A DNA stretch of 64,000 nt from Spirochaetaceae bacterium (lineage in GTDB: Bacteria; Spirochaetota; Spirochaetia; PWKH01). The notes under the pieces were generated by a model, which saw only the letters and a program-made list of their open reading frames with translations, was not told where the DNA came from and did not search any database. The translations under genes were made by a program, and so were the position numbers. Shown here piece by piece: positions 1 through 64,000 of the stretch (within the stretch, counting starts at the first letter, position 1; every line of letters begins with the position of its first letter). The stretch spans positions 580-64,579 of the forward strand of contig PWKH01000084.1 of the NCBI GenBank assembly GCA_003559765.1. Direction: 5' to 3'.

Positions 1-512
1 AGGATGAGGATACCCTTCAGGAAATCAGGCAGTACATGGCCCGTACGGCCAGAGGAGCGATAGAGGACTATTTTACAGATCATGCCAGATCCTTTACTGC
101 TGATGCAGAGGCCCAGGGATTCACCGAAGCTGCCCAGGAGGCAGGTCTGACCGTATATTCAACGGATTCCTTTCCGCTGAACTACGGCGGGTCCATGTTC
201 CTCGGCAGAATCAGCCAGGCTGACGACGGCGGAATTCTCGAAGGCATCTCCAATAATGAATACGCGCTTCAGAGCCTGTTCTCAGTCGATCAGGGAGAAA
301 TTACCCAGCCGATCACCGTGGGCAACAATATCGCCGTTGCAGTCTGCAGGGAAGTGGTCACCATAAGTGAAGCAGACCTCAGCCGGCTGAGCATGATCTA
401 TCCCTACTACATCGGAGAAATCCAGCAGGAAGAGTTCACCCGCAGCGTGCTGACTTCCGACAAGCTTGAGGAGAATTTTATGAACGTCTTTGTCGGACAA
501 ATCCTCCAGTGA
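1..512 (+). CDS. 3' end of a gene entering from upstream of the window; tentatively the C-terminal region of a PpiD/SurA-like periplasmic chaperone
   Basis: The frame of ORF 36..512 stays open back to base 3 (DEDTLQEIRQY precedes the first Met), so the listed Met is probably internal. Stop TGA is at 510-512, followed by a strong terminator. The product call rests only on weak resemblance to PpiD-type C-termini. Confidence 0.4.
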   Translation, partial: DEDTLQEIRQYMARTARGAIEDYFTDHARSFTADAEAQGFTEAAQEAGLTVYSTDSFPLNYGGSMFLGRISQADDGGILEGISNNEYALQSLFSVDQGEITQPITVGNNIAVAVCREVVTISEADLSRLSMIYPYYIGEIQQEEFTRSVLTSDKLEENFMNVFVGQILQ

Positions 513-527
513 GAAGTCCGACAGCAT

Positions 528-560
528 AAAAAAGAGGCTGCTTTCCGCAGCCTCTTTTTT
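528..560. terminator. Bidirectional rho-independent terminator between convergent genes
   Basis: Perfect stem GAGGCTGC (534-541) / GCAGCCTC (547-554) with a 5-nt loop, flanked by an A-run (528-533) and a T-run (555-560). It lies between the stop at 510-512 (+) and the lepA stop at 589-591 (-). Confidence 0.75.
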
Positions 561-588
561 ATGGGCAAAAGTGGTTATTACTGCACAG

Positions 589-2409
589 CTACTCGTCGTC
601 ATCTCCCTTGAGAACGGCGAGAAAGGCATTCTGAGGCACTTCCACGTTACCTACCATCTTCATCTTCTTCTTACCTTCCTTCTGCTTCTCCAGAAGCTTT
701 CTCTTCCGGGTAATATCTCCGCCGTAGCATTTGGATGTCACATCCTTGCGCAGTGCACTGATGGTCTCCCGGGCGACAACGTTGTTGCCCACAGCCCCCT
801 GGATCGGGATTTTGAACTGCTGCCGGGGAATCTCCTCTCTCAGTTTTTTACAGACCCTCCGTGCACGATAGGCGGCGTTGTCCCTGAACACGAGCTGGGA
901 CAGCGCATCTACAACATTTCCGTTCACCAGAATATCCAGACGCACCAGATGGGATTCCCGATAGCCGATTACTTCATAGTCAAATGAGGCGTATCCCCGG
1001 CTGAGACTTTTCATCCGGTCATAGAAATCAAAGAGCACCTCCGAGAGGGGCATGTCATAAATCAGCTCCACCCTGCGCTCATCAAGGTAGTGCATAGCTT
1101 CCTGAACTCCCCGCTTTTCCATACAGAGGGACATGATGTTTCCGAGATAATCTCCCGGAGTGATGATGCTCGCCCGTATATAGGGCTCCTCGGTGTACTC
1201 TATGGACATGGGATCGGGGTATTCCAAGGGATTGTCGACATCTTTGACTTCCCCGGTTTTCAGATGCACCTTGTACAGCACGGAAGGAGAAGTAAACACG
1301 ATGGACAGGCCGTACTCCCGCTCCAGCCGCTCCTGCACCACTTCGAGGTGGAGCATTCCGAGGAATCCGCATCGGAATCCGAAACCCAGAGCTGCTGAAT
1401 TATCCTTTTCATAGGTGAGGGATGCGTCATTGAGCCGCAGCTTATCGATCGCCCCGAGCAGTTCCTCGTAGTCGTTGGTGTCCACCGGATATATTGATGA
1501 GAACACCACCGGCTTTACTTCCTTGAAACCTGCAAGGGGTGTTTCACAGGGTTCATTCACATCGGTGATGGTATCGCCGATTTTTACATCAGATACCTCC
1601 TTGATTCCCGCTATGACATACCCTACTTCCCCTGCAGAAAGCACCTCCTTCGGGTGCGGTCCCAGCTGGAAATATCCGACTTCCTCTACCTTGTAGACAG
1701 ACCGGTTATGAAAGAACATGATTTCATCATTCTTCCTGATCTGGCCGTCAAACACCCGCATATAGACGATTACTCCGCGGTAGACGTCATACTGGGAATC
1801 GAAAATCAGGGCTTTCGGAGGGGCATCCAGGTTTCCCTTGGGCGGCGGAATAAACTCTACAATTTTTTCCAGCAGATCATCCACTCCTTCACCGGTTTTT
1901 CCGGAAACCAAAGCGGCAACTTCAGGGTCCAGTCCCAGATCATGGTCAATCTGATGCTTCACATCCTCGATATTCGCACTGGGCAGATCAATTTTGTTGA
2001 TCACCGGTATGATTTCGAGGTTGAGCTCCATGGCCATATACATGTTCGCCAAAGTCTGGGCTTCCACCCCCTGGGAGGCGTCAATAAGCAGCAGAGCTCC
2101 TTCGCATGATGATATAGCCCGGGAGACCTCATAGGAGAAATCCACATGCCCGGGGGTATCCACCAGATTCATCTCATACTGCTTTCCGTCGGAGGCCGTA
2201 TAGGGCATGGTGATCGGATGGGACTTAATGGTAATTCCCCGCTCCCGTTCGATATCCATGGAGTCAAGCATCTGGTCCATGAACTTCCGCTGTTCAACGA
2301 TCATAGCACGTTCGATGAACCGGTCCGCCAGGGTGGACTTCCCGTGGTCTATATGGGCAATAATGCAGAAATTTCGAGTCAGCTGTAAATCTTTTTTTTT
2401 CTTTTTCAT
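589..2409 (-). CDS. lepA: Elongation factor 4 (LepA)
   Basis: 606 aa. G1 motif AHIDHGKST and DTPGHVDF are present, and the sequence resembles a translational GTPase / LepA C-terminal region over its full length. Its start overlaps the ftsH stop by 4 nt (ATGA). Confidence 0.95.
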   Translation of the reverse strand: MKKKKKDLQLTRNFCIIAHIDHGKSTLADRFIERAMIVEQRKFMDQMLDSMDIERERGITIKSHPITMPYTASDGKQYEMNLVDTPGHVDFSYEVSRAISSCEGALLLIDASQGVEAQTLANMYMAMELNLEIIPVINKIDLPSANIEDVKHQIDHDLGLDPEVAALVSGKTGEGVDDLLEKIVEFIPPPKGNLDAPPKALIFDSQYDVYRGVIVYMRVFDGQIRKNDEIMFFHNRSVYKVEEVGYFQLGPHPKEVLSAGEVGYVIAGIKEVSDVKIGDTITDVNEPCETPLAGFKEVKPVVFSSIYPVDTNDYEELLGAIDKLRLNDASLTYEKDNSAALGFGFRCGFLGMLHLEVVQERLEREYGLSIVFTSPSVLYKVHLKTGEVKDVDNPLEYPDPMSIEYTEEPYIRASIITPGDYLGNIMSLCMEKRGVQEAMHYLDERRVELIYDMPLSEVLFDFYDRMKSLSRGYASFDYEVIGYRESHLVRLDILVNGNVVDALSQLVFRDNAAYRARRVCKKLREEIPRQQFKIPIQGAVGNNVVARETISALRKDVTSKCYGGDITRKRKLLEKQKEGKKKMKMVGNVEVPQNAFLAVLKGDDDE

Positions 2410-4295
2410 GAAAAATCCGTCGCTCGTTCCGCCGCATGAAATCCCAGAAGCTCCCGAATTTCCCGGTCATCCAGGGTCTCCCGTTCAATCAGCGCCTCGG
2501 TCAGTTTTTCAAGCTGTTCGCGATGCTTCTTGAGAATCTCCCTGGCCTCATTCAGGCAGCTTGTAAGAATCCGGGCTATCTCATTATCGATATGCCGGGC
2601 GGTATCTTCCGAATAGTCCTTATGCCGGGCGATCTCCTTGCCGATAAACACCGGTTGTTCCTCCTGGCCAAAGGAGACAAATCCGAGATCGCTCATTCCC
2701 CACTCAGTGACCATCCGCCGGGCGATGTTGGTTGCCTGCTTGATGTCATTGGATGTGCCGGTGGTAGTGTCCTGGTAGACCAGCTCTTCTGCTACATACC
2801 CGCCCATGGCCACCTTGATCCACGCAAGCAGCTGACCGCTCCGTTTGGTGTAGGCGTCCTTTTCAGGAAGGGAGAGGGTCACCCCCAGAGCCTGGCCGTG
2901 GGGGATGATAGTCACTTTATGAAGAGGGTCAACATGATCTACGTGGTAATGCATCAGGGCATGCCCCGCCTCATGATATGCGGTAGCACGCTTTTCCTCA
3001 GTGGTCATCACCTTGGACTGCCGGGCAATGCCAAGCAGCAGCTTATCCCGGGCCTGTTCAAAATGCTCCATCGACAGTTTTTCCTTCCCCGCCCGTGCTG
3101 AGAACAGCGCCGCCTCATTCACCAGGTTGGCCAGATCGGCCCCCGAAGTGCCGGGAGTGGCCCGGGCAATGCGGTGCAGATCTACGGTATCGTCAAGCTG
3201 CAGTTTGCTGCAGTGGATAGTTAAAATCGCCTCCCGTTCCTTCACGTCGGGCATATCGACCACCACCTGGCGATCAAATCGTCCCGGCCGCAGCAGTGCA
3301 GGATCAAGCACGTCAGGCCGGTTCGTTGCGGCAATGACGATCACGCCGGTCTTTGTTTCAAATCCGTCCATCTCCACCAGCAGTTGGTTCAGCGTCTGCT
3401 CCCGCTCATCGTGCCCGCCCCCGTAGCCGGCACCGCGGGTTCTTCCGACCGCATCAAGCTCATCGATAAAAATAATGCACGGAGCACTTTTACGTCCCAT
3501 ATCGAACAGATCTCTTACGCGGCTTGCCCCGACGCCGACAAACATTTCAACAAAGTCTGACCCGGACATATGCAGGAAGGATACTCCCGCCTCTCCGGCT
3601 ACAGCCTTTGCCAGCAGAGTCTTTCCGGTGCCGGGCATGCCCACCAGCATAATCCCCTTGGGAATCTTGGCACCCACCTTGACAAACCGGTCGGGACTCT
3701 TGAGAAAGTCCACTACCTCCTCAAGCTCATACTTTGCTTCCGTCTGTCCTGCCACGTCCTTGAAGGTGATCTTTACGTCATCCTCCTTGTACTCCTTGGC
3801 CTTGCTCTTTCCGAAGGAAAAGGCCTTGTTTCCCGATCCCTGCATCTGTCGGTACATGAACCAGAAAAAGAAGATAAATATTCCCCAGGGAAGAATCTCC
3901 AAAAGAATTCTAAACGGGGATGTACCGCGCACGCTTCCGGAGAGAACTACTCCCCGTTCCTTGAGATTCGCCAGCAGCTGTTCGTCATAATAGGGAATCA
4001 TGCTCCTGTACCGGGTTTCGGCCTGATCGCGCAGAATGAAATAGACTTCATCTTCATCCATGATTTCTGCTGATTCCACCTGGCCTGATTCCAGATAATT
4101 GAGGAACGTCGAATAGGGAACCTCCTGCACCCCGGCCTCACCGTTTGAAACGAGGATCACAGAAAACATGATGATCAGAGAAAGGAGGAAGAACAGAGCA
4201 AACCGGTTCTTGCCGAAATCAAAGCGGGGTCCTTGATTCTGCGGGTCATTTCCTTTCTGTTTATTCTTATCCTGATTGTTATTGTTAAAATTCAA
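2406..4295 (-). CDS. ftsH: ATP-dependent zinc metalloprotease FtsH
   Basis: 629 aa. N-terminal TM segments, Walker A GMPGTGKT, Walker [10 protein letters not shown], and zinc motif HEAGHAL. Confidence 0.95.
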
Positions 4296-5707
4296 CCTTC
4301 ACTCCCTAATATTTCGAGGGAACAGAGCAGATACCGCTCGTCCTCCCGTATCGTTCTGGTATGCACCGCCGCTGCGCGGTCATAGTATCCCAGGGCCGCA
4401 CCAAGCACAGCCTGTATTCCCTTCCTGTCTTCTATCACCGGAATCATCCAGCGCTGATGCCTCGGCACCTTCCAGTCGGAAAGCAGCTTTCCCAGGGACT
4501 TGCTCCCCCCGGTTGAGACCATCACATCCCCTTCCTTTGAGGAGCGCACCAGTATCGGCGGAGAAAGTTCATGATCGATAAGCCCCAGCGTATCGGGGGT
4601 AAACCGGTCACTTTCTCTGACGCAAAGATATACCCCGTCATATAATAGCGTATCTCGGGCAGTTACAGCCTTAAGATACCCCTTTTTTTCTTTCTGGGCA
4701 ACTGTTCTGCTCCAAAAAACCCGATCTCCCTTGACTTCGATGGTGCTTTGGAACACATCAAAGACGGGAGTTCTGGATGCTGCCGATTCCTCCTGTCTGC
4801 ACCAGAGCAGAAACGCCCTGATCGAATCGAAGGGAAGCTGGCTTTCCTGCGGAGCGACAAAGCGGTTCCAGCAGGCATACAGGTGCATCATCCGCTGGTA
4901 GGCAGTCAGGGCGGTAAACCGCTTAAGGGAAAACTCCGCTGTTCCCCGGGCGCTGTCACCGGTCACCGGCAGGGAATCCTGATCATACTCCAGGGACGCT
5001 TCTGCCCATTCCATCTTCTCCCGCAGCGCCTCAACTGCCCGTCGGCAGCCGGGAAACACTGTTTCTATCTGCGGCATAAGCTCCCTCAGCTGATTTCTCC
5101 GGTAGATACCGGTCCGGTTGGTGGAATCATCACAGAAGGGAACCTTGGCGGTCTCCAGAAAATTCATCAGCCTGGACTTTGGAATACCAAGCAGGGGGCG
5201 GTAATAAGGATCCCGCTGCTCCGGAATGCCGGTAAGACCTTCGATCCCGCTTCCGCTGAACACCCGCATGATAACCGTTTCAATCTGATCGTCCAGTGTA
5301 TGGGCAGTAAGCACTGCGCCTCCGGCTGCATACTCAAGGAGCATTTCATACCGCAGCTGCCGGGCTGCCTCTTCAGTGCTCAGCCGGTGTTTCTGAGCAT
5401 GCTGATACACAGTCTGTTCGCCGAGGTCTGCGATGGTAAGAGGAATGCCGCGGCGCCGGCAGTATTCGGTAATATCGCTGATTTCCCCTTCAAGCTCGGC
5501 GGTGGAACGCAGGTGATGATTCACATAGATCGCTTCCACCCTGCGGCTGAGCTGTCCGCTTTCGGCGGCTCTGACCAGCAGCTCCAGCAGTGCGGTGGAA
5601 TCAGGCCCGCCGGAAAATGCCGCAACAAGGGCTCGGTCCGGATCCAGTGCGTATGAACTGATCCGTTCAGTTATCTGCGTGATGAGCTTCTTTTCGATTG
5701 TACTCAT
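4292..5707 (-). CDS. tilS: tRNA(Ile)-lysidine synthetase
   Basis: 471 aa with the PP-loop motif AFSGGPDSTALL near the N-terminus. Its 4-nt stop/start overlap with ftsH suggests coupling. The start overlaps the pth 3' end by 41 nt, and no alternative Met is available. Confidence 0.88.
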   Translation of the reverse strand: MSTIEKKLITQITERISSYALDPDRALVAAFSGGPDSTALLELLVRAAESGQLSRRVEAIYVNHHLRSTAELEGEISDITEYCRRRGIPLTIADLGEQTVYQHAQKHRLSTEEAARQLRYEMLLEYAAGGAVLTAHTLDDQIETVIMRVFSGSGIEGLTGIPEQRDPYYRPLLGIPKSRLMNFLETAKVPFCDDSTNRTGIYRRNQLRELMPQIETVFPGCRRAVEALREKMEWAEASLEYDQDSLPVTGDSARGTAEFSLKRFTALTAYQRMMHLYACWNRFVAPQESQLPFDSIRAFLLWCRQEESAASRTPVFDVFQSTIEVKGDRVFWSRTVAQKEKKGYLKAVTARDTLLYDGVYLCVRESDRFTPDTLGLIDHELSPPILVRSSKEGDVMVSTGGSKSLGKLLSDWKVPRHQRWMIPVIEDRKGIQAVLGAALGYYDRAAAVHTRTIREDERYLLCSLEILGSEG

Positions 5708-6257
5708 TCATTACCCTCTCAAGCGGTTCATGCATGAGTGCAAGGGCAGCCTCGCCCCCGCGGCGGATTCCCCGCTGCATCGCAGTTTCATCCTCAAAAG
5801 CTCCCAGTACATGATCCACCACCGACACCTCTTCGGCGGGTCTGCCGATACCGATATAGACCCGAAGGAAATCACTGCTGCCGATTTCCTGCTGCACAGA
5901 AGCGATACCCCGGTGGCCGGCAGTCCCTCCACCGCATCTCACCCGGACCGTCCCGGGCTGCAGATCCATGTTATCACAGATGACGACCAAGGACTCGGCG
6001 GATATACGGTAGGAACTCATCAGTTTCGGCAGAATGACGCCGGAGCGGTTCATATAGGTGAGAGGCTTTACCATCACGCAGAGTCTGTCGGAGACGGCAG
6101 TCTTTCCAATCTCATATTGACGAAAGAACGGTTTTCTGAGCCTCATCTGCAGGATCTCTGCTGCCGCATCAACAGAGAGAAACCCGACATTGTGCCGGGT
6201 TTTCTCATAGTTCGCTCCGGGATTTCCCAAGCCGACAATAAGAATTGGAGATATCAC
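5667..6257 (-). CDS. pth: Peptidyl-tRNA hydrolase
   Basis: 196 aa. The N-terminus LIVGLGNPGANYEKTRHNVGF is the canonical Pth signature. It directly abuts the rplY stop. Confidence 0.93.
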   Translation of the reverse strand: MISPILIVGLGNPGANYEKTRHNVGFLSVDAAAEILQMRLRKPFFRQYEIGKTAVSDRLCVMVKPLTYMNRSGVILPKLMSSYRISAESLVVICDNMDLQPGTVRVRCGGGTAGHRGIASVQQEIGSSDFLRVYIGIGRPAEEVSVVDHVLGAFEDETAMQRGIRRGGEAALALMHEPLERVMNEYNRKEAHHADN

Positions 6258-6899
6258 TTACTCGTCTTCTTCAGCAGCTTCTTCTTTCGCTTCTCCGATC
6301 ACTTCAGGCTCGGAAGATACTTCCTCTGCACCTTCTTCCTCTTCAACCTCAGCTCTCGGAGCAGTGATCGTCACCAGGGTATATTCCGGGTCGGTTATCA
6401 GGCGAACTCCCTCGGGAATCTCAAGGGCTTCCACATGAAGGCTTTCACCCATATCGAGATTCGAAATATCGAGGGTGAACTGCTCGGGGATATCCTTGGG
6501 AGTACATTCAACTTCAACTTCATGCAGAGTCTGTTCCAGCAGACCTCCCTCTTTGACTCCCTTCGCATCTCCTTCAAGATGTACCGGAATGTTGGTGCGC
6601 AGCAGCTTGCCCTGCTCAACTTCGTAGAAGTCCAAGTGCACCATGTAGTTTTTCAGGTGGTTCTCCTGATAATCCTTGATCAGCACATCATGCTTCTTTC
6701 TGCTGATCTTGATGGTAATAAGGGTATTCTCGGAGATATGATGAAATTTTCTGTCGAACTCTTTCGCCTCGATATATACGGGCTTGCTTTCGTTTTTTCC
6801 GTAGATAACCGCAGGGATCATGCCGTCCCTTCTGAGCTGTTTTGTCGCTCCCTTACGGAGATCCTTTCGATCATATCCCACCAGCGTTTTTTCACTCAT
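6258..6899 (-). CDS. rplY: 50S ribosomal protein L25 / general stress protein Ctc form, with an acidic C-terminal tail
   Basis: The ORF track gives 6258..7061, but its first 54 codons run through the tRNA gene. Met55 (ATG at 6899) is preceded by AAGGAG and starts MSEKTLVGYDRKDLRKGATKQLRRDGMIPAVIYG, typical of L25. Confidence 0.9.
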   Translation of the reverse strand: MSEKTLVGYDRKDLRKGATKQLRRDGMIPAVIYGKNESKPVYIEAKEFDRKFHHISENTLITIKISRKKHDVLIKDYQENHLKNYMVHLDFYEVEQGKLLRTNIPVHLEGDAKGVKEGGLLEQTLHEVEVECTPKDIPEQFTLDISNLDMGESLHVEALEIPEGVRLITDPEYTLVTITAPRAEVEEEEGAEEVSSEPEVIGEAKEEAAEEDE

Positions 6900-6962
6900 G
6901 GAAAAACTCCTTTCTGTACGTTTACAACTGCATACCTGACCCGCAGTCAGAAACAATCGGTT

Positions 6963-7034
6963 CTGGGGCGGCAGGATTCGAACCTGCGATCCCGGCACCA
7001 AAAACCGGTGTCTTAACCGCTTGACGACGCCCCA
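6963..7034 (-). tRNA. tRNA-Gln (anticodon UUG)
   Basis: Hand-folded cloverleaf of 72 nt. It has a 7-bp acceptor stem (UGGGGCG/CGCCCCA), a 3-bp D stem with an AGCGGUUAA loop, and anticodon stem CCGGU/GCCGG with loop UUUUGGU. The T arm is GCAGG-UUCGAAU-CCUGC and the discriminator is G. CCA is not encoded. Confidence 0.9.
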
Positions 7035-7094
7035 ATACACCACTGCACAAGGTGTAGGCACCTACTGAGTACAGAGGCATTACGCATTTGCAAG

Positions 7095-7121
7095 ATTATA
7101 CATTTTTTGGGAATGTGTCCA
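7095..7121 (-). promoter_or_regulatory. Candidate sigma-70-type promoter for tRNA-Gln and the downstream rplY operon
   Basis: On the minus strand, TGGACA (7121-7116) and a perfect TATAAT (7100-7095) are separated by only 15 nt. That short spacer is why confidence is low. Confidence 0.3.
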
Positions 7122-7168
7122 GAGCGCAGCCGGAAAATCTCATGAACCTTCCGGGCTTTCTGCTGCTG

Positions 7169-7450
7169 CTACGCTTCCCTCTCCCCCTCCGGCGAGTCCG
7201 GTGCTTTCCGATACTCCTCGAGAATCCGCTCCTGCAGTGTACCACGAAAATCAGAATTGATTGGATGGGCTACATCTTTGTATTCTCCGCTTTTTGTCTT
7301 TCTGCTCGGCATAGCGATAAATGCACCATTTTTCCCTTCGATCACTTTCACGTTATGAACAACAAATTCGTTGTCAAAGGTGACAGTCACATACGCCTTG
7401 AGCTTCCCGTCAGTATCAACCTTTCGCACGCGGATATCAGTAATTTCCAT
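7169..7450 (-). CDS. spoVG: Septation / regulatory protein SpoVG
   Basis: Start moved to [11 protein letters not shown] (ATG at 7450, with GGAGG 6 nt upstream). The sequence ITDIRVRK...[33 protein letters not shown] is the SpoVG signature. Confidence 0.9.
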
Positions 7451-7485
7451 CGGTCCCCTCCATGATTGCAGCAATAAATACGCAC

Positions 7486-8394
7486 CTATGGGTTATTGTA
7501 AACCGCAAATGGGCTCTTAGCAAGCATTTTTACACATTGTGCCCAATAGCTTTGCTCAGAAGCGGCAAAACAGCACTGCTGTGCAGTCCGGAATTCGGAA
7601 AAATACCCTACCACCGATCCTCCGCTGCCGCTGAGGAGGGTAAAATCGCTCCCCCACCGCTGAAACAGGGCATCTATCTGCTCGTACTCCCCCCAATGCT
7701 CCGCTACCAGAGGCTGGAAAGAGTTGAAGAACTCCCACCGGTCAGGGGCATCATGGACATACTGTCTGATACATTCCTCCCTGGATATCCGGTAGGCATG
7801 GAACTCAGGCCGCTGTCTGGTGAGATCAAGTTCGCAGTAGGCCCAGGGCGTGGATACATGAATACCCGGGAATATGATAACCCCGTAGAGCTGGGGGATC
7901 GGTTCAATGGGACTGAGCACCTCTCCGGTTCCTTCGACACATGCCGCGGCACTCCCGCCCAGGAAAAAGGGCACGTCGCTACCGATATGCCGTGCCAGTT
8001 CCTGGAGCCTGCTGCGGCCCAGGGGGCGTCCGTAGATTTCATTGAGCCCGTGAAGCACCGCTGCTGCATCGGAGGATCCTCCCCCCAGCCCTGCTCCCGG
8101 GGGAATGCGTTTTTTCAGGTGCATGCTGCACCCCGCAGCCTTTCCGGAAGCACTGGTGAACACCTCATAAGCCCGCAGAAGGGTGTTATCCTCCGGGAGC
8201 TCAAGATCGCTGCAGGTTACATCACATTCTCCTGTAGCGGAAGTCAGGGCCACAGTAATCTCGTCGAAGAGATCCACCATCTGAAACACCGACCGAAGTT
8301 CATGAAACCGGCTGGGCAGCCTCGATCCGATTTCCAGATGCACATTAATTTTTGCGGGTGCACACACAGTTATTGAAGAATCCATAACAAACAA
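7486..8394 (-). CDS. ispE: 4-diphosphocytidyl-2-C-methyl-D-erythritol kinase
   Basis: 302 aa. N-terminal [11 protein letters not shown] and the GHMP kinase motif [17 protein letters not shown] are present. The start could also be Met4. Confidence 0.9.
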
Positions 8395-8446
8395 GCTTAG
8401 TGAAAAATGCGGGGACTGTCAATTTTCCGAAAGATGGGAAAGTGTA

Positions 8447-8476
8447 TTGACAATACCGAATCACTCTCACTAAGAT
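8447..8476 (+). promoter_or_regulatory. Candidate sigma-70-type promoter for the acidic-protein gene
   Basis: TTGACA (8447-8452), an 18-nt spacer, then TAAGAT (8471-8476). It lies about 20 nt upstream of the AGGAGG ribosome-binding site and ATG 8496. Confidence 0.45.
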
Positions 8477-8495
8477 ATGTATCTAGGAGGGGACT

Positions 8496-8762
8496 ATGAA
8501 CCTGTACGAAGAAGATGAACCACTGGAAGAAGAATTCTTTGACGAAGAGGATGACCTTGAGAAAGACTTTGAGGAATACCCCCTGGAGTATGATGATGAG
8601 CTGCAGGATGATTTCGACGGGCCCTTTGAAGAAGAACTGATCACCGACGAACTTGACGAAACCTACCTGAACGAAGAAGGGTTCTTTATCGAAGAGGATG
8701 ATGTAGAGGATTCAGCTGAAGATGTTGCCTTTGATCTGCTGGACGATCAGGACGACATATAG
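8496..8762 (+). CDS. Hyper-acidic small protein of unknown function (88 aa)
   Basis: AGGAGG sits 6 nt upstream of the ATG and a promoter-like element is present. By hand count there are 45 D/E in 88 residues and a single basic residue. It has an internal repeat EEEFFDEEDDLE / EEGFFIEEDDVE. Its 3' end overlaps the convergent rsfS by 16 nt. Confidence 0.6.
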   Translation: MNLYEEDEPLEEEFFDEEDDLEKDFEEYPLEYDDELQDDFDGPFEEELITDELDETYLNEEGFFIEEDDVEDSAEDVAFDLLDDQDDI

Positions 8763-9112
8763 GGAACCTGCGTGCCGGCGTACCACAGGTGCTCCAGGTC
8801 ATAAAATTCCCGGTATTCCTGCGACATGAGATGAATAATCATATCTCCGCAGTCGATAAGTTCCCATCCCTCATCGGCATCGCCTTTTTTTCCGTGAGAA
8901 AGAGAAATTCCGTATTCAGGCAGAAATGACCGAAGCTCCCTGATAAGCCCGCGCATATGCGCGGCGCTTCTGACCGTAGTGATGAGAAAATAGTCGGTCC
9001 AGCCGCTTGTCTGAGATACATCGAGCAGCACCGTCTGCTCACCCTTATGGTCCGACAGAAATTGTGCCGTCTTCACTGCCGCCTGCAGCTTCTCCTCTGC
9101 GCTCATACCCAT
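8747..9112 (-). CDS. rsfS: Ribosome silencing factor RsfS (iojap family)
   Basis: 121 aa. DYFLITTVRSAAHMRGL ... WELIDCGDMIIHLM ... REFYDLEHLW matches the RsfS/iojap pattern. It occupies the conserved position after nadD-yqeK. Confidence 0.9.
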   Translation of the reverse strand: MGMSAEEKLQAAVKTAQFLSDHKGEQTVLLDVSQTSGWTDYFLITTVRSAAHMRGLIRELRSFLPEYGISLSHGKKGDADEGWELIDCGDMIIHLMSQEYREFYDLEHLWYAGTQVPYMSS

Positions 9113-9763
9113 TCATCTCTCTCCTTCAAGAGCATCTAATATCTGCCGCACGGTCATGCGCAGCAGTTCTCCCCCGCAGGGAGCACCGTGATCATCAAAT
9201 ATCAGCGGTATGTGTCTGATCGGCGAAACTGTGCCGCCCAGCGCCTTAAGCCCCCGGGCAAATTCGGCTTCACTGATCTGATTCTCATCATAGATGTGCC
9301 GCAGATACGGCAGCACCTGCTGGTCAGCCAGATCACCGGCATGCCGGCGAAGCAGCTCCCAGAATAATTCTGCATCTCTACCATACGAAAATACCAGGTC
9401 TCCGTCAAATCCTTCAAGTCTCTCCAAAAGCCGCACTGCCTGCATCCGCTGATGCGCTGAACTCCGGTACACCCCATCAGGGGTGATGCCCAGCAGTTCC
9501 CGCAGCGGCTGATTGCTCCCGCCCTCCTCAAAGAAGGAGGCATCAAGCAGCCCGGAAATTCTCCGGTATGGAAGATACAATACCACAGCCTGCCGGGACT
9601 GTCTTCGGTCATCGTACCGGGGAATGAAAATCAGGTGCACATCCGCCCGTTCAGAATGCTCAGGGGAGGGAACGATCACCGCAGCGGTAGAGACCGCAGG
9701 TTCAGTACAGCCTGAGAGGACTACTGCGAACATCAGCACCGCTGCAGCCGCTGTGATCTTCAT
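9113..9763 (-). CDS. Putative lipoprotein, possibly a divergent LytR-CpsA-Psr (LCP)-like domain
   Basis: Start taken at MKITAAAAVLMFAVVLSGC (signal peptide plus lipobox LSGC), giving an ATGA overlap with the yqeK stop. The central GG..PLRELLGITPDGVY stretch weakly resembles LCP domains. The functional call is tentative. Confidence 0.6.
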   Translation of the reverse strand: MKITAAAAVLMFAVVLSGCTEPAVSTAAVIVPSPEHSERADVHLIFIPRYDDRRQSRQAVVLYLPYRRISGLLDASFFEEGGSNQPLRELLGITPDGVYRSSAHQRMQAVRLLERLEGFDGDLVFSYGRDAELFWELLRRHAGDLADQQVLPYLRHIYDENQISEAEFARGLKALGGTVSPIRHIPLIFDDHGAPCGGELLRMTVRQILDALEGER

Positions 9764-10338
9764 TGCGCTTCGCACACCCTCCTCAGCCGATGATAGAGCT
9801 GGAGACTCGCCGGTTCCGGCGAGATGTCCTCATGGGTGAAGTAGGAGAACTGAAGCCGATAGATCTCAAGCATCATAAGCTCCAGGGAATCCAGGCTGAG
9901 CAGTCTGTCCCGCTGCTCCCGGGTAATATGGGTGCGCATCGGCTCGAGAAAATCCGCTACATACAGGGCGTATCCGAGCTGCCCCATATCCGGATGACCG
10001 GTGGTATGCCAGCGCACCGCCCCCCAGGCTCCGGCATGCTCATATCCCAGTTCATAGACCAGCCGGTGAGCGGCAGCAGCCGCATGAAGCAGCATGGGCA
10101 CCCGCTTCTCCAGGGCAGTGGTTTCCAGGGCATGCTCAGCTGCATAGGAGATCAGCTGCTCCCTGTTCCATTCCCGGGAGGTGTCGTGCCACATGGAGGC
10201 CATCCAGGCGGCCTCCTCCTCCAGTGAGAACCGCCGGGCTAAGGCGCAGCAGACCTCCTGAGCGGCAAGGGTGTGGTCCCTTCGGGGTTTCGACAGAGAA
10301 CGTTCCACCTCATCCCTGACTGCGCTAAATATATCCAT
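9760..10338 (-). CDS. yqeK: HD-domain phosphohydrolase YqeK (bis(5'-nucleosyl)-tetraphosphatase family)
   Basis: HD-superfamily residues are present (H...WHD, RWHTTGHP, YVADFLEP) and it sits in the conserved position after nadD. Start moved to MDIFSAVRDEV (Met22 of the ORF track entry). Confidence 0.8.
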   Translation of the reverse strand: MDIFSAVRDEVERSLSKPRRDHTLAAQEVCCALARRFSLEEEAAWMASMWHDTSREWNREQLISYAAEHALETTALEKRVPMLLHAAAAAHRLVYELGYEHAGAWGAVRWHTTGHPDMGQLGYALYVADFLEPMRTHITREQRDRLLSLDSLELMMLEIYRLQFSYFTHEDISPEPASLQLYHRLRRVCEAQ

Positions 10339-10909
10339 AGAGTCCCCGTTCCCGGATGTAGGCTGCCACCGCCGGATTGACATATGCATCAATCGGCTCA
10401 CCCCTTCGGCACTTCTCCCGGATCATCCGGGAGGATGTTTCGATAAGGGGATTATCCAGAAAGCTGTATTCGCATCCCTCGAGGACAGACCGGTCAACAT
10501 CCCTGGAGTCCCTGCGGGCGATAATCAGATGAACCTGGGTCTTCAGTTTTTCCCAGTGCTTCCATGTGGGAAGCCCCGGGACCAGGTCAAACCCGATGAC
10601 CATGCCGATCTTCCCGTTAATTCCCCGGCGCTCCTTGATTTCCTGCACCGTCTCAACGGTATAGGAAACCCCGCCGCGGACGATTTCCGTATCGTCAACG
10701 ACACACCCGGCAATCGGCTCAAAGGCCAGCCGGGACATATGGAGCCGGTCCGAAGGATCGATGGGATGTTCAATTTCCTTGTGGGCAGGCTGACTGACGG
10801 GAATAACGATGACCCGGTTCCACGCTCCGGTGCGCAGCACCTCCCGGACCATCATCTCATGACCGATATGGGGAGGATCGAAGGTTCCTCCGAAACATGC
10901 TGTGCTCAT
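10325..10909 (-). CDS. nadD: Nicotinate-nucleotide adenylyltransferase
   Basis: 194 aa with the N-terminal GGTFDPPHIGH nucleotidyltransferase motif. It has a 4-nt overlap with the obg stop. Confidence 0.92.
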   Translation of the reverse strand: MSTACFGGTFDPPHIGHEMMVREVLRTGAWNRVIVIPVSQPAHKEIEHPIDPSDRLHMSRLAFEPIAGCVVDDTEIVRGGVSYTVETVQEIKERRGINGKIGMVIGFDLVPGLPTWKHWEKLKTQVHLIIARRDSRDVDRSVLEGCEYSFLDNPLIETSSRMIREKCRRGEPIDAYVNPAVAAYIRERGLYGYI

Positions 10910-11889
10910 GATGCCGCCAGCCGCATAAAGGCCTGTCTGACCTGCTGCACCCCTGCCCCGCTGAACACCGACAGCGGAATAATCTCCTTCTGCGGATACA
11001 GCTTTTGAAGCTGCTCAAGACGCTGCGGCGCCTCGGGAAGGTCCATTTTTGAGGCAATCATCACTTCAGGTTTGCGGGCCAGTTCCGGACTGTAGGTGCG
11101 AAGCTCATTGACAAGCTTTTCATAGGCGCTCAGAAAATGCTCATCCCCCATATCGATAAAATACGCTATTCCTGAGGTTCTGGCAATATGTTTGAGAAAG
11201 GTGATTCCCAGGCCTGCTCCCTGTGAAGCTCCTTCAATAATCCCCGGAATATCTGCAAGAGTGATCAGCCGCTCACCGGAAGAAAAGACCCCCAGATGGG
11301 GTATTTTGGTAGTAAAGGGATAGCCGGCAACTTTTGAATGGGCATTGGTTAACAGGTTCAGCAGGGATGACTTCCCCGCGTTGGGAAATCCGACAAATCC
11401 GATGTCGGCAATGATGCGCAGTTCGATGATCAGGTTTCTCTGCACTCCCGGCAGACCGCTCTGGGCGTACCGCGGAGCCTGGCGGGTAGCGGAACGGAAA
11501 TGCCAGTTCCCCTTCCCTCCTTTACCGCCTTCAAGAAATACCCAGTGCTCCTCTTCTCCAGTCAGATCCTTGAGCACCTCTCTGGTCTCTGCATCACGGA
11601 TAATCGTTCCGGGGGGAACATCGATGATGAGATCCTGACCGTCGCTTCCGTGCTTCTTTCTGCCCTTTCCCGGTTTTCCGTTTTCTGCGAAGAATTTGTC
11701 CTGAGATGCGAGGTGTGCAAGAGTTCGGAGATTCCTGCGAACTCTGAATACTACGTCCCCGCCCTTACCGCCGTCTCCGCCGTCAGGTCCGCCCCTGGGA
11801 ACATATTTCTCCCTCCGGAAGGAGACGCAGCCGCTGCCGCCATGTCCGGAGGCAGCGGTAATGGTTGTTTCATCGGTAAATCCAAACAT
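10906..11889 (-). CDS. obg: GTPase Obg/CgtA
   Basis: 327 aa. Glycine-rich Obg fold (GGPDGGDGGKGGDV) followed by G-domain motifs GFPNAGKSS and DIPGIIEGA. Confidence 0.95.
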   Translation of the reverse strand: MFGFTDETTITAASGHGGSGCVSFRREKYVPRGGPDGGDGGKGGDVVFRVRRNLRTLAHLASQDKFFAENGKPGKGRKKHGSDGQDLIIDVPPGTIIRDAETREVLKDLTGEEEHWVFLEGGKGGKGNWHFRSATRQAPRYAQSGLPGVQRNLIIELRIIADIGFVGFPNAGKSSLLNLLTNAHSKVAGYPFTTKIPHLGVFSSGERLITLADIPGIIEGASQGAGLGITFLKHIARTSGIAYFIDMGDEHFLSAYEKLVNELRTYSPELARKPEVMIASKMDLPEAPQRLEQLQKLYPQKEIIPLSVFSGAGVQQVRQAFMRLAAS

Positions 11890-11923
11890 AGATTTGCGGC
11901 GCCCTGCAGAATGCAGGACTTGC

Positions 11924-12184
11924 CTAGGCCTGGGAGGCTGCTTCTATGCGGACGTAGCTGCGGTTCATCCGTTTGAAAAACACGACCTGACCGGTTTCCT
12001 TTGCGAAAAGGGTGTCATCCTTTCCCTTCCCGACAAATTCACCGGGATGGATTTTGGTGCCGCGCTGCCGTACGATAATTTCCCCGGCCTTGACTTTCTG
12101 TCCGCCGGACCGTTTCACCCCGAGCCGCTGGGAATGGGAATCTCTTCCGTTCTTTGAGCTTCCGCCGCCTTTTTTATGTGCCAT
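11924..12184 (-). CDS. rpmA: 50S ribosomal protein L27
   Basis: 86 aa: [24 protein letters not shown]...[13 protein letters not shown]. Confidence 0.97.
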
Positions 12185-12200
12185 AGTATGCTCCCTCCAC

Positions 12201-12512
12201 CTATGCGGTGATCTTGTTTACTTTGATGAGTGAATACTCCTGCCGGTGACCCTGTTTTCTCCGGTATCCCTTTCTCCGCTTGAATTTGAAGATGACGATC
12301 TTGTCGCCCTTGACCTGGTCCTCAAGCGTTGCAGATACCTTGGCGCCCTTCACATAGGGACTGCCGATCTTGGTGGTCTCGCCGTCGCGAACCATCAGAA
12401 CGGAATCAAACTCAAGTGTTTCACCGGATTCCTTATCGATCTTATCGACCTTCAGGACAGAACCTTCTTCTGCCTTATATTGTTTTCCAAGAATCTCAAT
12501 CAGTACGTACAT
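12201..12512 (-). CDS. rplU: 50S ribosomal protein L21
   Basis: 103 aa: [25 protein letters not shown] ... [11 protein letters not shown]. It lies immediately upstream of rpmA. Confidence 0.97.
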
Positions 12513-12585
12513 GAACTACTTCCTTATCTTCTCATAGGATATGCAGGATATCTTATATCATAATGGGAGTATGTGGTCAATAGAT

Positions 12586-14340
12586 TCACATTGACTCAAC
12601 AAAGGGAATCGCCAGCAGCTGGAATCCGTTTTTCAGCACCTGCAGCATGCCCCGGCACAGTTCCACCCGGGCGACGACCAGTTCTTTCGGTTCCGCCCGC
12701 AGGACCGGATGCTCATGGTAGAACCGGCTGAAGGTCTTCGTAAGAGCATAAAGATACGATGTAATTACCGCAGGGTTCATCTGCGAACCCGCTTCTTCCA
12801 CCGCTGCGGGAAATTCGGAGAGCAGCTTGATCAGCTCACGCTCCTCGGTACTGTCCATCAGAGTCCAGTTTGGATCCACTTCCTCATACTCCGCCCTGAC
12901 TGCCTCAAATTTCCCCAGCATGCTCGAAAGCCTCGCCCCCATGTACTGGAGATACGGGCCGGTGTTGCCGTTGAATTCAATGGACTTCGCCGGATCAAAG
13001 ACCATATCCTTTGACGGGCTGACCTGCAGCAGATAGTAATTCAGAGCTGCCAGGGAGACCCGCTCAGCGGTGAGGTCAAGGTCGTCCACCTCCTGTTCCC
13101 GGCCTTTGCTGACTATCTCCTGCTTCGCCATGCGCTGCAGTTCCTCCAGCAGATCGTCCGCATCGACCACCGTACCTTCCCGGGACTTCATCCTCCCGTC
13201 GGGAAGGTTCACCATCCCGTAGGAGAGATGATACATATGCTCCGACCAATCATAGCCGAGCTTCTTCAGCACATGGAACAGCACCGCAAAGTGGTACTGC
13301 TGCTCTGAGCCCACCACATAGACCATGACGTTAAAGGGCCAGTCACCATGTCTGAGAATGGCCGTGCCGATGTCCTGGGTAAGATAGAGACTGGTGCCGT
13401 CCTTCCTCAGGAGCACCTTGCGGTCCAGACCGATTTCCGAAAGATCAGCCCAGACCGTGCCTTCCTCATCCCGGTAGAAGGCTCCGTGGTCCAGCCCCGC
13501 AAGGATCTCCTCCCTTCCCCGTGAGTAGGTTCTGCTTTCATAATAGACATCGTCGAAGCTGATGCCGGTCCTCCGGTAGGTCTCCTCGATTCCTGAGACC
13601 GCCCAGCGGTTCATGGTCTTCCACAAATCAATGACCGCTTCATCTCCCTGCTCCCACTTCTGCAGCATCTGCTGGGCCCGGGCTTCCGCATCGGGCTGCT
13701 CTTTTGCCCACTGGTTGAATTTCACATAGTAGCTGCCGACGAAGTGATCGCTTTTCACCCCCGTGCTTTCGGGAGTCTCTCCGCTGCCGAACTCCTGATA
13801 CGCCAGCATGGACTTGCAGATATGGATCCCCCGGTCGTTGATCAGATTGACCTTTTTCACCTCAGCCCCGTTGGCCCGGAATATCCGGGCGACGCTCTCC
13901 CCGAGGGAATCATTGCGCAGATGCCCGAGATGGAGAGGCTTGTTGGTGTTGGGGCAGGAGAACTCAACCATCGCACGGCGACCGGCCATCCGGCTGCCGC
14001 TTCCGTAGCCGGCTCCTTCCCGCCGGATCCGCTCAAAAAGATCTCCGGCGGTATTCCCCAGATCAATCTTGATGTTCACATACCCTCCTGCAGCAGCTGC
14101 CTGTCCGTCGGGAGCTTCCATCAGGGAAACTGCCTCCTGGGCGAGGGCATTCGGGGAGGTTCGGAACACCTTGGCGAACCGGAACAGCGGTACAGCGATG
14201 TCGCCGAGCTCCGGTTTCGGCGGAGTTTCGGTAACCAGGGAGATATCTGCTAGCTCTGCCGGATCAATGTCCCGATTCCGGGCCATTGCTTCCAAAGCAG
14301 TTTTAATCCGCTGTGTCCATTGACGTTTCTGTGCTTCCAT
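12586..14340 (-). CDS. argS: Arginine--tRNA ligase
   Basis: 584 aa. Class I HIGH-type motif NTNKPLHLGHLRN and a C-terminal DALR-like anticodon-binding region ending in M. Confidence 0.95.
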   Translation of the reverse strand: MEAQKRQWTQRIKTALEAMARNRDIDPAELADISLVTETPPKPELGDIAVPLFRFAKVFRTSPNALAQEAVSLMEAPDGQAAAAGGYVNIKIDLGNTAGDLFERIRREGAGYGSGSRMAGRRAMVEFSCPNTNKPLHLGHLRNDSLGESVARIFRANGAEVKKVNLINDRGIHICKSMLAYQEFGSGETPESTGVKSDHFVGSYYVKFNQWAKEQPDAEARAQQMLQKWEQGDEAVIDLWKTMNRWAVSGIEETYRRTGISFDDVYYESRTYSRGREEILAGLDHGAFYRDEEGTVWADLSEIGLDRKVLLRKDGTSLYLTQDIGTAILRHGDWPFNVMVYVVGSEQQYHFAVLFHVLKKLGYDWSEHMYHLSYGMVNLPDGRMKSREGTVVDADDLLEELQRMAKQEIVSKGREQEVDDLDLTAERVSLAALNYYLLQVSPSKDMVFDPAKSIEFNGNTGPYLQYMGARLSSMLGKFEAVRAEYEEVDPNWTLMDSTEERELIKLLSEFPAAVEEAGSQMNPAVITSYLYALTKTFSRFYHEHPVLRAEPKELVVARVELCRGMLQVLKNGFQLLAIPFVESM

Positions 14341-14438
14341 GGGAGTGCTGCCTCTGCTTGGTAATTTTGTACTGCGAATATAGCAGGATGCCGGCGTCTG
14401 TGCAACGCCTGCACCTCTTTGACGGATGCATCCTGCAG

Positions 14439-15764
14439 TTAATCCGCCGGCGTTCCGACGGCCGTTCCCGAGGAGGTGTCGAGCCGCAGGGTGCAGCGCT
14501 GTCCCCGCTCCAGCCGGAGATGCTTCTCTTCCACCACTCCGTGGAGGTAGTTTTCCGTCAGCACCCGCCAGAAGGGGCGCTCATCCATGGTGATGCGCTC
14601 TTCTGCCACCGCCGTCACCACCCGGTGATGCTGCCGCTGCACATAGTCCTGATGCTGCCGCCGGGAGAGCTCACGAAGCTCCCGGGCACGCTGATCCCGG
14701 ATGTATTCACTCACCCGGTCCTTCGCTCCGTAGAGGGCCGTTCCCGGCCGCGGGGAATAGGGGAATACATGGAGCTGGGAGAGCCCGCAGGCTGCGGCCA
14801 GGTCGCAGCTGGCCTTGAAGTCAGCCTCATCCTCTCCGGGCAGACCGGTGATCATATCCGCCGCGATAAAGGGATCCTCCTTCACCTCCCGGAGCTTCCG
14901 CACTGCTTCGGTCACATCCTCCGGCCGGTAGGATCGGCCGATGCGTGCAATAATCCGGGGGGAGCCGCTTTGTATCGGCAGATGAATATGGGGCTGGACA
15001 ATCGGCAGTCCGAAGGCCTCAATCATCTCATCAGTGAGCATATCGGGCTCAACCGAGGAAAGCCTGATCCGCGGTTCAGAAAGCCTTCGGCTGAGCAGCT
15101 GCAGCAGTTCCGCAAGTCCTGTCCGGTCATCCCGATATGCCGATATATTGACCCCCGTCAGCACAATTTCCCGGTAGCCCCTCCGCTCGAGATCAAGACA
15201 CCGGGAGAGCACTTCATCAGCAGGAAGGCTTACCGCCTTCCCCCGGGCAATCCGCACCCGGCAGTAGGTGCACTCGTTGTCGCAGCCGTCCTCAATCTTC
15301 AGAAAGGCCCGGGCATGGTAGGTGAATACATCGGGGCGGTAGTCAAAGGGAGATCCGCCGGTATCCCCTGAGTGGAAAAACCGGCGAATCCCCTCAGCGG
15401 CTGAAAGGCCCTCCTCCAGGGAATGATTCAGGGATGCAGGCAGTCTCATCAGGGAGGCCTTCTGATCCATGGGCAGGATCAGCAGTCTGGATGCGCTCTT
15501 CCTCAGCAGCTCCCCGTCGAGCTCGGCGTAGCAGCCGGTGATCAGCAGCAGCGGCTCATGGGGCTGTGATGCGAATTTCCGGATCATTCTCCGGGCTTTC
15601 TGCTCCGCCTTGCTGGTGACCGTGCAGGTGTTTACGATATAGATGTCAGCCTCCTGGCTGGGGGCAACCGGCTGAAAGCCCTCCCGGCGGAATGCGTCGG
15701 CGATTCCTTCGCTTTCCACCTGATTGAGCTTGCAGCCCAGAGTATACAGGGCTACGCGCATCAT
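14439..15764 (-). CDS. Radical-SAM tRNA methylthiotransferase, MtaB/MiaB family
   Basis: 441 aa. N-terminal UPF0004 cysteine pattern (YTLGCKLNQ ... NTCTVT) and radical SAM cluster motif CDNECTYCRV. Confidence 0.85.
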   Translation of the reverse strand: MMRVALYTLGCKLNQVESEGIADAFRREGFQPVAPSQEADIYIVNTCTVTSKAEQKARRMIRKFASQPHEPLLLITGCYAELDGELLRKSASRLLILPMDQKASLMRLPASLNHSLEEGLSAAEGIRRFFHSGDTGGSPFDYRPDVFTYHARAFLKIEDGCDNECTYCRVRIARGKAVSLPADEVLSRCLDLERRGYREIVLTGVNISAYRDDRTGLAELLQLLSRRLSEPRIRLSSVEPDMLTDEMIEAFGLPIVQPHIHLPIQSGSPRIIARIGRSYRPEDVTEAVRKLREVKEDPFIAADMITGLPGEDEADFKASCDLAAACGLSQLHVFPYSPRPGTALYGAKDRVSEYIRDQRARELRELSRRQHQDYVQRQHHRVVTAVAEERITMDERPFWRVLTENYLHGVVEEKHLRLERGQRCTLRLDTSSGTAVGTPAD

Positions 15765-16519
15765 GTTTCCGGATCCGCCTCCTCCAGGGCATGCATAACC
15801 CGGTCAAGAGACTCCTTCAGCCGGAGGCGCATGTCGTGGGTATAGGGGTTGTAGTGCTGCAGATCCAGAAACAGCTGATAGGGGTCATTGCAGGTCTGCT
15901 CCACCACTTCCAGGATCTTCTTGTACCCCATGGTGGCAATTGAGCTGGGCTGCAGCTGCAGGTCCCCCAGCACCCGGCCGATGACATGGGTGATTCCCTG
16001 GGTGACCGCCGCCTCCCGGTCATGCTCCTCAGGGCTCATTTCCAGCACCTCCAGTCCGATGGAGTCGAAGTAGCCCTTCCAGTACTCCCGGGTTTCCCCG
16101 CTGCAGCGGACCGGCGAGAACACGAAGGGCAGACCCTGCGGACCGTTTCTCGCAGAATCGGGGCCGAACATCGGATGGGTAGCCACAATTTGCGTCTCAG
16201 CAGGCAGCAGCTGCTCCATGAGCCGGGCGGGCTCGCATTTCACCGAGCAGGTGTCAAAGACGACGGTATCCCTGCCGATGAATCCGGCACTTTCCTCCAG
16301 CACCGATGCAAAAGCGGAAATCGAGACACAGAAGAACACTGCATCGCAGGAGAGCACTTCCTCCTTCGACCCCAGGGTGATGCCGGGAAACTCCCTCGAT
16401 GTTCTGTTATATCCGATTACCTGAAAATCCTCGGCCAGCAGTTCTGCCCAGAACTGTCCGAATCTTCCCAGACCGTATACGCCAATTTTCTTTATATTCA
16501 TATCTTCTCTGTTTATCAA
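15761..16519 (-). CDS. tyrA: Prephenate dehydrogenase
   Basis: 252 aa. Rossmann motif IGVYGLGRFG and HPMFGPDS are present. The start may be Met7 (16501). Confidence 0.8.
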   Translation of the reverse strand: MINREDMNIKKIGVYGLGRFGQFWAELLAEDFQVIGYNRTSREFPGITLGSKEEVLSCDAVFFCVSISAFASVLEESAGFIGRDTVVFDTCSVKCEPARLMEQLLPAETQIVATHPMFGPDSARNGPQGLPFVFSPVRCSGETREYWKGYFDSIGLEVLEMSPEEHDREAAVTQGITHVIGRVLGDLQLQPSSIATMGYKKILEVVEQTCNDPYQLFLDLQHYNPYTHDMRLRLKESLDRVMHALEEADPET

Positions 16520-16577
16520 AAAATGGAGGTATGGTACAGTCCTAAAGAGAACATCTCAGACCTGAGAAAAAAATGGA

Positions 16578-17582
16578 GTGAACTGTATGATCTTTTCAGA
16601 AAAGATGAAAGCGAAAGCAAAACGTTTGGAAAAGCGCCTCGTACTTCCCGAGGGCACCGAAGAGCGCACTATCCAGGCGGCCAGGATGATCACCGACCAG
16701 AAGCTGGCAGGAGAAACGGTGCTCCTCGGCCCGACTGACCGCATCAAGGCCGCGGCACAGCAGAGTTCAACCGCTCTGGAAGGCATAACCCTGATCGATC
16801 CGTCGGACTCATCCAGCCGGGATGCCTTTGCCAAGGAATACTATGAGCTTCGCAAGCATAAGGGCATGACCATGGCTCAAGCTGCCGAGCAGATTCTTGA
16901 TCCGCTGAAATGGGGAGCCATGATGGTCCGCCTCGGTGAATCAGACGCCATGGTAGCCGGAGCTGAAAATTCAACCGGCACCGTTCTGGTGGCGGCGTTC
17001 ACCATCATCAAGACCAGGCCCGGAACAAAATACGCCTCCTCCTGCTTTGTGATGATCACCGACAAGCACGAATACGGCACCGAAGGTCAGTTCATTTTTG
17101 CCGACTGCGCCACCATCCCCGACCCTACTGCGGAGCAGCTGGCCGAAATCGCCATTGCCTCCTCCGATTCCTGCAGGGTATATCTTGAAGCGGAACCGGT
17201 AACCGCCCTGCTTTCCTTCTCCACCAAGGGATCGGCGAGTCATCCCAACGTAGACAAAGTGACCGAAGCACTGAAGATCGCTCAGCAGAAGCGCAGCGAC
17301 CTGACTATCGACGGAGAACTGCAGCTTGATGCGGCTATTGTGGAAACGGTCGGAGCGAAGAAGGCGCCGGGGTCTCCTGCGGCAGGAAAAGCCAATGTCC
17401 TGATTTTTCCGGACCTGCAGTCGGGGAATATCGGCTACAAGCTGGTGCAGCGGCTCGCCGGAGCGGAAGCCTACGGACCTGTCCTGCAGGGCTTTGCGAA
17501 ACCGGTGAGCGACCTCTCCAGGGGATGCAGCATCGAGGACATCGTCATTACCTCGGCAATGACCCTCGCCCAGGCTGAATAA
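16578..17582 (+). CDS. pta: Phosphate acetyltransferase
   Basis: 334 aa. LVLPEGTEERTIQAA at the N-terminus and the DLSRG motif near the C-terminus match the short Pta form. Confidence 0.9.
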   Translation: MNCMIFSEKMKAKAKRLEKRLVLPEGTEERTIQAARMITDQKLAGETVLLGPTDRIKAAAQQSSTALEGITLIDPSDSSSRDAFAKEYYELRKHKGMTMAQAAEQILDPLKWGAMMVRLGESDAMVAGAENSTGTVLVAAFTIIKTRPGTKYASSCFVMITDKHEYGTEGQFIFADCATIPDPTAEQLAEIAIASSDSCRVYLEAEPVTALLSFSTKGSASHPNVDKVTEALKIAQQKRSDLTIDGELQLDAAIVETVGAKKAPGSPAAGKANVLIFPDLQSGNIGYKLVQRLAGAEAYGPVLQGFAKPVSDLSRGCSIEDIVITSAMTLAQAE

Positions 17583-17585
17583 TCA

Positions 17586-18491
17586 TCAGGAGGGAATTCT
17601 GAGGGCAATCCTCCGGGTTACGTCAGTCAGCACATCCAGCGGGAGGGTTTCGGCCCTCCTGCTCTCTTCCACCCCCGCAGCGGCAAAGGCTTCCAGCAGC
17701 TCCTCCAGGGGAACCTGCTGCTTCAGCGCTCCCTGCTTCAGATTGTTTCGGATCGTCTTCCTTCGGGAAGAGAACAGCTCCCGGATCAGCAGCAGAAACA
17801 GCCGCCGCTGGCGCCCGTCCAGGGCGGATTCAGCCTTTCTGTCAAAACGGATCACCGATGAGGTCACCTCCGGCCTGGGATAAAAGCTCTCAGGTCTGAT
17901 ATCATCAAGAAGGGTCATTTCATAATCAAGCTGCCCCAGCAGCGAGAAGGAGGAGAAAAGCTTCGTTCCGGGATCTGCGCACAGCCGCAGGGCAACCTCG
18001 CGCTGCAGAGTAAAGACCATCCGCCGGGGCAGACACTCCTGTTCGATGAGCCGGGCGATGAAGATCGATCCCACGTTGTAGGGCAGATTCCCGAAGACCC
18101 GATGGGGGGTCTCCTCGCGCCTGATCCAGGTTTTCAGTACATCCCCCTCCACCAGCTCCACAGAGCCGTCGGAGGGAAAAATATCCCGCAGCAAAGTGCA
18201 GAACCCGCGGTCAACCTCGAAGAGCACCAGCTTCGCACCGCTGTTCCCGGCTTCATGGGTCATCGCCCCGATTCCGGGTCCCACTTCCCATACCGTCTGC
18301 CCCTTCTCCAGAGCAAGCTCCCGGATAATCCGCTGCCGGGCGGCAGGATCAATGAGAAAATTCTGTCCGAACTGTTTATTCATCCTCAGCCCCCGCATCT
18401 CCAGCAGATCCCTGATAAGAGACGGGGAATTGTACAGGCGGTCGAGATAATCCTTGGATACGTCGTACATGGGCACTCCTGCAGCCACCAT
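17586..18491 (-). CDS. rsmA: 16S rRNA (adenine1518/1519-N6)-dimethyltransferase
   Basis: 301 aa. KQFGQNFL motif and SAM-binding VWEVGPGIGAMT are present. The N-terminal extension overlaps the comEC 3' end. Confidence 0.9.
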   Translation of the reverse strand: MVAAGVPMYDVSKDYLDRLYNSPSLIRDLLEMRGLRMNKQFGQNFLIDPAARQRIIRELALEKGQTVWEVGPGIGAMTHEAGNSGAKLVLFEVDRGFCTLLRDIFPSDGSVELVEGDVLKTWIRREETPHRVFGNLPYNVGSIFIARLIEQECLPRRMVFTLQREVALRLCADPGTKLFSSFSLLGQLDYEMTLLDDIRPESFYPRPEVTSSVIRFDRKAESALDGRQRRLFLLLIRELFSSRRKTIRNNLKQGALKQQVPLEELLEAFAAAGVEESRRAETLPLDVLTDVTRRIALRIPS

Positions 18492-19884
18492 ACTGAAGGA
18501 CTGCCAGCAAGGTCAAGCCTGCCGAGAGTCCTCCTGCCCACAGCAGGGGCGAAGTCCACCAGAATCCGGCAGCCGTCTCTCCCCACTGCCACATTGCCGA
18601 AAGCAGCTGCGCGGTCAGTCGCAGCAGCTCTGCTGTCCCGGGAAGAGCCGGCACGGCCAGATATGCCAGAGCCGTCCAGATAAACAGGGTGACCAGCGCC
18701 ACTGAAGGAATGCTTAATAACAGTCCCGCCGGCCTGACATCCAGTCCCAGTGCGGTGAGCACCGGCCAGGTGCCGCAGGAGGCGCTCACCGTAAGTGCAG
18801 CCGCGGTGCGCAGCGCCGGCGGAATCCGGTCCGGCAGCGCATCCCGGATGAGGCTGAAGCAGCAGATTATTCCGCAGAGCGCACCGTAGGAGAGCGCCCA
18901 GGACCAGGTCAGCACATGGGAAGGGAACATCAGTACATGCATCACAGCCGCAGTTCCCAGCAGCTCCCCTCCCCGCAGGTTTCTGCCCCGGAGCCTTGAG
19001 CCGGTGTAGAGACAGAACATGAGCGCGGCTCGCACCAGGCTCTCCCTGAATCCGGTCAGCCAGAGAAACCAGAGCATCACCCCCATTGAGATGATCCCCC
19101 GGAACTTCGGTGAACCGAACGGAGCAAGCAGCAGACTGAGCAGCTGCAGCAGTACGGCGGCATGCAGCCCCGAAAGGGCGGTCACATGGGCGACCCCGGC
19201 TGCTCTGCACTGCTCCAGCAGTCTGCTGCCGGAACGCACCGGTCGGCCGATCAGCAGGGATGAGGCCAGCACCTGGGCCTCCCAGTAGAGGGGAGAGAGC
19301 CGATTCAGCACCCAGTCCTGGGTGCTGCGCCGCAGTTTCTCCAGCCGTTCCGGGAGGCTTTCTTCGGCCTTCCTCCAGCCGATTTCCCCGGCGGAGACTA
19401 TGCGATTTCCCTCAAGCCGCAGGGACACCTCCGCCGCCGTTCCCCGGGCTGCATGCCGGGGAAGGTCCCCGTCGTCGGTGAAGACGGTGATCTCCCCTGA
19501 GGCATCGGCAGAGATACCCCCGGGAAGAAAAATTCGCTTCAGTTCAAAATCAAGCAGATATCTCCGGGCATCCAGGGGCCTCGGTGACCGGGCAAGAACC
19601 GCCTCCGCAGCTGCCTCACGCCTACCCTCAAGGCTGATTCCGGCTTCAGCGGGCTGGTCATGCACCTGAAGATACCCCCCGATGCGCAGTACAGAGAGGA
19701 GAATCAGCACCAGAACAGCGGGTCGGACCGGAAGGACCGTCCCTGCAGCGGCGAACACCCACAGCAGCACCAGAAAGAGGGATCCCCCCAGATACGCCGC
19801 AGCCGGTGCGGCGAGAGAACCTGCAAGGAGGAATACTCGAGTAACGGTGTCTTCAGCTCTTCGATGCTCCATATGCAGGAGCAT
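18376..19884 (-). CDS. comEC: ComEC/Rec2-family membrane protein (competence-channel domain only)
   Basis: 502 aa polytopic membrane protein with the competence-domain motif HVTALSGLHAAVL. I saw no C-terminal metallo-beta-lactamase HxHxDH motif. Confidence 0.8.
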   Translation of the reverse strand: MLLHMEHRRAEDTVTRVFLLAGSLAAPAAAYLGGSLFLVLLWVFAAAGTVLPVRPAVLVLILLSVLRIGGYLQVHDQPAEAGISLEGRREAAAEAVLARSPRPLDARRYLLDFELKRIFLPGGISADASGEITVFTDDGDLPRHAARGTAAEVSLRLEGNRIVSAGEIGWRKAEESLPERLEKLRRSTQDWVLNRLSPLYWEAQVLASSLLIGRPVRSGSRLLEQCRAAGVAHVTALSGLHAAVLLQLLSLLLAPFGSPKFRGIISMGVMLWFLWLTGFRESLVRAALMFCLYTGSRLRGRNLRGGELLGTAAVMHVLMFPSHVLTWSWALSYGALCGIICCFSLIRDALPDRIPPALRTAAALTVSASCGTWPVLTALGLDVRPAGLLLSIPSVALVTLFIWTALAYLAVPALPGTAELLRLTAQLLSAMWQWGETAAGFWWTSPLLWAGGLSAGLTLLAVLQYGGCRSAHVRRIQGLSRPPVQFPVSYQGSAGDAGAEDE

Positions 19885-19895
19885 CGAAGCGCCGG

Positions 19896-20657
19896 TCAGG
19901 TCTGATTCACCCTCAGCAGCTGATAGAGAGCAATCAGGGGAAGATCGACCTTGCCGCTGCTTCCCAGCCGGAAGAGCCGGGCGGAAGAGCGCTGCCGGCT
20001 TTTCTGAGAGCTGAGAGAATCAAGGCGTCTGATCAGCCTACGGATTCTGCGCCGGCTGCGCAGATGCAGGGAAAGACAGCGACACAGATCCCGAATCAGG
20101 GGATCAGGTGTGATTCCGGTGTCATAGGACTGGATTCCGCAGAGGATGTCCGCAAGGGTAAGCGGTGAGAGCCCCTCGAGATCCTGAAGCAGCTGTTCAA
20201 CCCGCTTCAGTTCAGCTGAAGGATAGTCCTGCCCAGAATCTGCATACCGCTTGAGCTCAATGCGCTTTTTTACGGCCACCTCGCTTTTCGTGTTCTTCTT
20301 TGCTACGAAGAGGTAGACCGCCGTCGCCGCTGCGGTGGAGAAAATCAGCTCGTCGATCAGGGGAACGGGAATTCTGATGACCAGGGCGGTGAACCAGTAG
20401 GTCAGCAGGAAGGCCGCCGCAGAAAACAGAAGCCTCGGGATATACTTCAGCTCCTGTATCCACGCATCCACCGCCCGGTCTATGAAGGTATAGACTCCGT
20501 AGAGTATCTCCGAGCGGTCATCCTCGTCAGGTGTTTCCGGATAGCAGTACACCAGCGGCTGTGATTCAATTTCCCTCAGGATCTGCCCCCGCCTGGCAAA
20601 GGGATGGAGGACTACCGTCGTCCCGAGGGAGCGCTTCAGCAAATATACAGTTCCCAT
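19896..20657 (-). CDS. Hypothetical membrane protein with an Arg-rich C-terminal region
   Basis: 253 aa with two hydrophobic helices (LLFSAAAFLLTYWFTALVI and LIFSTAAATAVYLFVA). It lies 11 nt upstream of comEC on the same strand. No family recognised. Confidence 0.55.
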   Translation of the reverse strand: MGTVYLLKRSLGTTVVLHPFARRGQILREIESQPLVYCYPETPDEDDRSEILYGVYTFIDRAVDAWIQELKYIPRLLFSAAAFLLTYWFTALVIRIPVPLIDELIFSTAAATAVYLFVAKKNTKSEVAVKKRIELKRYADSGQDYPSAELKRVEQLLQDLEGLSPLTLADILCGIQSYDTGITPDPLIRDLCRCLSLHLRSRRRIRRLIRRLDSLSSQKSRQRSSARLFRLGSSGKVDLPLIALYQLLRVNQT

Positions 20658-20675
20658 AGATACCCCCTCCGCCGG

Positions 20676-22415
20676 CTACTCATCCGCAGAGCGGACGATA
20701 TCCAGGATGCGGTCAAATGCCTTCTCGTACCGGTCGAGGACTTCCTTCACTTCGTCCCGGGCCTGTGCAAGGTCCTTGATACTGCTGGTGCCGAAGAGAT
20801 AGCATTTGATTTTAGGCTCAGTTCCGCTGGGGCGGAGCATGAAGCTTCGTCCCTCCTGAAGCCGGTAAATCAGCATATCGCTTTTCGGAAGCGGAGCTTC
20901 ATCCCTGAGCAGGTCCATCCGGGAGCTGACCGCCTCGCCGGCGATCTCATCAGTCACCTCGCCGCGGAAGTATTCCATAAGCCGGGCAATCTGCTGCTGC
21001 CCCTTCTGCCCCGGCAGGGTCCGTGAGAGCACCCGCTCCTCATAATATCCGAACTCTTCCCAGATTTCCTCAAGCCGCCGCAGCAGGGACACTCCTCTGG
21101 TCTGATGATACCGGGTCATCTCCACCGCAAGACAGGCTGCCGACACGGCATCCTTGTCCCGTACTTCCGTCTCCACCAGGTATCCGAAGCTCTCCTCGGC
21201 ACCGAGGAGGAACTGTTCATCAGTTCCTTCCAGGGACTTCATTACCTCGGCGATATATTTGAATCCGGTAAGCACATCAACGCACCGGCCGCCGTAGTGC
21301 TCGGTGATAACCCGAAGCAGGTCGGTGGTGACTATGCTTTTCACCGTTACCAGGCGGTCTGCCCCTCCCTGCTGACTGTTTGCTGAGAACAGATAGTCGC
21401 ACAGCAGCACAGCAATCTGATTGCCCGTGATCAGCTGATAGCGGTCCTTGTCTTCGGTCACCGGAACAGCAATTCCCAGCCGGTCGCCGTCAGGATCAGT
21501 GCCGATAACGATGTCCGCCCCGTGCTTCAGCCCGTATTCCACCGCAAGTTTCATGGCATCACGGTCCTCGGGGTTGGGACTCTTCACTGTGGGGAATGCT
21601 CCGTCAGGTTCAGCCTGCTCCGCCACGAGGATCACCTTTGCTCCGAGATCATGGAGTACCCGCTGCACCGGGGCGCTTCCTGATCCGTGGAGGGGGGTAA
21701 AGACCACCGTGGGAGAGGAGTCCCGAAACAGCTGCGGCTTGAGGGACAGGGAACTCACCATTGTATAGTAGGCTTCATCCACCTCATGGCTGACCCACTG
21801 GAAGAGTCCCTGGTCCTGGGCCCGGTTGGAATCCATCAGGGGAATATCCTCGCCGGCTTTCCGGACTGCGGTCACCTCCCGGACAATGCCCTCGTCGTGG
21901 GGAGGGGTCACCTGGGCCCCGTCGCTCCAGTAGACTTTATAGCCGTTGTATTCAGCGGGATTATGGCTGGCGGTGATGGTAATGCCGGCATCCGCCTTCA
22001 GATACCGAACGGCGAAGGAGAGCATCGGCACCGGACGAAGCTCCCGGAAGAGCTGCGCCCGCACTCCGGCAGCGCAGAGCACCTGGGCTGCGGTCTCGGC
22101 AAAGAGGGGGGAGCAGCTGCGGGAATCATAGGCAATTACCACCAGCGGATTATCCTGCTGGGAGCATACATATCGGGCAAGTCCCCGGGTCACCATGCCG
22201 ACGGTCAGCGGATTCATCCGGTTCGTTCCGCCGCCGATCACCCCCCGCATCCCGGCGGTCCCGAAGGTCAGCTCCTGGTAGAACCGGTCGGCAAGTCCTT
22301 CAAAATCTTTCCGTTTGAGGGCTTCCTCAACATCCTGCCGGAACCATGGGTGGGTCTCCTTTTCAATATATCGCTGCGCCTGTTCTGTAAGCTGCTGTAT
22401 GCTCGCTGTATCCAT
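20676..22415 (-). CDS. Phosphoglucomutase/phosphomannomutase-family phospho-sugar mutase
   Basis: 579 aa. Active-site loop TASHNPAEYNGYKV and metal-binding GTDPDGDR are present. Confidence 0.9.
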   Translation of the reverse strand: MDTASIQQLTEQAQRYIEKETHPWFRQDVEEALKRKDFEGLADRFYQELTFGTAGMRGVIGGGTNRMNPLTVGMVTRGLARYVCSQQDNPLVVIAYDSRSCSPLFAETAAQVLCAAGVRAQLFRELRPVPMLSFAVRYLKADAGITITASHNPAEYNGYKVYWSDGAQVTPPHDEGIVREVTAVRKAGEDIPLMDSNRAQDQGLFQWVSHEVDEAYYTMVSSLSLKPQLFRDSSPTVVFTPLHGSGSAPVQRVLHDLGAKVILVAEQAEPDGAFPTVKSPNPEDRDAMKLAVEYGLKHGADIVIGTDPDGDRLGIAVPVTEDKDRYQLITGNQIAVLLCDYLFSANSQQGGADRLVTVKSIVTTDLLRVITEHYGGRCVDVLTGFKYIAEVMKSLEGTDEQFLLGAEESFGYLVETEVRDKDAVSAACLAVEMTRYHQTRGVSLLRRLEEIWEEFGYYEERVLSRTLPGQKGQQQIARLMEYFRGEVTDEIAGEAVSSRMDLLRDEAPLPKSDMLIYRLQEGRSFMLRPSGTEPKIKCYLFGTSSIKDLAQARDEVKEVLDRYEKAFDRILDIVRSADE

Positions 22416-22513
22416 GTATCCTCCTCACTTTATACCCGTTATTGTACGCGAAATCAGATGGAAACACCAGGGGGATGATTCCGCCTGCGCTGACAAAATG
22501 CTTCAGGTAGGGT

Positions 22514-23302
22514 ATGGTGGAGCCTATGAACTTCCATGACTGGTACGCACAGATGTACCCAGAGCGGTGGGAAGGTCTCTACAGCTGCCTGCTGGATGAT
22601 CCGCCCGGCTTTGCCCTCCGGGAGGGACTGCAGCAGCCCTATTACCTGGACGAGGCTTCGCTGCAGGCGGCCCTGGCACTGGATGTGCATCCCGGCCATA
22701 CCGTGCTGGATGCCTGCGCGGCGCCCGGGGGAAAGACCCTGGTGCTTGCCCTGCATCTTGCAGGATCGGGGCACCTGACTGCCAATGACCGCTCCTCCAG
22801 CCGCCGCTCAAGACTGCACCGGGTGCTCAGGGAGCATCTGACCGACGAGCAGCGCGCCGTGATCAAAGTGACCGGCCATGACGCCGCCCGGTGGGGGCTC
22901 TATGAGCAGAACCGATTCGACCGGATTCTGCTGGATGCGCCCTGCTCCAGCGAACGGCATGTGCTGAATAATCCCAGGGAGCTGGCAAAGTGGAGCCCGA
23001 AGCGGAGCCGGAGACTGGCGGTGCAGCAGTTTGCCATGGCCGCCGCCGCACTGGATGCGGTCAAACCCGGGGGACGGATCATCTACAGCACCTGCTCCAT
23101 TTCAATGCTTGAAAACGATCAGGTAATGGAGAAACTCCTGAAGCGGAGAGCCGGCCGATGCAGGGTAACTGTTCCGTCGGGTATTCCGTGGGGGGAGCCG
23201 ACCGAATACGGCTGGATGATCCTGCCTGATCAGTGCGGAGGCAGAGGACCGCTCTATATTTCCGTAATCACCAAAGTCCCACAGGAGGAATCTGATTCAT
23301 GA
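22514..23302 (+). CDS. RsmB/RsmF (NOL1/NOP2/Sun)-family RNA m5C methyltransferase
   Basis: 262 aa. SAM motif DACAAPGGKT and catalytic-cysteine motifs LLDAPCSSERH and YSTCS are present. Confidence 0.8.
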   Translation: MVEPMNFHDWYAQMYPERWEGLYSCLLDDPPGFALREGLQQPYYLDEASLQAALALDVHPGHTVLDACAAPGGKTLVLALHLAGSGHLTANDRSSSRRSRLHRVLREHLTDEQRAVIKVTGHDAARWGLYEQNRFDRILLDAPCSSERHVLNNPRELAKWSPKRSRRLAVQQFAMAAAALDAVKPGGRIIYSTCSISMLENDQVMEKLLKRRAGRCRVTVPSGIPWGEPTEYGWMILPDQCGGRGPLYISVITKVPQEESDS

Positions 23303-24423
23303 AACAGCCGATTGTCGCCCTGCAGCACTGCCGTGCATATTCCGCCGGACACATTGACCCCGTGCTTCAGCAGATCTGGGATGCAGCAGTCATGCCCGAT
23401 CTTTTCGGAAAGCGGGTGCTGGTGAAACCGAATATCCTGTCGGACGCTCCTCCCAGCAAGGCTGTCACTACCCACCCTGAGGTGCTCGCCTCGCTGCTCA
23501 GACTGCTGCTTGATCTGGGGGCGAAGCCGATGGTGGGCGACTCGCCGGCCATCCATACCGCTTCGTTCACCGGCAGGAGATCGGGGCTTCGGACTGTCTG
23601 CGATGAGCTGGGCGTACCCTGGGCTGACTTTCTCGACGGTACGGCAGAGACTGCTGAGACGGTTTCCGGCAGGAACCGCATCTACCGGGTAAGCCGCCAT
23701 GCCCTGGAGTGCGACTGCATTGTATCGGTACCGAAGCTGAAAACCCACAAACTGATGTTCTACACCGGGGCGGTAAAAAACCTCATGGGGGTCATCCCTG
23801 CCCTGGGAAAAAGCTCCTGTCATCTGAAGTACCGAAACAGCCGCAGCTTTGCCCGGTTTCTGGCGGAACTCTGCAGCGCCCTCCCCCCGGTTATTGCTGT
23901 TGCCGATGGAATCACCGCCATGGAAGGCCCGGGCCCGAACAGCGGATTCCCCAGAACCCTGGGGATGCTGGCATCATCGGCAGACTGCGCGGCCCTGGAT
24001 GTCGCCGCATCTGCTGGTATGGGATACGACCCCCGGGAGGTGCCCCTCTGCAGGGCAATGCACGCAGGCAGTCTCACCCTGGCCCTGTCTCCCGGGGATA
24101 TCACCTACCCGCTGCACACTCCTGAGCAGTTTGCTCCGGGGGATTTTAAGCTCATCGACACCGCCCAGCGGGATATTCCCCTCTGGAACTTCATCGGCCC
24201 TCGGATTCTGCGCCTCTTGAGCAGGCAGGAGGGCCCGGCGGTCATGCCTGAGCGCTGCATTGCCTGCGGCAAGTGCGCGCTCATCTGTCCCAACGGCTCA
24301 GCCGCAGAGCATGCAGCGGGGGAGTACCGCATTAACCTGCGCACCTGCATCCGGTGCTGGTGCTGCCACGAAGTCTGTCCCGCCGATGCCGTCGCTGCGA
24401 TACATCCCGGAAAACAGCACTAG
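23299..24423 (+). CDS. DUF362-domain protein with a C-terminal 2x[4Fe-4S] ferredoxin-like region
   Basis: 374 aa. It has an ATGA overlap with the preceding gene. The C-terminus carries CIACGKCALICP and CIRCWCCHEVCP. Confidence 0.75.
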   Translation: MKQPIVALQHCRAYSAGHIDPVLQQIWDAAVMPDLFGKRVLVKPNILSDAPPSKAVTTHPEVLASLLRLLLDLGAKPMVGDSPAIHTASFTGRRSGLRTVCDELGVPWADFLDGTAETAETVSGRNRIYRVSRHALECDCIVSVPKLKTHKLMFYTGAVKNLMGVIPALGKSSCHLKYRNSRSFARFLAELCSALPPVIAVADGITAMEGPGPNSGFPRTLGMLASSADCAALDVAASAGMGYDPREVPLCRAMHAGSLTLALSPGDITYPLHTPEQFAPGDFKLIDTAQRDIPLWNFIGPRILRLLSRQEGPAVMPERCIACGKCALICPNGSAAEHAAGEYRINLRTCIRCWCCHEVCPADAVAAIHPGKQH

Positions 24424-24446
24424 GCTTTCGAAAAATTAACCGCTTA

Positions 24447-24475
24447 CTCACATACCACTCATGATCTGCTCATAT
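24447..24475 (+). promoter_or_regulatory. Candidate Pho box: three direct repeats with 11-bp phasing upstream of pstS
   Basis: CTCACAT (24447-24453), CTCATGA (24458-24464) and CTCATAT (24469-24475). A -10-like TATGTT lies at 24484-24489. A near-identical element sits upstream of phoBR. Confidence 0.5.
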
Positions 24476-24520
24476 GGGCGCAGTATGTTACAGCTAACCA
24501 AAGAATTTCAGGAGGAAATT

Positions 24521-25339
24521 ATGAAGAGACTTTTGGTTCTGATATGTGCTGCAGCCGTCTTAGGCTTGACAGCGGCACCGGTATTCTCCGGCGGAAGCCC
24601 GGAAAGCGAGACCTATACCATCGAGGTGACCGGTTCAACCTCTGTTGCTCCGCTGATGGAGCAGTTTGCCGACGCCTACCGGGACGTACGGCCGGAGGTT
24701 ACCATCAACATCAGCGGTACCGGTTCCGGTGACGGCATTACCGGAGCAAACACCGGCGTTGCCGAGCTGGGCATGTCCAGCAGAAACCTGAGATCCGCTG
24801 AAATCGGCTTCGGTCTTGATGTGCTCACCGTTGCGGTAGACGCCATTGCCGTGGTGGTCCATCCGGACAACCCCGTAAGCGATCTGACGGTTGAGCAGGT
24901 GCGAGGGATCTATACCGGGGAGATTACCAGCTGGGCTGAACTCGGCGGAGATGATTCGCAAATTTCCGTGGTCTCCCGTGAACCGGGATCGGGCACCCGG
25001 GGCGCCTTTGAAGGAGCGGTCGGATTCGTGGATGAGCTGCTCGCCGGGGCAATCGAGTTTGACGGCACCGGAGGAGTCCGGGCCGCAGTCGCCGGAAACA
25101 GCCAGGCGATAGGGTATATATCTCTGGGATCCATGAATCCGGAGGTGAAGGCTGTTTCGGTCAACGGGGTTGAGGCAAAGGCGGAGCGTGTTGTCGACGG
25201 CAGCTATGCAGTTGCAAGACCGTTTCTAATCCTCTACCGGGAAGCACAGATCGACCCGGAGACCAAGACCTTTCTCGACTGGATGGTATCAGCAGAAGGA
25301 CAGGCAATTGTCAGTCAGAATTATGTTCCCGTTCAGTAA
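24521..25339 (+). CDS. pstS: Phosphate ABC transporter substrate-binding protein
   Basis: Start moved to MKRLLVLICAAAVLGL (AGGAGG upstream, signal peptide). TGSGDGI and SREPGSGTR are typical of PstS. Confidence 0.92.
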   Translation: MKRLLVLICAAAVLGLTAAPVFSGGSPESETYTIEVTGSTSVAPLMEQFADAYRDVRPEVTINISGTGSGDGITGANTGVAELGMSSRNLRSAEIGFGLDVLTVAVDAIAVVVHPDNPVSDLTVEQVRGIYTGEITSWAELGGDDSQISVVSREPGSGTRGAFEGAVGFVDELLAGAIEFDGTGGVRAAVAGNSQAIGYISLGSMNPEVKAVSVNGVEAKAERVVDGSYAVARPFLILYREAQIDPETKTFLDWMVSAEGQAIVSQNYVPVQ

Positions 25340-25359
25340 CAGACGCTTAATCAGATCTG

Positions 25360-25395
25360 CGCAGGACTGCCTCAGGCAGCCTGCGTGTGTGTTGT
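25360..25395 (+). terminator. Intra-operon stem-loop between pstS and pstC (possible partial terminator or mRNA stabiliser)
   Basis: CGCAGG-a-CTGCC / GGCAG-CCTGCG (25360-25385, 11 bp with one bulge and a 3-nt loop), followed by the U/G-rich TGTGTGTTGT. Confidence 0.4.
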
Positions 25396-25416
25396 AATAC
25401 CTAATGCGAAAAAACT

Positions 25417-26619
25417 ATGAGAAACAGACACAGACGCATACAGATTGACTCAGCAGTCCGGATCATCTTCCAGGCTGTCTCATACCTCTCGGTGATCGCC
25501 CTGATAGCGATGCTGGGATTTGTCTTCTACCAGGGGATCCGTCCCTTCACTGCCCCGACGGCAGATCAGATACAGATTGTCCCCGAACATATTCCTCAGC
25601 TGACAGTAAACGGCCGGATGTATGAGAACCGCCGTTCGTTTATAGACATCCCCATGGATGCCGAAGGCATAACCATTGAGTTCGAGCATCAGGGTGAGCA
25701 TCTGGTGGTGAATGCAGGAATCGATCCTTCCGGGGATACCTGGGAAGAAATCATTACGTTTCCCCCTGAGCTGCATCAGTATATCACCAGTCCGGAGGCG
25801 TATATGTACACCATCATCCTTCCCAGTGCCGTCGCAGGGCTGGAGCAGCGGATCCATATTCAGATTCCTGAACCGAGGCAGCAGGTCTCAGCGTTTCTGC
25901 TGGGAAGCGAATGGCGCCCGGTCTACCGAAAGCTTTACGGAATACTGCCGATGATCGCCGCCACCCTCCTGACTACCGCCGGAGCGGTGCTGCTGGGGGT
26001 TCCCCTGGCGCTGCTTTCCTCAGTCCTGATAGCCGAATTTCTGGGCAGACGCAGCGCCTCCCTGGTGAGAAGCGCTGTGGACCTGCTGGCGGGAATTCCC
26101 TCGGTGGTATACGGGTTCTTCGGACTGATGATGCTTGTTCCCCTGATCCAGCGCATCTTCGGATCATCTTCGGGAAGCTCTCTGCTGGCGGCAGTTGCGG
26201 TGCTGTCGGTCATGATCCTCCCCACAGTCATTTCCATCACCGTCACGTCCCTCAAGGCTGTTCCTGCCGCCTACCGGGAAGCCTCCCTTGCCCTCGGGGC
26301 AACCCCGCTGCAGACCGCCTGGAGGGTGGTCTTTCCTGCGGCACGCTCAGGCATTACCGCAAGCGTGATCCTCGGCACGGCCCGGGCGGTGGGAGAAACT
26401 ATGGCGGTCATGCTGGTGGCGGGCAACTCCCCCCAGTTCCCCAGTTCGCTCACCGACAGCGTGCGGACCATGACCGCCACCATTGCCCTGGAAATGGGGT
26501 ATTCCTCAGGAAGGCACAACGAGCTGCTGTTCTCCATCGGGATCATTCTGTTTGTTATCATCATCGCACTCAACGCGATCATCATGAAACTGAAAACCAA
26601 TATGCAGGAGGTATCATAG
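25417..26619 (+). CDS. pstC: Phosphate ABC transporter permease PstC (with a long periplasmic loop after TM1)
   Basis: 400 aa. ABC permease EAA-type region EASLALGATPLQTAWRVVFPAARSG is present, and gene order is consistent. Confidence 0.9.
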   Translation: MRNRHRRIQIDSAVRIIFQAVSYLSVIALIAMLGFVFYQGIRPFTAPTADQIQIVPEHIPQLTVNGRMYENRRSFIDIPMDAEGITIEFEHQGEHLVVNAGIDPSGDTWEEIITFPPELHQYITSPEAYMYTIILPSAVAGLEQRIHIQIPEPRQQVSAFLLGSEWRPVYRKLYGILPMIAATLLTTAGAVLLGVPLALLSSVLIAEFLGRRSASLVRSAVDLLAGIPSVVYGFFGLMMLVPLIQRIFGSSSGSSLLAAVAVLSVMILPTVISITVTSLKAVPAAYREASLALGATPLQTAWRVVFPAARSGITASVILGTARAVGETMAVMLVAGNSPQFPSSLTDSVRTMTATIALEMGYSSGRHNELLFSIGIILFVIIIALNAIIMKLKTNMQEVS

Positions 26620-27462
26620 ATGAAATCCCATCCGATCCGCAGGATGAAGGAAGGCATGCTCTATACGCTGATGTACGCAGCAACGGGAATCATTCTCTCA
26701 GCTCTGGTGCTCATTCTCGGCTACATCCTCTACAACGGCCTCGGAAAGCTCAGCATCGGGTTCATCTTCTCCTCTCCCCAGGAGGGGGGGATTTATCCCA
26801 TGGTGGTCACCACCGCCTATGTCGTGATCACCGCCATGGCAATCGCCCTGCCGGTGGGCATCATCACTGCGCTGTACACCACCGAGTACAGCAGAAACAG
26901 CCCGGGGACGCGGTATATCAGACTGGCAATCGAGACCCTAGCCGGCATCCCCTCGATTCTCTACGGACTGTTCGGTCTGATGCTCTTCAGCCGGGTGCTT
27001 GGATTCGGCCAGTCCATTATTGCCGGAGGGCTGACCTTGAGCATCATGATTCTGCCGGTGATTATCAGGACCACCGAGGAATCCCTGAAGGCAATTCCCC
27101 GGTCATTCCGGGAGGGGTCCCTCGCTTTGGGCACCACCCAGTGGCAGACGGTCTACCGGGTGGTGCTTCCATCAGCTCTTCCGGGAATCCTCACCGCCTC
27201 AATTCTTTCAATCGGCCGGGTGGTCGGTGAAGCGGCGCCGGTGCTGCTGACCGTCGGTATTGCCCGAAACCTTCCGAGGTCCATCTTCCAGTCAGGCCGA
27301 ACGCTGACGATCCACCTCTATTACCTGACCAAGGAGGCAATCCGGCCGGATGATTTCGAGATTGCCTTTGCCGCTGCGGCGGTGCTGGTGCTGTTCATCA
27401 TCGTGGTGAACACCGCAGCCAGATATACCGCCGCTGGATACAAAAAAACAATGGAGCGATAG
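26620..27462 (+). CDS. pstA: Phosphate ABC transporter permease PstA
   Basis: 280 aa. [25 protein letters not shown] is present. It directly follows pstC. Confidence 0.9.
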
Positions 27463-27464
27463 CT

Positions 27465-28235
27465 ATGGAACAGATCCTGCAGATGACACAGGAAAAAATC
27501 ACGATCCGGGACTTGAACCTCTTCTACGGGGACTTTCATGCCCTGAAGCACATCAACATGGACATTCCGAATCAGGAGATCACCGCGCTCATCGGACCGT
27601 CGGGATGCGGGAAGTCTACCTTCATCAGGGTGCTCAACCGGATGAACGACCTCATCGACGGATGTTCCACCACCGGAGCAGTCACCCTGGACGGCACCGA
27701 CATCAGCCGAATAGATGTGACGGAACTGCGCACCCGGGTGGGCATGGTGTTTCAGAATCCCAATCCCTTTCCCATGAGCATCAGGCACAATGTGGAATAC
27801 GGACCGAGGATGCAGGGCATCAGGAACCGGCACCGTCTCTCCGAGATACTGGAGAACTCCCTGATCAAAGCGGCCCTGTGGGATGAAGTGAAGGACCGGC
27901 TGAACAAATCCGCCCTGAGCCTTTCAGGGGGACAGCAGCAGCGGCTGTGCATTGCCCGGGCGATTGCCATGGAACCTGAGGTGATCCTCATGGACGAGCC
28001 CACCAGCGCTCTGGACCCGATCGCTACAAAAAAGATTGAGGAGCTGATCAGAGACTTGAAACAGGAATACACCATCGTCATTGTGACCCATTCCATGAGC
28101 CAGGCAGGCAGAATCAGCGACCGGACCGCCTTCTTCCTCCTCGGCGAGGTTAAGGAATACGGAAGGACCGCAGATCTCTTTGAGCGGCCGGAGCATGACG
28201 AAACGCAGCAGTACATCCAGGGCCATTTCGGCTGA
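27465..28235 (+). CDS. pstB: Phosphate ABC transporter ATP-binding protein
   Basis: 256 aa. Walker [10 protein letters not shown], signature LSGGQQQRL and Walker [12 protein letters not shown] are present. Confidence 0.95.
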
Positions 28236-28247
28236 TCGCCGGAGCAC

Positions 28248-28910
28248 ATGATGCGCGTATTCTGTTTAGACGAAATCGGCCGCTCCCTCAGGGAGTTTCA
28301 GCGGGAGTTTCCCGCAATTAATGACCGGCTTGCCATGAGGCGGGAAGAGCTCACAGAACTGATGATTGAGCAGATTCTGGAAGCCTACGGATTTCTCAAC
28401 ACTCTGCTGCTCAAGGAGATGGACTTGTTTACCCCCGCCGGGCTGTATGCCCTGCTTGAGATGAACCACCTGGTGCTCTGCGGCTCCGACCCCGGCACCA
28501 GGATGCAGTACTACCAGCACCTGAGCGAAACCCGGAAGAATTTTCTGCTGCGCATCAAACCCATAAAGGAATGGACTGCAAAGAAGCACAGCGGCAGCGA
28601 CGCATATCAGCTTGCCTCGGGATTCTACACTCGGATGCTATCCCGGCCCCAGCTCTTTCTCGAAGGAAATCACCGCACCGGAAATATTCTGCTGAACTAC
28701 CTGCTGATAAGCAAGCACGCCCCCCCGTATATTGTGTCTTCCGCCCATGCGCACACCTATCTTGATCTCTCCGGGGATATAAAGTTCACGGAAAAGGGAA
28801 ATTCCCTGGACACAGCTCTGCGGATGCCCGGCCACAGAAGAAGACTGGAAACTTTTCTCAGGGAATGCTCCAGCGTCAGATACATCACCGATATGGAGTC
28901 CCCGGTATGA
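28248..28910 (+). CDS. Fic-fold protein with a degenerate active-site motif
   Basis: 220 aa. PQLFLEGNHRTGNILLNYLL aligns with the Fic core HPFxDGNGRxxRLLxNxxL, but His is replaced by Gln, Gly by His and the second Arg by Asn. It is embedded between pstB and the Na/Pi cotransporter, with an ATGA overlap downstream. Confidence 0.55.
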   Translation: MMRVFCLDEIGRSLREFQREFPAINDRLAMRREELTELMIEQILEAYGFLNTLLLKEMDLFTPAGLYALLEMNHLVLCGSDPGTRMQYYQHLSETRKNFLLRIKPIKEWTAKKHSGSDAYQLASGFYTRMLSRPQLFLEGNHRTGNILLNYLLISKHAPPYIVSSAHAHTYLDLSGDIKFTEKGNSLDTALRMPGHRRRLETFLRECSSVRYITDMESPV

Positions 28911-30598
28911 GCAGCATATTGATATCACTGCAGATCATCGGCTCGATTGCCCTGTTTATGATCGGCTTTCATGCAGTTACCGACATTCTGCTGGCAGCCG
29001 TCAGTCCCTGGTTTAAGCATCGGATCATATCTCTCGGCAAAGGAGCTGGCCCCCGGGGTATGCTTATCGGTCTGCTGAGCGCCGGCGCCACCAGTTCAAA
29101 CGCCTCAGGAACGATATTCCTGATAACCATGGTCGACAGCAGGCTGACACAGCTGCGGCATGTCCCCTGGATCCTGCTGGGACTGAACCTGGGAGCAGCC
29201 TCAGCAAACTGGCTGATTGCCGCTGCCGGGTTTTCCCTCAATCTCTCGATCTACGGACTGGCGCTGCTGGCGGTATCCCTGCCCTTCCGGTTCAGCTCGT
29301 GGCTCAGCAGGTATGATCTTGGGGAGGTGCTCACCGGATGCGGGTGCATGCTCCTGGGAATCGAGCTGCTGCAGGGCAGCTATCTGCTGATTCCTTCCGA
29401 CCCGGTGCTGATCTACTGGATGCAGTTCATCTCCGAGCATCCGGCAGGTGCGGCGGGCTTCCTGCTTCTGGGAGCCGCTTGTGCCTGGAGCACCCGTTCC
29501 TCGGTTTCCGCTGCGGTGCTTTCCATGTCCCTTGCCGCGCGGGGCTGGATCCCCTTCCAGCTGTCCGCCGCCATGATGCTCGGCAGCAGTCTTGCCCTTG
29601 CTTTCGTCGGGTTTTCCGCAGCAAAACTGCTCGGCAGGGATGCCCGGATTACCGCATGGCTGAACCTGGTGATCCATATCGGCGCAGTGATCTGGGCTTC
29701 CGCCCTGTTCGGCCGGCTGATACAGCTGACTGATCTGCTGCTGCCGGGGCAGCGTTTCATCCCCGAGGATATTCCGCTTCGGATTGCCGCGTTTTACACC
29801 CTGGTGCATCTGATAAACCCGCTGGTTATCATGCCGCTGTTCACCCTGACGGGTTCACTTATCAGAAAAAGCGCCCTGGGAGCGCACTTCCTCAGAACCC
29901 CCGCAGCGGAATCGGCGGGTCTGCGGCAGCTGCCAAAAACTCTGCCCGACGCATTGGATGCGAATATGATTCTCATGCAGTCAGGTCTCGGACAAATGGC
30001 CGAATGGGCCTCGCAGATGCTGATGCTGGTCATGAACACCTCCCAGGAACCCGGCGGAGGGGAACACGCCCTGGAGAAGGTGCACCATGTTCAGCACAGA
30101 CTTGCAGGGATGCAGCAGGATATCTCCCGGGCAGGGAATGTGAGCATCCGGCAGTCCTGCAGCAGGCTGCAGGCTAAGACCATCCATCACCAGCTGCTGG
30201 TGGCAGAGGAACTTGCCGATATAGGCGAGGCCTGCGGCAAGTGCATGAATCTGCTGGTGAAAAGCTGGAGCAAGGGATACCGGTTCCATGAAGCAAGCAC
30301 CGATGAGCTGTTCTCCTTCATCTCCCAGGTTCTGGACTTTCTCCGGTATGTAAGCGATTATCTGGCAGACCGGATCCGTCAGCCTGATCTGCAGCTGGCA
30401 GATACCATGGAGGAGGCAATTGACACCATGCGGGACGCATTGCGGGAGAAGGCCCGAACCTTTCTCGAAGAGCATACAGGAGCCCAGGTCAAAGGAGAGT
30501 TTGCCTTTATTGAGATCATCAAGTACCTGGAGCATATCGGAGACAGCTGTCTGAGCATCTCCGGCACCATCCCGAAAATCATGAAGTATCCCCGGTAA
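28907..30598 (+). CDS. Na+/phosphate cotransporter (NptA family) with a C-terminal PhoU-like domain
   Basis: Start moved to MSSILISLQIIGSIALFMIGF (ATG 28907 overlaps the upstream stop). It has a polytopic N-terminal half and a helical C-terminal half ending IEIIKYLEHIGDSCLSIS, typical of the PhoU-like tail. Confidence 0.85.
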   Translation: MSSILISLQIIGSIALFMIGFHAVTDILLAAVSPWFKHRIISLGKGAGPRGMLIGLLSAGATSSNASGTIFLITMVDSRLTQLRHVPWILLGLNLGAASANWLIAAAGFSLNLSIYGLALLAVSLPFRFSSWLSRYDLGEVLTGCGCMLLGIELLQGSYLLIPSDPVLIYWMQFISEHPAGAAGFLLLGAACAWSTRSSVSAAVLSMSLAARGWIPFQLSAAMMLGSSLALAFVGFSAAKLLGRDARITAWLNLVIHIGAVIWASALFGRLIQLTDLLLPGQRFIPEDIPLRIAAFYTLVHLINPLVIMPLFTLTGSLIRKSALGAHFLRTPAAESAGLRQLPKTLPDALDANMILMQSGLGQMAEWASQMLMLVMNTSQEPGGGEHALEKVHHVQHRLAGMQQDISRAGNVSIRQSCSRLQAKTIHHQLLVAEELADIGEACGKCMNLLVKSWSKGYRFHEASTDELFSFISQVLDFLRYVSDYLADRIRQPDLQLADTMEEAIDTMRDALREKARTFLEEHTGAQVKGEFAFIEIIKYLEHIGDSCLSISGTIPKIMKYPR

Positions 30599-30601
30599 GG
30601 C

Positions 30602-32356
30602 TCATACCGGGAAGCGGAGGGTGAAGGTGCTTCCCTCACCCTCCATGCTTTCAACTTCCACCTGTCCCTGATGCTGCAGCATGATGTGCTTGACGATTGA
30701 CAGTCCCAGGCCGGTTCCGCCTTTGTCCCTGCTTCGCGCCTTGTCCACCCGGTAGAACCGCTCGAATATCCGGGGAATGTCGTGCTTCGGGATTCCGTAT
30801 CCCCGGTCAGTGATACTGATGAGCACTTCCTGCTCCTCCTGCCTGCAGACAACCGCAATGGGGAACGCCGGATCGCTGTATTTCATGGCATTTTCCACTA
30901 GATTGATCAGCGCCTGCTCGATGAGGTGGGCGTTTCCCCGAACGCCAAGGGAGTCGTCACAGCTGATTTGGATGGGCCGGTTCAGCTGCCGGGTCTTCTC
31001 CCGGCAGATCAGTACGGCATCCTTAATTATGGATACAACCGGAACCGCTGAGGTAAACTGATCCCGCTGGGGCTGCTCAAGGCTGGAAAGAGTAAGCAGA
31101 TCGTCAATAATAGCCTGCAGCCGGAGACTCTGGCGGTGAATGATTTCGGTGAATCTCCGGGAACGTTCCAGATCACTGAAATTGTCTTCCAGCAGGGTCT
31201 CAGAAAATCCATTGATGGAGGTAATCGGCGTTTTCAGTTCATGGGATACGTTAGCGACAAAATCCCGCCGAACCCGTTCCAGATGCATCAGCTGGGTGAT
31301 GTCGTTGCACACCAGCACTACCTGCCGAAGGACGGTTTCATCCGCTGAAGGAACGCTGGTTACGTTGATATGGTAGCTGGAGCGCCTCTGGGTGATCTCG
31401 GTGCTTCTGCTTTCCCCGTCCTCTGCAGTGTTCAGTATGCTATCATAGAGTTCAGGGCTTTTTATCACCGACTGGATCGGCCGGGAGTCAAGCGGCTGCC
31501 GCTTCTTTGCAAAAAACCGGTTTGCCGAAGGGTTCGCCTCCAGCACCCGCAGCTGCTCATCAAGGACGATGACCCCCTCGCTCATACTGTCGAGAACAGC
31601 CCGCAGTTCATCTCGCTGATACTGCATGGAGCTGAACTGCCGCTGCAGTTCACCGGCCATGGTCTGCAGGGATTCGGCCACCACCTGCACCTCCCTGACC
31701 GAACAGCCGCCGGAGGGACCGGAATGAAATTCGAGACGGGAAAACCGGGCAGCCCGCTCAGCAAGTTCGGCCAGAGGCCGCTCTATCTTTGAAATCAGCA
31801 GCCAGGCAAACAACAGGGCAATGCCCAGAAAAAGCAGGCTCCCTGCGGCGACATACCCGGAAACTGCCCGCTGTGAGCTTTGCAGTTCAACCATGGGCAG
31901 GGAGGTGCGCAGTGCGCCGGATTGTCCCCCCAGGGCTATGGGAAGGGCGAAATAGACCATGTCGTATCCGACGGAGTCACTGAAACGGACAGCAGCACGG
32001 GCCTCTCCGGCCAGAGCACGGGCTACTTCCTCCCGGTCGGCATGGTTGTCCATTTGTGACGGATCTGCGCTGCTGTCAGCCAGTACGGTGCCGCGGGCAT
32101 CAATGACGGTGATGCGCACCGGTGTATCAGCGCCTAGGGCGGCAACATACTCCTGCAGCTGATCCGGAGATAATTCCCGGTGTTCCAGCAGCACCTGCTT
32201 CAGCATGCGGGCATGATGCTCAATTGCTTCAATCCCCTGATGGGTGACGCGCTCCCGCACCGACTGAAGGGAGAACCATCCCAGAACGAGGGCGCTTACC
32301 AGCACATAGACCACAATCCCGGAAAACAGCAGTTTTCTCAGCCGGTAGGTCTTCAT
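30602..32356 (-). CDS. phoR: Phosphate-regulon sensor histidine kinase (PhoR-like)
   Basis: 584 aa. It has two TM segments, an H-box SHELKTPITSI, and N/G boxes (NLVENAMKY, DRGYGIP, GGTGLGLSIV). It has a 4-nt overlap with phoB and is adjacent to the pst operon. Confidence 0.85.
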   Translation of the reverse strand: MKTYRLRKLLFSGIVVYVLVSALVLGWFSLQSVRERVTHQGIEAIEHHARMLKQVLLEHRELSPDQLQEYVAALGADTPVRITVIDARGTVLADSSADPSQMDNHADREEVARALAGEARAAVRFSDSVGYDMVYFALPIALGGQSGALRTSLPMVELQSSQRAVSGYVAAGSLLFLGIALLFAWLLISKIERPLAELAERAARFSRLEFHSGPSGGCSVREVQVVAESLQTMAGELQRQFSSMQYQRDELRAVLDSMSEGVIVLDEQLRVLEANPSANRFFAKKRQPLDSRPIQSVIKSPELYDSILNTAEDGESRSTEITQRRSSYHINVTSVPSADETVLRQVVLVCNDITQLMHLERVRRDFVANVSHELKTPITSINGFSETLLEDNFSDLERSRRFTEIIHRQSLRLQAIIDDLLTLSSLEQPQRDQFTSAVPVVSIIKDAVLICREKTRQLNRPIQISCDDSLGVRGNAHLIEQALINLVENAMKYSDPAFPIAVVCRQEEQEVLISITDRGYGIPKHDIPRIFERFYRVDKARSRDKGGTGLGLSIVKHIMLQHQGQVEVESMEGEGSTFTLRFPV

Positions 32357-33048
32357 TCCTCTTTCCCCTCGGCCATCCGGTACCCGATGCCTCTGATCGT
32401 TTCTATGCAGGATCCTTTATGCTTCAGTTTTTTTCTCAGTGCAAGGATCTGCACATCTACTGACCGTTCGGTCACCGGATAATCCGCCCCCTTCACCGAT
32501 TCGATGATCTGCCCGCGGGAGAACACCCAGCCGGGGTTTCTGATGAGAAATTCCAGGATGGAGAATTCCGTAGCACTGAGTTCCAGGAGTTCTCCCTCCA
32601 GGGAGACGCGGAACCGTCTGGTATCAACCTCTAAGCCGTTGAGGGTAACAACGTCGGTATCAGAAGCTCTGTCCCGTGACCTCCGGCGGCGCCTGAGCAC
32701 CGCCCTGATGCGCGCAATCAGCACCCGGGGGGAGAATGGTTTGGTGATGTAGTCATCCGCCCCCATTTCCAGACCGATGATGATATCGGCATCATCGCTT
32801 TTCGCTGTGGCCATGAGTATCGGGATGTCATATCCCGACAGCGCCCGGCAGACCTCAAGCCCGTCGATGCCCGGAAGCATCAGATCCAGCAGGATCAGAT
32901 CAGGGCGGTCATGCTGCACCTTTGACAGCGCGTCCTCCCCCGTAGCCGCTGTGGCCACCTGATACCCCTCCTTTGTCAGGTTGTAGGCTATCAGCTCAAC
33001 GATATCCGGCTCGTCATCCACTACCAGAATTTTTTCCTTCGCCATCAC
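32353..33048 (-). CDS. phoB: OmpR/PhoB-family response regulator
   Basis: 231 aa. Receiver domain (ILVVDDEPDI, DLILLDLMLPGIDG) plus a winged-helix C-terminus (IETIRGIGYRM). Confidence 0.88.
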   Translation of the reverse strand: MMAKEKILVVDDEPDIVELIAYNLTKEGYQVATAATGEDALSKVQHDRPDLILLDLMLPGIDGLEVCRALSGYDIPILMATAKSDDADIIIGLEMGADDYITKPFSPRVLIARIRAVLRRRRRSRDRASDTDVVTLNGLEVDTRRFRVSLEGELLELSATEFSILEFLIRNPGWVFSRGQIIESVKGADYPVTERSVDVQILALRKKLKHKGSCIETIRGIGYRMAEGKEE

Positions 33049-33139
33049 TCATGCCCCCTGCAGCCCTGTTACGGCTCTGATTCTTCTTATCATGTTTCCC
33101 TTCCTTGGGATATCCCGGCATCTCTATTGAATCTGATGA

Positions 33140-33168
33140 ATGTGAGCATATCATTAATTGTATGTGAG
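33140..33168 (-). promoter_or_regulatory. Candidate Pho box upstream of phoBR (autoregulation)
   Basis: Read on the minus strand: CTCACAT-acaa-TTAATGA-tatg-CTCACAT with 11-bp phasing. This is nearly the same 29-bp element as upstream of pstS. Confidence 0.45.
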
Positions 33169-33264
33169 GATGGTATGAAAAAATAAAAAATGATGAAAAA
33201 CAGCTTCATGCTCTCCGGGTGACGGATATATGCAGAGCCGAATATTCAGTCTGCAGCATCAGGT

Positions 33265-33290
33265 TTCTCCCGGCCGTTTTGCCGGGAGAA
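33265..33290. other. Perfect 10-bp stem-loop in the long phoB / 33489 intergenic region
   Basis: TTCTCCCGGC (33265-33274), loop CGTTTT, GCCGGGAGAA (33281-33290). Only a weak T-rich stretch follows on the plus strand. Role unknown. Confidence 0.35.
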
Positions 33291-33488
33291 AATGAATTTT
33301 CCTGATGTGTCTGTCTGAGAGGAAAAATCATGAATGAAATCTCTCCCTTTCCTCCTACATGGTGATATGCGCTCTGCATGTGCAACTTGTGCAGAGAAAG
33401 TCACTGCTTTTTCCGGTCAGAGTGCTTTGCAGCATCCCCCGCCCGTGATATACTGAGCGCCGTTGCAGAAATCTTCACTGGAGCTGAC

Positions 33489-33968
33489 ATGGACGGATGG
33501 ATTCTCTTCGGTACGATCGGATTTTCCCTGCTTCCCATATCTGAACTGCGGGGGGCGATCCCTTTTGCCTATTTTCAGGGGGTGCCCCTGCCTCAGGCCT
33601 ATTTCATCAGTGTCGCCGCCAACGCCCTGGTCGGGCCGCTGGTCTACGTATTTCTTTCGAGCCTGCATCGGCTGTTTATCCGCTGGGGCTGGTACCGAGT
33701 GTTTTTCGACCGGACCGTCACTACTGCCCGGCTGAAGACCGAAAGAAAGGTGGAGAAATACGGATACTGGGGAGTGCTGCTTTTTGTTGCCGTCCCTCTG
33801 CCGATTACCGGGGCCTATACCGGAACCCTGGGGGCATGGATCCTCGGCCTTGATAAACGGCGCACCTGCCTGGCGGTTCTCGGGGGCGTGATCATTTCAG
33901 GTCTGATTGTATCTATGGTTGTGTATTTCGGAATCAGACCCCTTTCCATTTTCCTCAGGTCCGTGTAG
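33489..33968 (+). CDS. Small membrane protein, COG2426 / small multidrug export-like family
   Basis: Start moved to MDGWILFGTIGFSLLPISELRGAIP (Met38 of the ORF track entry). It has four hydrophobic segments, and the motifs PISELRGAIP and PLPITGAYTG recall the family. Confidence 0.65.
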   Translation: MDGWILFGTIGFSLLPISELRGAIPFAYFQGVPLPQAYFISVAANALVGPLVYVFLSSLHRLFIRWGWYRVFFDRTVTTARLKTERKVEKYGYWGVLLFVAVPLPITGAYTGTLGAWILGLDKRRTCLAVLGGVIISGLIVSMVVYFGIRPLSIFLRSV

Positions 33969-33992
33969 AATCCCCCCCATTGCGAGGACATC

Positions 33993-35987
33993 ATGAAGCT
34001 TCGACTCAAGGAATTATTAAATACAGAACAGTATGAAGCCGCTTCCGTCACAGAAGGCCCGCTGCTCATCATTGCCGGGGCAGGCTCCGGCAAAACCCGG
34101 ATGATCACCTACCGGATAGCCCATCTGCTGGAGCTGGGCATCCCTCAGCGGGCGGTGCTTGCCCTGACGTTCACCAACAAGGCCGCCAAAGAGATGGAGG
34201 AGCGGGTCTCCCAGCTGCTGGGAAAGCCGGCAAAGCGGCTGACCGTCTCAACTTTTCATGCCTTCGGACTCCAGGTAATCAAACGCCACGGTCCGCTTTT
34301 GGGATTTCGCGGAAACATTACCGTGTTTGACACCCAGGATGTGCAGGCGCTGATCAAAGAATCCGCCCGGGAGGCCAAAATCTCCCTGGAGGAGCTGAAC
34401 GTCTATGACATTGCCGGACGGTTTTCTCAGATAAAAAGCGGTCTCGCCTCCCTGGACAAGGAAACTGCGGTTATCAGACAGCTCTATGAGGAATACCAGA
34501 GCCATCTGCGGACCTATCAGGCGGTTGACTTTGATGATCTCATTGCCCTTCCTCTAGAGCTGTTCAGCACCCAGCCGGAGGTGCTGGAGGAGTACCGGGA
34601 GCGCTTCCGGCATATCCTGGTGGATGAATTCCAGGACACCTCCCGGCAGCAGTATCAGCTGCTGCGCATGATCGCCCTGGGGCACCGCAACATCTGCGTG
34701 GTCGGGGATGATGATCAGTCCATCTACTCCTGGCGGGGAGCGAATTACGAGAACATCACCGACTTCGAAACAGATTTTCCCGAGGTCAGGGAAATCAAGC
34801 TGGAGCAGAACTACCGCTGCACCGGCAACATTCTCACCGCGGCGAATCACCTGATCGCCAACAATGCAAAACGGAAGGTCAAGGCGCTGTGGACCGGGGA
34901 ACAGGAGGGACTGCCCCTGTATCTGAGGACCATGGACACTGAAAGCGACGAGGCGGGGTTCATGATCTCGAAGATCCGGGAGATGAAACGGAAGAACCGC
35001 TGGAGCTACGGATCCTTCGGGATTCTGGTACGGACCAATTCCCTGATGAATTCTATAGAGCATGAACTGGTCACCGAAAATATTCCCTACAGCGTCTCCG
35101 GGGGACAGAGCTTCTTTGCCCGCAAGGAGGTCAAGGATGTCATTGCCTATCTCCGGGTGCTGGCAAACCCTCACAACGATATCGACCTGCTGCGGGTGAT
35201 CAACACCCCCAGAAGGGGTCTGGGGAAAAGCACCATCGATCATCTTCACCGCTGGGCTGAGAAACGGGGCAGCTCGCTGTATTCCGCCGCCCGGGATATG
35301 ATCTCAGTGGACGCCTCCCCGCTGACCGGCAAGGCGAAGGGGGCTCTGGAGGAGCTGCTGAGTCTGCTGGATGAGACCTCCCGGCGGATCAAACAGAGCA
35401 GGCAGATGGCCGAGGTGCTGAAAAACCTCCTGGAGGTAATCGAATACCGGCTGCATCTGCTTGCCGAACATCCGAAGAACGAACAGCTGGGCAGATGGAA
35501 GTACGACAATGTCCTGCGGTTTCTCCAGTTCTTCTCCCAGTGGGAGCAGGATCCGGATACCGGCAGCGCAACGCTGTATGACTATCTCAACCGGATATCC
35601 CTGTCTGGGAAACAGGAGCCCGATCTCCGGGAGGGACGGATCAGCCTGATGACGATCCATGCATCCAAGGGACTTGAGTTTGACTGCGTGTTCCTGCCTG
35701 CGGTGGAAGAGGAGATTATTCCCCACGGCAGGAGCATAGAGGAGGACCCGGCATCTCTGGAGGAGGAGCGCAGGCTCTTCTACGTAGCCTTGACCCGGGC
35801 CCGGCAGGCGGTGTTCATCAGCAGCTGCAGAACCAGAAAATACCTGAAGGGGCGCAGGGAGTGCCTCCCCTCCCCCTTTCTGGAGGAGATACCCAAGGAG
35901 CTGTTCAGTCACGAGGAAACCGATGCTCCAGTGTCAACAGAAGAGGCCCGGGACTTTTTCAGCGAACTGAGAAAAAAGCTCAGCTGA
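33993..35987 (+). CDS. UvrD/PcrA/Rep-family SF1 DNA helicase
   Basis: 664 aa. Walker A AGAGSGKT, motif II VDEFQDTS, and TIHASKGLEF and YVALTRAR near the C-terminus. Confidence 0.92.
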   Translation: MKLRLKELLNTEQYEAASVTEGPLLIIAGAGSGKTRMITYRIAHLLELGIPQRAVLALTFTNKAAKEMEERVSQLLGKPAKRLTVSTFHAFGLQVIKRHGPLLGFRGNITVFDTQDVQALIKESAREAKISLEELNVYDIAGRFSQIKSGLASLDKETAVIRQLYEEYQSHLRTYQAVDFDDLIALPLELFSTQPEVLEEYRERFRHILVDEFQDTSRQQYQLLRMIALGHRNICVVGDDDQSIYSWRGANYENITDFETDFPEVREIKLEQNYRCTGNILTAANHLIANNAKRKVKALWTGEQEGLPLYLRTMDTESDEAGFMISKIREMKRKNRWSYGSFGILVRTNSLMNSIEHELVTENIPYSVSGGQSFFARKEVKDVIAYLRVLANPHNDIDLLRVINTPRRGLGKSTIDHLHRWAEKRGSSLYSAARDMISVDASPLTGKAKGALEELLSLLDETSRRIKQSRQMAEVLKNLLEVIEYRLHLLAEHPKNEQLGRWKYDNVLRFLQFFSQWEQDPDTGSATLYDYLNRISLSGKQEPDLREGRISLMTIHASKGLEFDCVFLPAVEEEIIPHGRSIEEDPASLEEERRLFYVALTRARQAVFISSCRTRKYLKGRRECLPSPFLEEIPKELFSHEETDAPVSTEEARDFFSELRKKLS

Positions 35988-36037
35988 CCGCTGTCCCGGG
36001 ACTTTTCGATGATCTGAAACCGGTTTATGATACCCCC

Positions 36038-36610
36038 ATGAAACTGATCACCCCGCGGCTGGTGCTGTCGACGCTCACCTCCCGTGACGCCCGCCGGGTC
36101 CTTGCCTTTCTCCGCAGCAACCGGAGGCATCTGGAATGGAGTGAGCCGACCAGACCGCCGGACTACTATACCCTTGCAGGACAGCGGCGGATTCTGGATG
36201 ACGAAGCCCGTACTACGGCCCATATCAGGTTCTGGATTACCCTGCAGAACTCATCACCGATCATCGGATCGGTCCTCCTGGGGGGCATCGACTGGAATTA
36301 TCCGGCCTCCTGTTTCCTGGGGTACCGCATCGCCGAGGCACACACCGGAAAGGGGTATATGACCGAGGCCGCAGCAGCAGTGATCGACTACGCCTTCCGG
36401 GAGCTTAAGCTCAAGCGGATTGAGGCGAACATCATGCCGATAAACACTCCCTCCCTCAGGACCGCAAAAAAACTGGGGTTCACCCGCTTCGGGTTCTCCC
36501 GGGGCTATCTCCAGATTAACGGCAGGAGGGAGGATCATATCAGGACGGAACTGCATTCAAAGGAATGGATTTCCCGCCCTTGTCCTTTTTCCTACAAAAT
36601 TGTAGGATAA
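36038..36610 (+). CDS. GNAT-family N-acetyltransferase (RimJ/RimL-like)
   Basis: Start moved to MKLITPRLVL (Met60 of the ORF track entry). The sequence LGYRIAEAHTGKGYMTEAAAAVIDYAF and IEANIMPINTPSLRTAKKLGF is typical of RimJ/L-type GNATs. Confidence 0.8.
   Translation: MKLITPRLVLSTLTSRDARRVLAFLRSNRRHLEWSEPTRPPDYYTLAGQRRILDDEARTTAHIRFWITLQNSSPIIGSVLLGGIDWNYPASCFLGYRIAEAHTGKGYMTEAAAAVIDYAFRELKLKRIEANIMPINTPSLRTAKKLGFTRFGFSRGYLQINGRREDHIRTELHSKEWISRPCPFSYKIVG
36591..36606. promoter_or_regulatory. 16-bp palindrome CCTACAAAATTGTAGG, 8 nt upstream of the activator start codon
   Basis: Perfect 7-bp arms CCTACAA/TTGTAGG. It belongs to the same motif family as the four sites upstream of the two sigma-54 promoters. 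Confidence 0.4.
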
Positions 36611-36613
36611 GCT

Positions 36614-38140
36614 ATGGACGATTACCGGGACCTCACCATTCTGTATAATATCAGCAAAATTCTCGATGAATTTCATGACCTGGAGTCGATCATCACCCCG
36701 ATTCTGGAGAATATTTCAGACCACTTCCCGGACAGTCAGGGTGCGATCACCCTGCTGAACCGATCAACCAACAAGATTATGATCGAGTCTGCCTTCGGGC
36801 TCTCATCTTCCCAGCGCAACCGGGGAATTTATCAGGTGGGAGAAGGAATTACCGGCCGGGTGGTGAAATCGGGAAAACCGATGATCATCCCCGATGTCAG
36901 CAAGGAGAAGCATTTCACCAACAAGACCGGCCAGTTCTCCAACCGGGGGGGAGAGAAGCGCTCATTCCTCTGCGTACCGGTTAAGACGGAAAACGAGACC
37001 ATCGGGACCTTGAATATCTCCACTCTCCACCGCAATGAACAGCAGCTCCAGCGGACCCTGCAGCTGTTATCGGTGATAGCTTCGATGATTGCCCGGGCGG
37101 TTCGGCTTCGCCAGGAGCGCCGGGAGAGCACTGACCGGCTGCTTGCTGAGAACGAACGGCTGAAACGGGAGCTGAAGGACCGTTTTCAGCCGGATCGGAT
37201 CATCGGCCGCTCCCAGGTGATGCAGGAGGTCTTCGATCTCATCTGGCAGGTCTGCAGAAGTGAGGCCACCGTGCTCATTCGCGGGGACAGCGGCACCGGC
37301 AAGGAGCTGGTAGCCCAGGAGATACACTACAACAGCCTCCGGGCGGACAAGCCCTTTATAAAGGTAAACTGCGCCGCCCTGCCTGAGAGCGTGATTGAAA
37401 GTGAGCTCTTCGGTCATGAGAAGGGCGCCTTCACCGGAGCTCACACACACCGGAAGGGACGGTTTGAGCTTGCTGATGAGGGAACGCTGTTTCTCGATGA
37501 GATCGGCGAGCTTTCCGGTCAGATGCAGGTGAAGCTGCTGCGCATCCTCCAGGAGCAGGAGTTTGAACGGGTCGGAGGCACCCAGAACATTAAGGTTGAT
37601 GTGCGCATCATTGCGGCGACGAACCGAAATCTGGAGGAGGAGATGGCCGCAGGCATCTTCCGGGAGGATCTCTACTACCGGCTCAATGTGTTTCCCATCC
37701 ATCTGCCGCCGCTTCGGGAACGCAAAAGTGATATCATGCTGCTGTGCGACAGCTTTATCGATAAGTACAACAAACGCAACAACCGCAGCATCAAGCGCAT
37801 CACCAGTGCTGCAATTGATCTGTTCATGAGCTATCACTGGCCGGGAAATGTCCGGGAGCTTGAGAACTGCATTGAGCGGGCGGTGCTGTTGAGCAACGAT
37901 CAGGTGATCCATGCCTACCACCTTCCGCCGAGCCTTCAGTCTGCCGAATCCTCCAACACTCCCTCACCGAAGACCCTCAGCGAAGCGGTGGAGGAGCTGG
38001 AACGGGAACTGATCGCCGACGCCCTGAAAACTGCCCGGGGCAACCGGGCTAAGGCAGCCCGGGAACTGGGGATTACCGAGCGTATCATGGGGCTTCGGAC
38101 AGACAAATACCAGATCAATCCGGAGAAGTACAAACTCTAA
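36614..38140 (+). CDS. Sigma-54-dependent transcriptional activator, GAF-AAA+-HTH architecture (NifA-like one-component bEBP)
   Basis: 508 aa. N-terminal GAF-like region, Walker A GDSGTGKE, the sigma-54 contact loop [15 protein letters not shown], Walker [10 protein letters not shown], and a C-terminal Fis-type HTH ([15 protein letters not shown]). Confidence 0.92.
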
Positions 38141-38141
38141 T

Positions 38142-38187
38142 CCTACTGTTACGTAGGCCTCTGAATCTATTCCTACATTATTGTAAC
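38142..38187. promoter_or_regulatory. Tandem candidate enhancer (UAS) sites upstream of the amt sigma-54 promoter
   Basis: A1 is CCTACTGTTACGTAGG (38142-38157) and A2 is CCTACATTATTGTAAC (38172-38187). Their centres are 30 bp apart, and 105 and 75 bp upstream of the -24 GG. Confidence 0.5.
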
Positions 38188-38252
38188 TCAATACAGGCAT
38201 CCAGCTGTTCGCAACTTTCAGCATTTAAATAAATTATCGAAATAATCAAAAT

Positions 38253-38267
38253 TGGCACGCTATTTGC
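38253..38267 (+). promoter_or_regulatory. Sigma-54 (-24/-12) promoter of amt-glnK
   Basis: TGGCAC-GCTAT-TTGC is an exact match to TGGCAC-N5-TTGC. It lies 35 nt upstream of ATG 38303. Confidence 0.8.
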
Positions 38268-38302
38268 CAATACTCATCATTCATACTACAAGGAGCGTGC
38301 TT

Positions 38303-39613
38303 ATGAACAAACGGACTTTCTGTACCGCCGCCCTGGTTCTGCTGACCCCGGCGTCTCTTTTTTCCCAGGAGCTTGAAGGAGCGCTGCTGCTGCATCAGCA
38401 GTCCCTGGATATGATCTGGCTGCTGCTGGCAGCGGTGCTGGTGTTCTTCATGCAGGCCGGATTCACCCTGGTTGAATCCGGCCTTACCCGGGCGAAAAAC
38501 GCAGGCAACATCCTGATGAAGAATCTCATGGACTTCAGCGCAGGAGCGATCATCTACTGGGCCTTCGGGTGGGCGCTGATGTACGGCGCATCCGCATCGG
38601 GAATGATCGGAACAAGCGAGTTCTTCATCGCCGGAGCGACACCGGAGCTGTTCAGCGACTGGATGTTCCAGGTGGTGTTTGCCGCAACCGCAGCCACGAT
38701 CGTATCGGGTGCTATGGCCGAACGGACGCGGTTCTCCTCCTATCTGATCTACAGCATCTTTATCACCGGCCTGATATATCCGGTATCGGGGCACTGGATC
38801 TGGGGAGACGGATGGCTTGCCTCCCTCGGGTTTCACGATTTTGCCGGCTCCACGGTGGTGCATTCCGTCGGCGGCTGGGCGGCCCTGATGGGCGCATTAG
38901 TCCTGGGTCCCCGAATCGGCAAATATATACGGCACAACGGTGAAGTTTCCGTAAAAGCCATCCCCGGACACAACCTGCCGCTGGCGGGAGCGGGGGTGTT
39001 CATCCTCTGGTTCGGGTGGTACGGATTCAACGCCGGCTCAACCCTCAGCGGGACAGATCTGTCGGCCTCCCATATCGCTGTAACCACCACCCTGGGGGCT
39101 GCAGCCGGTGCAATCGGAGCCATGGCAGTAACCTGGAAGCGCTACGGCAAGCCGGATGTGAGCATGTCATTCAACGGCGCTCTGGCAGGACTGGTGGGGA
39201 TCACCGCAAACTGCGATGTGATCTCCCCCGCTGGTTCAATTGTCATCGGCCTTGCCGCAGGCTTTCTTGTCGTGTATTCAGTAGAATTTTTAGATAAGGT
39301 GCTCCACATTGACGATCCCGTCGGAGCTGTCTCGGTGCACGGTGTATGCGGAGTCTGGGGAACCCTCGCAGCCGGACTCTTTCATACTGAATCCGGGCTG
39401 CTCTACGGAGGAGGCGCCTCGCTTCTCGCAATTCAGGCACTCGGAGCAGCTTCAGTATTTGCATGGGTTACTGCAACCTCGGGAATTCTGTTTCTCACCA
39501 TCAAAAAGACCGTGGGACTCCGGGTTTCTCAGGAAGATGAGTTCAAAGGACTGGACATCTCGGAGCACGGCCTCGAGGCATACAGCGGATTCCAGATTTT
39601 TTCCAACATGTAA
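38303..39613 (+). CDS. amt: Ammonium transporter
   Basis: Start moved to MNKRTFCTAALVLL (AAGGAG upstream); the ORF-track Met at 38252 would overlap the promoter. It is a polytopic Amt-family protein (FFMQAGFTLVESG, DFAGSTVVHSVGG, VHGVCGVWGT). Confidence 0.93.
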   Translation: MNKRTFCTAALVLLTPASLFSQELEGALLLHQQSLDMIWLLLAAVLVFFMQAGFTLVESGLTRAKNAGNILMKNLMDFSAGAIIYWAFGWALMYGASASGMIGTSEFFIAGATPELFSDWMFQVVFAATAATIVSGAMAERTRFSSYLIYSIFITGLIYPVSGHWIWGDGWLASLGFHDFAGSTVVHSVGGWAALMGALVLGPRIGKYIRHNGEVSVKAIPGHNLPLAGAGVFILWFGWYGFNAGSTLSGTDLSASHIAVTTTLGAAAGAIGAMAVTWKRYGKPDVSMSFNGALAGLVGITANCDVISPAGSIVIGLAAGFLVVYSVEFLDKVLHIDDPVGAVSVHGVCGVWGTLAAGLFHTESGLLYGGGASLLAIQALGAASVFAWVTATSGILFLTIKKTVGLRVSQEDEFKGLDISEHGLEAYSGFQIFSNM

Positions 39614-39624
39614 GGAGGACTGCC

Positions 39625-39966
39625 ATGAAACTGATTACAGCCTACATACAGCCCGACCGGCTGAATGCGGTAAAACAGGAATTATACAAGCGGGAGGTGT
39701 ACAAAATGTCGGTGACCAATGCCCTGGGATGCGGCCAGCAGAAGGGGTATCATGAGACCTATCGGGGGGTCGACATTGAAGTGAATCTTCTGAAGAAGGT
39801 GAGAATTGAAATTGCGGTGAATGAGGATTTCGTCGAAGCTGTCCTGGAGGGCATTACTGCCGGTGCGAGGACCGGATCTATTGGAGACGGAAAAATATTC
39901 ATCGTGCCGATTGAGGAATGCATCCGCATCAGAAACGGAGATACGGGCAGAGCAGCAATCGGCTGA
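39625..39966 (+). CDS. glnK: Nitrogen regulatory protein P-II (GlnK type, amt-linked)
   Basis: 113 aa. MKLITAYIQPDRL, T-loop GQQKGYHETYRG and GDGKIFIVPIEECIRIRNG are present. Confidence 0.93.
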   Translation: MKLITAYIQPDRLNAVKQELYKREVYKMSVTNALGCGQQKGYHETYRGVDIEVNLLKKVRIEIAVNEDFVEAVLEGITAGARTGSIGDGKIFIVPIEECIRIRNGDTGRAAIG

Positions 39967-39967
39967 T

Positions 39968-40014
39968 CCTACAAAAATGTAGAAACACACTCCATCTTCA
40001 TACATTTTTGTAGG
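39968..40014. promoter_or_regulatory. Tandem candidate enhancer (UAS) sites upstream of the glnN sigma-54 promoter; they can also pair as a 14-bp hairpin after glnK
   Basis: G1 is CCTACAAAAATGTAGA (39968-39983) and G2 is CATACATTTTTGTAGG (39999-40014). Their centres are 31 bp apart, and 105 and 74 bp upstream of the -24 GG. Confidence 0.5.
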
Positions 40015-40078
40015 AAGATGGAGCAATCTTTTCTTCAGATATTCTACAATTACATGAATAACAATAACTTATATATCT

Positions 40079-40093
40079 TGGCACGGTAATTGC
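40079..40093 (+). promoter_or_regulatory. Sigma-54 (-24/-12) promoter of glnN
   Basis: TGGCAC-GGTAA-TTGC is an exact consensus match. It lies 33 nt upstream of ATG 40127. Confidence 0.8.
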
Positions 40094-40126
40094 TTACTAT
40101 TGGAAGACAAAACTTAAGGAGTTGTT

Positions 40127-42250
40127 ATGGACTATAGCAGTGAAGTACGAACTATGAAGCTTTCAGAGATGTACGGTGAGTACAGTTTCAACGACCGCAC
40201 CATGCGTGAACGCCTTCCCAACAGCGTATATCAGAAGATGAAGGAGATTCAGGACAACAAGAAGAACCTGACCCTTGAGATTGCTGAAGTGGTGGCCAAC
40301 GCCATGAAGGACTGGGCCATCGAAAAGGGGGCAACTCACTTCACTCACTGGTTCCAGCCGCTGACCGGTCTGACTGCGGAAAAGCACGACTCCTTCATCT
40401 CACCCACTCCCGACGGACGGATCCTTATGGAATTTTCAGGCAAGGAGCTGATCAAGGGGGAGCCCGATGCTTCCTCATTTCCCAGCGGGGGCCTTCGGGC
40501 CACCTTTGAAGCGAGGGGCTATACCGCCTGGGACACCTCCTCCCCGGCATTCATCCAGGATCTCAACGGCATCACCACCCTGACCATCCCCTCGGCCTTC
40601 ATCTCCTACCGCGGGGATGCCCTGGACAAGAAGACTCCCCTGCTGCGTTCCATGGAGGCGGCCAATAAGGCCACCCTCCGGGTGCTGCGCGCTCTCGGCA
40701 ACACTGCTGTGAAGCGGGTATATACGACCGTCGGACCGGAGCAGGAATACTTCCTGGTGGACAAGGCCCATTTCAGCAAACGGCCGGACCTCCAGCTGAC
40801 CGGGCGGACCGTCTTTGGAAGCATGTGCGCCAAGGGCCAGGAACTTGATGATCACTATTTCGGATCGATCAAGGAGCGGGTACTGAAGTTCATGCATGAG
40901 CTCAACCAGGAGCTGTGGCGCCTCGGGATATCTGCAAAGACCCAGCATAACGAAGTAGCACCGAACCAGTTTGAGCTTGCCACCATTTACGATACCGCTA
41001 ACCTCAGCACCGATAAGAACCAGCTGGTAATGAAGATGATCAAGAATGTGGCTGAGCGTCATGACATGGTGGCGCTGCTCCACGAAAAGCCCTTTGCAGG
41101 GGTCAACGGATCAGGAAAGCACAACAACTGGGCGCTCTCCACGGATGACGGACAGAATCTGCTGCAGCCCGGGGACAACCCCTATGAAAATGCCCAGTTC
41201 CTGCTGTTTCTCACCTCCGTCATTAAGGCTGTTGATATGTACGCGCCGCTGCTGAGACTTTCTGCGGCAAATTCCGGAAACGACCACCGTCTGGGAGCCA
41301 ACGAAGCGCCTCCGGCGATCATCTCCATTTTTCTGGGAGAGCAGCTTACGGACATCCTCGACACGCTGATCAACGGGACGAAGCACAGCAGGGCTGCCAG
41401 TGAGATTATGGATATCGGAGTAAGCGTGCTTCCGGATTTTCCCAAAGATATGACCGACCGGAACCGGACCTCCCCCTTTGCCTTCACCGGTGACAAATTT
41501 GAATTCAGAATGGTGGGTTCCTCCCAGTCCATCGCCGGACCGAATGCAATTCTCAACAGCTCCGTATCGGCAGTCCTCAACGAAGCCGCAGACCGGCTGG
41601 AGGCAAGTTCGGACACCCTGGAAGAGGTAAAAAAGATTATTATCGATTTCTATCGGGATCACCGCCGAGTAATTTTCAACGGCAACGGATACAGCGATGA
41701 TTGGGTGCAGGAAGCGAAAAAGCGGGGACTGGCTAATCTGACCTGCACGGTTGAAGCGCTTCCGGAGCTGATGCGGGAATCCAACGCCCAGATGCTCTCC
41801 AGTCTCGGAGTGTTCTCCCGGGCGGAGCTTGAAAGCAGGCTGGAAATCTACATGGAGTCATACAGCAAGCAGATCAACATTGAGGCGGGAATCATGATTG
41901 AGATGGCCCGCAGACAGATTGTCCCTGCGGTCACCTCCTATCTTGATATGCTCATCAGCTCCCTGTCCCGTCAGCGGGAACTTGACCTGCCGGTCATCCG
42001 GCAGCAGGAACATATTACCGAGCTGTCCCGGCACCTGGAGGGGCTGATTCAGTCCATGAATACCCTGGAGGAAAAACTGAAGACCGTCCAGGACATGGAG
42101 GATGATGTTATCGCCCAGGCCAGGGAATTCCGTTGGGCTATCTGCCCCATGATGGATGATCTTCGGGTGCACGGCGACGCCCTTGAGCGGCTCACCGACC
42201 GCACAAGATGGCCCTACCCTTCCTACGAAGAACTGCTCTTCGGACTGTAG
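40127..42250 (+). CDS. glnN: Glutamine synthetase type III
   Basis: 707 aa, the GSIII size class. The N-terminus (EMYGEYSFNDRTMRERLPNSVYQKM) and catalytic-core motifs (NGSGKHNNWAL, NDHRLGANEAPP) are typical of GSIII. Confidence 0.92.
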   Translation: MDYSSEVRTMKLSEMYGEYSFNDRTMRERLPNSVYQKMKEIQDNKKNLTLEIAEVVANAMKDWAIEKGATHFTHWFQPLTGLTAEKHDSFISPTPDGRILMEFSGKELIKGEPDASSFPSGGLRATFEARGYTAWDTSSPAFIQDLNGITTLTIPSAFISYRGDALDKKTPLLRSMEAANKATLRVLRALGNTAVKRVYTTVGPEQEYFLVDKAHFSKRPDLQLTGRTVFGSMCAKGQELDDHYFGSIKERVLKFMHELNQELWRLGISAKTQHNEVAPNQFELATIYDTANLSTDKNQLVMKMIKNVAERHDMVALLHEKPFAGVNGSGKHNNWALSTDDGQNLLQPGDNPYENAQFLLFLTSVIKAVDMYAPLLRLSAANSGNDHRLGANEAPPAIISIFLGEQLTDILDTLINGTKHSRAASEIMDIGVSVLPDFPKDMTDRNRTSPFAFTGDKFEFRMVGSSQSIAGPNAILNSSVSAVLNEAADRLEASSDTLEEVKKIIIDFYRDHRRVIFNGNGYSDDWVQEAKKRGLANLTCTVEALPELMRESNAQMLSSLGVFSRAELESRLEIYMESYSKQINIEAGIMIEMARRQIVPAVTSYLDMLISSLSRQRELDLPVIRQQEHITELSRHLEGLIQSMNTLEEKLKTVQDMEDDVIAQAREFRWAICPMMDDLRVHGDALERLTDRTRWPYPSYEELLFGL

Positions 42251-42257
42251 CATCGAA

Positions 42258-42286
42258 TCCCGTCGCCTTCGGCGGCGGGTTTTTTA
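42258..42286 (+). terminator. Rho-independent terminator after glnN
   Basis: CCCGTCGCC / GGCGGCGGG stem (one G-U pair) with a short loop, followed by TTTTTT (42280-42285). Confidence 0.7.
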
Positions 42287-42344
42287 TATCTCCAGTCCTT
42301 TCAGCATGCCGTTTCTGTGCTATAGTAGTCTCAGGAGTTTGCCC

Positions 42345-43202
42345 ATGATACCAAAAAAACCCTTCGGCGGCACCGGCTGCGAAAGCACCAGAGTCATCTT
42401 CGGCGCCGCTGCCCTGGCAGAAATTACCCAGAAAGAAACAGATAAAACCCTGGAGCTGCTGCAGCGCTTCGGAGTTAATCACATCGACACCGCCCGCAGT
42501 TACGGTGAAGCTGAACTGCGCCTCGGTCCGTGGATGAAGCACAGCCGGAAGGAGTTCTTCCTTGCCAGCAAGACCGCCGAGCGCACCCGGCAGGGTGCCA
42601 TGGAGGAACTGCAGCAGTCTCTGGAGCGGCTGCAGACAGACTGCCTGGACTTATGGCAGATGCACTGCCTGGTTGAGCCGGATGAGATATCTGCTGCCCT
42701 CGGCCCCGGGGGAGTAATGGAGGCAATGACTGAGGCAAAACGGCAGGGCCTGGTGAAGCATGTCGGGGTAACCGGCCACGGGCTCGGCACACCTGCTGCG
42801 CTGCTCGGAGTGCTGGAGAAGGCTGACTTTGATTCTGTGCTGTTTCCCTACAACTATGTGCTGATGAAGCAGCACTCCTACGCCGCCGACGCAATTGCCC
42901 TGCTCAATTTTTGCGGAAGAAACCGCATTGCCGTCCAGACGATCAAATCCCTGGCAAGAAATTCCGGGGAGGGAAAGTCTTACCCCTATACCACCTGGTA
43001 CGAACCGGTAGATGATCCGGCGGTGATCCGCAGTATGGTCCAGTGGGTGCTGAGCAATCCCCAGGTGTTTCTCAATTCCTCAGGGGATGTCAGGCTGCTG
43101 CCGCACATTCTGGAAGCGGCGTCACAGCCGATCGAACTGGTTACCGAAGAACAGCTGGATGAGCTGGTGCTGCAGCACCGCATTGAGCCGGTGTTTCACT
43201 GA
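42345..43202 (+). CDS. Aldo/keto reductase
   Basis: Start moved to MIPKKPFGGTGCESTRVIFG (CAGGAG upstream). GVNHIDTARSYGEAE and the overall pattern are AKR-like. Confidence 0.85.
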   Translation: MIPKKPFGGTGCESTRVIFGAAALAEITQKETDKTLELLQRFGVNHIDTARSYGEAELRLGPWMKHSRKEFFLASKTAERTRQGAMEELQQSLERLQTDCLDLWQMHCLVEPDEISAALGPGGVMEAMTEAKRQGLVKHVGVTGHGLGTPAALLGVLEKADFDSVLFPYNYVLMKQHSYAADAIALLNFCGRNRIAVQTIKSLARNSGEGKSYPYTTWYEPVDDPAVIRSMVQWVLSNPQVFLNSSGDVRLLPHILEAASQPIELVTEEQLDELVLQHRIEPVFH

Positions 43203-43233
43203 GACAGCATGATGCCCGCCGCTTGAGTGCTGG

Positions 43234-43392
43234 TCAGAACAGAAACACAAACAGCAGCACAATGACCGCAGCTGCAACCAGAAAGGTGACCAGCAGCTGG
43301 GGAAGCAGTAAGCGGTAGAGGGCAAGGCAGAAGGCGACAATGTCAGACCAGCTGAAGTGCCTCCGCTTGTCCTGTCCGTTCCTGTCTTTCAT
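43234..43392 (-). CDS. Candidate small hydrophobic protein (52 aa) translationally coupled to the second ABC ATPase gene
   Basis: Not in the ORF track because it is under 60 aa. My translation is [52 protein letters not shown]. Its ATG overlaps the upstream TGA (ATGA) and a purine-rich GGGAGGGGGGAG lies just upstream. Confidence 0.4.
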   Translation of the reverse strand: MKDRNGQDKRRHFSWSDIVAFCLALYRLLLPQLLVTFLVAAAVIVLLFVFLF

Positions 43393-44378
43393 AGTCTCCC
43401 CCCTCCCTGCTGCACAAGATGACAGGCTGCAAGATGCCCGCCGCCGATGTCCCGAAGCTTCGGTTCTTCAATACGGCACCTCTCCATGGTGTAGGGACAT
43501 CGGGGATGAAAGTAGCAGCCTGAGGGCGGATGAGAAGGGCTGGGGACATCTCCCTGCAGCACGATCCGCTTCTTCTGTGCATCCACATCAATTGACGGAA
43601 TAGCCGACATCAGGGCTATTGTGTAGGGATGCTGCGGGTCTTTATAGAGTGCTGCGGTACTGCTGAGCTCGGCAATTTTTCCCAGATACATTACCGCCAC
43701 ATGATCAGATATATATTTCACCATACTCAGATCATGGGATATAAACAGATAAGTCAGTCCAAACTGATCCTTGTGTTCCTCCATCAGATTCACGATCTGT
43801 GCCTGGATCGACACGTCCAGAGAAGCTATGGGCTCATCGGCCACCACAAACTCCGGATTCAGCACCAGGGTTCTGGCGATTCCGATGCGCTGACGCTGTC
43901 CTCCGGAAAACTCATGGGGATAGCGTTTTGCATGCTGAGGGGCTAACCCGCAGACCGAAAGGATCTCCTTGACCCGCTCATCCCGCTCCCTGCCATGGGC
44001 TAATCCGTGGACGGAAAGGGCTTCCCCGACAATTTCGCTGACGTTCAGCCGGGGATTCAGGGAGCTGTAGGGATCCTGAAAAATAAACTGGAGTTCCCGG
44101 CGCAGTTTCCGCAGCTCCTGTGTGGAGAGTGAAAAAACATCTCGATTCTTATACAGCGACTCCCCGCTGGTCGGGGAAAGCAGATGCAGCATCGTCCGCC
44201 CCAGGGTCGACTTGCCGCAGCCTGACTCCCCCACCAGCCCCATGGTCTCTCCCCGCCGTATAGTAAGGCTTACCTTATCGACCGCCCGAACATGGGCGGT
44301 AACACGGGAGAAAAGCCCGGTTCTGATTGGAAAGAACTTCTGGATATTTTTCAGTTGAAACATTACATCAGCTTCCAT
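43389..44378 (-). CDS. Oligopeptide/dipeptide ABC transporter ATP-binding protein (OppF position)
   Basis: Start taken at [16 protein letters not shown] (Met34 of the ORF track entry). Walker [10 protein letters not shown], signature FSGGQRQR and Walker [11 protein letters not shown] are present, plus the C-terminal Opp-type extension. Confidence 0.9.
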
Positions 44379-45360
44379 GGACTGCCCCCTGTTGGTCGTA
44401 GAGCCAGCAGCGCACCTGATGCATCTGCTCATGAGAGATAAGTTCAGGCAAGGTACTGCGGCAGATATCCATAACATGCTCGCAGCGGGGATGGTAAGGA
44501 CATCCTGGAGGGGTATGCAGCGGATTCGGCACTGTCCCCGGGATGGGAGTAAGGACCGGGCTTTCGATTTCCATATCAGGCTTTGAACGGATCAGACCGA
44601 TCGTATAGGGATGCTTCGGATCCTTAAACAGATTCCGCCTGCCGGCAATCTCCACAATCCTGCCTGCATACATCACCATCACCCGTTCGGACATCTCAGC
44701 TATTACCCCGAGATCATGGCTGATGAACACGACTGCCGTATGTATCTCCTGCTGAAGTTTCTGCATCAGCTCCAGGATCTGCGCCTGAATGGTTACATCC
44801 AGCGCTGTAGTCGGCTCATCAGCAAAAATCAGTTTCGGCCTGCAGGAGATGGCCATGGCGATCATTGCCCGCTGTCTCATGCCTCCGCTCAGCGCATGGG
44901 GATACTCATCATTGATTTTTTCCGGCCGGGGGATGCCCACCTGCTTGAGCATATCGATGCTTGCATTCCTGGCAGCTTTTTTATTCAGCCCCTGATGAAG
45001 CCTGATCGCTTCCTGGAGCTGAAATCCAATGGTGAACACCGGATTAAAGGAAGTCATAGGCTCCTGGAAGATCATAGCCATTTCATTGCCCCTGATCTTC
45101 TGCATCTGCCGCTCCCGAAGCGAAAGCAGGTCCCTTCCCTCAAAGCGCATACTGTCCGCCTCAATCCTTCCGTTCTGCTCCATGAGGCGCATGACGCTGA
45201 GGCAGGTGACACTTTTCCCGCAGCCTGACTCACCCACAATTCCCAATGATTCGCCGTGGGAGATATGGAAGGATACATCCCTGACCGCACGCACCAGTCC
45301 GTCCTCTGTCTGAAAACTGGAGGAGAGATTTGTTACTTGGAGTAATTCATTCACACCCAT
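44368..45360 (-). CDS. Oligopeptide/dipeptide ABC transporter ATP-binding protein (OppD position)
   Basis: 330 aa. Walker A GESGCGKS, signature LSGGMRQR and Walker B FADEPTTALD are present. Confidence 0.92.
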   Translation of the reverse strand: MGVNELLQVTNLSSSFQTEDGLVRAVRDVSFHISHGESLGIVGESGCGKSVTCLSVMRLMEQNGRIEADSMRFEGRDLLSLRERQMQKIRGNEMAMIFQEPMTSFNPVFTIGFQLQEAIRLHQGLNKKAARNASIDMLKQVGIPRPEKINDEYPHALSGGMRQRAMIAMAISCRPKLIFADEPTTALDVTIQAQILELMQKLQQEIHTAVVFISHDLGVIAEMSERVMVMYAGRIVEIAGRRNLFKDPKHPYTIGLIRSKPDMEIESPVLTPIPGTVPNPLHTPPGCPYHPRCEHVMDICRSTLPELISHEQMHQVRCWLYDQQGAVHGS

Positions 45361-45376
45361 GGTTATCCTTACCGTT

Positions 45377-46273
45377 TTAGTTCTTCAGCCTCGGGTCCAG
45401 CGCATCCCGCAGACCGTCACCGATGAGATTGATGCTCAGAACAGAGATAAAAATCAGCAGCCCCGGAGGAAGCCAGAGCCACCACATCCGCATCAGCACA
45501 TCCATACTCCGCGCCGGTTCAAGTATGTTGCCCCAGCTTGGAATCGGCGGCTGCACCCCCAGTCCCAAATAGCTTAAGGCCGCCTCAATCAGCACGGCAT
45601 TTGCCATAATCAGGGTCGCACTGATCAGAATGGGAGCCATGGCGTTGGGCAGCATGTGTCTCCAGATGGTCCTGATTTCATTGAATCCCAGGGAACGGGT
45701 AGCCTCAATATATTCCATCTGCTTGATGGACAGAAACTGTCCCCGTACCAGCCGGCAGGTCTCAGTCCAGCTGAGCAGCCCGATGATGATCATGGTATTG
45801 TATATGCTCGGCCCCAGTATTGCCGCTCCGGTGATCGCCAGGGCGAGAAAGGGAAAGGAGAGCACCATATCGGTAATGCGCATGATGACTGCGTCCACCC
45901 ATTTTCCGAAATAGCCGGCCAGGCTGCCCAGAACGACCCCGATAACCATCTGGATGGAGCTTGCCACAATCCCGACAGATAACGATATCCTGCCGCCGTG
46001 GAGGTTCCGGGTAAACAGATCCCTTCCGTTTCGGTCTGTGCCGAACAGATATTCTGCAGAAGGGGGCTGCTCCCGGTACTGCAGGTTAATGTCATCCCGT
46101 TCATAGGGAGCAATCATCGGTGCGAACACTGCCAGAAGGATCAGCACGGTAATTACATATAAGCTGATCATGGCAATCTTATTCCGTCTGAAGCGCCTCC
46201 AGATGATCGTTCTCGGAGAAAGAATTTCCTCTGTCTTTGGTGCGCCTGCGTCTGCTGCTTTGATGAATTTCAC
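45377..46273 (-). CDS. Oligopeptide/dipeptide ABC transporter permease (OppC position)
   Basis: 298 aa polytopic protein with an EAA-loop region (YIEATRSLGFNEIRTIWRHMLPN). Confidence 0.9.
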   Translation of the reverse strand: MKFIKAADAGAPKTEEILSPRTIIWRRFRRNKIAMISLYVITVLILLAVFAPMIAPYERDDINLQYREQPPSAEYLFGTDRNGRDLFTRNLHGGRISLSVGIVASSIQMVIGVVLGSLAGYFGKWVDAVIMRITDMVLSFPFLALAITGAAILGPSIYNTMIIIGLLSWTETCRLVRGQFLSIKQMEYIEATRSLGFNEIRTIWRHMLPNAMAPILISATLIMANAVLIEAALSYLGLGVQPPIPSWGNILEPARSMDVLMRMWWLWLPPGLLIFISVLSINLIGDGLRDALDPRLKN

Positions 46274-46284
46274 TTCACACTCCC

Positions 46285-47253
46285 TTAGTCATAACGTATC
46301 CGAGGATCAATCAGTGCATACACGAGGTCGGCAACAAGATTTCCCAGAATAACCAGCACGGCAAGAAAGAGATTGGTTCCCATCAGCAGGCTGTAGTCTC
46401 TGGTAGTCACCGCTTCGATGATCAGCGTGCCCATCCCCGGCCAAGCGAAGACGGCTTCAGTGATGACTGCACCGGAAAACAGAAAGGGCAGACTGAGCCC
46501 GAGAATGGTAACCACCGGCAGCAGGGAATTGCGCAGTGCGTGGCGGTAGATTACCACCCGCTCAGACAGTCCCTTCGCCCGGGCGGTGCGGATATAGTCC
46601 TGCCGGACCACCTCGAGCATGCTTGAACGGGTGAACCGTACAAACCTGGCGGTTCCCGCGGCGGTCAGCGTGATCAGCGGAAGGACCAGATGGCGCAGCA
46701 CATCGAAGGCCCAGGCAAACCAGGAGGGGTAGCGCGCACCGGCACGCATCATCCCTCCGACGGGCAGCCATCCGAACTGCAGAGCAAAGAGCCAGATGAG
46801 CACAATCCCTAGAAAAAAGACGGGAATTGAGACCCCGGCTATCGCCCCTACTACCACGGTGTAGTCAAGTTTTGAATACTGCCTGGTAGCAGATATGACC
46901 CCGATCGGCACGGCGATGATGAAGCTGAGAAAAATGGATGAAAACGTCAGCAGCATCGTCGGTCCGAGCCGGCTCTGGATAATATCTGTTACCGGTCTTC
47001 CCCGATACCGGGTGGAGTATCCGAGATTTCCCTGAAATGTTTCCCGCAGCCAGACACCGTACCGCTCAAGCAGGGGCCGGTCAAGCCCGAGCTGTTCAAT
47101 CCTTCGTTCGATTGCCTCGGCGGATATAGTGGGGTCCACCAGCGTGGACATCGGATTTCCCGGGGCAGCATTAATAATGATAAAAATAATGAAGGTTGTT
47201 CCCACCAGCGTGGGAATAACCTGGAGCAGGCGACGCAGAATGTAGATTCTCAT
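46285..47253 (-). CDS. Oligopeptide/dipeptide ABC transporter permease (OppB position)
   Basis: 322 aa. N-terminus MRIYILRRLLQVIPTLVGTTFIIF and EAA region YIRTARAKGLSERVVIYRHALRN are present. Confidence 0.9.
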   Translation of the reverse strand: MRIYILRRLLQVIPTLVGTTFIIFIIINAAPGNPMSTLVDPTISAEAIERRIEQLGLDRPLLERYGVWLRETFQGNLGYSTRYRGRPVTDIIQSRLGPTMLLTFSSIFLSFIIAVPIGVISATRQYSKLDYTVVVGAIAGVSIPVFFLGIVLIWLFALQFGWLPVGGMMRAGARYPSWFAWAFDVLRHLVLPLITLTAAGTARFVRFTRSSMLEVVRQDYIRTARAKGLSERVVIYRHALRNSLLPVVTILGLSLPFLFSGAVITEAVFAWPGMGTLIIEAVTTRDYSLLMGTNLFLAVLVILGNLVADLVYALIDPRIRYD

Positions 47254-47275
47254 GCAGTACCTCTGGATATCCGAA

Positions 47276-47303
47276 TGCGGGAAGCCCGGTACCGGGCTCC
47301 CCG
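47276..47303 (-). other. 13-bp stem-loop between the substrate-binding-protein gene and the first permease gene
   Basis: Plus strand GCGGGAAGCCCGG-ta-CCGGGCTCCCCGC (one G-U or A-C position). No U-tract follows. It may be a processing, stability or attenuation element. Confidence 0.4.
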
Positions 47304-47334
47304 CTTGGCTTGTTACGCGATTTTAAACCAATAT

Positions 47335-48957
47335 TTACTGGTCAAGTTCCCATTGCTCCACGTTCCACCACATGCTGAAGGCATCGCCCTGAAAGTTTTT
47401 CAGATGCGGCGTATGCACAAATGCTTCCTCTTCAGAATAGAGAAACACATAGGGAGCCTCTTCCACCAGCAGCTGCTGCCATCCCCGGTATATCTCGGCC
47501 CGCTCGTCAAAGTCCATAATTTCCCGGCCGGCAAGGATCAGCTTGTCGTTGTCGGGATGGTCGAACCCCACGGAATTCCAGTGGTCGGTGCTCAGCCAGA
47601 TGCCTGACGGATCGGCTTCAAGCGCCAGGGACCAGCCCATGAGATACAGATCAAAATCCCGTTCATCAAATACCTTGGGAATAAGGCTGGCAAATTCCAT
47701 CATTTCAAGATTGAGATACACCCCGACATCTCCGAGCATGCTCTGAATGATTTCCGCATTCCGCTCACGAGGCACATTCCCGCTGGGATAGTTCAAGGTA
47801 AATTCAAGCCGCTCGCCGTCCTTGTAACGGTAGCCGTCATTCGCCAGTTCCCATCCGGCATCTGCCAGCAGCGCTTCAGCGGTATCAGGATCAAAGGGCA
47901 GCGGTTCCAGGTCCCCATCATAGGCCCAGGATACCGAAGACATGTGGCTGGTCTGCACAATGCCCATACCGTCAAAAAGCGCCTCCACCATTTCCCATCG
48001 GTCCAGTGCATAGGTCAGGGCATGGCGGACATCCCGGTCGGAGAGAACCGGATGGTCAAGATTGATGCCCATATACTGGTATGCATTGGCGGGGTAGCTG
48101 ACCACCTCCAGGCCGGCATTCTGGTACCGCTCATATTCATGTGCCGAGGGCTGCACCCAGGCAAGGTCGCTGCTGCCGGTCAGCAGCTCAGCCAGCTGCA
48201 CGTCCGAGGAGGCGACCTTCACCGTGATCTGATCAACTCCGGGTCTTCCCCGATGGAAGTCGTCAAATGCCTCAAGGGTAGTAAACTGACCGTCCACATA
48301 ATCAGTCAGCTTGTACGGGCCAGCTCCGATTGGCCGGGTAATCGCCGGATGGTTCTCCAGATCTGCAATCGGTGTTCCCTCAAAGACATGCTTCGGGGAA
48401 ATCATCCAGGTGGAAATCCGGATCAGTGAAGGAGCATCTACCCTGCTCAGATGAAATTCAATGGTCTGATCATCAATAATCTTGATGCCGGAAACCTCAT
48501 CTGCTTCACCCGACTTATACTCGTCAAAGCCTTCGAGGAACATCCAGTTCGCCGCCCGTACACCCGTATAGTCCGGATGGCACATCCATTCAAAGGTGAA
48601 CTTCACATCTTCAGTGGTAACGGGCTCACCGTCATGAAAATAGACATCGTCCCGCAAATGGTAGGTAAAGACTTTGTTGTCTTCACTGATTTCCATGGAA
48701 GAAGCAAGCTGCGGAACCAGCTCATAGTCATCATGAGGATCATGGGTCATCATCCCGGTAAACACCGGATCCACCCCTGAATACGCATCGTAGGCGCTCT
48801 CATACAAGTTCGGGTTGAACAGTCCCTCCGGCGCACTCCAGATCGCCATGACAATACTGTCCTCATCAACACCTACCACCCCCTCCGGCGCAGCGCTCAT
48901 CAGCGGCGCAGCCGACAGGGTCAGACACAGCACCATCAGCAACATTCCTTTTTTCAT
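47335..48957 (-). CDS. Peptide ABC transporter substrate-binding protein (family 5, OppA position)
   Basis: Start taken at MKKGMLLMVLCLTLSAAPLMSA (GGAGG 9 nt upstream, signal peptide). The mature protein of about 520 aa is typical of Opp/Dpp binding proteins. Confidence 0.88.
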   Translation of the reverse strand: MKKGMLLMVLCLTLSAAPLMSAAPEGVVGVDEDSIVMAIWSAPEGLFNPNLYESAYDAYSGVDPVFTGMMTHDPHDDYELVPQLASSMEISEDNKVFTYHLRDDVYFHDGEPVTTEDVKFTFEWMCHPDYTGVRAANWMFLEGFDEYKSGEADEVSGIKIIDDQTIEFHLSRVDAPSLIRISTWMISPKHVFEGTPIADLENHPAITRPIGAGPYKLTDYVDGQFTTLEAFDDFHRGRPGVDQITVKVASSDVQLAELLTGSSDLAWVQPSAHEYERYQNAGLEVVSYPANAYQYMGINLDHPVLSDRDVRHALTYALDRWEMVEALFDGMGIVQTSHMSSVSWAYDGDLEPLPFDPDTAEALLADAGWELANDGYRYKDGERLEFTLNYPSGNVPRERNAEIIQSMLGDVGVYLNLEMMEFASLIPKVFDERDFDLYLMGWSLALEADPSGIWLSTDHWNSVGFDHPDNDKLILAGREIMDFDERAEIYRGWQQLLVEEAPYVFLYSEEEAFVHTPHLKNFQGDAFSMWWNVEQWELDQ

Positions 48958-49023
48958 GTGCATAAACCTCCCTTGTTTTGTTATGCGTTTTTTCATACAT
49001 CATGTTACATTACAATTATATTT

Positions 49024-49052
49024 ATTGTAGCCTCTGGATGATCAGCTGTCAA
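49024..49052 (-). promoter_or_regulatory. Candidate sigma-70-type promoter of the peptide ABC operon
   Basis: Minus strand TTGACA (49052-49047), a 17-nt spacer, then TACAAT (49029-49024). It lies about 65 nt upstream of ATG 48957. Confidence 0.5.
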
Positions 49053-49154
49053 AAAGAAACGGATATTCTGCGGTGCAAAAGCGCTGCCGGCAGAATTTTC
49101 GGGAGATCACGGTAATATGTCTTTTTCTATACTGAAGGTGCAGAGAGGACGGAG

Positions 49155-49196
49155 GCTCAAGCTGTCTGATCCGTGCAGAATACAGACAGCTTGAGC
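49155..49196. other. Perfect 14-bp stem-loop just downstream of the EIIC-like gene
   Basis: GCTCAAGCTGTCTG (49155-49168) pairs with CAGACAGCTTGAGC (49183-49196) around a 14-nt loop. There is no U-tract on the minus strand, so it is at best an atypical terminator. Confidence 0.4.
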
Positions 49197-49202
49197 TCTT
49201 CT

Positions 49203-50228
49203 CTACTGCTTCTCGGCTACATGGAGGGCCATATCGCCATATTTGATCCATCCGCGCTTGCGCATGTACTCGCTGAAGATCAGCGAGAGCGCCGCCGGAA
49301 AAGCGAAATGGAGCAGCAGGATCTTCCACCAGGCCTCCAGCCCCATGGCCTCAACCGTAGAAAACTGACCGACCAGTCCGCTGGTTCCCATGCCGGCTCC
49401 GACGCTGGTGGTTTCCATGGCGAAGACCACGGTAGCTGCCGGTCCGAGCACCGCCGACGCGAGAATCGGCGGAATCCATATTTTCCAGTTCTTCACAATA
49501 TTGGGAATCTGAATCATCGAAGTGCCCAGGCCCTGGGAAATCAGCCCGCCGATCTTATTCTCCCGGAAGCTGGATACGGCAAACCCGACCATCTGACAGG
49601 CGCATCCCACCACCGCAGCACCTGCGGCAAGTCCGCTGAGACCGAGAGATATGGCTATGGCGGCACTGCTGATCGGCAGGGTGAGAAGCATTCCCATGGT
49701 TACGGCCAGCAAAACTCCCATGGGGAAGGGATACAGGGTAGTCAGATAGTTGATGAATTCACCCAGAGCCGCCATGAATGCGGAAACAGCAGGCGCGATC
49801 ATCACTCCTACGAGCCCCCCGACGAGGATGGTGCCTGCAGGGACCAGAATGATGTCAACTTTGGTTTTTCCCTGGATAAGCTTTGAGACTTCCGCTGCGG
49901 CAAGGGCTGCCACCAGGGCTCCTGCGGGCTCTCCGATGGTCAGGGCAGCCGCCCCTCCCTGGAGGATAACGGTGCCGGCGCCCACAGCTCCGGCTATCAT
50001 CGCCCCGGCAAGACCGAGGGGAGAAGCATGAACAGCGGCGGCCACTCCTACCCCGATCGCCGGCCCCATGAGCATCTGCGCGATGGTGCCGAAGGTCTCC
50101 AGCAGTTCAATGCCGGAATAGACCCCGATCTGCTTGATAATCAGCCCGATGATCAGAGACGCAAAGAGCCCCTGGGCCATCCCGTTGAGCACCCGGACGA
50201 TATAGGAACGGACACCGCCTTGCTTCAT
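49203..50228 (-). CDS. Polytopic membrane protein resembling the PTS EIIC_2 family (orphan; no EIIA/EIIB/HPr nearby)
   Basis: 341 aa and glycine/alanine-rich. The N-terminus VRVLNGMAQGLFASLIIGLIIKQIG recalls EIIC_2-type proteins. It starts 5 nt after the lysA stop. The family call is from memory only. Confidence 0.55.
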   Translation of the reverse strand: MKQGGVRSYIVRVLNGMAQGLFASLIIGLIIKQIGVYSGIELLETFGTIAQMLMGPAIGVGVAAAVHASPLGLAGAMIAGAVGAGTVILQGGAAALTIGEPAGALVAALAAAEVSKLIQGKTKVDIILVPAGTILVGGLVGVMIAPAVSAFMAALGEFINYLTTLYPFPMGVLLAVTMGMLLTLPISSAAIAISLGLSGLAAGAAVVGCACQMVGFAVSSFRENKIGGLISQGLGTSMIQIPNIVKNWKIWIPPILASAVLGPAATVVFAMETTSVGAGMGTSGLVGQFSTVEAMGLEAWWKILLLHFAFPAALSLIFSEYMRKRGWIKYGDMALHVAEKQ

Positions 50229-50233
50229 TTGTG

Positions 50234-51502
50234 CTACACCTCAGTTTCTGCTTCGGGAAACCGCAGGGTGGCGAAGTAGTCATCCTCCGTCTCCGCTCTG
50301 CGGATCAGCTGCACTGTGCCGTCGCTTTTCAGCAGCAGCTCTGCTGAGCGCAGTTTCCCGTTGTAGTTGAATCCCATGGAATATCCATGGGCCCCGGTAT
50401 CATGGATTGCCACCAGATCCCCGGGCTCAATTTCCGGCAGCTTGCGGTCGATGGCGAATTTATCATTGTTCTCGCACAGCGAACCGGTGACATCATAGAT
50501 CCGGCTGCAGGGCATATCCTCCTTGCCCATGACCGTAATATGATGATAGGCGCCGTAGATTGCCGGCCGCATCAGATTCGCCATGGTGGCATCAAGCCCG
50601 ACATAGGTTTTGTATTTCTCGGCAACATGGCGCACCCTGGATACCAGCCAGCCGTAGGGGCCGGTGATCATCCGCCCGCATTCAAACACAATATTCAGCG
50701 GATCCAGTCCTTCGGGAACAATAATCTGGTTATAGAGGGCCTTCATCCCGGCTGAGACAGTCTTGAGATCCACCGGATCCTGATCAGGGCGGTTGGGAAT
50801 TCCGATTCCACCGCCCATGTTGATGAACTCAATCCGGATTCCCTCTTTCCGGTGCAGTTCCACCACCAGTTCGAAGAGCATCCGGGCTGTTTCGACAAAG
50901 TAGGAGCCATCCAGTTCATTTGAGGCAACCATGGTATGCAGGCCGAAGCGCTTCACCCCATTCTGCTTCATGATCCGGTAGGCCGCCAGGATATTCTCCC
51001 GGGGAACTCCGTACTTCGCCTCGGTGGGCTCACCGATGATCACATTCCCTGTCCGGGCTTCCCCGGGGTTGTAGCGGAAAGAGATCAGTTCGGGGATCCC
51101 TGCATGCTCCTCAAGGGTCTCAATATGGCCGATGTCGTCCAGGTTAATGACCGCCCCCAGCCGCTTCGCCGCCGCAAACTCCTCCGGAGGCGTGTCGTTG
51201 GAGGTGAACATAATGTCCTCACCGGTTATGCCGACCTTCTCACTGAGCATCAGCTCCGGCAGGGAGCTGCAGTCGGCTCCGAATCCCTCCTCCTTGAGGA
51301 TGCTCATGATTTTGGGATTCGGACACGCCTTCACGGCAAAATAATTTTTAAACCCGGGGATCCAGGAAAAGGCGTCAAGCATCCTTCTGGCATTCTCCCG
51401 AATAGCCTGCTCATCATAGAGATGAAAGGGGGTGGGAAACTGGCGGGTGATCTCCTCCAGCTGTGCTTTGCTCACCGGTACGTGTTTTTCATGCATATGC
51501 AC
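50234..51502 (-). CDS. lysA: Diaminopimelate decarboxylase (fold-type III PLP enzyme)
   Basis: 422 aa. PLP-lysine region YFAVKACPNP, GIGIPNRP, and the C-terminal substrate-binding motif (GSLCENNDKF) are present. Linkage to dapL-dapA-dapB supports LysA over other decarboxylases. Confidence 0.85.
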   Translation of the reverse strand: MHMHEKHVPVSKAQLEEITRQFPTPFHLYDEQAIRENARRMLDAFSWIPGFKNYFAVKACPNPKIMSILKEEGFGADCSSLPELMLSEKVGITGEDIMFTSNDTPPEEFAAAKRLGAVINLDDIGHIETLEEHAGIPELISFRYNPGEARTGNVIIGEPTEAKYGVPRENILAAYRIMKQNGVKRFGLHTMVASNELDGSYFVETARMLFELVVELHRKEGIRIEFINMGGGIGIPNRPDQDPVDLKTVSAGMKALYNQIIVPEGLDPLNIVFECGRMITGPYGWLVSRVRHVAEKYKTYVGLDATMANLMRPAIYGAYHHITVMGKEDMPCSRIYDVTGSLCENNDKFAIDRKLPEIEPGDLVAIHDTGAHGYSMGFNYNGKLRSAELLLKSDGTVQLIRRAETEDDYFATLRFPEAETEV

Positions 51503-51508
51503 TGCTCC

Positions 51509-52738
51509 TTACAGCTTCAGCCGTGCAGTGATTCGTGCCACCGCCTCTTCAATCTGCTCCCGGTGCCCGAAGGCGCTTAACCGGAAGTACCCTTCTCCTG
51601 CAGGACCGAATCCTGAGCCCGGCGTGCCGATCACCCAGGTCTCCTCCAGGAGTTTATCGAAGAATTCCCAGGAGCTCATGCCGGAGGGGGTCTTCAGCCA
51701 GAGATAAGGAGCGTTGTCCCCGCCGTATACAGTCAGGCCGAGGGACTGCAGCCCCTCCCGGATGATCCGGGCGTTCTCCATATAATAGCCGATGAGCTGA
51801 CGGCATTCCGTGAGCCCGTCCTCCGAAAGCACTGCAGCACCGCCGCGCTGGGCAATGTTTGAAGCTCCGTTGAAAAAAGTGGTCTGCCGTCGGCACCAGG
51901 TCCGGTTCAGTTCACCCGGTTGTGTATCCTCAGCTGTCAGGGCTTTCGGAACAATGGTCCAGCCCAGGCGCACTCCGGTAAACCCGGCAAACTTTGAAAA
52001 GCTGCTGATTTCGATGGCGCACTCCTTGGCTCCCTCTACTTCATAAATTGATTTCGGCAGCGACTCGTCGCAGATATATTCGGAATAGGAAGCGTCAAAG
52101 ATAATGACTGCTTTATGCTTCCGGGCATAATCCACATATGCTTTGAGCTGCTCCTTCGTCGCAACTGCGCCGGTGGGGTTGTTGGGGCTGCACAGATACA
52201 GCAGGTCCACCTGCTCCTTCGGCAGTTCAGGGAAGAAGTTGTTCTCTGCAGTGCAGGGAAGGTAGACAAAGTCCCGGTAGGTTCCCTGCTGCTCATCAAA
52301 TCCAGCGGTGCGGCCGGCTATCACGTTGGTATCCACATAGACCGGGTACGCCGGGTCCTGGAATGCCACCTTGCTCTCCTGTGAAAATATCGACTGAATA
52401 TTTGCTGAATCGGGCTTAGCTCCGTCGCTGACGAAGAACTCATCACTTTCCAGCTCTACTCCGCGTCTCGCGTAGAATCCTGCAAGTTTCTCCCGCAGGT
52501 CCTTATCCCCCTGTTCATCACCGTAGCCGCTGTAGGTATCAACCGATGCAAGCCGGCTCACCCCCTCATGCAGGCCGTCGATAATGGTCGGGGTAAGGGG
52601 TTCTGTGGTATTTCCAATCCCGAGGCGCAGGATTTCCGCCTCCGGGTGCTCCTGCTGAAAGATTCTGGTCCGCCGAGCTATTTCCGGAAACAGATATCCG
52701 GCTGAGAGCTTGCGGTAATGCTGATTTATTCGTGCCAT
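51509..52738 (-). CDS. dapL: LL-diaminopimelate aminotransferase
   Basis: Start moved to MARINQHYRKLSAGYLFPEIARRTR (AAGGGAGA upstream). That N-terminus, LRLGIGNTTEPL and the PLP-lysine region SFSKFAGFTGVRLGW are characteristic of DapL. Confidence 0.85.
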   Translation of the reverse strand: MARINQHYRKLSAGYLFPEIARRTRIFQQEHPEAEILRLGIGNTTEPLTPTIIDGLHEGVSRLASVDTYSGYGDEQGDKDLREKLAGFYARRGVELESDEFFVSDGAKPDSANIQSIFSQESKVAFQDPAYPVYVDTNVIAGRTAGFDEQQGTYRDFVYLPCTAENNFFPELPKEQVDLLYLCSPNNPTGAVATKEQLKAYVDYARKHKAVIIFDASYSEYICDESLPKSIYEVEGAKECAIEISSFSKFAGFTGVRLGWTIVPKALTAEDTQPGELNRTWCRRQTTFFNGASNIAQRGGAAVLSEDGLTECRQLIGYYMENARIIREGLQSLGLTVYGGDNAPYLWLKTPSGMSSWEFFDKLLEETWVIGTPGSGFGPAGEGYFRLSAFGHREQIEEAVARITARLKL

Positions 52739-52912
52739 AGGTTTTTCTCCCTTTTTATGTTTGGGTCGTTTCTGTTCATATGCATGGTAAAGCGGGTGCA
52801 GCTCCGGCATTCAGGAACCGCCGTTCCTGCTCAGTATACAGATAATTCAGCGGTTCTACAACCGAAAGGATGCAGCGGCCTGTTCTGTACCGGACAGGCC
52901 GCCGGAAGCTGC

Positions 52913-53818
52913 TTATTTTCCCTTCGGACGGGGAACATCCAGCCCTGAAAGGGCTTTCTTAAGGACTTCGTAGTGGTCATCGCTGTAGAATGAGCACATG
53001 GGCAGTCTGAAGATCTCTTCACACCAGCCGTTCAACGCCATGGCGGTCTTGATGGGAATCGGGTTGGTCTCCAGAAAGCAGGCCTTAAAGAAGGGCATCA
53101 GCTTCGCTTCCATCTCCCGGGCCTTGGGGATGTCTCCGCTGAGGGCGGTCTGCACCATTTCCTGCATCTGCCGGGGAAGCAGGTTTGCCGCAACGGATAT
53201 GACTCCGTCACCGCCGGCTTCGATCAGGTCAACGGTCATATTGTCGTCACCGGAGAGCACCAGAAACTTCTCATGGCGGTCCTTGATGACGGACTTCATC
53301 TGCTCAATGTCGCCTGAGGCTTCCTTCACCGCTACGATGTTCTCATGATCGTTCATCAGCTTCACCATGGTCTCAGTCTCAATGTTCACTCCGGTGCGGC
53401 CCTTGATGTTGTAGACAATACAGGGAACCGATACAGATTCGGCTATTGCAGAAAAATGCAGATACAGCCCCTTCTGGGTCGGTTTGTTGTAGTATGGGCT
53501 CACCAGCAGCACCGCGTCGGCCCCGGACTGCTCTGCATGCTGGGACAGCTGAATCGCCTCGCTGGTGGAGTTGCTTCCAGTCCCGGCAATCACCGGCAGT
53601 CGGCCGTCGGCATACTGGACGGTCAGTTCGATCACCCGGTCATGCTCCGCATGGGACAGTGTGGGACTCTCACCGGTAGTGCCGCAGGGCACCAGTCCGC
53701 TGACCCCGGATTCGATCTGAAATTCAATAAGACGCTTCAGCGCCCCCACATCCAATGCCCCCGTAGAGGTAAAAGGCGTGATTAATGCCGGATATACTCC
53801 CTGAAATTTGTGTTCCAT
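52913..53818 (-). CDS. dapA: 4-hydroxy-tetrahydrodipicolinate synthase
   Basis: 301 aa. GTTGESPTLS, the YNKP-type motif and catalytic-lysine region VAVKEASGD are present. Confidence 0.93.
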   Translation of the reverse strand: MEHKFQGVYPALITPFTSTGALDVGALKRLIEFQIESGVSGLVPCGTTGESPTLSHAEHDRVIELTVQYADGRLPVIAGTGSNSTSEAIQLSQHAEQSGADAVLLVSPYYNKPTQKGLYLHFSAIAESVSVPCIVYNIKGRTGVNIETETMVKLMNDHENIVAVKEASGDIEQMKSVIKDRHEKFLVLSGDDNMTVDLIEAGGDGVISVAANLLPRQMQEMVQTALSGDIPKAREMEAKLMPFFKACFLETNPIPIKTAMALNGWCEEIFRLPMCSFYSDDHYEVLKKALSGLDVPRPKGK

Positions 53819-53821
53819 AAC

Positions 53822-54577
53822 TTATTCTCCCTCGATAATGGTTTTCATCATGTCATCTATGGTGTAAAAGTCGGACTTTCCGACTATCCATTCTGCGGCA
53901 AGCACCGCTCCTTCTGCGAAACCGGACCGGGTCCTGGCGCTGTGCTCAAGCGATATGGTATCCACATCGCTGTCAAAGGTTACCCGGTGAATTCCCGGGA
54001 TTGATCCTCCCCGGGTGGAGGAAACGTGGAGTTCATCCTCCCGGATGGCCCGGTCCAGCGAATCGGAGGTTACCGAGCTTTTGCGGTCCAGCTCCTCCAG
54101 CAGGATTCGGCCGATCATATCGGCGGTGCCTGAGGGACTGTCGGCCTTCTTCTTATGATGGTACTCATGGACCATGCAGTCATACTGGGAAAAGCGGTTC
54201 ATCACCCTTCCGGCGGCACGGACCATATGAAAAAAGAGATTCACCCCCAGGGAGAAGTTTCCCGACCAGATGCATCCGATTCCGGCCGCTTCGGCGAACT
54301 TCCGGACATCCTCCATGCTTTCATACCATCCGGTGGTTCCCACCACCACGGGGATCCCCTTTTCCGCACAGGCTGCTACATTTTCAACCACCGCCTTAGG
54401 GATGGAGAAGTCGATGATCACATCCACTGCTCCCAGATCCTCCCGGGCAGACCGATGGGTCACCGTGTCAGACTGGCTCACCGGATCAATCACTACCGGC
54501 ACGGTGTGTCCCTTCGCAAGAGCTTTTTCCCGAATCAGCTCACCCATTCTTCCATAACCGGATATACCGATACGCAT
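53822..54577 (-). CDS. dapB: 4-hydroxy-tetrahydrodipicolinate reductase
   Basis: Start moved to MRIGISGYGRMG (GAGGAGG 6 nt upstream). EYHHKKKADSPSGTA matches the DapB E(x)HHxxKxDAPSGTA motif. Confidence 0.9.
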   Translation of the reverse strand: MRIGISGYGRMGELIREKALAKGHTVPVVIDPVSQSDTVTHRSAREDLGAVDVIIDFSIPKAVVENVAACAEKGIPVVVGTTGWYESMEDVRKFAEAAGIGCIWSGNFSLGVNLFFHMVRAAGRVMNRFSQYDCMVHEYHHKKKADSPSGTADMIGRILLEELDRKSSVTSDSLDRAIREDELHVSSTRGGSIPGIHRVTFDSDVDTISLEHSARTRSGFAEGAVLAAEWIVGKSDFYTIDDMMKTIIEGE

Positions 54578-54603
54578 GATATGCCTCCTCATTGCAGGTA
54601 TGC

Positions 54604-54632
54604 ATCATAGCAAAATAATAACACTTTGTCTA
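54604..54632 (-). promoter_or_regulatory. Candidate sigma-70-type promoter of dapB
   Basis: Minus strand TAGACA (54632-54627), a 17-nt spacer, then TATGAT (54609-54604), within an AT-rich island. Confidence 0.4.
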
Positions 54633-54660
54633 TATAATAACAATTTGTTTTGATAATAAC
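54615..54660. repeat. Three direct copies of ATAATAAC at 19-bp intervals in the dapB upstream region
   Basis: Copies lie at 54615-54622, 54634-54641 and 54653-54660. The first lies inside the putative promoter spacer. Confidence 0.5.
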
Positions 54661-54730
54661 TAATATATCATGCAAAGGAAAGGGCAGTCCATCACCGCAG
54701 CGGAGCTGTCCTCAATTTCACCGAAACTGA

Positions 54731-56527
54731 CTAGCTGCGGCGCTTCTTCTCCTTCCGCTGCTGAGAGGCTTTGATGAGATCGGCAAAGGTGGTGGTGCCG
54801 GGATCGCTGCGGTCGGCATCAAACTGCTTCACCGCCCTTCTCTCCATGGCCTTCACCTTTTTCGTCGGTTTCCCGTCAATTTCCTCATACCCGCAGGAGA
54901 GACTCTGGCAGGCGGTAATTTCCTGTTTCTCCTTGCCCTGGACCTTCATCATGGCTCCTCCGCACACCGGACAGGGCGGGGCATCCCGGTAGTCCGGGGA
55001 AAACAGCCGTTTTGACCGCCGGATGTCTTCCACCAGCTCTTCGGTACGCTTCCTGATATCGCGGCTGAAATGCTCCGGCCGCTCCAGCCCGTCGGCAATT
55101 GCCGCCAGCCGCTCTTCCCATCGGGCGGTGAGCTCCGCTGAGCGCAGTTCCTCCGGGGCGATGCGGATGAGCTCCCGTCCCTTGGCCGTGGGCTTGAGAT
55201 ACCGGTCCTCCCGCTCAACGTAGTATTTGCTCAGCAGTTTTTCAATAATGTCGGCCCGGGTCGCCGGGGTGCCGATGCCGCTGCCGGAAATTGAACGCTT
55301 CAGCTTCGTATCTTCAATAAACCGTCCGGCATGCACCATCGCCGACAGGAGGGTCGCCTCGGTATACCGGGCAGGAGGTCTGGTGAGCTCCCGTTTCATC
55401 TCCGCTGACGCAACTGCCAGGGCATCCCCTTCCTTCAGATCGGCGATTGATGCGTGATCTGCCAGTTCTTCGATACCGTCGTCACTCACTCCTGTTATCT
55501 GCTTCCAGCCGAGATGCTTCATCTCAACAGCCTTCGCCTCGAAACGGTGTCCCGCCGCCTCGATGGTGAGCTTCAGGGAATCATAACGGCAGTCAGTCTT
55601 CGGATACGTGACGATCTTATGACGCTCATAGAGCTGCTGGAGCACATCCAGGGTATGCTTTGCCGAGAAGCCAAGCCTGATATTGGCATCCCGCTGAAGC
55701 TCCGTGAGATCGTAGGCAAGCGGGGGAGGCTCATCCCTGGGACTCCGCTCAAGGGAGAGCACCCGGCCGGCGGCGCCCTTGAGGGCGTCGGTTATTTCCT
55801 GAGCCTGCTCTTCCGAAGCGATCCGGGCAGAGCCTGATGTATCCCGCAAACTTCCCAGGATGCCGGAGAAATCCGCCTTCACGGTCCAGCAGGCGGCACC
55901 GCTGAAGGACTCAATCTCATCCTCCCGGTGCACCAGAATCGCCAACGTCGGGGTCTGCACCCTGCCGGCCGACAGGGGAGTGTCGTATCTGCAGGTCAGC
56001 GCCCGGGTGTCGTTCATGTCGACGATCCAGTCAGCCTCGGCCCGGGTCTCAGCCGCCCGGAAGAGATGCTCATAGGCGGAACCGGGCTTCAAGTCCCTGA
56101 AACCCTGGCTGATGGCGCTGTCTGTCTGGGAGCTGATCCACAGCCGGCGGACCGTGCCGTCCCAGTCTGCTTCCTGGATGATCCATCGGGCCACCAGTTC
56201 CCCTTCTCTGCCGGCATCGGTGGCAATTACCAGATCAGTGACGTCCCTGCGTCTGCACAGTTCACAGATTACGGCAAACTGGTCTTTTGTCCGGGGAATC
56301 ACCTGATGTTTCATGGGATTCGGAAGCATGGGAAGAGAGCCCAGGGTCCATCGCTTATATGCCTGGTTGCAGGCAGCAGGCTCAGCCAGTTCAATCAGAT
56401 GTCCCATTGCCCAGGTGACAATATATTCCGGTCCTTCGATATATCCGTTCCGGCGGCGGTGACATCCCAGCACACGGGCAATCTCCCGAGCGACACTCGG
56501 TTTCTCAGCTAGTACGATCGTCTTCAT
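54731..56527 (-). CDS. topB: Type IA DNA topoisomerase (topoisomerase III-like) with an apparent internal deletion after the catalytic Tyr motif
   Basis: Start moved to MKTIVLAEKPSVAREIA (TOPRIM). IATDAGREGE, catalytic Tyr motif VTYPKTDCRY (Tyr308), RPPARYTEATLLSAM, GIGTPATRADIIEKL and a C-terminal CPVCGG...C..C zinc ribbon are present. Only 77 residues separate the Tyr from the PPARYTEATLL motif. Confidence 0.8.
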   Translation of the reverse strand: MKTIVLAEKPSVAREIARVLGCHRRRNGYIEGPEYIVTWAMGHLIELAEPAACNQAYKRWTLGSLPMLPNPMKHQVIPRTKDQFAVICELCRRRDVTDLVIATDAGREGELVARWIIQEADWDGTVRRLWISSQTDSAISQGFRDLKPGSAYEHLFRAAETRAEADWIVDMNDTRALTCRYDTPLSAGRVQTPTLAILVHREDEIESFSGAACWTVKADFSGILGSLRDTSGSARIASEEQAQEITDALKGAAGRVLSLERSPRDEPPPLAYDLTELQRDANIRLGFSAKHTLDVLQQLYERHKIVTYPKTDCRYDSLKLTIEAAGHRFEAKAVEMKHLGWKQITGVSDDGIEELADHASIADLKEGDALAVASAEMKRELTRPPARYTEATLLSAMVHAGRFIEDTKLKRSISGSGIGTPATRADIIEKLLSKYYVEREDRYLKPTAKGRELIRIAPEELRSAELTARWEERLAAIADGLERPEHFSRDIRKRTEELVEDIRRSKRLFSPDYRDAPPCPVCGGAMMKVQGKEKQEITACQSLSCGYEEIDGKPTKKVKAMERRAVKQFDADRSDPGTTTFADLIKASQQRKEKKRRS

Positions 56528-56590
56528 AGACCGCAAAGCATACCGAAAGTGCGCAGTTTCTCCCATAGGATTGGGCAGAAAAACGGGATA

Positions 56591-58537
56591 TCAAGAAGGA
56601 TCTTCGGCCGCTGTACTGGCGGAATCCTGATCCCGACGGAAGGACTGAGTCCCCTCGCCGGGGAGGAAACTTTTCAGATATTCGGCAGTATGCGGATCAC
56701 AGCAGTAGACACTGCATCCCTTCATGCCCCGGGACATCAGGGTCCTGTAGATATGTTTGATCAGCTTCAGCAGCTCCTCCGGCTTCCCCTTGAGACCCTT
56801 TTTCCCTGCGGAATCCTTATACTGATCCCAGTCAGCATACAGCTTCATGGACTCAGGATGATATCTGAGATCCCTGCCGATGATCACTCCCACATAATCA
56901 AACTCAAGCCCCTGGGAGGTGTGGATGCATCCGACCTGGTTGACTCCCTCCGGAGAGACGGCCCATAGTGAACGGGCGCTGCGGGAGTTCCAGGGCATGG
57001 CAAAACCGTGTTCAGGAATTGCCACATCCGGCACTTCGGCATGCTGGTTTCCATTATTTGTCCACGGCCAGGCGTAGCCGGCCAGCAGCCGTGCGGAATA
57101 GCCCTCCCGGGATTTCTCGGCAATATCCTCATAGAGCTCCCAGGGTGTGGTGCAGAGCCTGAAAGAGAATGCTCCGTCGTACCAAGAGGCAGCATCAAAG
57201 TTCGCAGTGTCCCTGATCTGCAGCATATAATCCAGCCAGTTGATATAGCCGTCAACTCCGGAACATCGGAACTGCACGTCCAGGACATGCTCCTGCTCAA
57301 CTGCAGAGCCGAGCTGCGCTGCGGTTTCTCTGATCCGACTGACGCTTCCGATATCCTCAGGCCGGATGCGCTGGGCATCATCAATAAAAAACACCGTCAG
57401 CGATGCCGCAGCAATGACATCACGGATCTGGTCCTCGCCCCGGTAGTTGTAGGCCCTGCTGTCCTTGAGCCGGTGAGCCTCATCGACGATCACCACATCA
57501 TAGCTGTGCTGCGGCACCCCTGCAAATCCGCCGGAGCCGCACAGTACATGATCCAGCACAAACTGGTTATCCCGGTTTTTCGACGAGCGTTTCATCCCGG
57601 ATTCAAAGAGTTTATGCTTCATGACGTCACGGAATGCCGCATTGGGAGCGGCAAGGACGGCATGGAACCGTTCCTTGAGCATACCGTAGAGCAGATTGAA
57701 GGAAAGCACCGATTTGCCCGTCCCCGGACCGCCGGAAATAATGACCGTCTCCTTGCCGCCGCCCTCCCGGGCTTTTTTCATCACCGTTTCATACAGGAGC
57801 TTCTGCTCATCCAGCAGGGTGAAATACTCATTTCCCGAAAACAGTGATCCCACCGCATCGGCCAGTTTCCTGCTGGGGCGGACTTTTCCGTTTTCAATTT
57901 CGTAGAGAATCTCCATCCCCCTGCCCCTGCCGATATGCACCGCTAAATACTGCTGCAGCTGCTCCTCCTGTCTCCGGAAAAACAGGGGCGAGCGATCCAG
58001 ATAACGCCGGTAGGACGGCTGAAGCAGGGGTTCGGGATCTCCCATGGTGTAATTGTGCAGATAGCCGCAGGCATGCACGTTGAGATCACCGGTATAGACC
58101 GCCTCATGAAAATCATGCATGAACTGCCGGTAGCTTGCTGCCTGGTAGCTCGGATGGGAGGTGGGCACCGGGGTGCTTCCCCTAAACACCGTAGCAACCA
58201 CTCCGTCCATGTCCGTCTCCCAGGCCTGCTCCCACTGCTTGAGTTCGACGATGACGCAGTTCTTCTCCCGCTGCTCATTCTCCCCGGTGATCAGAAAGTC
58301 GATTCGTCTGCTGGTATGCGGCAGGGAATATTCGATCAGCACTCCGCAGTCGTCTGCCGCACCGCTGTTGCTGACCACCCGCTCCATGAACTGCAGGGAG
58401 TTCTGCCAGGAACGGCGCTCCGACTGCGGCACGGATCGGTGCAGTTTCTCGCGGAAATGCTGCTCGATCAGATCGGTGAGCTTGAATGAGTTGACGTTGT
58501 CTTTGAACTCGCCGCAGCTGCTTTGGTAGATAACCAT
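56591..58537 (-). CDS. DUF2075-like protein: N-terminal PD-(D/E)xK-like nuclease motif plus a P-loop/SF1-like NTPase
   Basis: 648 aa. RIDFLI ... VIVELKQW (D...ExK pattern), Walker A SGGPGTGKS, Walker B DVVIVDEAHRL, and a C-terminal IHTSQGLEFDYVGVIIG helicase-like motif. It lies 63 nt upstream of topB on the same strand. Confidence 0.8.
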   Translation of the reverse strand: MVIYQSSCGEFKDNVNSFKLTDLIEQHFREKLHRSVPQSERRSWQNSLQFMERVVSNSGAADDCGVLIEYSLPHTSRRIDFLITGENEQREKNCVIVELKQWEQAWETDMDGVVATVFRGSTPVPTSHPSYQAASYRQFMHDFHEAVYTGDLNVHACGYLHNYTMGDPEPLLQPSYRRYLDRSPLFFRRQEEQLQQYLAVHIGRGRGMEILYEIENGKVRPSRKLADAVGSLFSGNEYFTLLDEQKLLYETVMKKAREGGGKETVIISGGPGTGKSVLSFNLLYGMLKERFHAVLAAPNAAFRDVMKHKLFESGMKRSSKNRDNQFVLDHVLCGSGGFAGVPQHSYDVVIVDEAHRLKDSRAYNYRGEDQIRDVIAAASLTVFFIDDAQRIRPEDIGSVSRIRETAAQLGSAVEQEHVLDVQFRCSGVDGYINWLDYMLQIRDTANFDAASWYDGAFSFRLCTTPWELYEDIAEKSREGYSARLLAGYAWPWTNNGNQHAEVPDVAIPEHGFAMPWNSRSARSLWAVSPEGVNQVGCIHTSQGLEFDYVGVIIGRDLRYHPESMKLYADWDQYKDSAGKKGLKGKPEELLKLIKHIYRTLMSRGMKGCSVYCCDPHTAEYLKSFLPGEGTQSFRRDQDSASTAAEDPS

Positions 58538-58833
58538 ATGGATTGCCCCTTATCTCATGCGCGTTCTCCGAGGAACCGGAAGAACTCTATGATACCATGC
58601 AGTGTAAAACACAGCACCGGGTTTTGCAACCTGCGCAAACCAAAAATCAGTCCTGCTTCCCCGTCTCCTGGAATATGCTCCATTGAAGGCGGATCAGAAA
58701 CGGGAATGATTCATGATGTTCATATCTGCAGTTCTTCTCAGCCGTCCCTCGGCTGGTCAATTCAAGCAGCTGCAGACCTCAGCAGTACAGGAGAACCCAG
58801 CCAAAACAGCAATGATCCGGCGAGTGCGGCGAA

Positions 58834-58956
58834 TCAGCGTGGGGACTTTTGCTCTTCCTTCAGTTTTTCGATTTCCTTCTTTAACGCGGCAATCTGAGAA
58901 AGGGCTGCTAGCGAAAACACAAACGCAACCGGTGCCAGTAATCCGATAAACTCCAT
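58834..58956 (-). CDS. Candidate 40-aa single-pass membrane peptide
   Basis: Not in the ORF track because it is under 60 aa. AAGGAG sits 8 nt upstream of the ATG. My translation is MEFIGLLAPVAFVFSLAALSQIAALKKEIEKLKEEQKSPR: a hydrophobic helix followed by a charged amphipathic tail. Confidence 0.35.
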   Translation of the reverse strand: MEFIGLLAPVAFVFSLAALSQIAALKKEIEKLKEEQKSPR

Positions 58957-59182
58957 ATGAGATACTCCTTTGCTGCTATGTAATTCCACCAAATCGTATG
59001 AATACTGTACTTGAGAAACCTGCTTTCGGCTATTGCATCAGAGCACCGGAGAACAGGTTATTCACAGAATCTGCTGGAATATTTCGGTCTGCTGTTTTTT
59101 TCCGTATCAACATGAGCCTGTTCTGCATATGAGAACTGCAGAAACCCGGAGCACCCAGAGCATGCCTGCTTCCGCAGGGATT

Positions 59183-60145
59183 TCATGGAGCAGGGTTTTT
59201 CAGGGCTTCGAGAAACACCTCCCGGACCTGGGACAGGGAGAATGAACCGATTACTGCTTCGGATTCATCGGTGACCGCCAGGGTTTCTGCTCCCTGGTCA
59301 AAAAGCATTTTCACCCCTTCAATCAGTGAGGCCCGGTGATCGATTTTCGGGGCAGATTCCGCCGGCCGCTGCGGCCGAGAGAGTCTGCCGATGCGCTCCA
59401 CATGGAGAAAGGAGGTGAAGTTCTTGAACCCGAAAAAGGAGGTGACGAATTCACCGGCCGGATAGAGCAGCATTTCATCCCGGGTGCCGATCTGCTCAAT
59501 GGAGCCGTTGTTCAGCAGCATGATTCGAGACCCGAGTCTCATAGCCTCCTCGATGTCATGGGTAACGAACACTACGGTTTTTTTCAGTTTTCTGTGAAGC
59601 TGCCCCATCTCATGCTGCAGATTTCCCCGGGTGATCTCATCCACCGCCCCGAAGGGCTCGTCCATCAGGAGGATGTCGGGATCTGCGGCCAGCGCCCGGG
59701 CAACCCCGACGCGCTGCTGCTGCCCCCCGCTCAGGGAGCGGGGATAGCGGTTCAGCAGGTCTGCATCAAGGCCGACCAGCGGCAGCAGTTCCTCAGCCCG
59801 GGCAAGGCGCTCCGATTTCTCCTTCCCCATGATCCGCAGCACATAGGCGATATTCTCCCCCACGGTCATATGGGGAAACAGCCCGATCTGCTGAATCACG
59901 TATCCGATCTGCCGCCGCAGTTCGATCCGGTTCCATTCGGAAAGCTTCGTTCCATGCACCTGAACCGTCCCCGAGTCAAAGGGAATCAGCGCATTGATGA
60001 TTTTCAGGAAGGTGGTCTTCCCGCAGCCCGAAGGGCCGATGCAGGTGAGAAACTCCCCCTGCTCTACTGAGACAGAGAGCTCATCCAGCACCGGCACCCC
60101 CGGCTGATAGGACTTCACCACCCGGTCAAAGGTAATTACCGCCAC
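59183..60145 (-). CDS. Glycine betaine/carnitine/choline-type ABC transporter ATP-binding protein (OpuC/OsmV-like)
   Basis: 320 aa with a GTG start overlapping the upstream stop by 1 nt. Walker A GPSGCGKTT, signature LSGGQQQRV and Walker B LLMDEPFGAVD are present, plus a C-terminal CBS-like tail. Confidence 0.88.
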   Translation of the reverse strand: MAVITFDRVVKSYQPGVPVLDELSVSVEQGEFLTCIGPSGCGKTTFLKIINALIPFDSGTVQVHGTKLSEWNRIELRRQIGYVIQQIGLFPHMTVGENIAYVLRIMGKEKSERLARAEELLPLVGLDADLLNRYPRSLSGGQQQRVGVARALAADPDILLMDEPFGAVDEITRGNLQHEMGQLHRKLKKTVVFVTHDIEEAMRLGSRIMLLNNGSIEQIGTRDEMLLYPAGEFVTSFFGFKNFTSFLHVERIGRLSRPQRPAESAPKIDHRASLIEGVKMLFDQGAETLAVTDESEAVIGSFSLSQVREVFLEALKNPAP

Positions 60146-61041
60146 TACAGCAGCCCCGCTGTTTCGAGAAACTCCCGGGCCGTCACCCTGGGATCTTCGT
60201 TCAGCTCCTCCACCCGGTAGTTCATCCTTGTCATGGATGCATCGTCAATCGCCCCGGAGAGCATATTGAGCACGTCCTTCAGTTCCGGATACTGCTCAAG
60301 GGTTTCCTGACGCACGATGGTTGCCGCCTCATATGAGGGGAAGAAATGCAGATCATCCTCCAGGACGGTGATGTCAAGTTCCGCCAGCAGCCCGTCGGTG
60401 GAAAAGGCGTTGATCACATCAACCTGACCTGATCCGATAGCTTCGTACTTCAGCCCGATGTCCATCTCCCGGGTGTCCCGGAACTGCAGTCCGTAGGCTT
60501 CACTGAGGGCGTCGAAACCGTCGTCCCGCTCAAAGAAATCGTATTCCGCCCCGAAGACCAGCTGTTCGCTCACTTCCGCAAGGTCACTGTAGGTACGCAG
60601 GCTGTACTGGGCAACATACTCATCCCGTACTGCCAGGGCATAGGTGTTGTTGAACCCGTAGCGGTCAAGCCAGACAATGCCGAATTCCGCGAGATACTGC
60701 TCGGCAACTGCATCATAGAGCTCATCGGGCTGTTCGATGAGGTCCTGCTGCAGCACGAAGAGCCATCCGGTCCCGGTGTATTCAGGATACATGTCGATAT
60801 CTCCCTCCAGGACCGCCGGATGGAGATTCGAGGTCCCCCCGCCGATACCCAGCCGCTGATCGACGGTGATATCGGTGTGCTCCTCGATCAGAAGCGAGAG
60901 CATCTCAGCTAAGATGTACTGCTCAGCATGGGGCTTCGAACCTACCGTAACCGAACGCTCCTCGGCTGCTCCTGCCGCTGTGACTGACCACAGCATTCCG
61001 AAACCCAGCACCATACACATCAATGCAGTCCGTTTTTTCAT
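60145..61041 (-). CDS. Osmoprotectant (glycine betaine family) ABC transporter substrate-binding protein
   Basis: 298 aa with a signal peptide. The sequence resembles the OpuAC fold (YPEYTGTGW, aromatic-box tryptophans/tyrosines). Confidence 0.82.
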   Translation of the reverse strand: MKKRTALMCMVLGFGMLWSVTAAGAAEERSVTVGSKPHAEQYILAEMLSLLIEEHTDITVDQRLGIGGGTSNLHPAVLEGDIDMYPEYTGTGWLFVLQQDLIEQPDELYDAVAEQYLAEFGIVWLDRYGFNNTYALAVRDEYVAQYSLRTYSDLAEVSEQLVFGAEYDFFERDDGFDALSEAYGLQFRDTREMDIGLKYEAIGSGQVDVINAFSTDGLLAELDITVLEDDLHFFPSYEAATIVRQETLEQYPELKDVLNMLSGAIDDASMTRMNYRVEELNEDPRVTAREFLETAGLL

Positions 61042-61706
61042 ACCTCTCCTCCCCCTTGGGTCGTACCCAGAACTTTTCTGCGGATCATCCGTTCGGTCCG
61101 CTCAAGTATGAGATCCGCTGCAATGGCCATCAGTGCTACTAAGATGCTGCCGGCAACGGTCATTTCCGTATAATTTGTGGTGATTCCGCGCCAGATGGCA
61201 ACCCCGAGGCCCCCGGCGCCGATAAACGAGGCAATTCCCCCGAGGGCGATGGTCATGACCACCATGGTGCGCACCCCTGCGATGATCACCGGCAGGGCGA
61301 TGGGAAACTGCACCTGCCGCAGCAGCTGCCAGTCGGTGCTGCCCATGCCGACGGCTGCCTCCACCATCATGGGATCGACCTCCATGATTCCCACGTAGGT
61401 ATTGCGGATAATCGGAATGAGGCCGTAGGCCACCAGAGCGATAACCGCACTGGTGGAGCCGATCCCGGTAATCCCGACTAAAAATCCGAACAATGCGATA
61501 GTCGGCACGGTATAGAGAAAGTTCACCAGGGAGAGCACCACCTTGGCGGCGGCTGAACTCCGGGTGATCGAAATACCGACAGTGAGTCCGATCACCGTGA
61601 TGATGAGCACGGCAGTTCCCGTCAGATAGAGGTGTTCGATGAACAGGTTGAGAAAAAAAGATGAGCGATCGGCATACAGCTGGACCACACGATGCAGGAA
61701 TTCCAC
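61038..61706 (-). CDS. Osmoprotectant ABC transporter permease
   Basis: 222 aa with five hydrophobic segments and an EAA-type region (EAAVGMGSTDWQLLRQVQFPIALP). It has a 4-nt overlap with the binding-protein gene. Confidence 0.88.
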   Translation of the reverse strand: MEFLHRVVQLYADRSSFFLNLFIEHLYLTGTAVLIITVIGLTVGISITRSSAAAKVVLSLVNFLYTVPTIALFGFLVGITGIGSTSAVIALVAYGLIPIIRNTYVGIMEVDPMMVEAAVGMGSTDWQLLRQVQFPIALPVIIAGVRTMVVMTIALGGIASFIGAGGLGVAIWRGITTNYTEMTVAGSILVALMAIAADLILERTERMIRRKVLGTTQGGGEV

Positions 61707-61737
61707 CGCTGCATCTCCTTATTGGTGTTTCTCCCCT

Positions 61738-62478
61738 TCAGCCGAAATACTGCGCCAGCGCTTCAAAGACCTGCTGGAGATCACTGAAGCGCAGGACTGC
61801 GTAGTCATCCAAGGGTGTGGGAGTTCGGTTCACAATGACGATCTTCCCGCCATTATCCAGTGTGGTGATCGGGATTGATGATGCCGGCTGCACTACTAGG
61901 GAGGAGCCGAGCACCAGCAGCAGGTCTGCAGAAGCGGCAATCCGAAACGCTATGGCTGTTTCATCCTCCGGAAGCATTTCTCCGAAAAATACAATATCAG
62001 GCTTCATTACGCCCCCGCATGCACGGCAGCGGGGAATCTCCCCCTGGGAGGCTTCAGGAAGCACCGATTCATAGGACTGTTCTGCGTCGCAGTCAAGGCA
62101 TCGGTGCACCGAAGGGGTTCCATGCAGTTCAACCACTCGTCTTGAACCTGCCTTTGCATGGAGCAGGTCGATGTTCTGGGTAATCACCCCCTGGGGCAGA
62201 AGGCCCCGCTGCTCCATCTGGGCAAGCACCCGATGGACCAAAGAGGGCTGCTTCTCATGGAGGGTATAGATAAAGTCCTTCGCTCTGCTGTAGTAGTAGC
62301 CCGGGTCACTGATGAAGGCGGAGAGGTCGAACATGCGCCGGGGATCAACGTCCTGGTAGATACCGGAATCTCCCCGGAAATCCCGGATCCCCGAAAGGGT
62401 GGAGACTCCGGCTCCGGTGAAAGCCGCCGCATTCCGGGATGATTCAAGCAGGTCTGTCAAATCCTGTATACTGCTCAT
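61738..62478 (-). CDS. cobB: NAD-dependent protein deacylase, Sir2 family
   Basis: 246 aa. GAGVSTLSGIRDFRG, QNIDLLH, the catalytic ELHG region and a zinc ribbon (CLDC ... CRACGG) are present. Confidence 0.9.
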   Translation of the reverse strand: MSSIQDLTDLLESSRNAAAFTGAGVSTLSGIRDFRGDSGIYQDVDPRRMFDLSAFISDPGYYYSRAKDFIYTLHEKQPSLVHRVLAQMEQRGLLPQGVITQNIDLLHAKAGSRRVVELHGTPSVHRCLDCDAEQSYESVLPEASQGEIPRCRACGGVMKPDIVFFGEMLPEDETAIAFRIAASADLLLVLGSSLVVQPASSIPITTLDNGGKIVIVNRTPTPLDDYAVLRFSDLQQVFEALAQYFG

Positions 62479-62528
62479 TTCTTCATTGTTAAAAAAAGAT
62501 CTAATTTTGTCAACAACTGCGGGGTTTC

Positions 62529-62557
62529 TTGACGGACTTCTTCAGGAGGTATATAGT
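62529..62557 (+). promoter_or_regulatory. Candidate sigma-70-type promoter of the ferredoxin gene
   Basis: TTGACG (62529-62534), a 17-nt spacer, then TATAGT (62552-62557). Confidence 0.45.
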
Positions 62558-62598
62558 CCAACTGACCGAGTAATATTACTGCTTGAAGGAGGCCGACT

Positions 62599-62766
62599 AT
62601 GGCTTACAAAATTAACGATGCATGCATTGCATGCGGAAGCTGCATTCCCGAATGCCCGGTAGAAGCAATTTCTGAAGGCGATATTTACGTGATTGATCCG
62701 AATCTGTGCACAGACTGCGGCGCCTGCGCCGATGTGTGTCCCAGTGAAGCGATCTTTCCGGAGTAA
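62599..62766 (+). CDS. 2x[4Fe-4S] clostridial-type ferredoxin (55 aa)
   Basis: Not in the ORF track because it is under 60 aa. GAAGGAGG lies upstream. My translation is MAYKINDACIACGSCIPECPVEAISEGDIYVIDPNLCTDCGACADVCPSEAIFPE, with two CxxCxxCxxxCP motifs. Confidence 0.88.
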   Translation: MAYKINDACIACGSCIPECPVEAISEGDIYVIDPNLCTDCGACADVCPSEAIFPE

Positions 62767-62779
62767 GCAGCATAACATC

Positions 62780-62812
62780 GGCCGCCCCGATTCACCGGGG
62801 CGGCCATTTTTC
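62780..62812 (+). terminator. Rho-independent terminator after the ferredoxin gene
   Basis: GGCCGCCCCG (62780-62789), loop ATTCAC, CGGGGCGGCC (62796-62805), then ATTTTTC. Confidence 0.75.
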
Positions 62813-62850
62813 TCTTGCAGTCCATCAGTCCTTCCGGTAAGCTTACAGAC

Positions 62851-64000
62851 ATGATTGAACTTACCCCCCAGTTTTATTCAGTTTCCAGAATCACCTCCCA
62901 GATCAAAGGTCACCTTGAATCTCAGTTCGGCGACGTAGGTATTGAAGGGGAGATATCCAATTTCCGCCCTTCAGCGGCGGGGCACTGGTACTTCACCCTG
63001 AAGGACGAGCATGCCGCAATATCGGCGGTGATGTTCAAGGGACGCACCTTCCGGGTCCGGTTCACTCCGAAGGACGGAATGAACGTCCGGGTGATCGGGA
63101 CGGTCTCGGTGTATGAAAAACGGGGAGTCTACCAGATCATCTGCGAGGCCATGGATCAAGCCGGCGCCGGGGATATCCTCCTCAGACTTGAGGAGCTTAA
63201 ACGCCGCCTTCAGGAGGAGGGACTGTTCGACCCTCAGCGCAAGCAGCCGATCCCGAAACTTCCGAAGACCGTCGGAGTGATCACCTCCTCCACCGGTGCG
63301 GCGCTCCGGGATATACTCAACGTCCTCTCCCGCCGCAACAGCGGGATTCATGTTGTGATCTATCCTGCCCTCGTGCAGGGGGACGGCGCCGCCGAGGAGA
63401 TCGCCCGGCAGATTGAAACAGCCAACCGGCTTGCCCATGCAGACGTGCTGATCGTCGGCAGAGGGGGCGGCTCCCTGGAAGACCTGCTTCCCTTCTCAGA
63501 TGAACGGGCGGTCCGCGCCGTTGCCGCCTCATCCATTCCGGTCATCAGTGCCGTCGGGCATGAAGTGGACTGGGCCCTCAGCGACTTTACCGCAGACCTC
63601 AGGGCGGCTACCCCCTCGGCCGCCGCAGAGCTGGTCAGTGCGACCCGGGAGGAGCTTGCCCTTTCCGTCACCCAACTGCGCCGCTCCCTGGCGGAGCTGA
63701 TATCCTCCAGAATTGAACGCACCCGGCTGCTGCTGCAGCGGTATTCCCCTGAGGATATCCGGGAGCGGTTCACCCAGTTCATCACCCCCCGGAGGCTGGA
63801 GGCCGATGAGCTTGCCAGAGAGATTCAGCTGCAGATGCATCAGCAGCTCCAGGACAGGCGCTACCGGATTTCGCTGGCTCAGCGGGAACTGCATGCCCGG
63901 TCTCCCCAGGCAATGCTGGAGCGGGGGTTCAGCGTGGTCACCCGGAGGGACACCGGGGAGACGGTCACGGACGCCCAGTCATGCAGCGCCGAAGACCTGG
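62851..64000 (+). CDS. xseA: Exodeoxyribonuclease VII large subunit (5' portion; runs off the window)
   Basis: Not in the ORF track because there is no stop inside the window. My translation from ATG 62851 is MIELTPQFYSVSRITSQIKGHLESQFGDVGIEGEISNFRPSAAGHWYFTLKDEHAAISAVMFKG..., followed by GVITSSTGAALRDI and VGRGGGSLEDL, all typical of XseA. Confidence 0.9.
   Translation, partial: MIELTPQFYSVSRITSQIKGHLESQFGDVGIEGEISNFRPSAAGHWYFTLKDEHAAISAVMFKGRTFRVRFTPKDGMNVRVIGTVSVYEKRGVYQIICEAMDQAGAGDILLRLEELKRRLQEEGLFDPQRKQPIPKLPKTVGVITSSTGAALRDILNVLSRRNSGIHVVIYPALVQGDGAAEEIARQIETANRLAHADVLIVGRGGGSLEDLLPFSDERAVRAVAASSIPVISAVGHEVDWALSDFTADLRAATPSAAAELVSATREELALSVTQLRRSLAELISSRIERTRLLLQRYSPEDIRERFTQFITPRRLEADELAREIQLQMHQQLQDRRYRISLAQRELHARSPQAMLERGFSVVTRRDTGETVTDAQSCSAEDL

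Follow-up and report, generated by a model that had tools for sequence, protein, structure and literature searches.

Paired palindromes before sigma-54 promoters as predicted enhancer sites of a GAF-type nitrogen activator in a spirochaete

Which protein switches on ammonium uptake and glutamine synthesis in a spirochaete, and from which DNA sites? This question is raised by a contig of a Spirochaetaceae bacterium (PWKH01000084.1, assembly GCA_003559765.1), of which positions 580 to 64,579 of the forward strand were analysed. This whole stretch of 64,000 nt is called the window in the following. A gene for a GAF-AAA+-HTH protein is followed here by amt-glnK and glnN, and palindromic sequences stand in pairs before both targets. 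To our knowledge, nitrogen control is poorly known outside Proteobacteria, Firmicutes, Cyanobacteria and Actinobacteria, and no description of it for free-living spirochaetes was found in the literature.

Palindromes and sigma-54 promoters of the window

The region between the activator gene and glnN contains the following features.

36614-38140, plus strand: activator gene; by Pfam GAF (residues 21-163), sigma-54 interaction AAA+ (196-363), AAA lid and HTH_8 (459-495)
38142-38157, no strand: A1, CCTACTGTTACGTAGG, predicted distal, weaker amt enhancer site; 0 mismatches to CCTAC-N6-GTAGG, 11.4 bits
38172-38187, no strand: A2, CCTACATTATTGTAAC, predicted proximal amt enhancer site; 2 mismatches, 18.7 bits
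38253-38267, plus strand: sigma-54 promoter of amt-glnK, TGGCACGCTATTTGC, exact match; predicted transcription start near 38278-38279
38303-39613, plus strand: amt, ammonium transporter (Pfam PF00909, 1.4e-129); AAGGAG before the ATG at 38303
39625-39966, plus strand: glnK, P-II protein (Pfam PF00543)
39968-39983, no strand: G1, CCTACAAAAATGTAGA, predicted distal glnN enhancer site; 1 mismatch, 21.2 bits, conserved
39990-40036, plus strand: hairpin with T-rich tail; stem-loop 39990-40023, 10-bp stem extension around G2
39999-40014, no strand: G2, CATACATTTTTGTAGG, predicted proximal glnN enhancer site; 1 mismatch, 21.6 bits
40079-40093, plus strand: sigma-54 promoter of glnN, TGGCACGGTAATTGC, exact match, conserved; predicted transcription start near 40104-40105
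40127-42250, plus strand: glnN, type III glutamine synthetase (Pfam GSIII_N, Gln-synt_C, Gln-synt_C-ter)

The coordinates given for sites and promoters in the original prediction were all right on re-check, as were the distances of 105/75 bp (amt) and 105/74 bp (glnN) from the site centres to the GG. Both promoters are exact copies of TGGCAC-N5-TTGC, and the 64 kb hold no other; the shuffle mean was 0.15, and two copies were reached in 1 of 100 shuffles. The score of the glnK product lies below the NCBIfam equivalog cut-offs, thus it is a divergent P-II protein. An rpoN gene was not seen in the 64-kb window.

Five palindromes with the consensus CCTACA-WWWW-TGTAGG occur in the window, namely A1, A2, G1, G2 and a site at 36591 before the activator gene itself. 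A1 starts 2 nt past the stop codon of the activator gene, and G1 2 nt past that of glnK. From start to start, A1 and A2 are 30 bp apart, G1 and G2 31 bp. For scoring, a PWM was built from orthologous sites (consensus CCTACATATATGTAGG). The low score of A1 is due to deviation at both inner positions, despite perfect outer arms.

Chance matches have to be considered, as intergenic DNA is AT-rich here (0.69-0.75) and the motif has a W4 centre. With 2 mismatches allowed, the count for CCTAC-N6-GTAGG was not significant (22 matches in the window, 16 expected). In contrast, 5 matches with at most one mismatch were found where 0.87 were expected, and none of 100 shuffles reached 5. PWM matches of at least 15 bits numbered 4 in the window and 0.1 in shuffles, and position and spacing are kept in 18 loci. 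Shuffles, PWM counts and conservation thus refute a chance origin, to which we give practically no credence. The expectation of about 0.06 exact copies, calculated earlier, was arithmetically right. It had also been claimed that two exact and two 1-mismatch copies exist, all in regulatory positions. The copies are there (exact at 38142 and 36591, with one mismatch at 39968 and 39999), but "all" does not hold, since another match with one mismatch, at 24675, is not in a regulatory position. A further PWM match of 13.8 bits was noted at 7269, inside a 101-aa minus-strand ORF read as spoVG-like.

The positions of A1 and G1 directly past stop codons would also suit RNA hairpins, which would terminate or stabilise the activator and glnK transcripts at their 3' ends and resemble each other as members of a common hairpin type. 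G2 does lie within a strong hairpin (-25.4 kcal/mol, z = -5.3) with a T-rich tail, an arrangement recurring with other stem sequences in the related loci L005, L082 and L086. This hairpin, which a simple terminator scan of the sequence did not list, probably serves amt-glnK as intrinsic terminator, which would give G2 two roles. The 6-bp AT-rich stems of the palindromes, however, are weak alone, and folding of the A1-A2 region is at the level of shuffled sequence (z = -0.18), with no T-run there. The sequence itself is conserved (16 bits), not mere pairing ability. It is also found before the activator ATG, nifH, glnA and gltB, where no gene ends, and a terminator does not explain a fixed spacing of 30/31 bp. 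As a general explanation of the palindromes, RNA hairpins are therefore very improbable.

Conservation of the pairs and their neighbouring genes

The locus was compared with 18 related loci, from Spirochaetota and one Calditrichaceae, with gene calls for seven. Of the 18, 15 keep the gene order, with the activator followed by amt-glnK and/or glnN; in L008 glnN is divergent. A sigma-54 promoter precedes every amt and glnN gene, and a tandem pair does so in all but two cases. With the exception of L087, each of these genes has TGGCAY-N5-YTGC at 46-67 nt before its start codon. The pairs are always 30 or 31 bp apart: 30 bp in all ten orthologous amt promoters with a pair, 31 bp in eight of the nine glnN promoters having two sites of at least 15 bits. 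A site directly past the stop codon is likewise found in orthologous promoters. Alignment of orthologous upstream regions had been proposed as a check. Sites and pair spacing were kept across the loci, but the distance from pair to promoter, described as superimposable for the two promoters, is so in this genome and ranges from 102 to 281 bp across the related loci. Where both promoters are present, the mean score is about 20.8 bits for glnN sites and about 16.3 bits for amt sites. In total, 52 PWM matches of at least 15 bits were counted in 292 kb of related loci, 35 of them paired. The NifA loci of Campylobacterota gave 11 matches in 745 kb and no pair.

Furthermore, metagenomes were scanned with the tandem motif alone, and a gene was counted if it lay within 700 bp of a pair. 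A nitrogen gene or an activator homologue was near the pair in 37 of 80 loci. The genes recovered were amt, glnK, glnN, glnA, gltB, gdh and nifH besides activator homologues, and Pfam confirmed NifH, GlnA, GltB, GSIII and GDH adjoining pairs. In L110 the pair is followed by TGGCATGGTCTGTGC and then by nifH; thus, where nif occurs, a wider regulon may include it. All 17 readable activator C-termini beside pairs carry a recognition helix of the type (T/S)ER(I/Q)xG(Y/L)(K/R), with two variants at the G position. That of the window activator, within HTH_8, is TERIMGLR. The co-occurrence of activator and motif could partly come from synteny and not from recognition.

Taken as comparative evidence, these results strongly support the original prediction that the palindromes are enhancer sites of the adjoining activator: synteny, promoters and pairs agree in 18 loci, the activator's own promoter has a site, the motif-only scan leads back to the same family, and the NifA loci of Campylobacterota are without pairs. 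On this basis we consider it probable that the five palindromes are DNA sites of the GAF-AAA+-HTH protein of 36614-38140 and act as enhancer sites for amt-glnK and glnN.

Another, unlinked nitrogen regulator could own these operators instead, for example a repressor blocking the enhancer region, while the adjoining activator binds elsewhere or acts from solution. The identity of the binding protein rests on sequence comparison, the DNA-binding domain of the activator is not closest to DVU1949, the protein to which the motif is assigned in Desulfovibrionales, and repressors, too, typically have sites directly past stop codons or over a -10 element. However, sigma-54 promoters require an enhancer-binding protein, and by eye the 100-280 bp before them showed no further conserved element; a consensus search found no E. 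coli-type IHF site. Tandem sites on the same face before -24/-12 promoters are the classic enhancer geometry. The motif-only scan returned this activator family with a common recognition helix at 17 loci, and in the neighbourhoods with gene calls no second regulator gene is conserved. We therefore regard an unlinked regulator as unlikely, and the adjoining activator as the preferred binding protein.

The activator, its own promoter and a possible circuit

The protein has every hallmark of a bacterial enhancer-binding protein: a Sigma54_activat domain (PF00158, 4e-75), the GAFTGA motif and Walker A (GDSGTGKE) in the translation, and HTH_8. The pairs start 102-281 bp before the GG, where dyads of such proteins lie roughly 70-300 bp upstream. 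A Response_reg domain was not found by Pfam, the N-terminus being a GAF domain. In the NCBIfam model TIGR01817 (nifA) the activator scores 550.6, with a cut-off of 528.85, and its best full-length PDB match is the Nif-specific regulatory protein 9qq6_C. For the N-terminal 189 aa the best match is Aquifex Nlh1 (4g3k_A, 2.1e-19, residues 6-175); the Nif-specific regulatory protein 8jrc matches the GAF domain more weakly (3.5e-9). A charged helical linker is seen in the translation at residues ~165-190. None of the seven loci for which genes were called has a histidine kinase gene adjoining the activator; in L082 a cut HAMP/His_kinase gene was noticed at the locus edge, about 7 kb off.

Upstream of the activator gene two further features were identified.

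36580-36608, plus strand: putative sigma-70-type promoter of the activator gene; -35 TTGTCC at 36580-36585, 17-bp spacer, -10 TAGGAT at 36603-36608
36591-36606, no strand: operator O, CCTACAAAATTGTAGG, perfect palindrome with 0 mismatches; 23.3 bits, top-scoring site of the window

Operator O fills the spacer, overlaps the -10 and ends 7 nt before the ATG. As the ATG at 36614 is only 5 nt past the -10, the mRNA is probably leaderless. Alternatively, AGGA in the right arm, present in the window and some relatives, could be the Shine-Dalgarno sequence of a leadered transcript. The promoter was not flagged by a consensus scan because its 8 of 12 matches are below the threshold of 9. The arrangement TTGNNN-17 bp-TA(G/T)(G/C)AT with the ATG 5-6 nt past the -10 recurs in L001, L003, L005, L083, L085 and L086; L006, L007 and L082 have spacers of 15-17 bp and other distances from -10 to ATG. 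A site at the equivalent position was found in 13 of 17 related loci with readable upstream sequence and is absent in several more distant activator homologues. With a single strong site over spacer and -10, negative autoregulation by occlusion is expected, and the activator probably represses its own sigma-70-type, apparently leaderless promoter, as far as can be judged from the DNA.

The following mechanism would suit these data. One dimer would bind each palindrome through the C-terminal Fis-type HTH. With about three helical turns (30-31 bp) between the sites of a pair, both dimers would lie on one face of the DNA. Once inhibition by the GAF domain is lifted under nitrogen limitation, the paired dimers could nucleate the active AAA+ ring. 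By analogy with NifA, which is under PII control, 2-oxoglutarate and P-II (GlnK) are candidate signals. [quoted passage not shown] From enhancer to promoter the DNA is AT-rich and may loop, and the ring would remodel the closed complex of the sigma-54 holoenzyme at TGGCAC-N5-TTGC, which would switch on amt-glnK and glnN. The glnN enhancer has two strong sites and that of amt one strong and one weak; thus, glnN should respond at lower activator levels. G2 may also form the apex of the glnK terminator hairpin.

The NifA-like activator is probably a general nitrogen regulator in spirochaetes, and the widespread automatic label "nif-specific activator NifA" probably misstates the role of its clade. 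More tentatively, and with somewhat more doubt than confidence, a Nlh1/NifA-like one-component activator with TACA-W4-TGTA tandem enhancers might be the master nitrogen regulator of Spirochaetota and several mostly anaerobic lineages (Calditrichota, possibly Desulfobacterota, others in metagenomes) in place of NtrBC, the proteobacterial nif-specific NifA with its everted TGT-N10-ACA being a derived, specialised form and G2 being in dual use. If so, the activator would control amt, glnK, glnN, glnA, gltB, gdh and, where present, nif, and in non-diazotrophs the name "NifA" would be wrong in thousands of annotations. The dual use of G2 as RNA terminator apex and DNA enhancer site could then couple read-through into glnN to activator occupancy. 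The circuit can be put to the test: it comprises a single activator with its 16-bit motif, two promoters as targets with predicted transcription starts, and a putative operator for autoregulation. For metagenome-assembled genomes, from spirochaetes or other groups, the motif also offers a way to annotate nitrogen regulons.

Comparison with known systems

In enteric bacteria NtrC binds as two dimers before the sigma-54 promoter of glutamine synthetase (glnAp2/glnALG), at sites separated by about three helical turns. Stronger and weaker enhancers rank its targets, and sigma-70 promoters that its sites overlap, among them the promoter of its own operon, are repressed by it. Its half-sites are about 10-11 bp apart from centre to centre. 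In paired sites, ranked enhancers, own-promoter repression and half-site geometry the predicted circuit would work alike, and the established picture of sigma-54 enhancers is not overturned. Nevertheless, NtrC has a phosphorylated receiver and the partner NtrB, whereas the window activator has a GAF sensor and no adjoining NtrB gene, and the NtrC motif TGCACC-N5-GGTGCA differs from the palindrome found here. These three differences rule out a member of the NtrC family.

With canonical NifA the activator shares the equivalog HMM and the GAF-AAA+-HTH architecture. The upstream activator sequence of NifA is TGT-N10-ACA (PMC4999443, PMC6066989). It was not found in 38141-38252 or 39967-40078, and the 8 copies across the whole window are about as many as chance gives. 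The ACA-N4-TGT triplets of the window are everted and closer together, and the canonical NifA loci of Campylobacterota differ by having no pairs. A NifA dedicated to nif is contradicted by the assimilation targets amt-glnK and glnN and by the window, in which no NifH is encoded.

In proteins of the Nlh1 type the AAA+ domains are kept as an inactive dimer by a coiled-coil signalling helix, and ligand binding releases them. A NifA-like protein of Aquifex is said, in work of Studholme and colleagues from 2000, to bind about 100 bp upstream of glnBA. For Nlh1 (NifA-like homologue 1) of Aquifex aeolicus there are two GAF structures, 4g3k and 4g3w (Batchelor et al. 2013), and its described role is to activate nitrogen assimilation, not fixation, with unknown GAF ligand (PMC9866876). 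It has the GAF-AAA+-HTH architecture in common with the window activator and the closest GAF domain, a likeness at the level of protein domains, but comes from a different phylum.

For spirochaetes, the EbpA-RpoN system of Leptospira is described (Hu et al. 2017, reviewed in PMC12655853), in which EbpA binds upstream regions of its targets. According to the review, EbpA is, like the protein studied here, a GAF-containing enhancer-binding protein outside two-component systems and activates the sigma-54-dependent amtB. Unlike it, EbpA is FhlA-like with two GAF domains, and its targets include lipoprotein genes (PMC12655853).

The closest regulon was predicted by comparative genomics for DVU1949 in Desulfovibrionales (Kazakov et al. 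2015, BMC Genomics 16:919, PMC4641369). DVU1949, too, is a one-component sigma-54 activator. Its sites, TT(T/G)ACA-W4-TGT(A/C)AA, with TTACA-W4-TGTAA as the predicted core motif, are 16-bp palindromes that have ACA-W4-TGT in common with those of the window; positions 3-6 and 11-14 agree with the window motif, and the outer bases are TT/AA instead of CC/GG. Amt-P-II, glnN (GS type III), glnA and gltB behind sigma-54 promoters are the same target set, its own operon is also among the predicted targets, and some sites are paired at 30-32 bp. The motif and wiring had originally been thought undescribed, which can no longer be maintained; with a similar motif and gene set already predicted in Desulfovibrio, the circuit appears real but not unprecedented. 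There are differences as well. The DVU1949 sites are scattered, 1-4 per promoter with various spacings, whereas a strict tandem pair is found here. The operon of DVU1949, for which a sigma-54 promoter is listed, also comprises DVU1952-DVU1950 (iorAB in four genomes), whereas the window activator adjoins its targets and has its operator on a putative promoter of the sigma-70 type. DVU1949 has TPRQMGYR as recognition helix. Among 36 D. vulgaris domains, with DVU1949 represented by its 42-aa domain only, DVU0569 was top for the window DNA-binding domain and DVU1949 was outside the six best. As DVU0569 is closest and yet has a different 22-bp motif, homology to the DVU1949 system is unproven. Thus, the computational prediction for Desulfovibrionales is extended to another phylum, and new are the strict tandem rule of 30/31 bp and the operator on the activator's own promoter.

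Genes and palindromes of the window

As originally predicted, exact copies of the sigma-54 promoter element TGGCAC-N5-TTGC are located before amt (38253-38267) and before glnN (40079-40093). These are the only two in the 64-kb window, and dinucleotide-preserving shuffles give 0.15. The genes of this region were assigned with Pfam.

Genes around the two promoters (window positions)
33993-35987, UvrD-type helicase
35861-36610, GNAT acetyltransferase
36614-38140, activator with GAF, Sigma54_activat, AAA lid and HTH_8 domains
38303-39613, ammonium transporter (amt)
39625-39966, P-II protein (glnK)
40127-42250, type III glutamine synthetase (glnN)
42156-43202, aldo-keto reductase

The translated activator, a candidate enhancer-binding protein (EBP), contains the Walker A motif GDSGTGKE and the GAFTGA loop. 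It scores narrowly above the NCBI NifA equivalog cut-off (550.6 vs 528.85 bits). Many homologues with 60-82% identity carry the automatic name "nif-specific transcriptional activator NifA", and those with a given source name are nearly all Spirochaetota, including Spirochaeta thermophila and S. cellobiosiphila. No second EBP, GlnA, GltB, NifH or GDH is encoded within the 64-kb window. The P-II protein is far under both NCBIfam P-II equivalog cut-offs (98.8 vs 181 and 92.9 vs 202), and it is shorter in the N-terminal stretch preceding the T-loop tyrosine (YHETYRG); judged from its sequence, it is a divergent, amt-linked P-II. The longest GNAT ORF overlaps the 3' end of uvrD by 127 nt (35861-35987), and the longest aldo-keto reductase ORF that of glnN by 95 nt (42156-42250). 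The Pfam domains of these ORFs start at residues 66 and 80, respectively, and the true start codons probably lie further downstream.

Palindromes of the form CCTAC-N6-GTAGG were scored by mismatches and with a position weight matrix (PWM) built from orthologous sites.

Palindromes of the window
36591-36606, own-gene site just before the activator ATG, 0 mismatches, 23.3 bits (top PWM score in the window)
38142, A1 before amt, 0 mismatches
38172, A2 before amt, 2 mismatches
39968, G1 before glnN, 1 mismatch
39999, G2 before glnN, 1 mismatch

With at most one mismatch the window holds five matches vs 0.87 expected, and no shuffle reached five. Two exact copies and two with one mismatch, all in regulatory positions, had been claimed. 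The copies were found, but a match at 24675 (one mismatch, PWM below 8 bits) lies outside regulatory positions and was taken as chance. The same was assumed for a single PWM match at 7269 (13.8 bits), inside a 101-aa minus-strand ORF (7169-7474) which, read by eye, is presumably spoVG-like. The expected spacing was borne out: A1 and A2 are separated by 30 bp, G1 and G2 by 31 bp, and the site centres lie at 105/75 and 105/74 bp relative to the GG of the -24 element.

Related loci and metagenomes

Eighteen related loci were examined. Eleven came from a genome-contig scan, namely ten Spirochaetota with 45-81% identity (L001-L007, L009, L013, L014) and one Calditrichaceae (L008); seven (L081-L087) came from look-ups of named homologues. 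The 80 matches listed in the genome-contig scan were mostly Campylobacterota NifA, which restricted the number of spirochaete genomes; the Campylobacterota loci were used as negative control.

In 15 of the 18 loci, amt-glnK and/or glnN come after the activator gene, with glnN being divergent in L008; gltB lies downstream of glnN in L082 and L086. The PWM has the consensus CCTACA-WWWW-TGTAGG and 16.1 bits of information. Matches of at least 15 bits in the related loci are nearly confined to three places: a few nt before the activator start codon, as a pair right after the activator stop and as a pair right after the glnK stop. The element TGGCAY-N5-YTGC is present at every amt and glnN gene, 46-67 nt before the start codon except in L087. 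Without exception the sites within a pair are 30 or 31 bp apart, with 30 bp at 10 of 10 amt promoters carrying a pair and 31 bp at 8 of the 9 glnN promoters in which two sites reach 15 bits. At this threshold 52 matches, 35 of them paired, were detected in the spirochaete set (292 kb), and 11 matches, none paired, in 66 loci (745 kb) of the Campylobacterota NifA control.

In contrast to the promoters and the 30/31-bp pairs, which are conserved in the 18 loci, the distance between pair and promoter is not; counted from the start of the site, it is 112/112 bp in the window and varies between 102 and 281 bp in the relatives. Thus, the architecture described as superimposable in the original prediction is real within the window, but local to its genome. 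A 112/81-82 bp layout recurs at the amt promoter of L005 and the glnN promoter of L086. The enhancer to -24 distances of the relatives cluster at 102, 112, 123/124, 146, 155-158, 169, 181 and 189 bp. An exploratory Rayleigh test with several periods tried, on loci that are not independent of each other, gave p ~0.001 at period 11.0 and was not significant at 10.0-10.3; steps of about 11 bp, hinting at helical phasing, are suggestive only. The enhancer-promoter intervals are AT-rich (0.69-0.75 AT vs 0.44 overall), and the E. coli-type IHF consensus WATCAR-N4-TTR was found in 0 of 19.

Genes immediately 5' of the activator are often nitrogen-related: L083 encodes a short protein with an asparaginase domain (6457-6951, Pfam), L005 by eye presumably the same (about 5450-5985), L082 a divergent asparagine synthase (5106-6788) and L086 an ArgZ-like protein (5711-6943). 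No clear palindrome pair belonging to these genes was seen.

Public metagenomes were scanned for TACAWWWWTGTA-N18/19-TACAWWWWTGTA without any gene information, yielding at least 80 loci. In 37 of the 80 loci listed, the activator, Amt, GlnK, GlnN, GlnA, GltB, GDH or NifH has a homologue at most 700 bp from the pair. As the original prediction required, the motif is not equally dense away from sigma-54-controlled nitrogen genes in the loci listed. Low-complexity TATACATATATGTATA-type repeats make up about two dozen of the 80 by eye, and 36 were flagged by an automatic 4-mer filter. Pfam confirmed NifH (L110), type I GlnA (L097, L136, L145, L149), GltB (L092, L136), GSIII (L092) and GDH (L093) near pairs. 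In L110, TGGCATGGTCTGTGC and nifH come after the pair, in this order. In L092, a single pair occupies the region between the divergent genes gltB and glnN, both of which have their own sigma-54 promoter. A recognition helix of the type (T/S)ER(I/Q)xG(Y/L)(K/R) was present in 17 of 17 activator C-termini next to pairs in the loci listed, with two variants at the G position; that of the window activator, TERIMGLR, is similar. No clear pattern emerged between the helix variants (GLR vs GYK) and the outer motif bases.

Tandem arrays of TTACA-W4-TGTAA type with other periods were observed in L094 (1-360, 95-bp units), L098 (1196-1241) and L144 (4676-4721), both with three copies 15 bp apart, and L150 (87-445). 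No nitrogen gene was detected beside these arrays, which may be a different element.

As far as comparative genomics can show, synteny, conserved pairs and the motif-only scan support the prediction that the palindromes serve the adjacent activator, and we regard it as quite likely that they are the enhancer of the protein encoded at 36614-38140. Activator dimers on both sites of a pair would then nucleate the AAA+ ring. In loci with both promoters, the glnN sites average ~20.8 bits vs ~16.3 bits for amt (one strong and one weak site), which suggests a ranked response.

Putative activator promoter and glnK hairpin

The own-gene site fills the 17-bp spacer between TTGTCC (36580-36585) and TAGGAT (36603-36608), its right arm overlapping the -10 hexamer. 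The sole in-frame start codon of the activator (36614) lies 5 nt past this hexamer. The layout TTGNNN-17 bp-TA(G/T)(G/C)AT with the ATG 5-6 nt on is common to L001, L003, L005, L083, L085 and L086; in L006, L007 and L082 the spacer is 15-17 bp long and the ATG lies at other distances from the -10. A Shine-Dalgarno-like sequence is absent at about half of the loci with the own-promoter layout. We infer a sigma-70-type promoter that would give a leaderless mRNA and be occluded by the activator, resulting in negative autoregulation. Three observations weigh against this reading. The proposed hexamers of the window have only 8/12 consensus matches, and a consensus promoter scan therefore did not list them; the AGGA of the right arm might serve as ribosome-binding site for a transcript begun further upstream; and the own-gene site is absent from several more distant activator homologues.

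A long hairpin (39990-40023) has G2 at its apex and a fold of -25.4 kcal/mol (z = -5.3); CAATCTTTTCTTC comes after it. Hairpins of this type right after glnK, with the proximal glnN site at the apex, were also found in L005 (9386-9440), L082 (10464-10505) and L086 (10487-10530). Their stem extensions differ in sequence and look compensatory, which points to selection for pairing. A T-rich tail follows in the window (39990-40036) and in L005, and a consensus terminator scan did not flag the glnK hairpin. Probably it is the amt-glnK terminator, doubling as a predicted enhancer site. A1/A2 were rejected as hairpin or terminator, the fold being no better than shuffles (z = -0.18).

Comparison with known systems

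At glnAp2, NtrC binds two dyads that are spaced by three turns and lie upstream of the -24/-12 promoter, with half-sites ~10 bp apart. The geometry of the predicted enhancers of the window is alike, including the AT-rich DNA between dyads and promoter; in its mode of action the system would resemble NtrC, without being one. It fails on two defining features of a nif-specific NifA; the canonical NifA site TGT-N10-ACA is absent from the upstream regions of both amt and glnN.

P-II controls NifA in diazotrophs other than A. vinelandii. The GAF domain of the activator is nearest to that of Aquifex Nlh1 (4g3k, 2e-19) and much less like that of a Nif-specific regulatory protein (8jrc, 3.5e-9). The ATPase domains of Nlh1 were reported to be kept inactive by a GAF dimer of back-to-back type and a coiled-coil helix, pending an unknown ligand (PMC9866876). 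The GAF domain of A. vinelandii NifA binds 2-oxoglutarate (PMC6490700). For the activator, 2-oxoglutarate binding and P-II control as signal route would be analogies only. Leptospira EbpA, which activates sigma-54-dependent amtB, is FhlA-like and has two GAF domains (PMC12655853), in contrast to the one of the window activator.

Motif and wiring had originally not been matched to any described system. The same core motif and targets were in fact predicted by comparative genomics for DVU1949, a one-component EBP of Desulfovibrionales (Kazakov et al. 2015, PMC4641369). Its predicted targets are amt-P-II-glnD (DVU1231-1233), glnN (DVU1258), glnA (DVU3392), gltB-type operons and its own operon. 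The listed sites, TT(T/G)ACA-W4-TGT(A/C)AA, e.g. GTTACATTTTTGTAAT and TTTACAATTATGTAAC, have the ACA-W4-TGT core in common with the window palindromes and differ in the outer bases; some are paired 30-32 bp apart, similar to the 30/31 bp of the window. No later work on DVU1949 was found in the literature. Orthology was not supported: a search with the 42-aa DNA-binding domain of DVU1949, the sole part used, gave two fragments only, and among the D. vulgaris EBPs the DNA-binding domain of the window activator scored highest with DVU0569, whose motif differs. Homology of the activator and DVU1949 is unproven. Activator homologues with 45-46% identity and the recognition helix TKRIIQYK occur in Polyangia and Deltaproteobacteria MAGs (L010-L012, 5770-5920), where amt, glnK and glnN are all missing within 6 kb. 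Each homologue has one or two palindrome-like sites at a distance of 100-230 bp upstream of its gene, resembling the autoregulated DVU1949 arrangement.

We would place the system in a class that had been predicted before, the NifA-family (Nlh1-like) one-component nitrogen regulators with a TACA-W4-TGTA enhancer, as its member from spirochaetes. New are the extension of this class to Spirochaetota and Calditrichaceae, the strict tandem spacing of 30/31 bp, the predicted operator on the activator's own, probably leaderless promoter, the site probably embedded in the glnK terminator and the metagenome-wide link of the motif to glnA, gltB, gdh and nifH.
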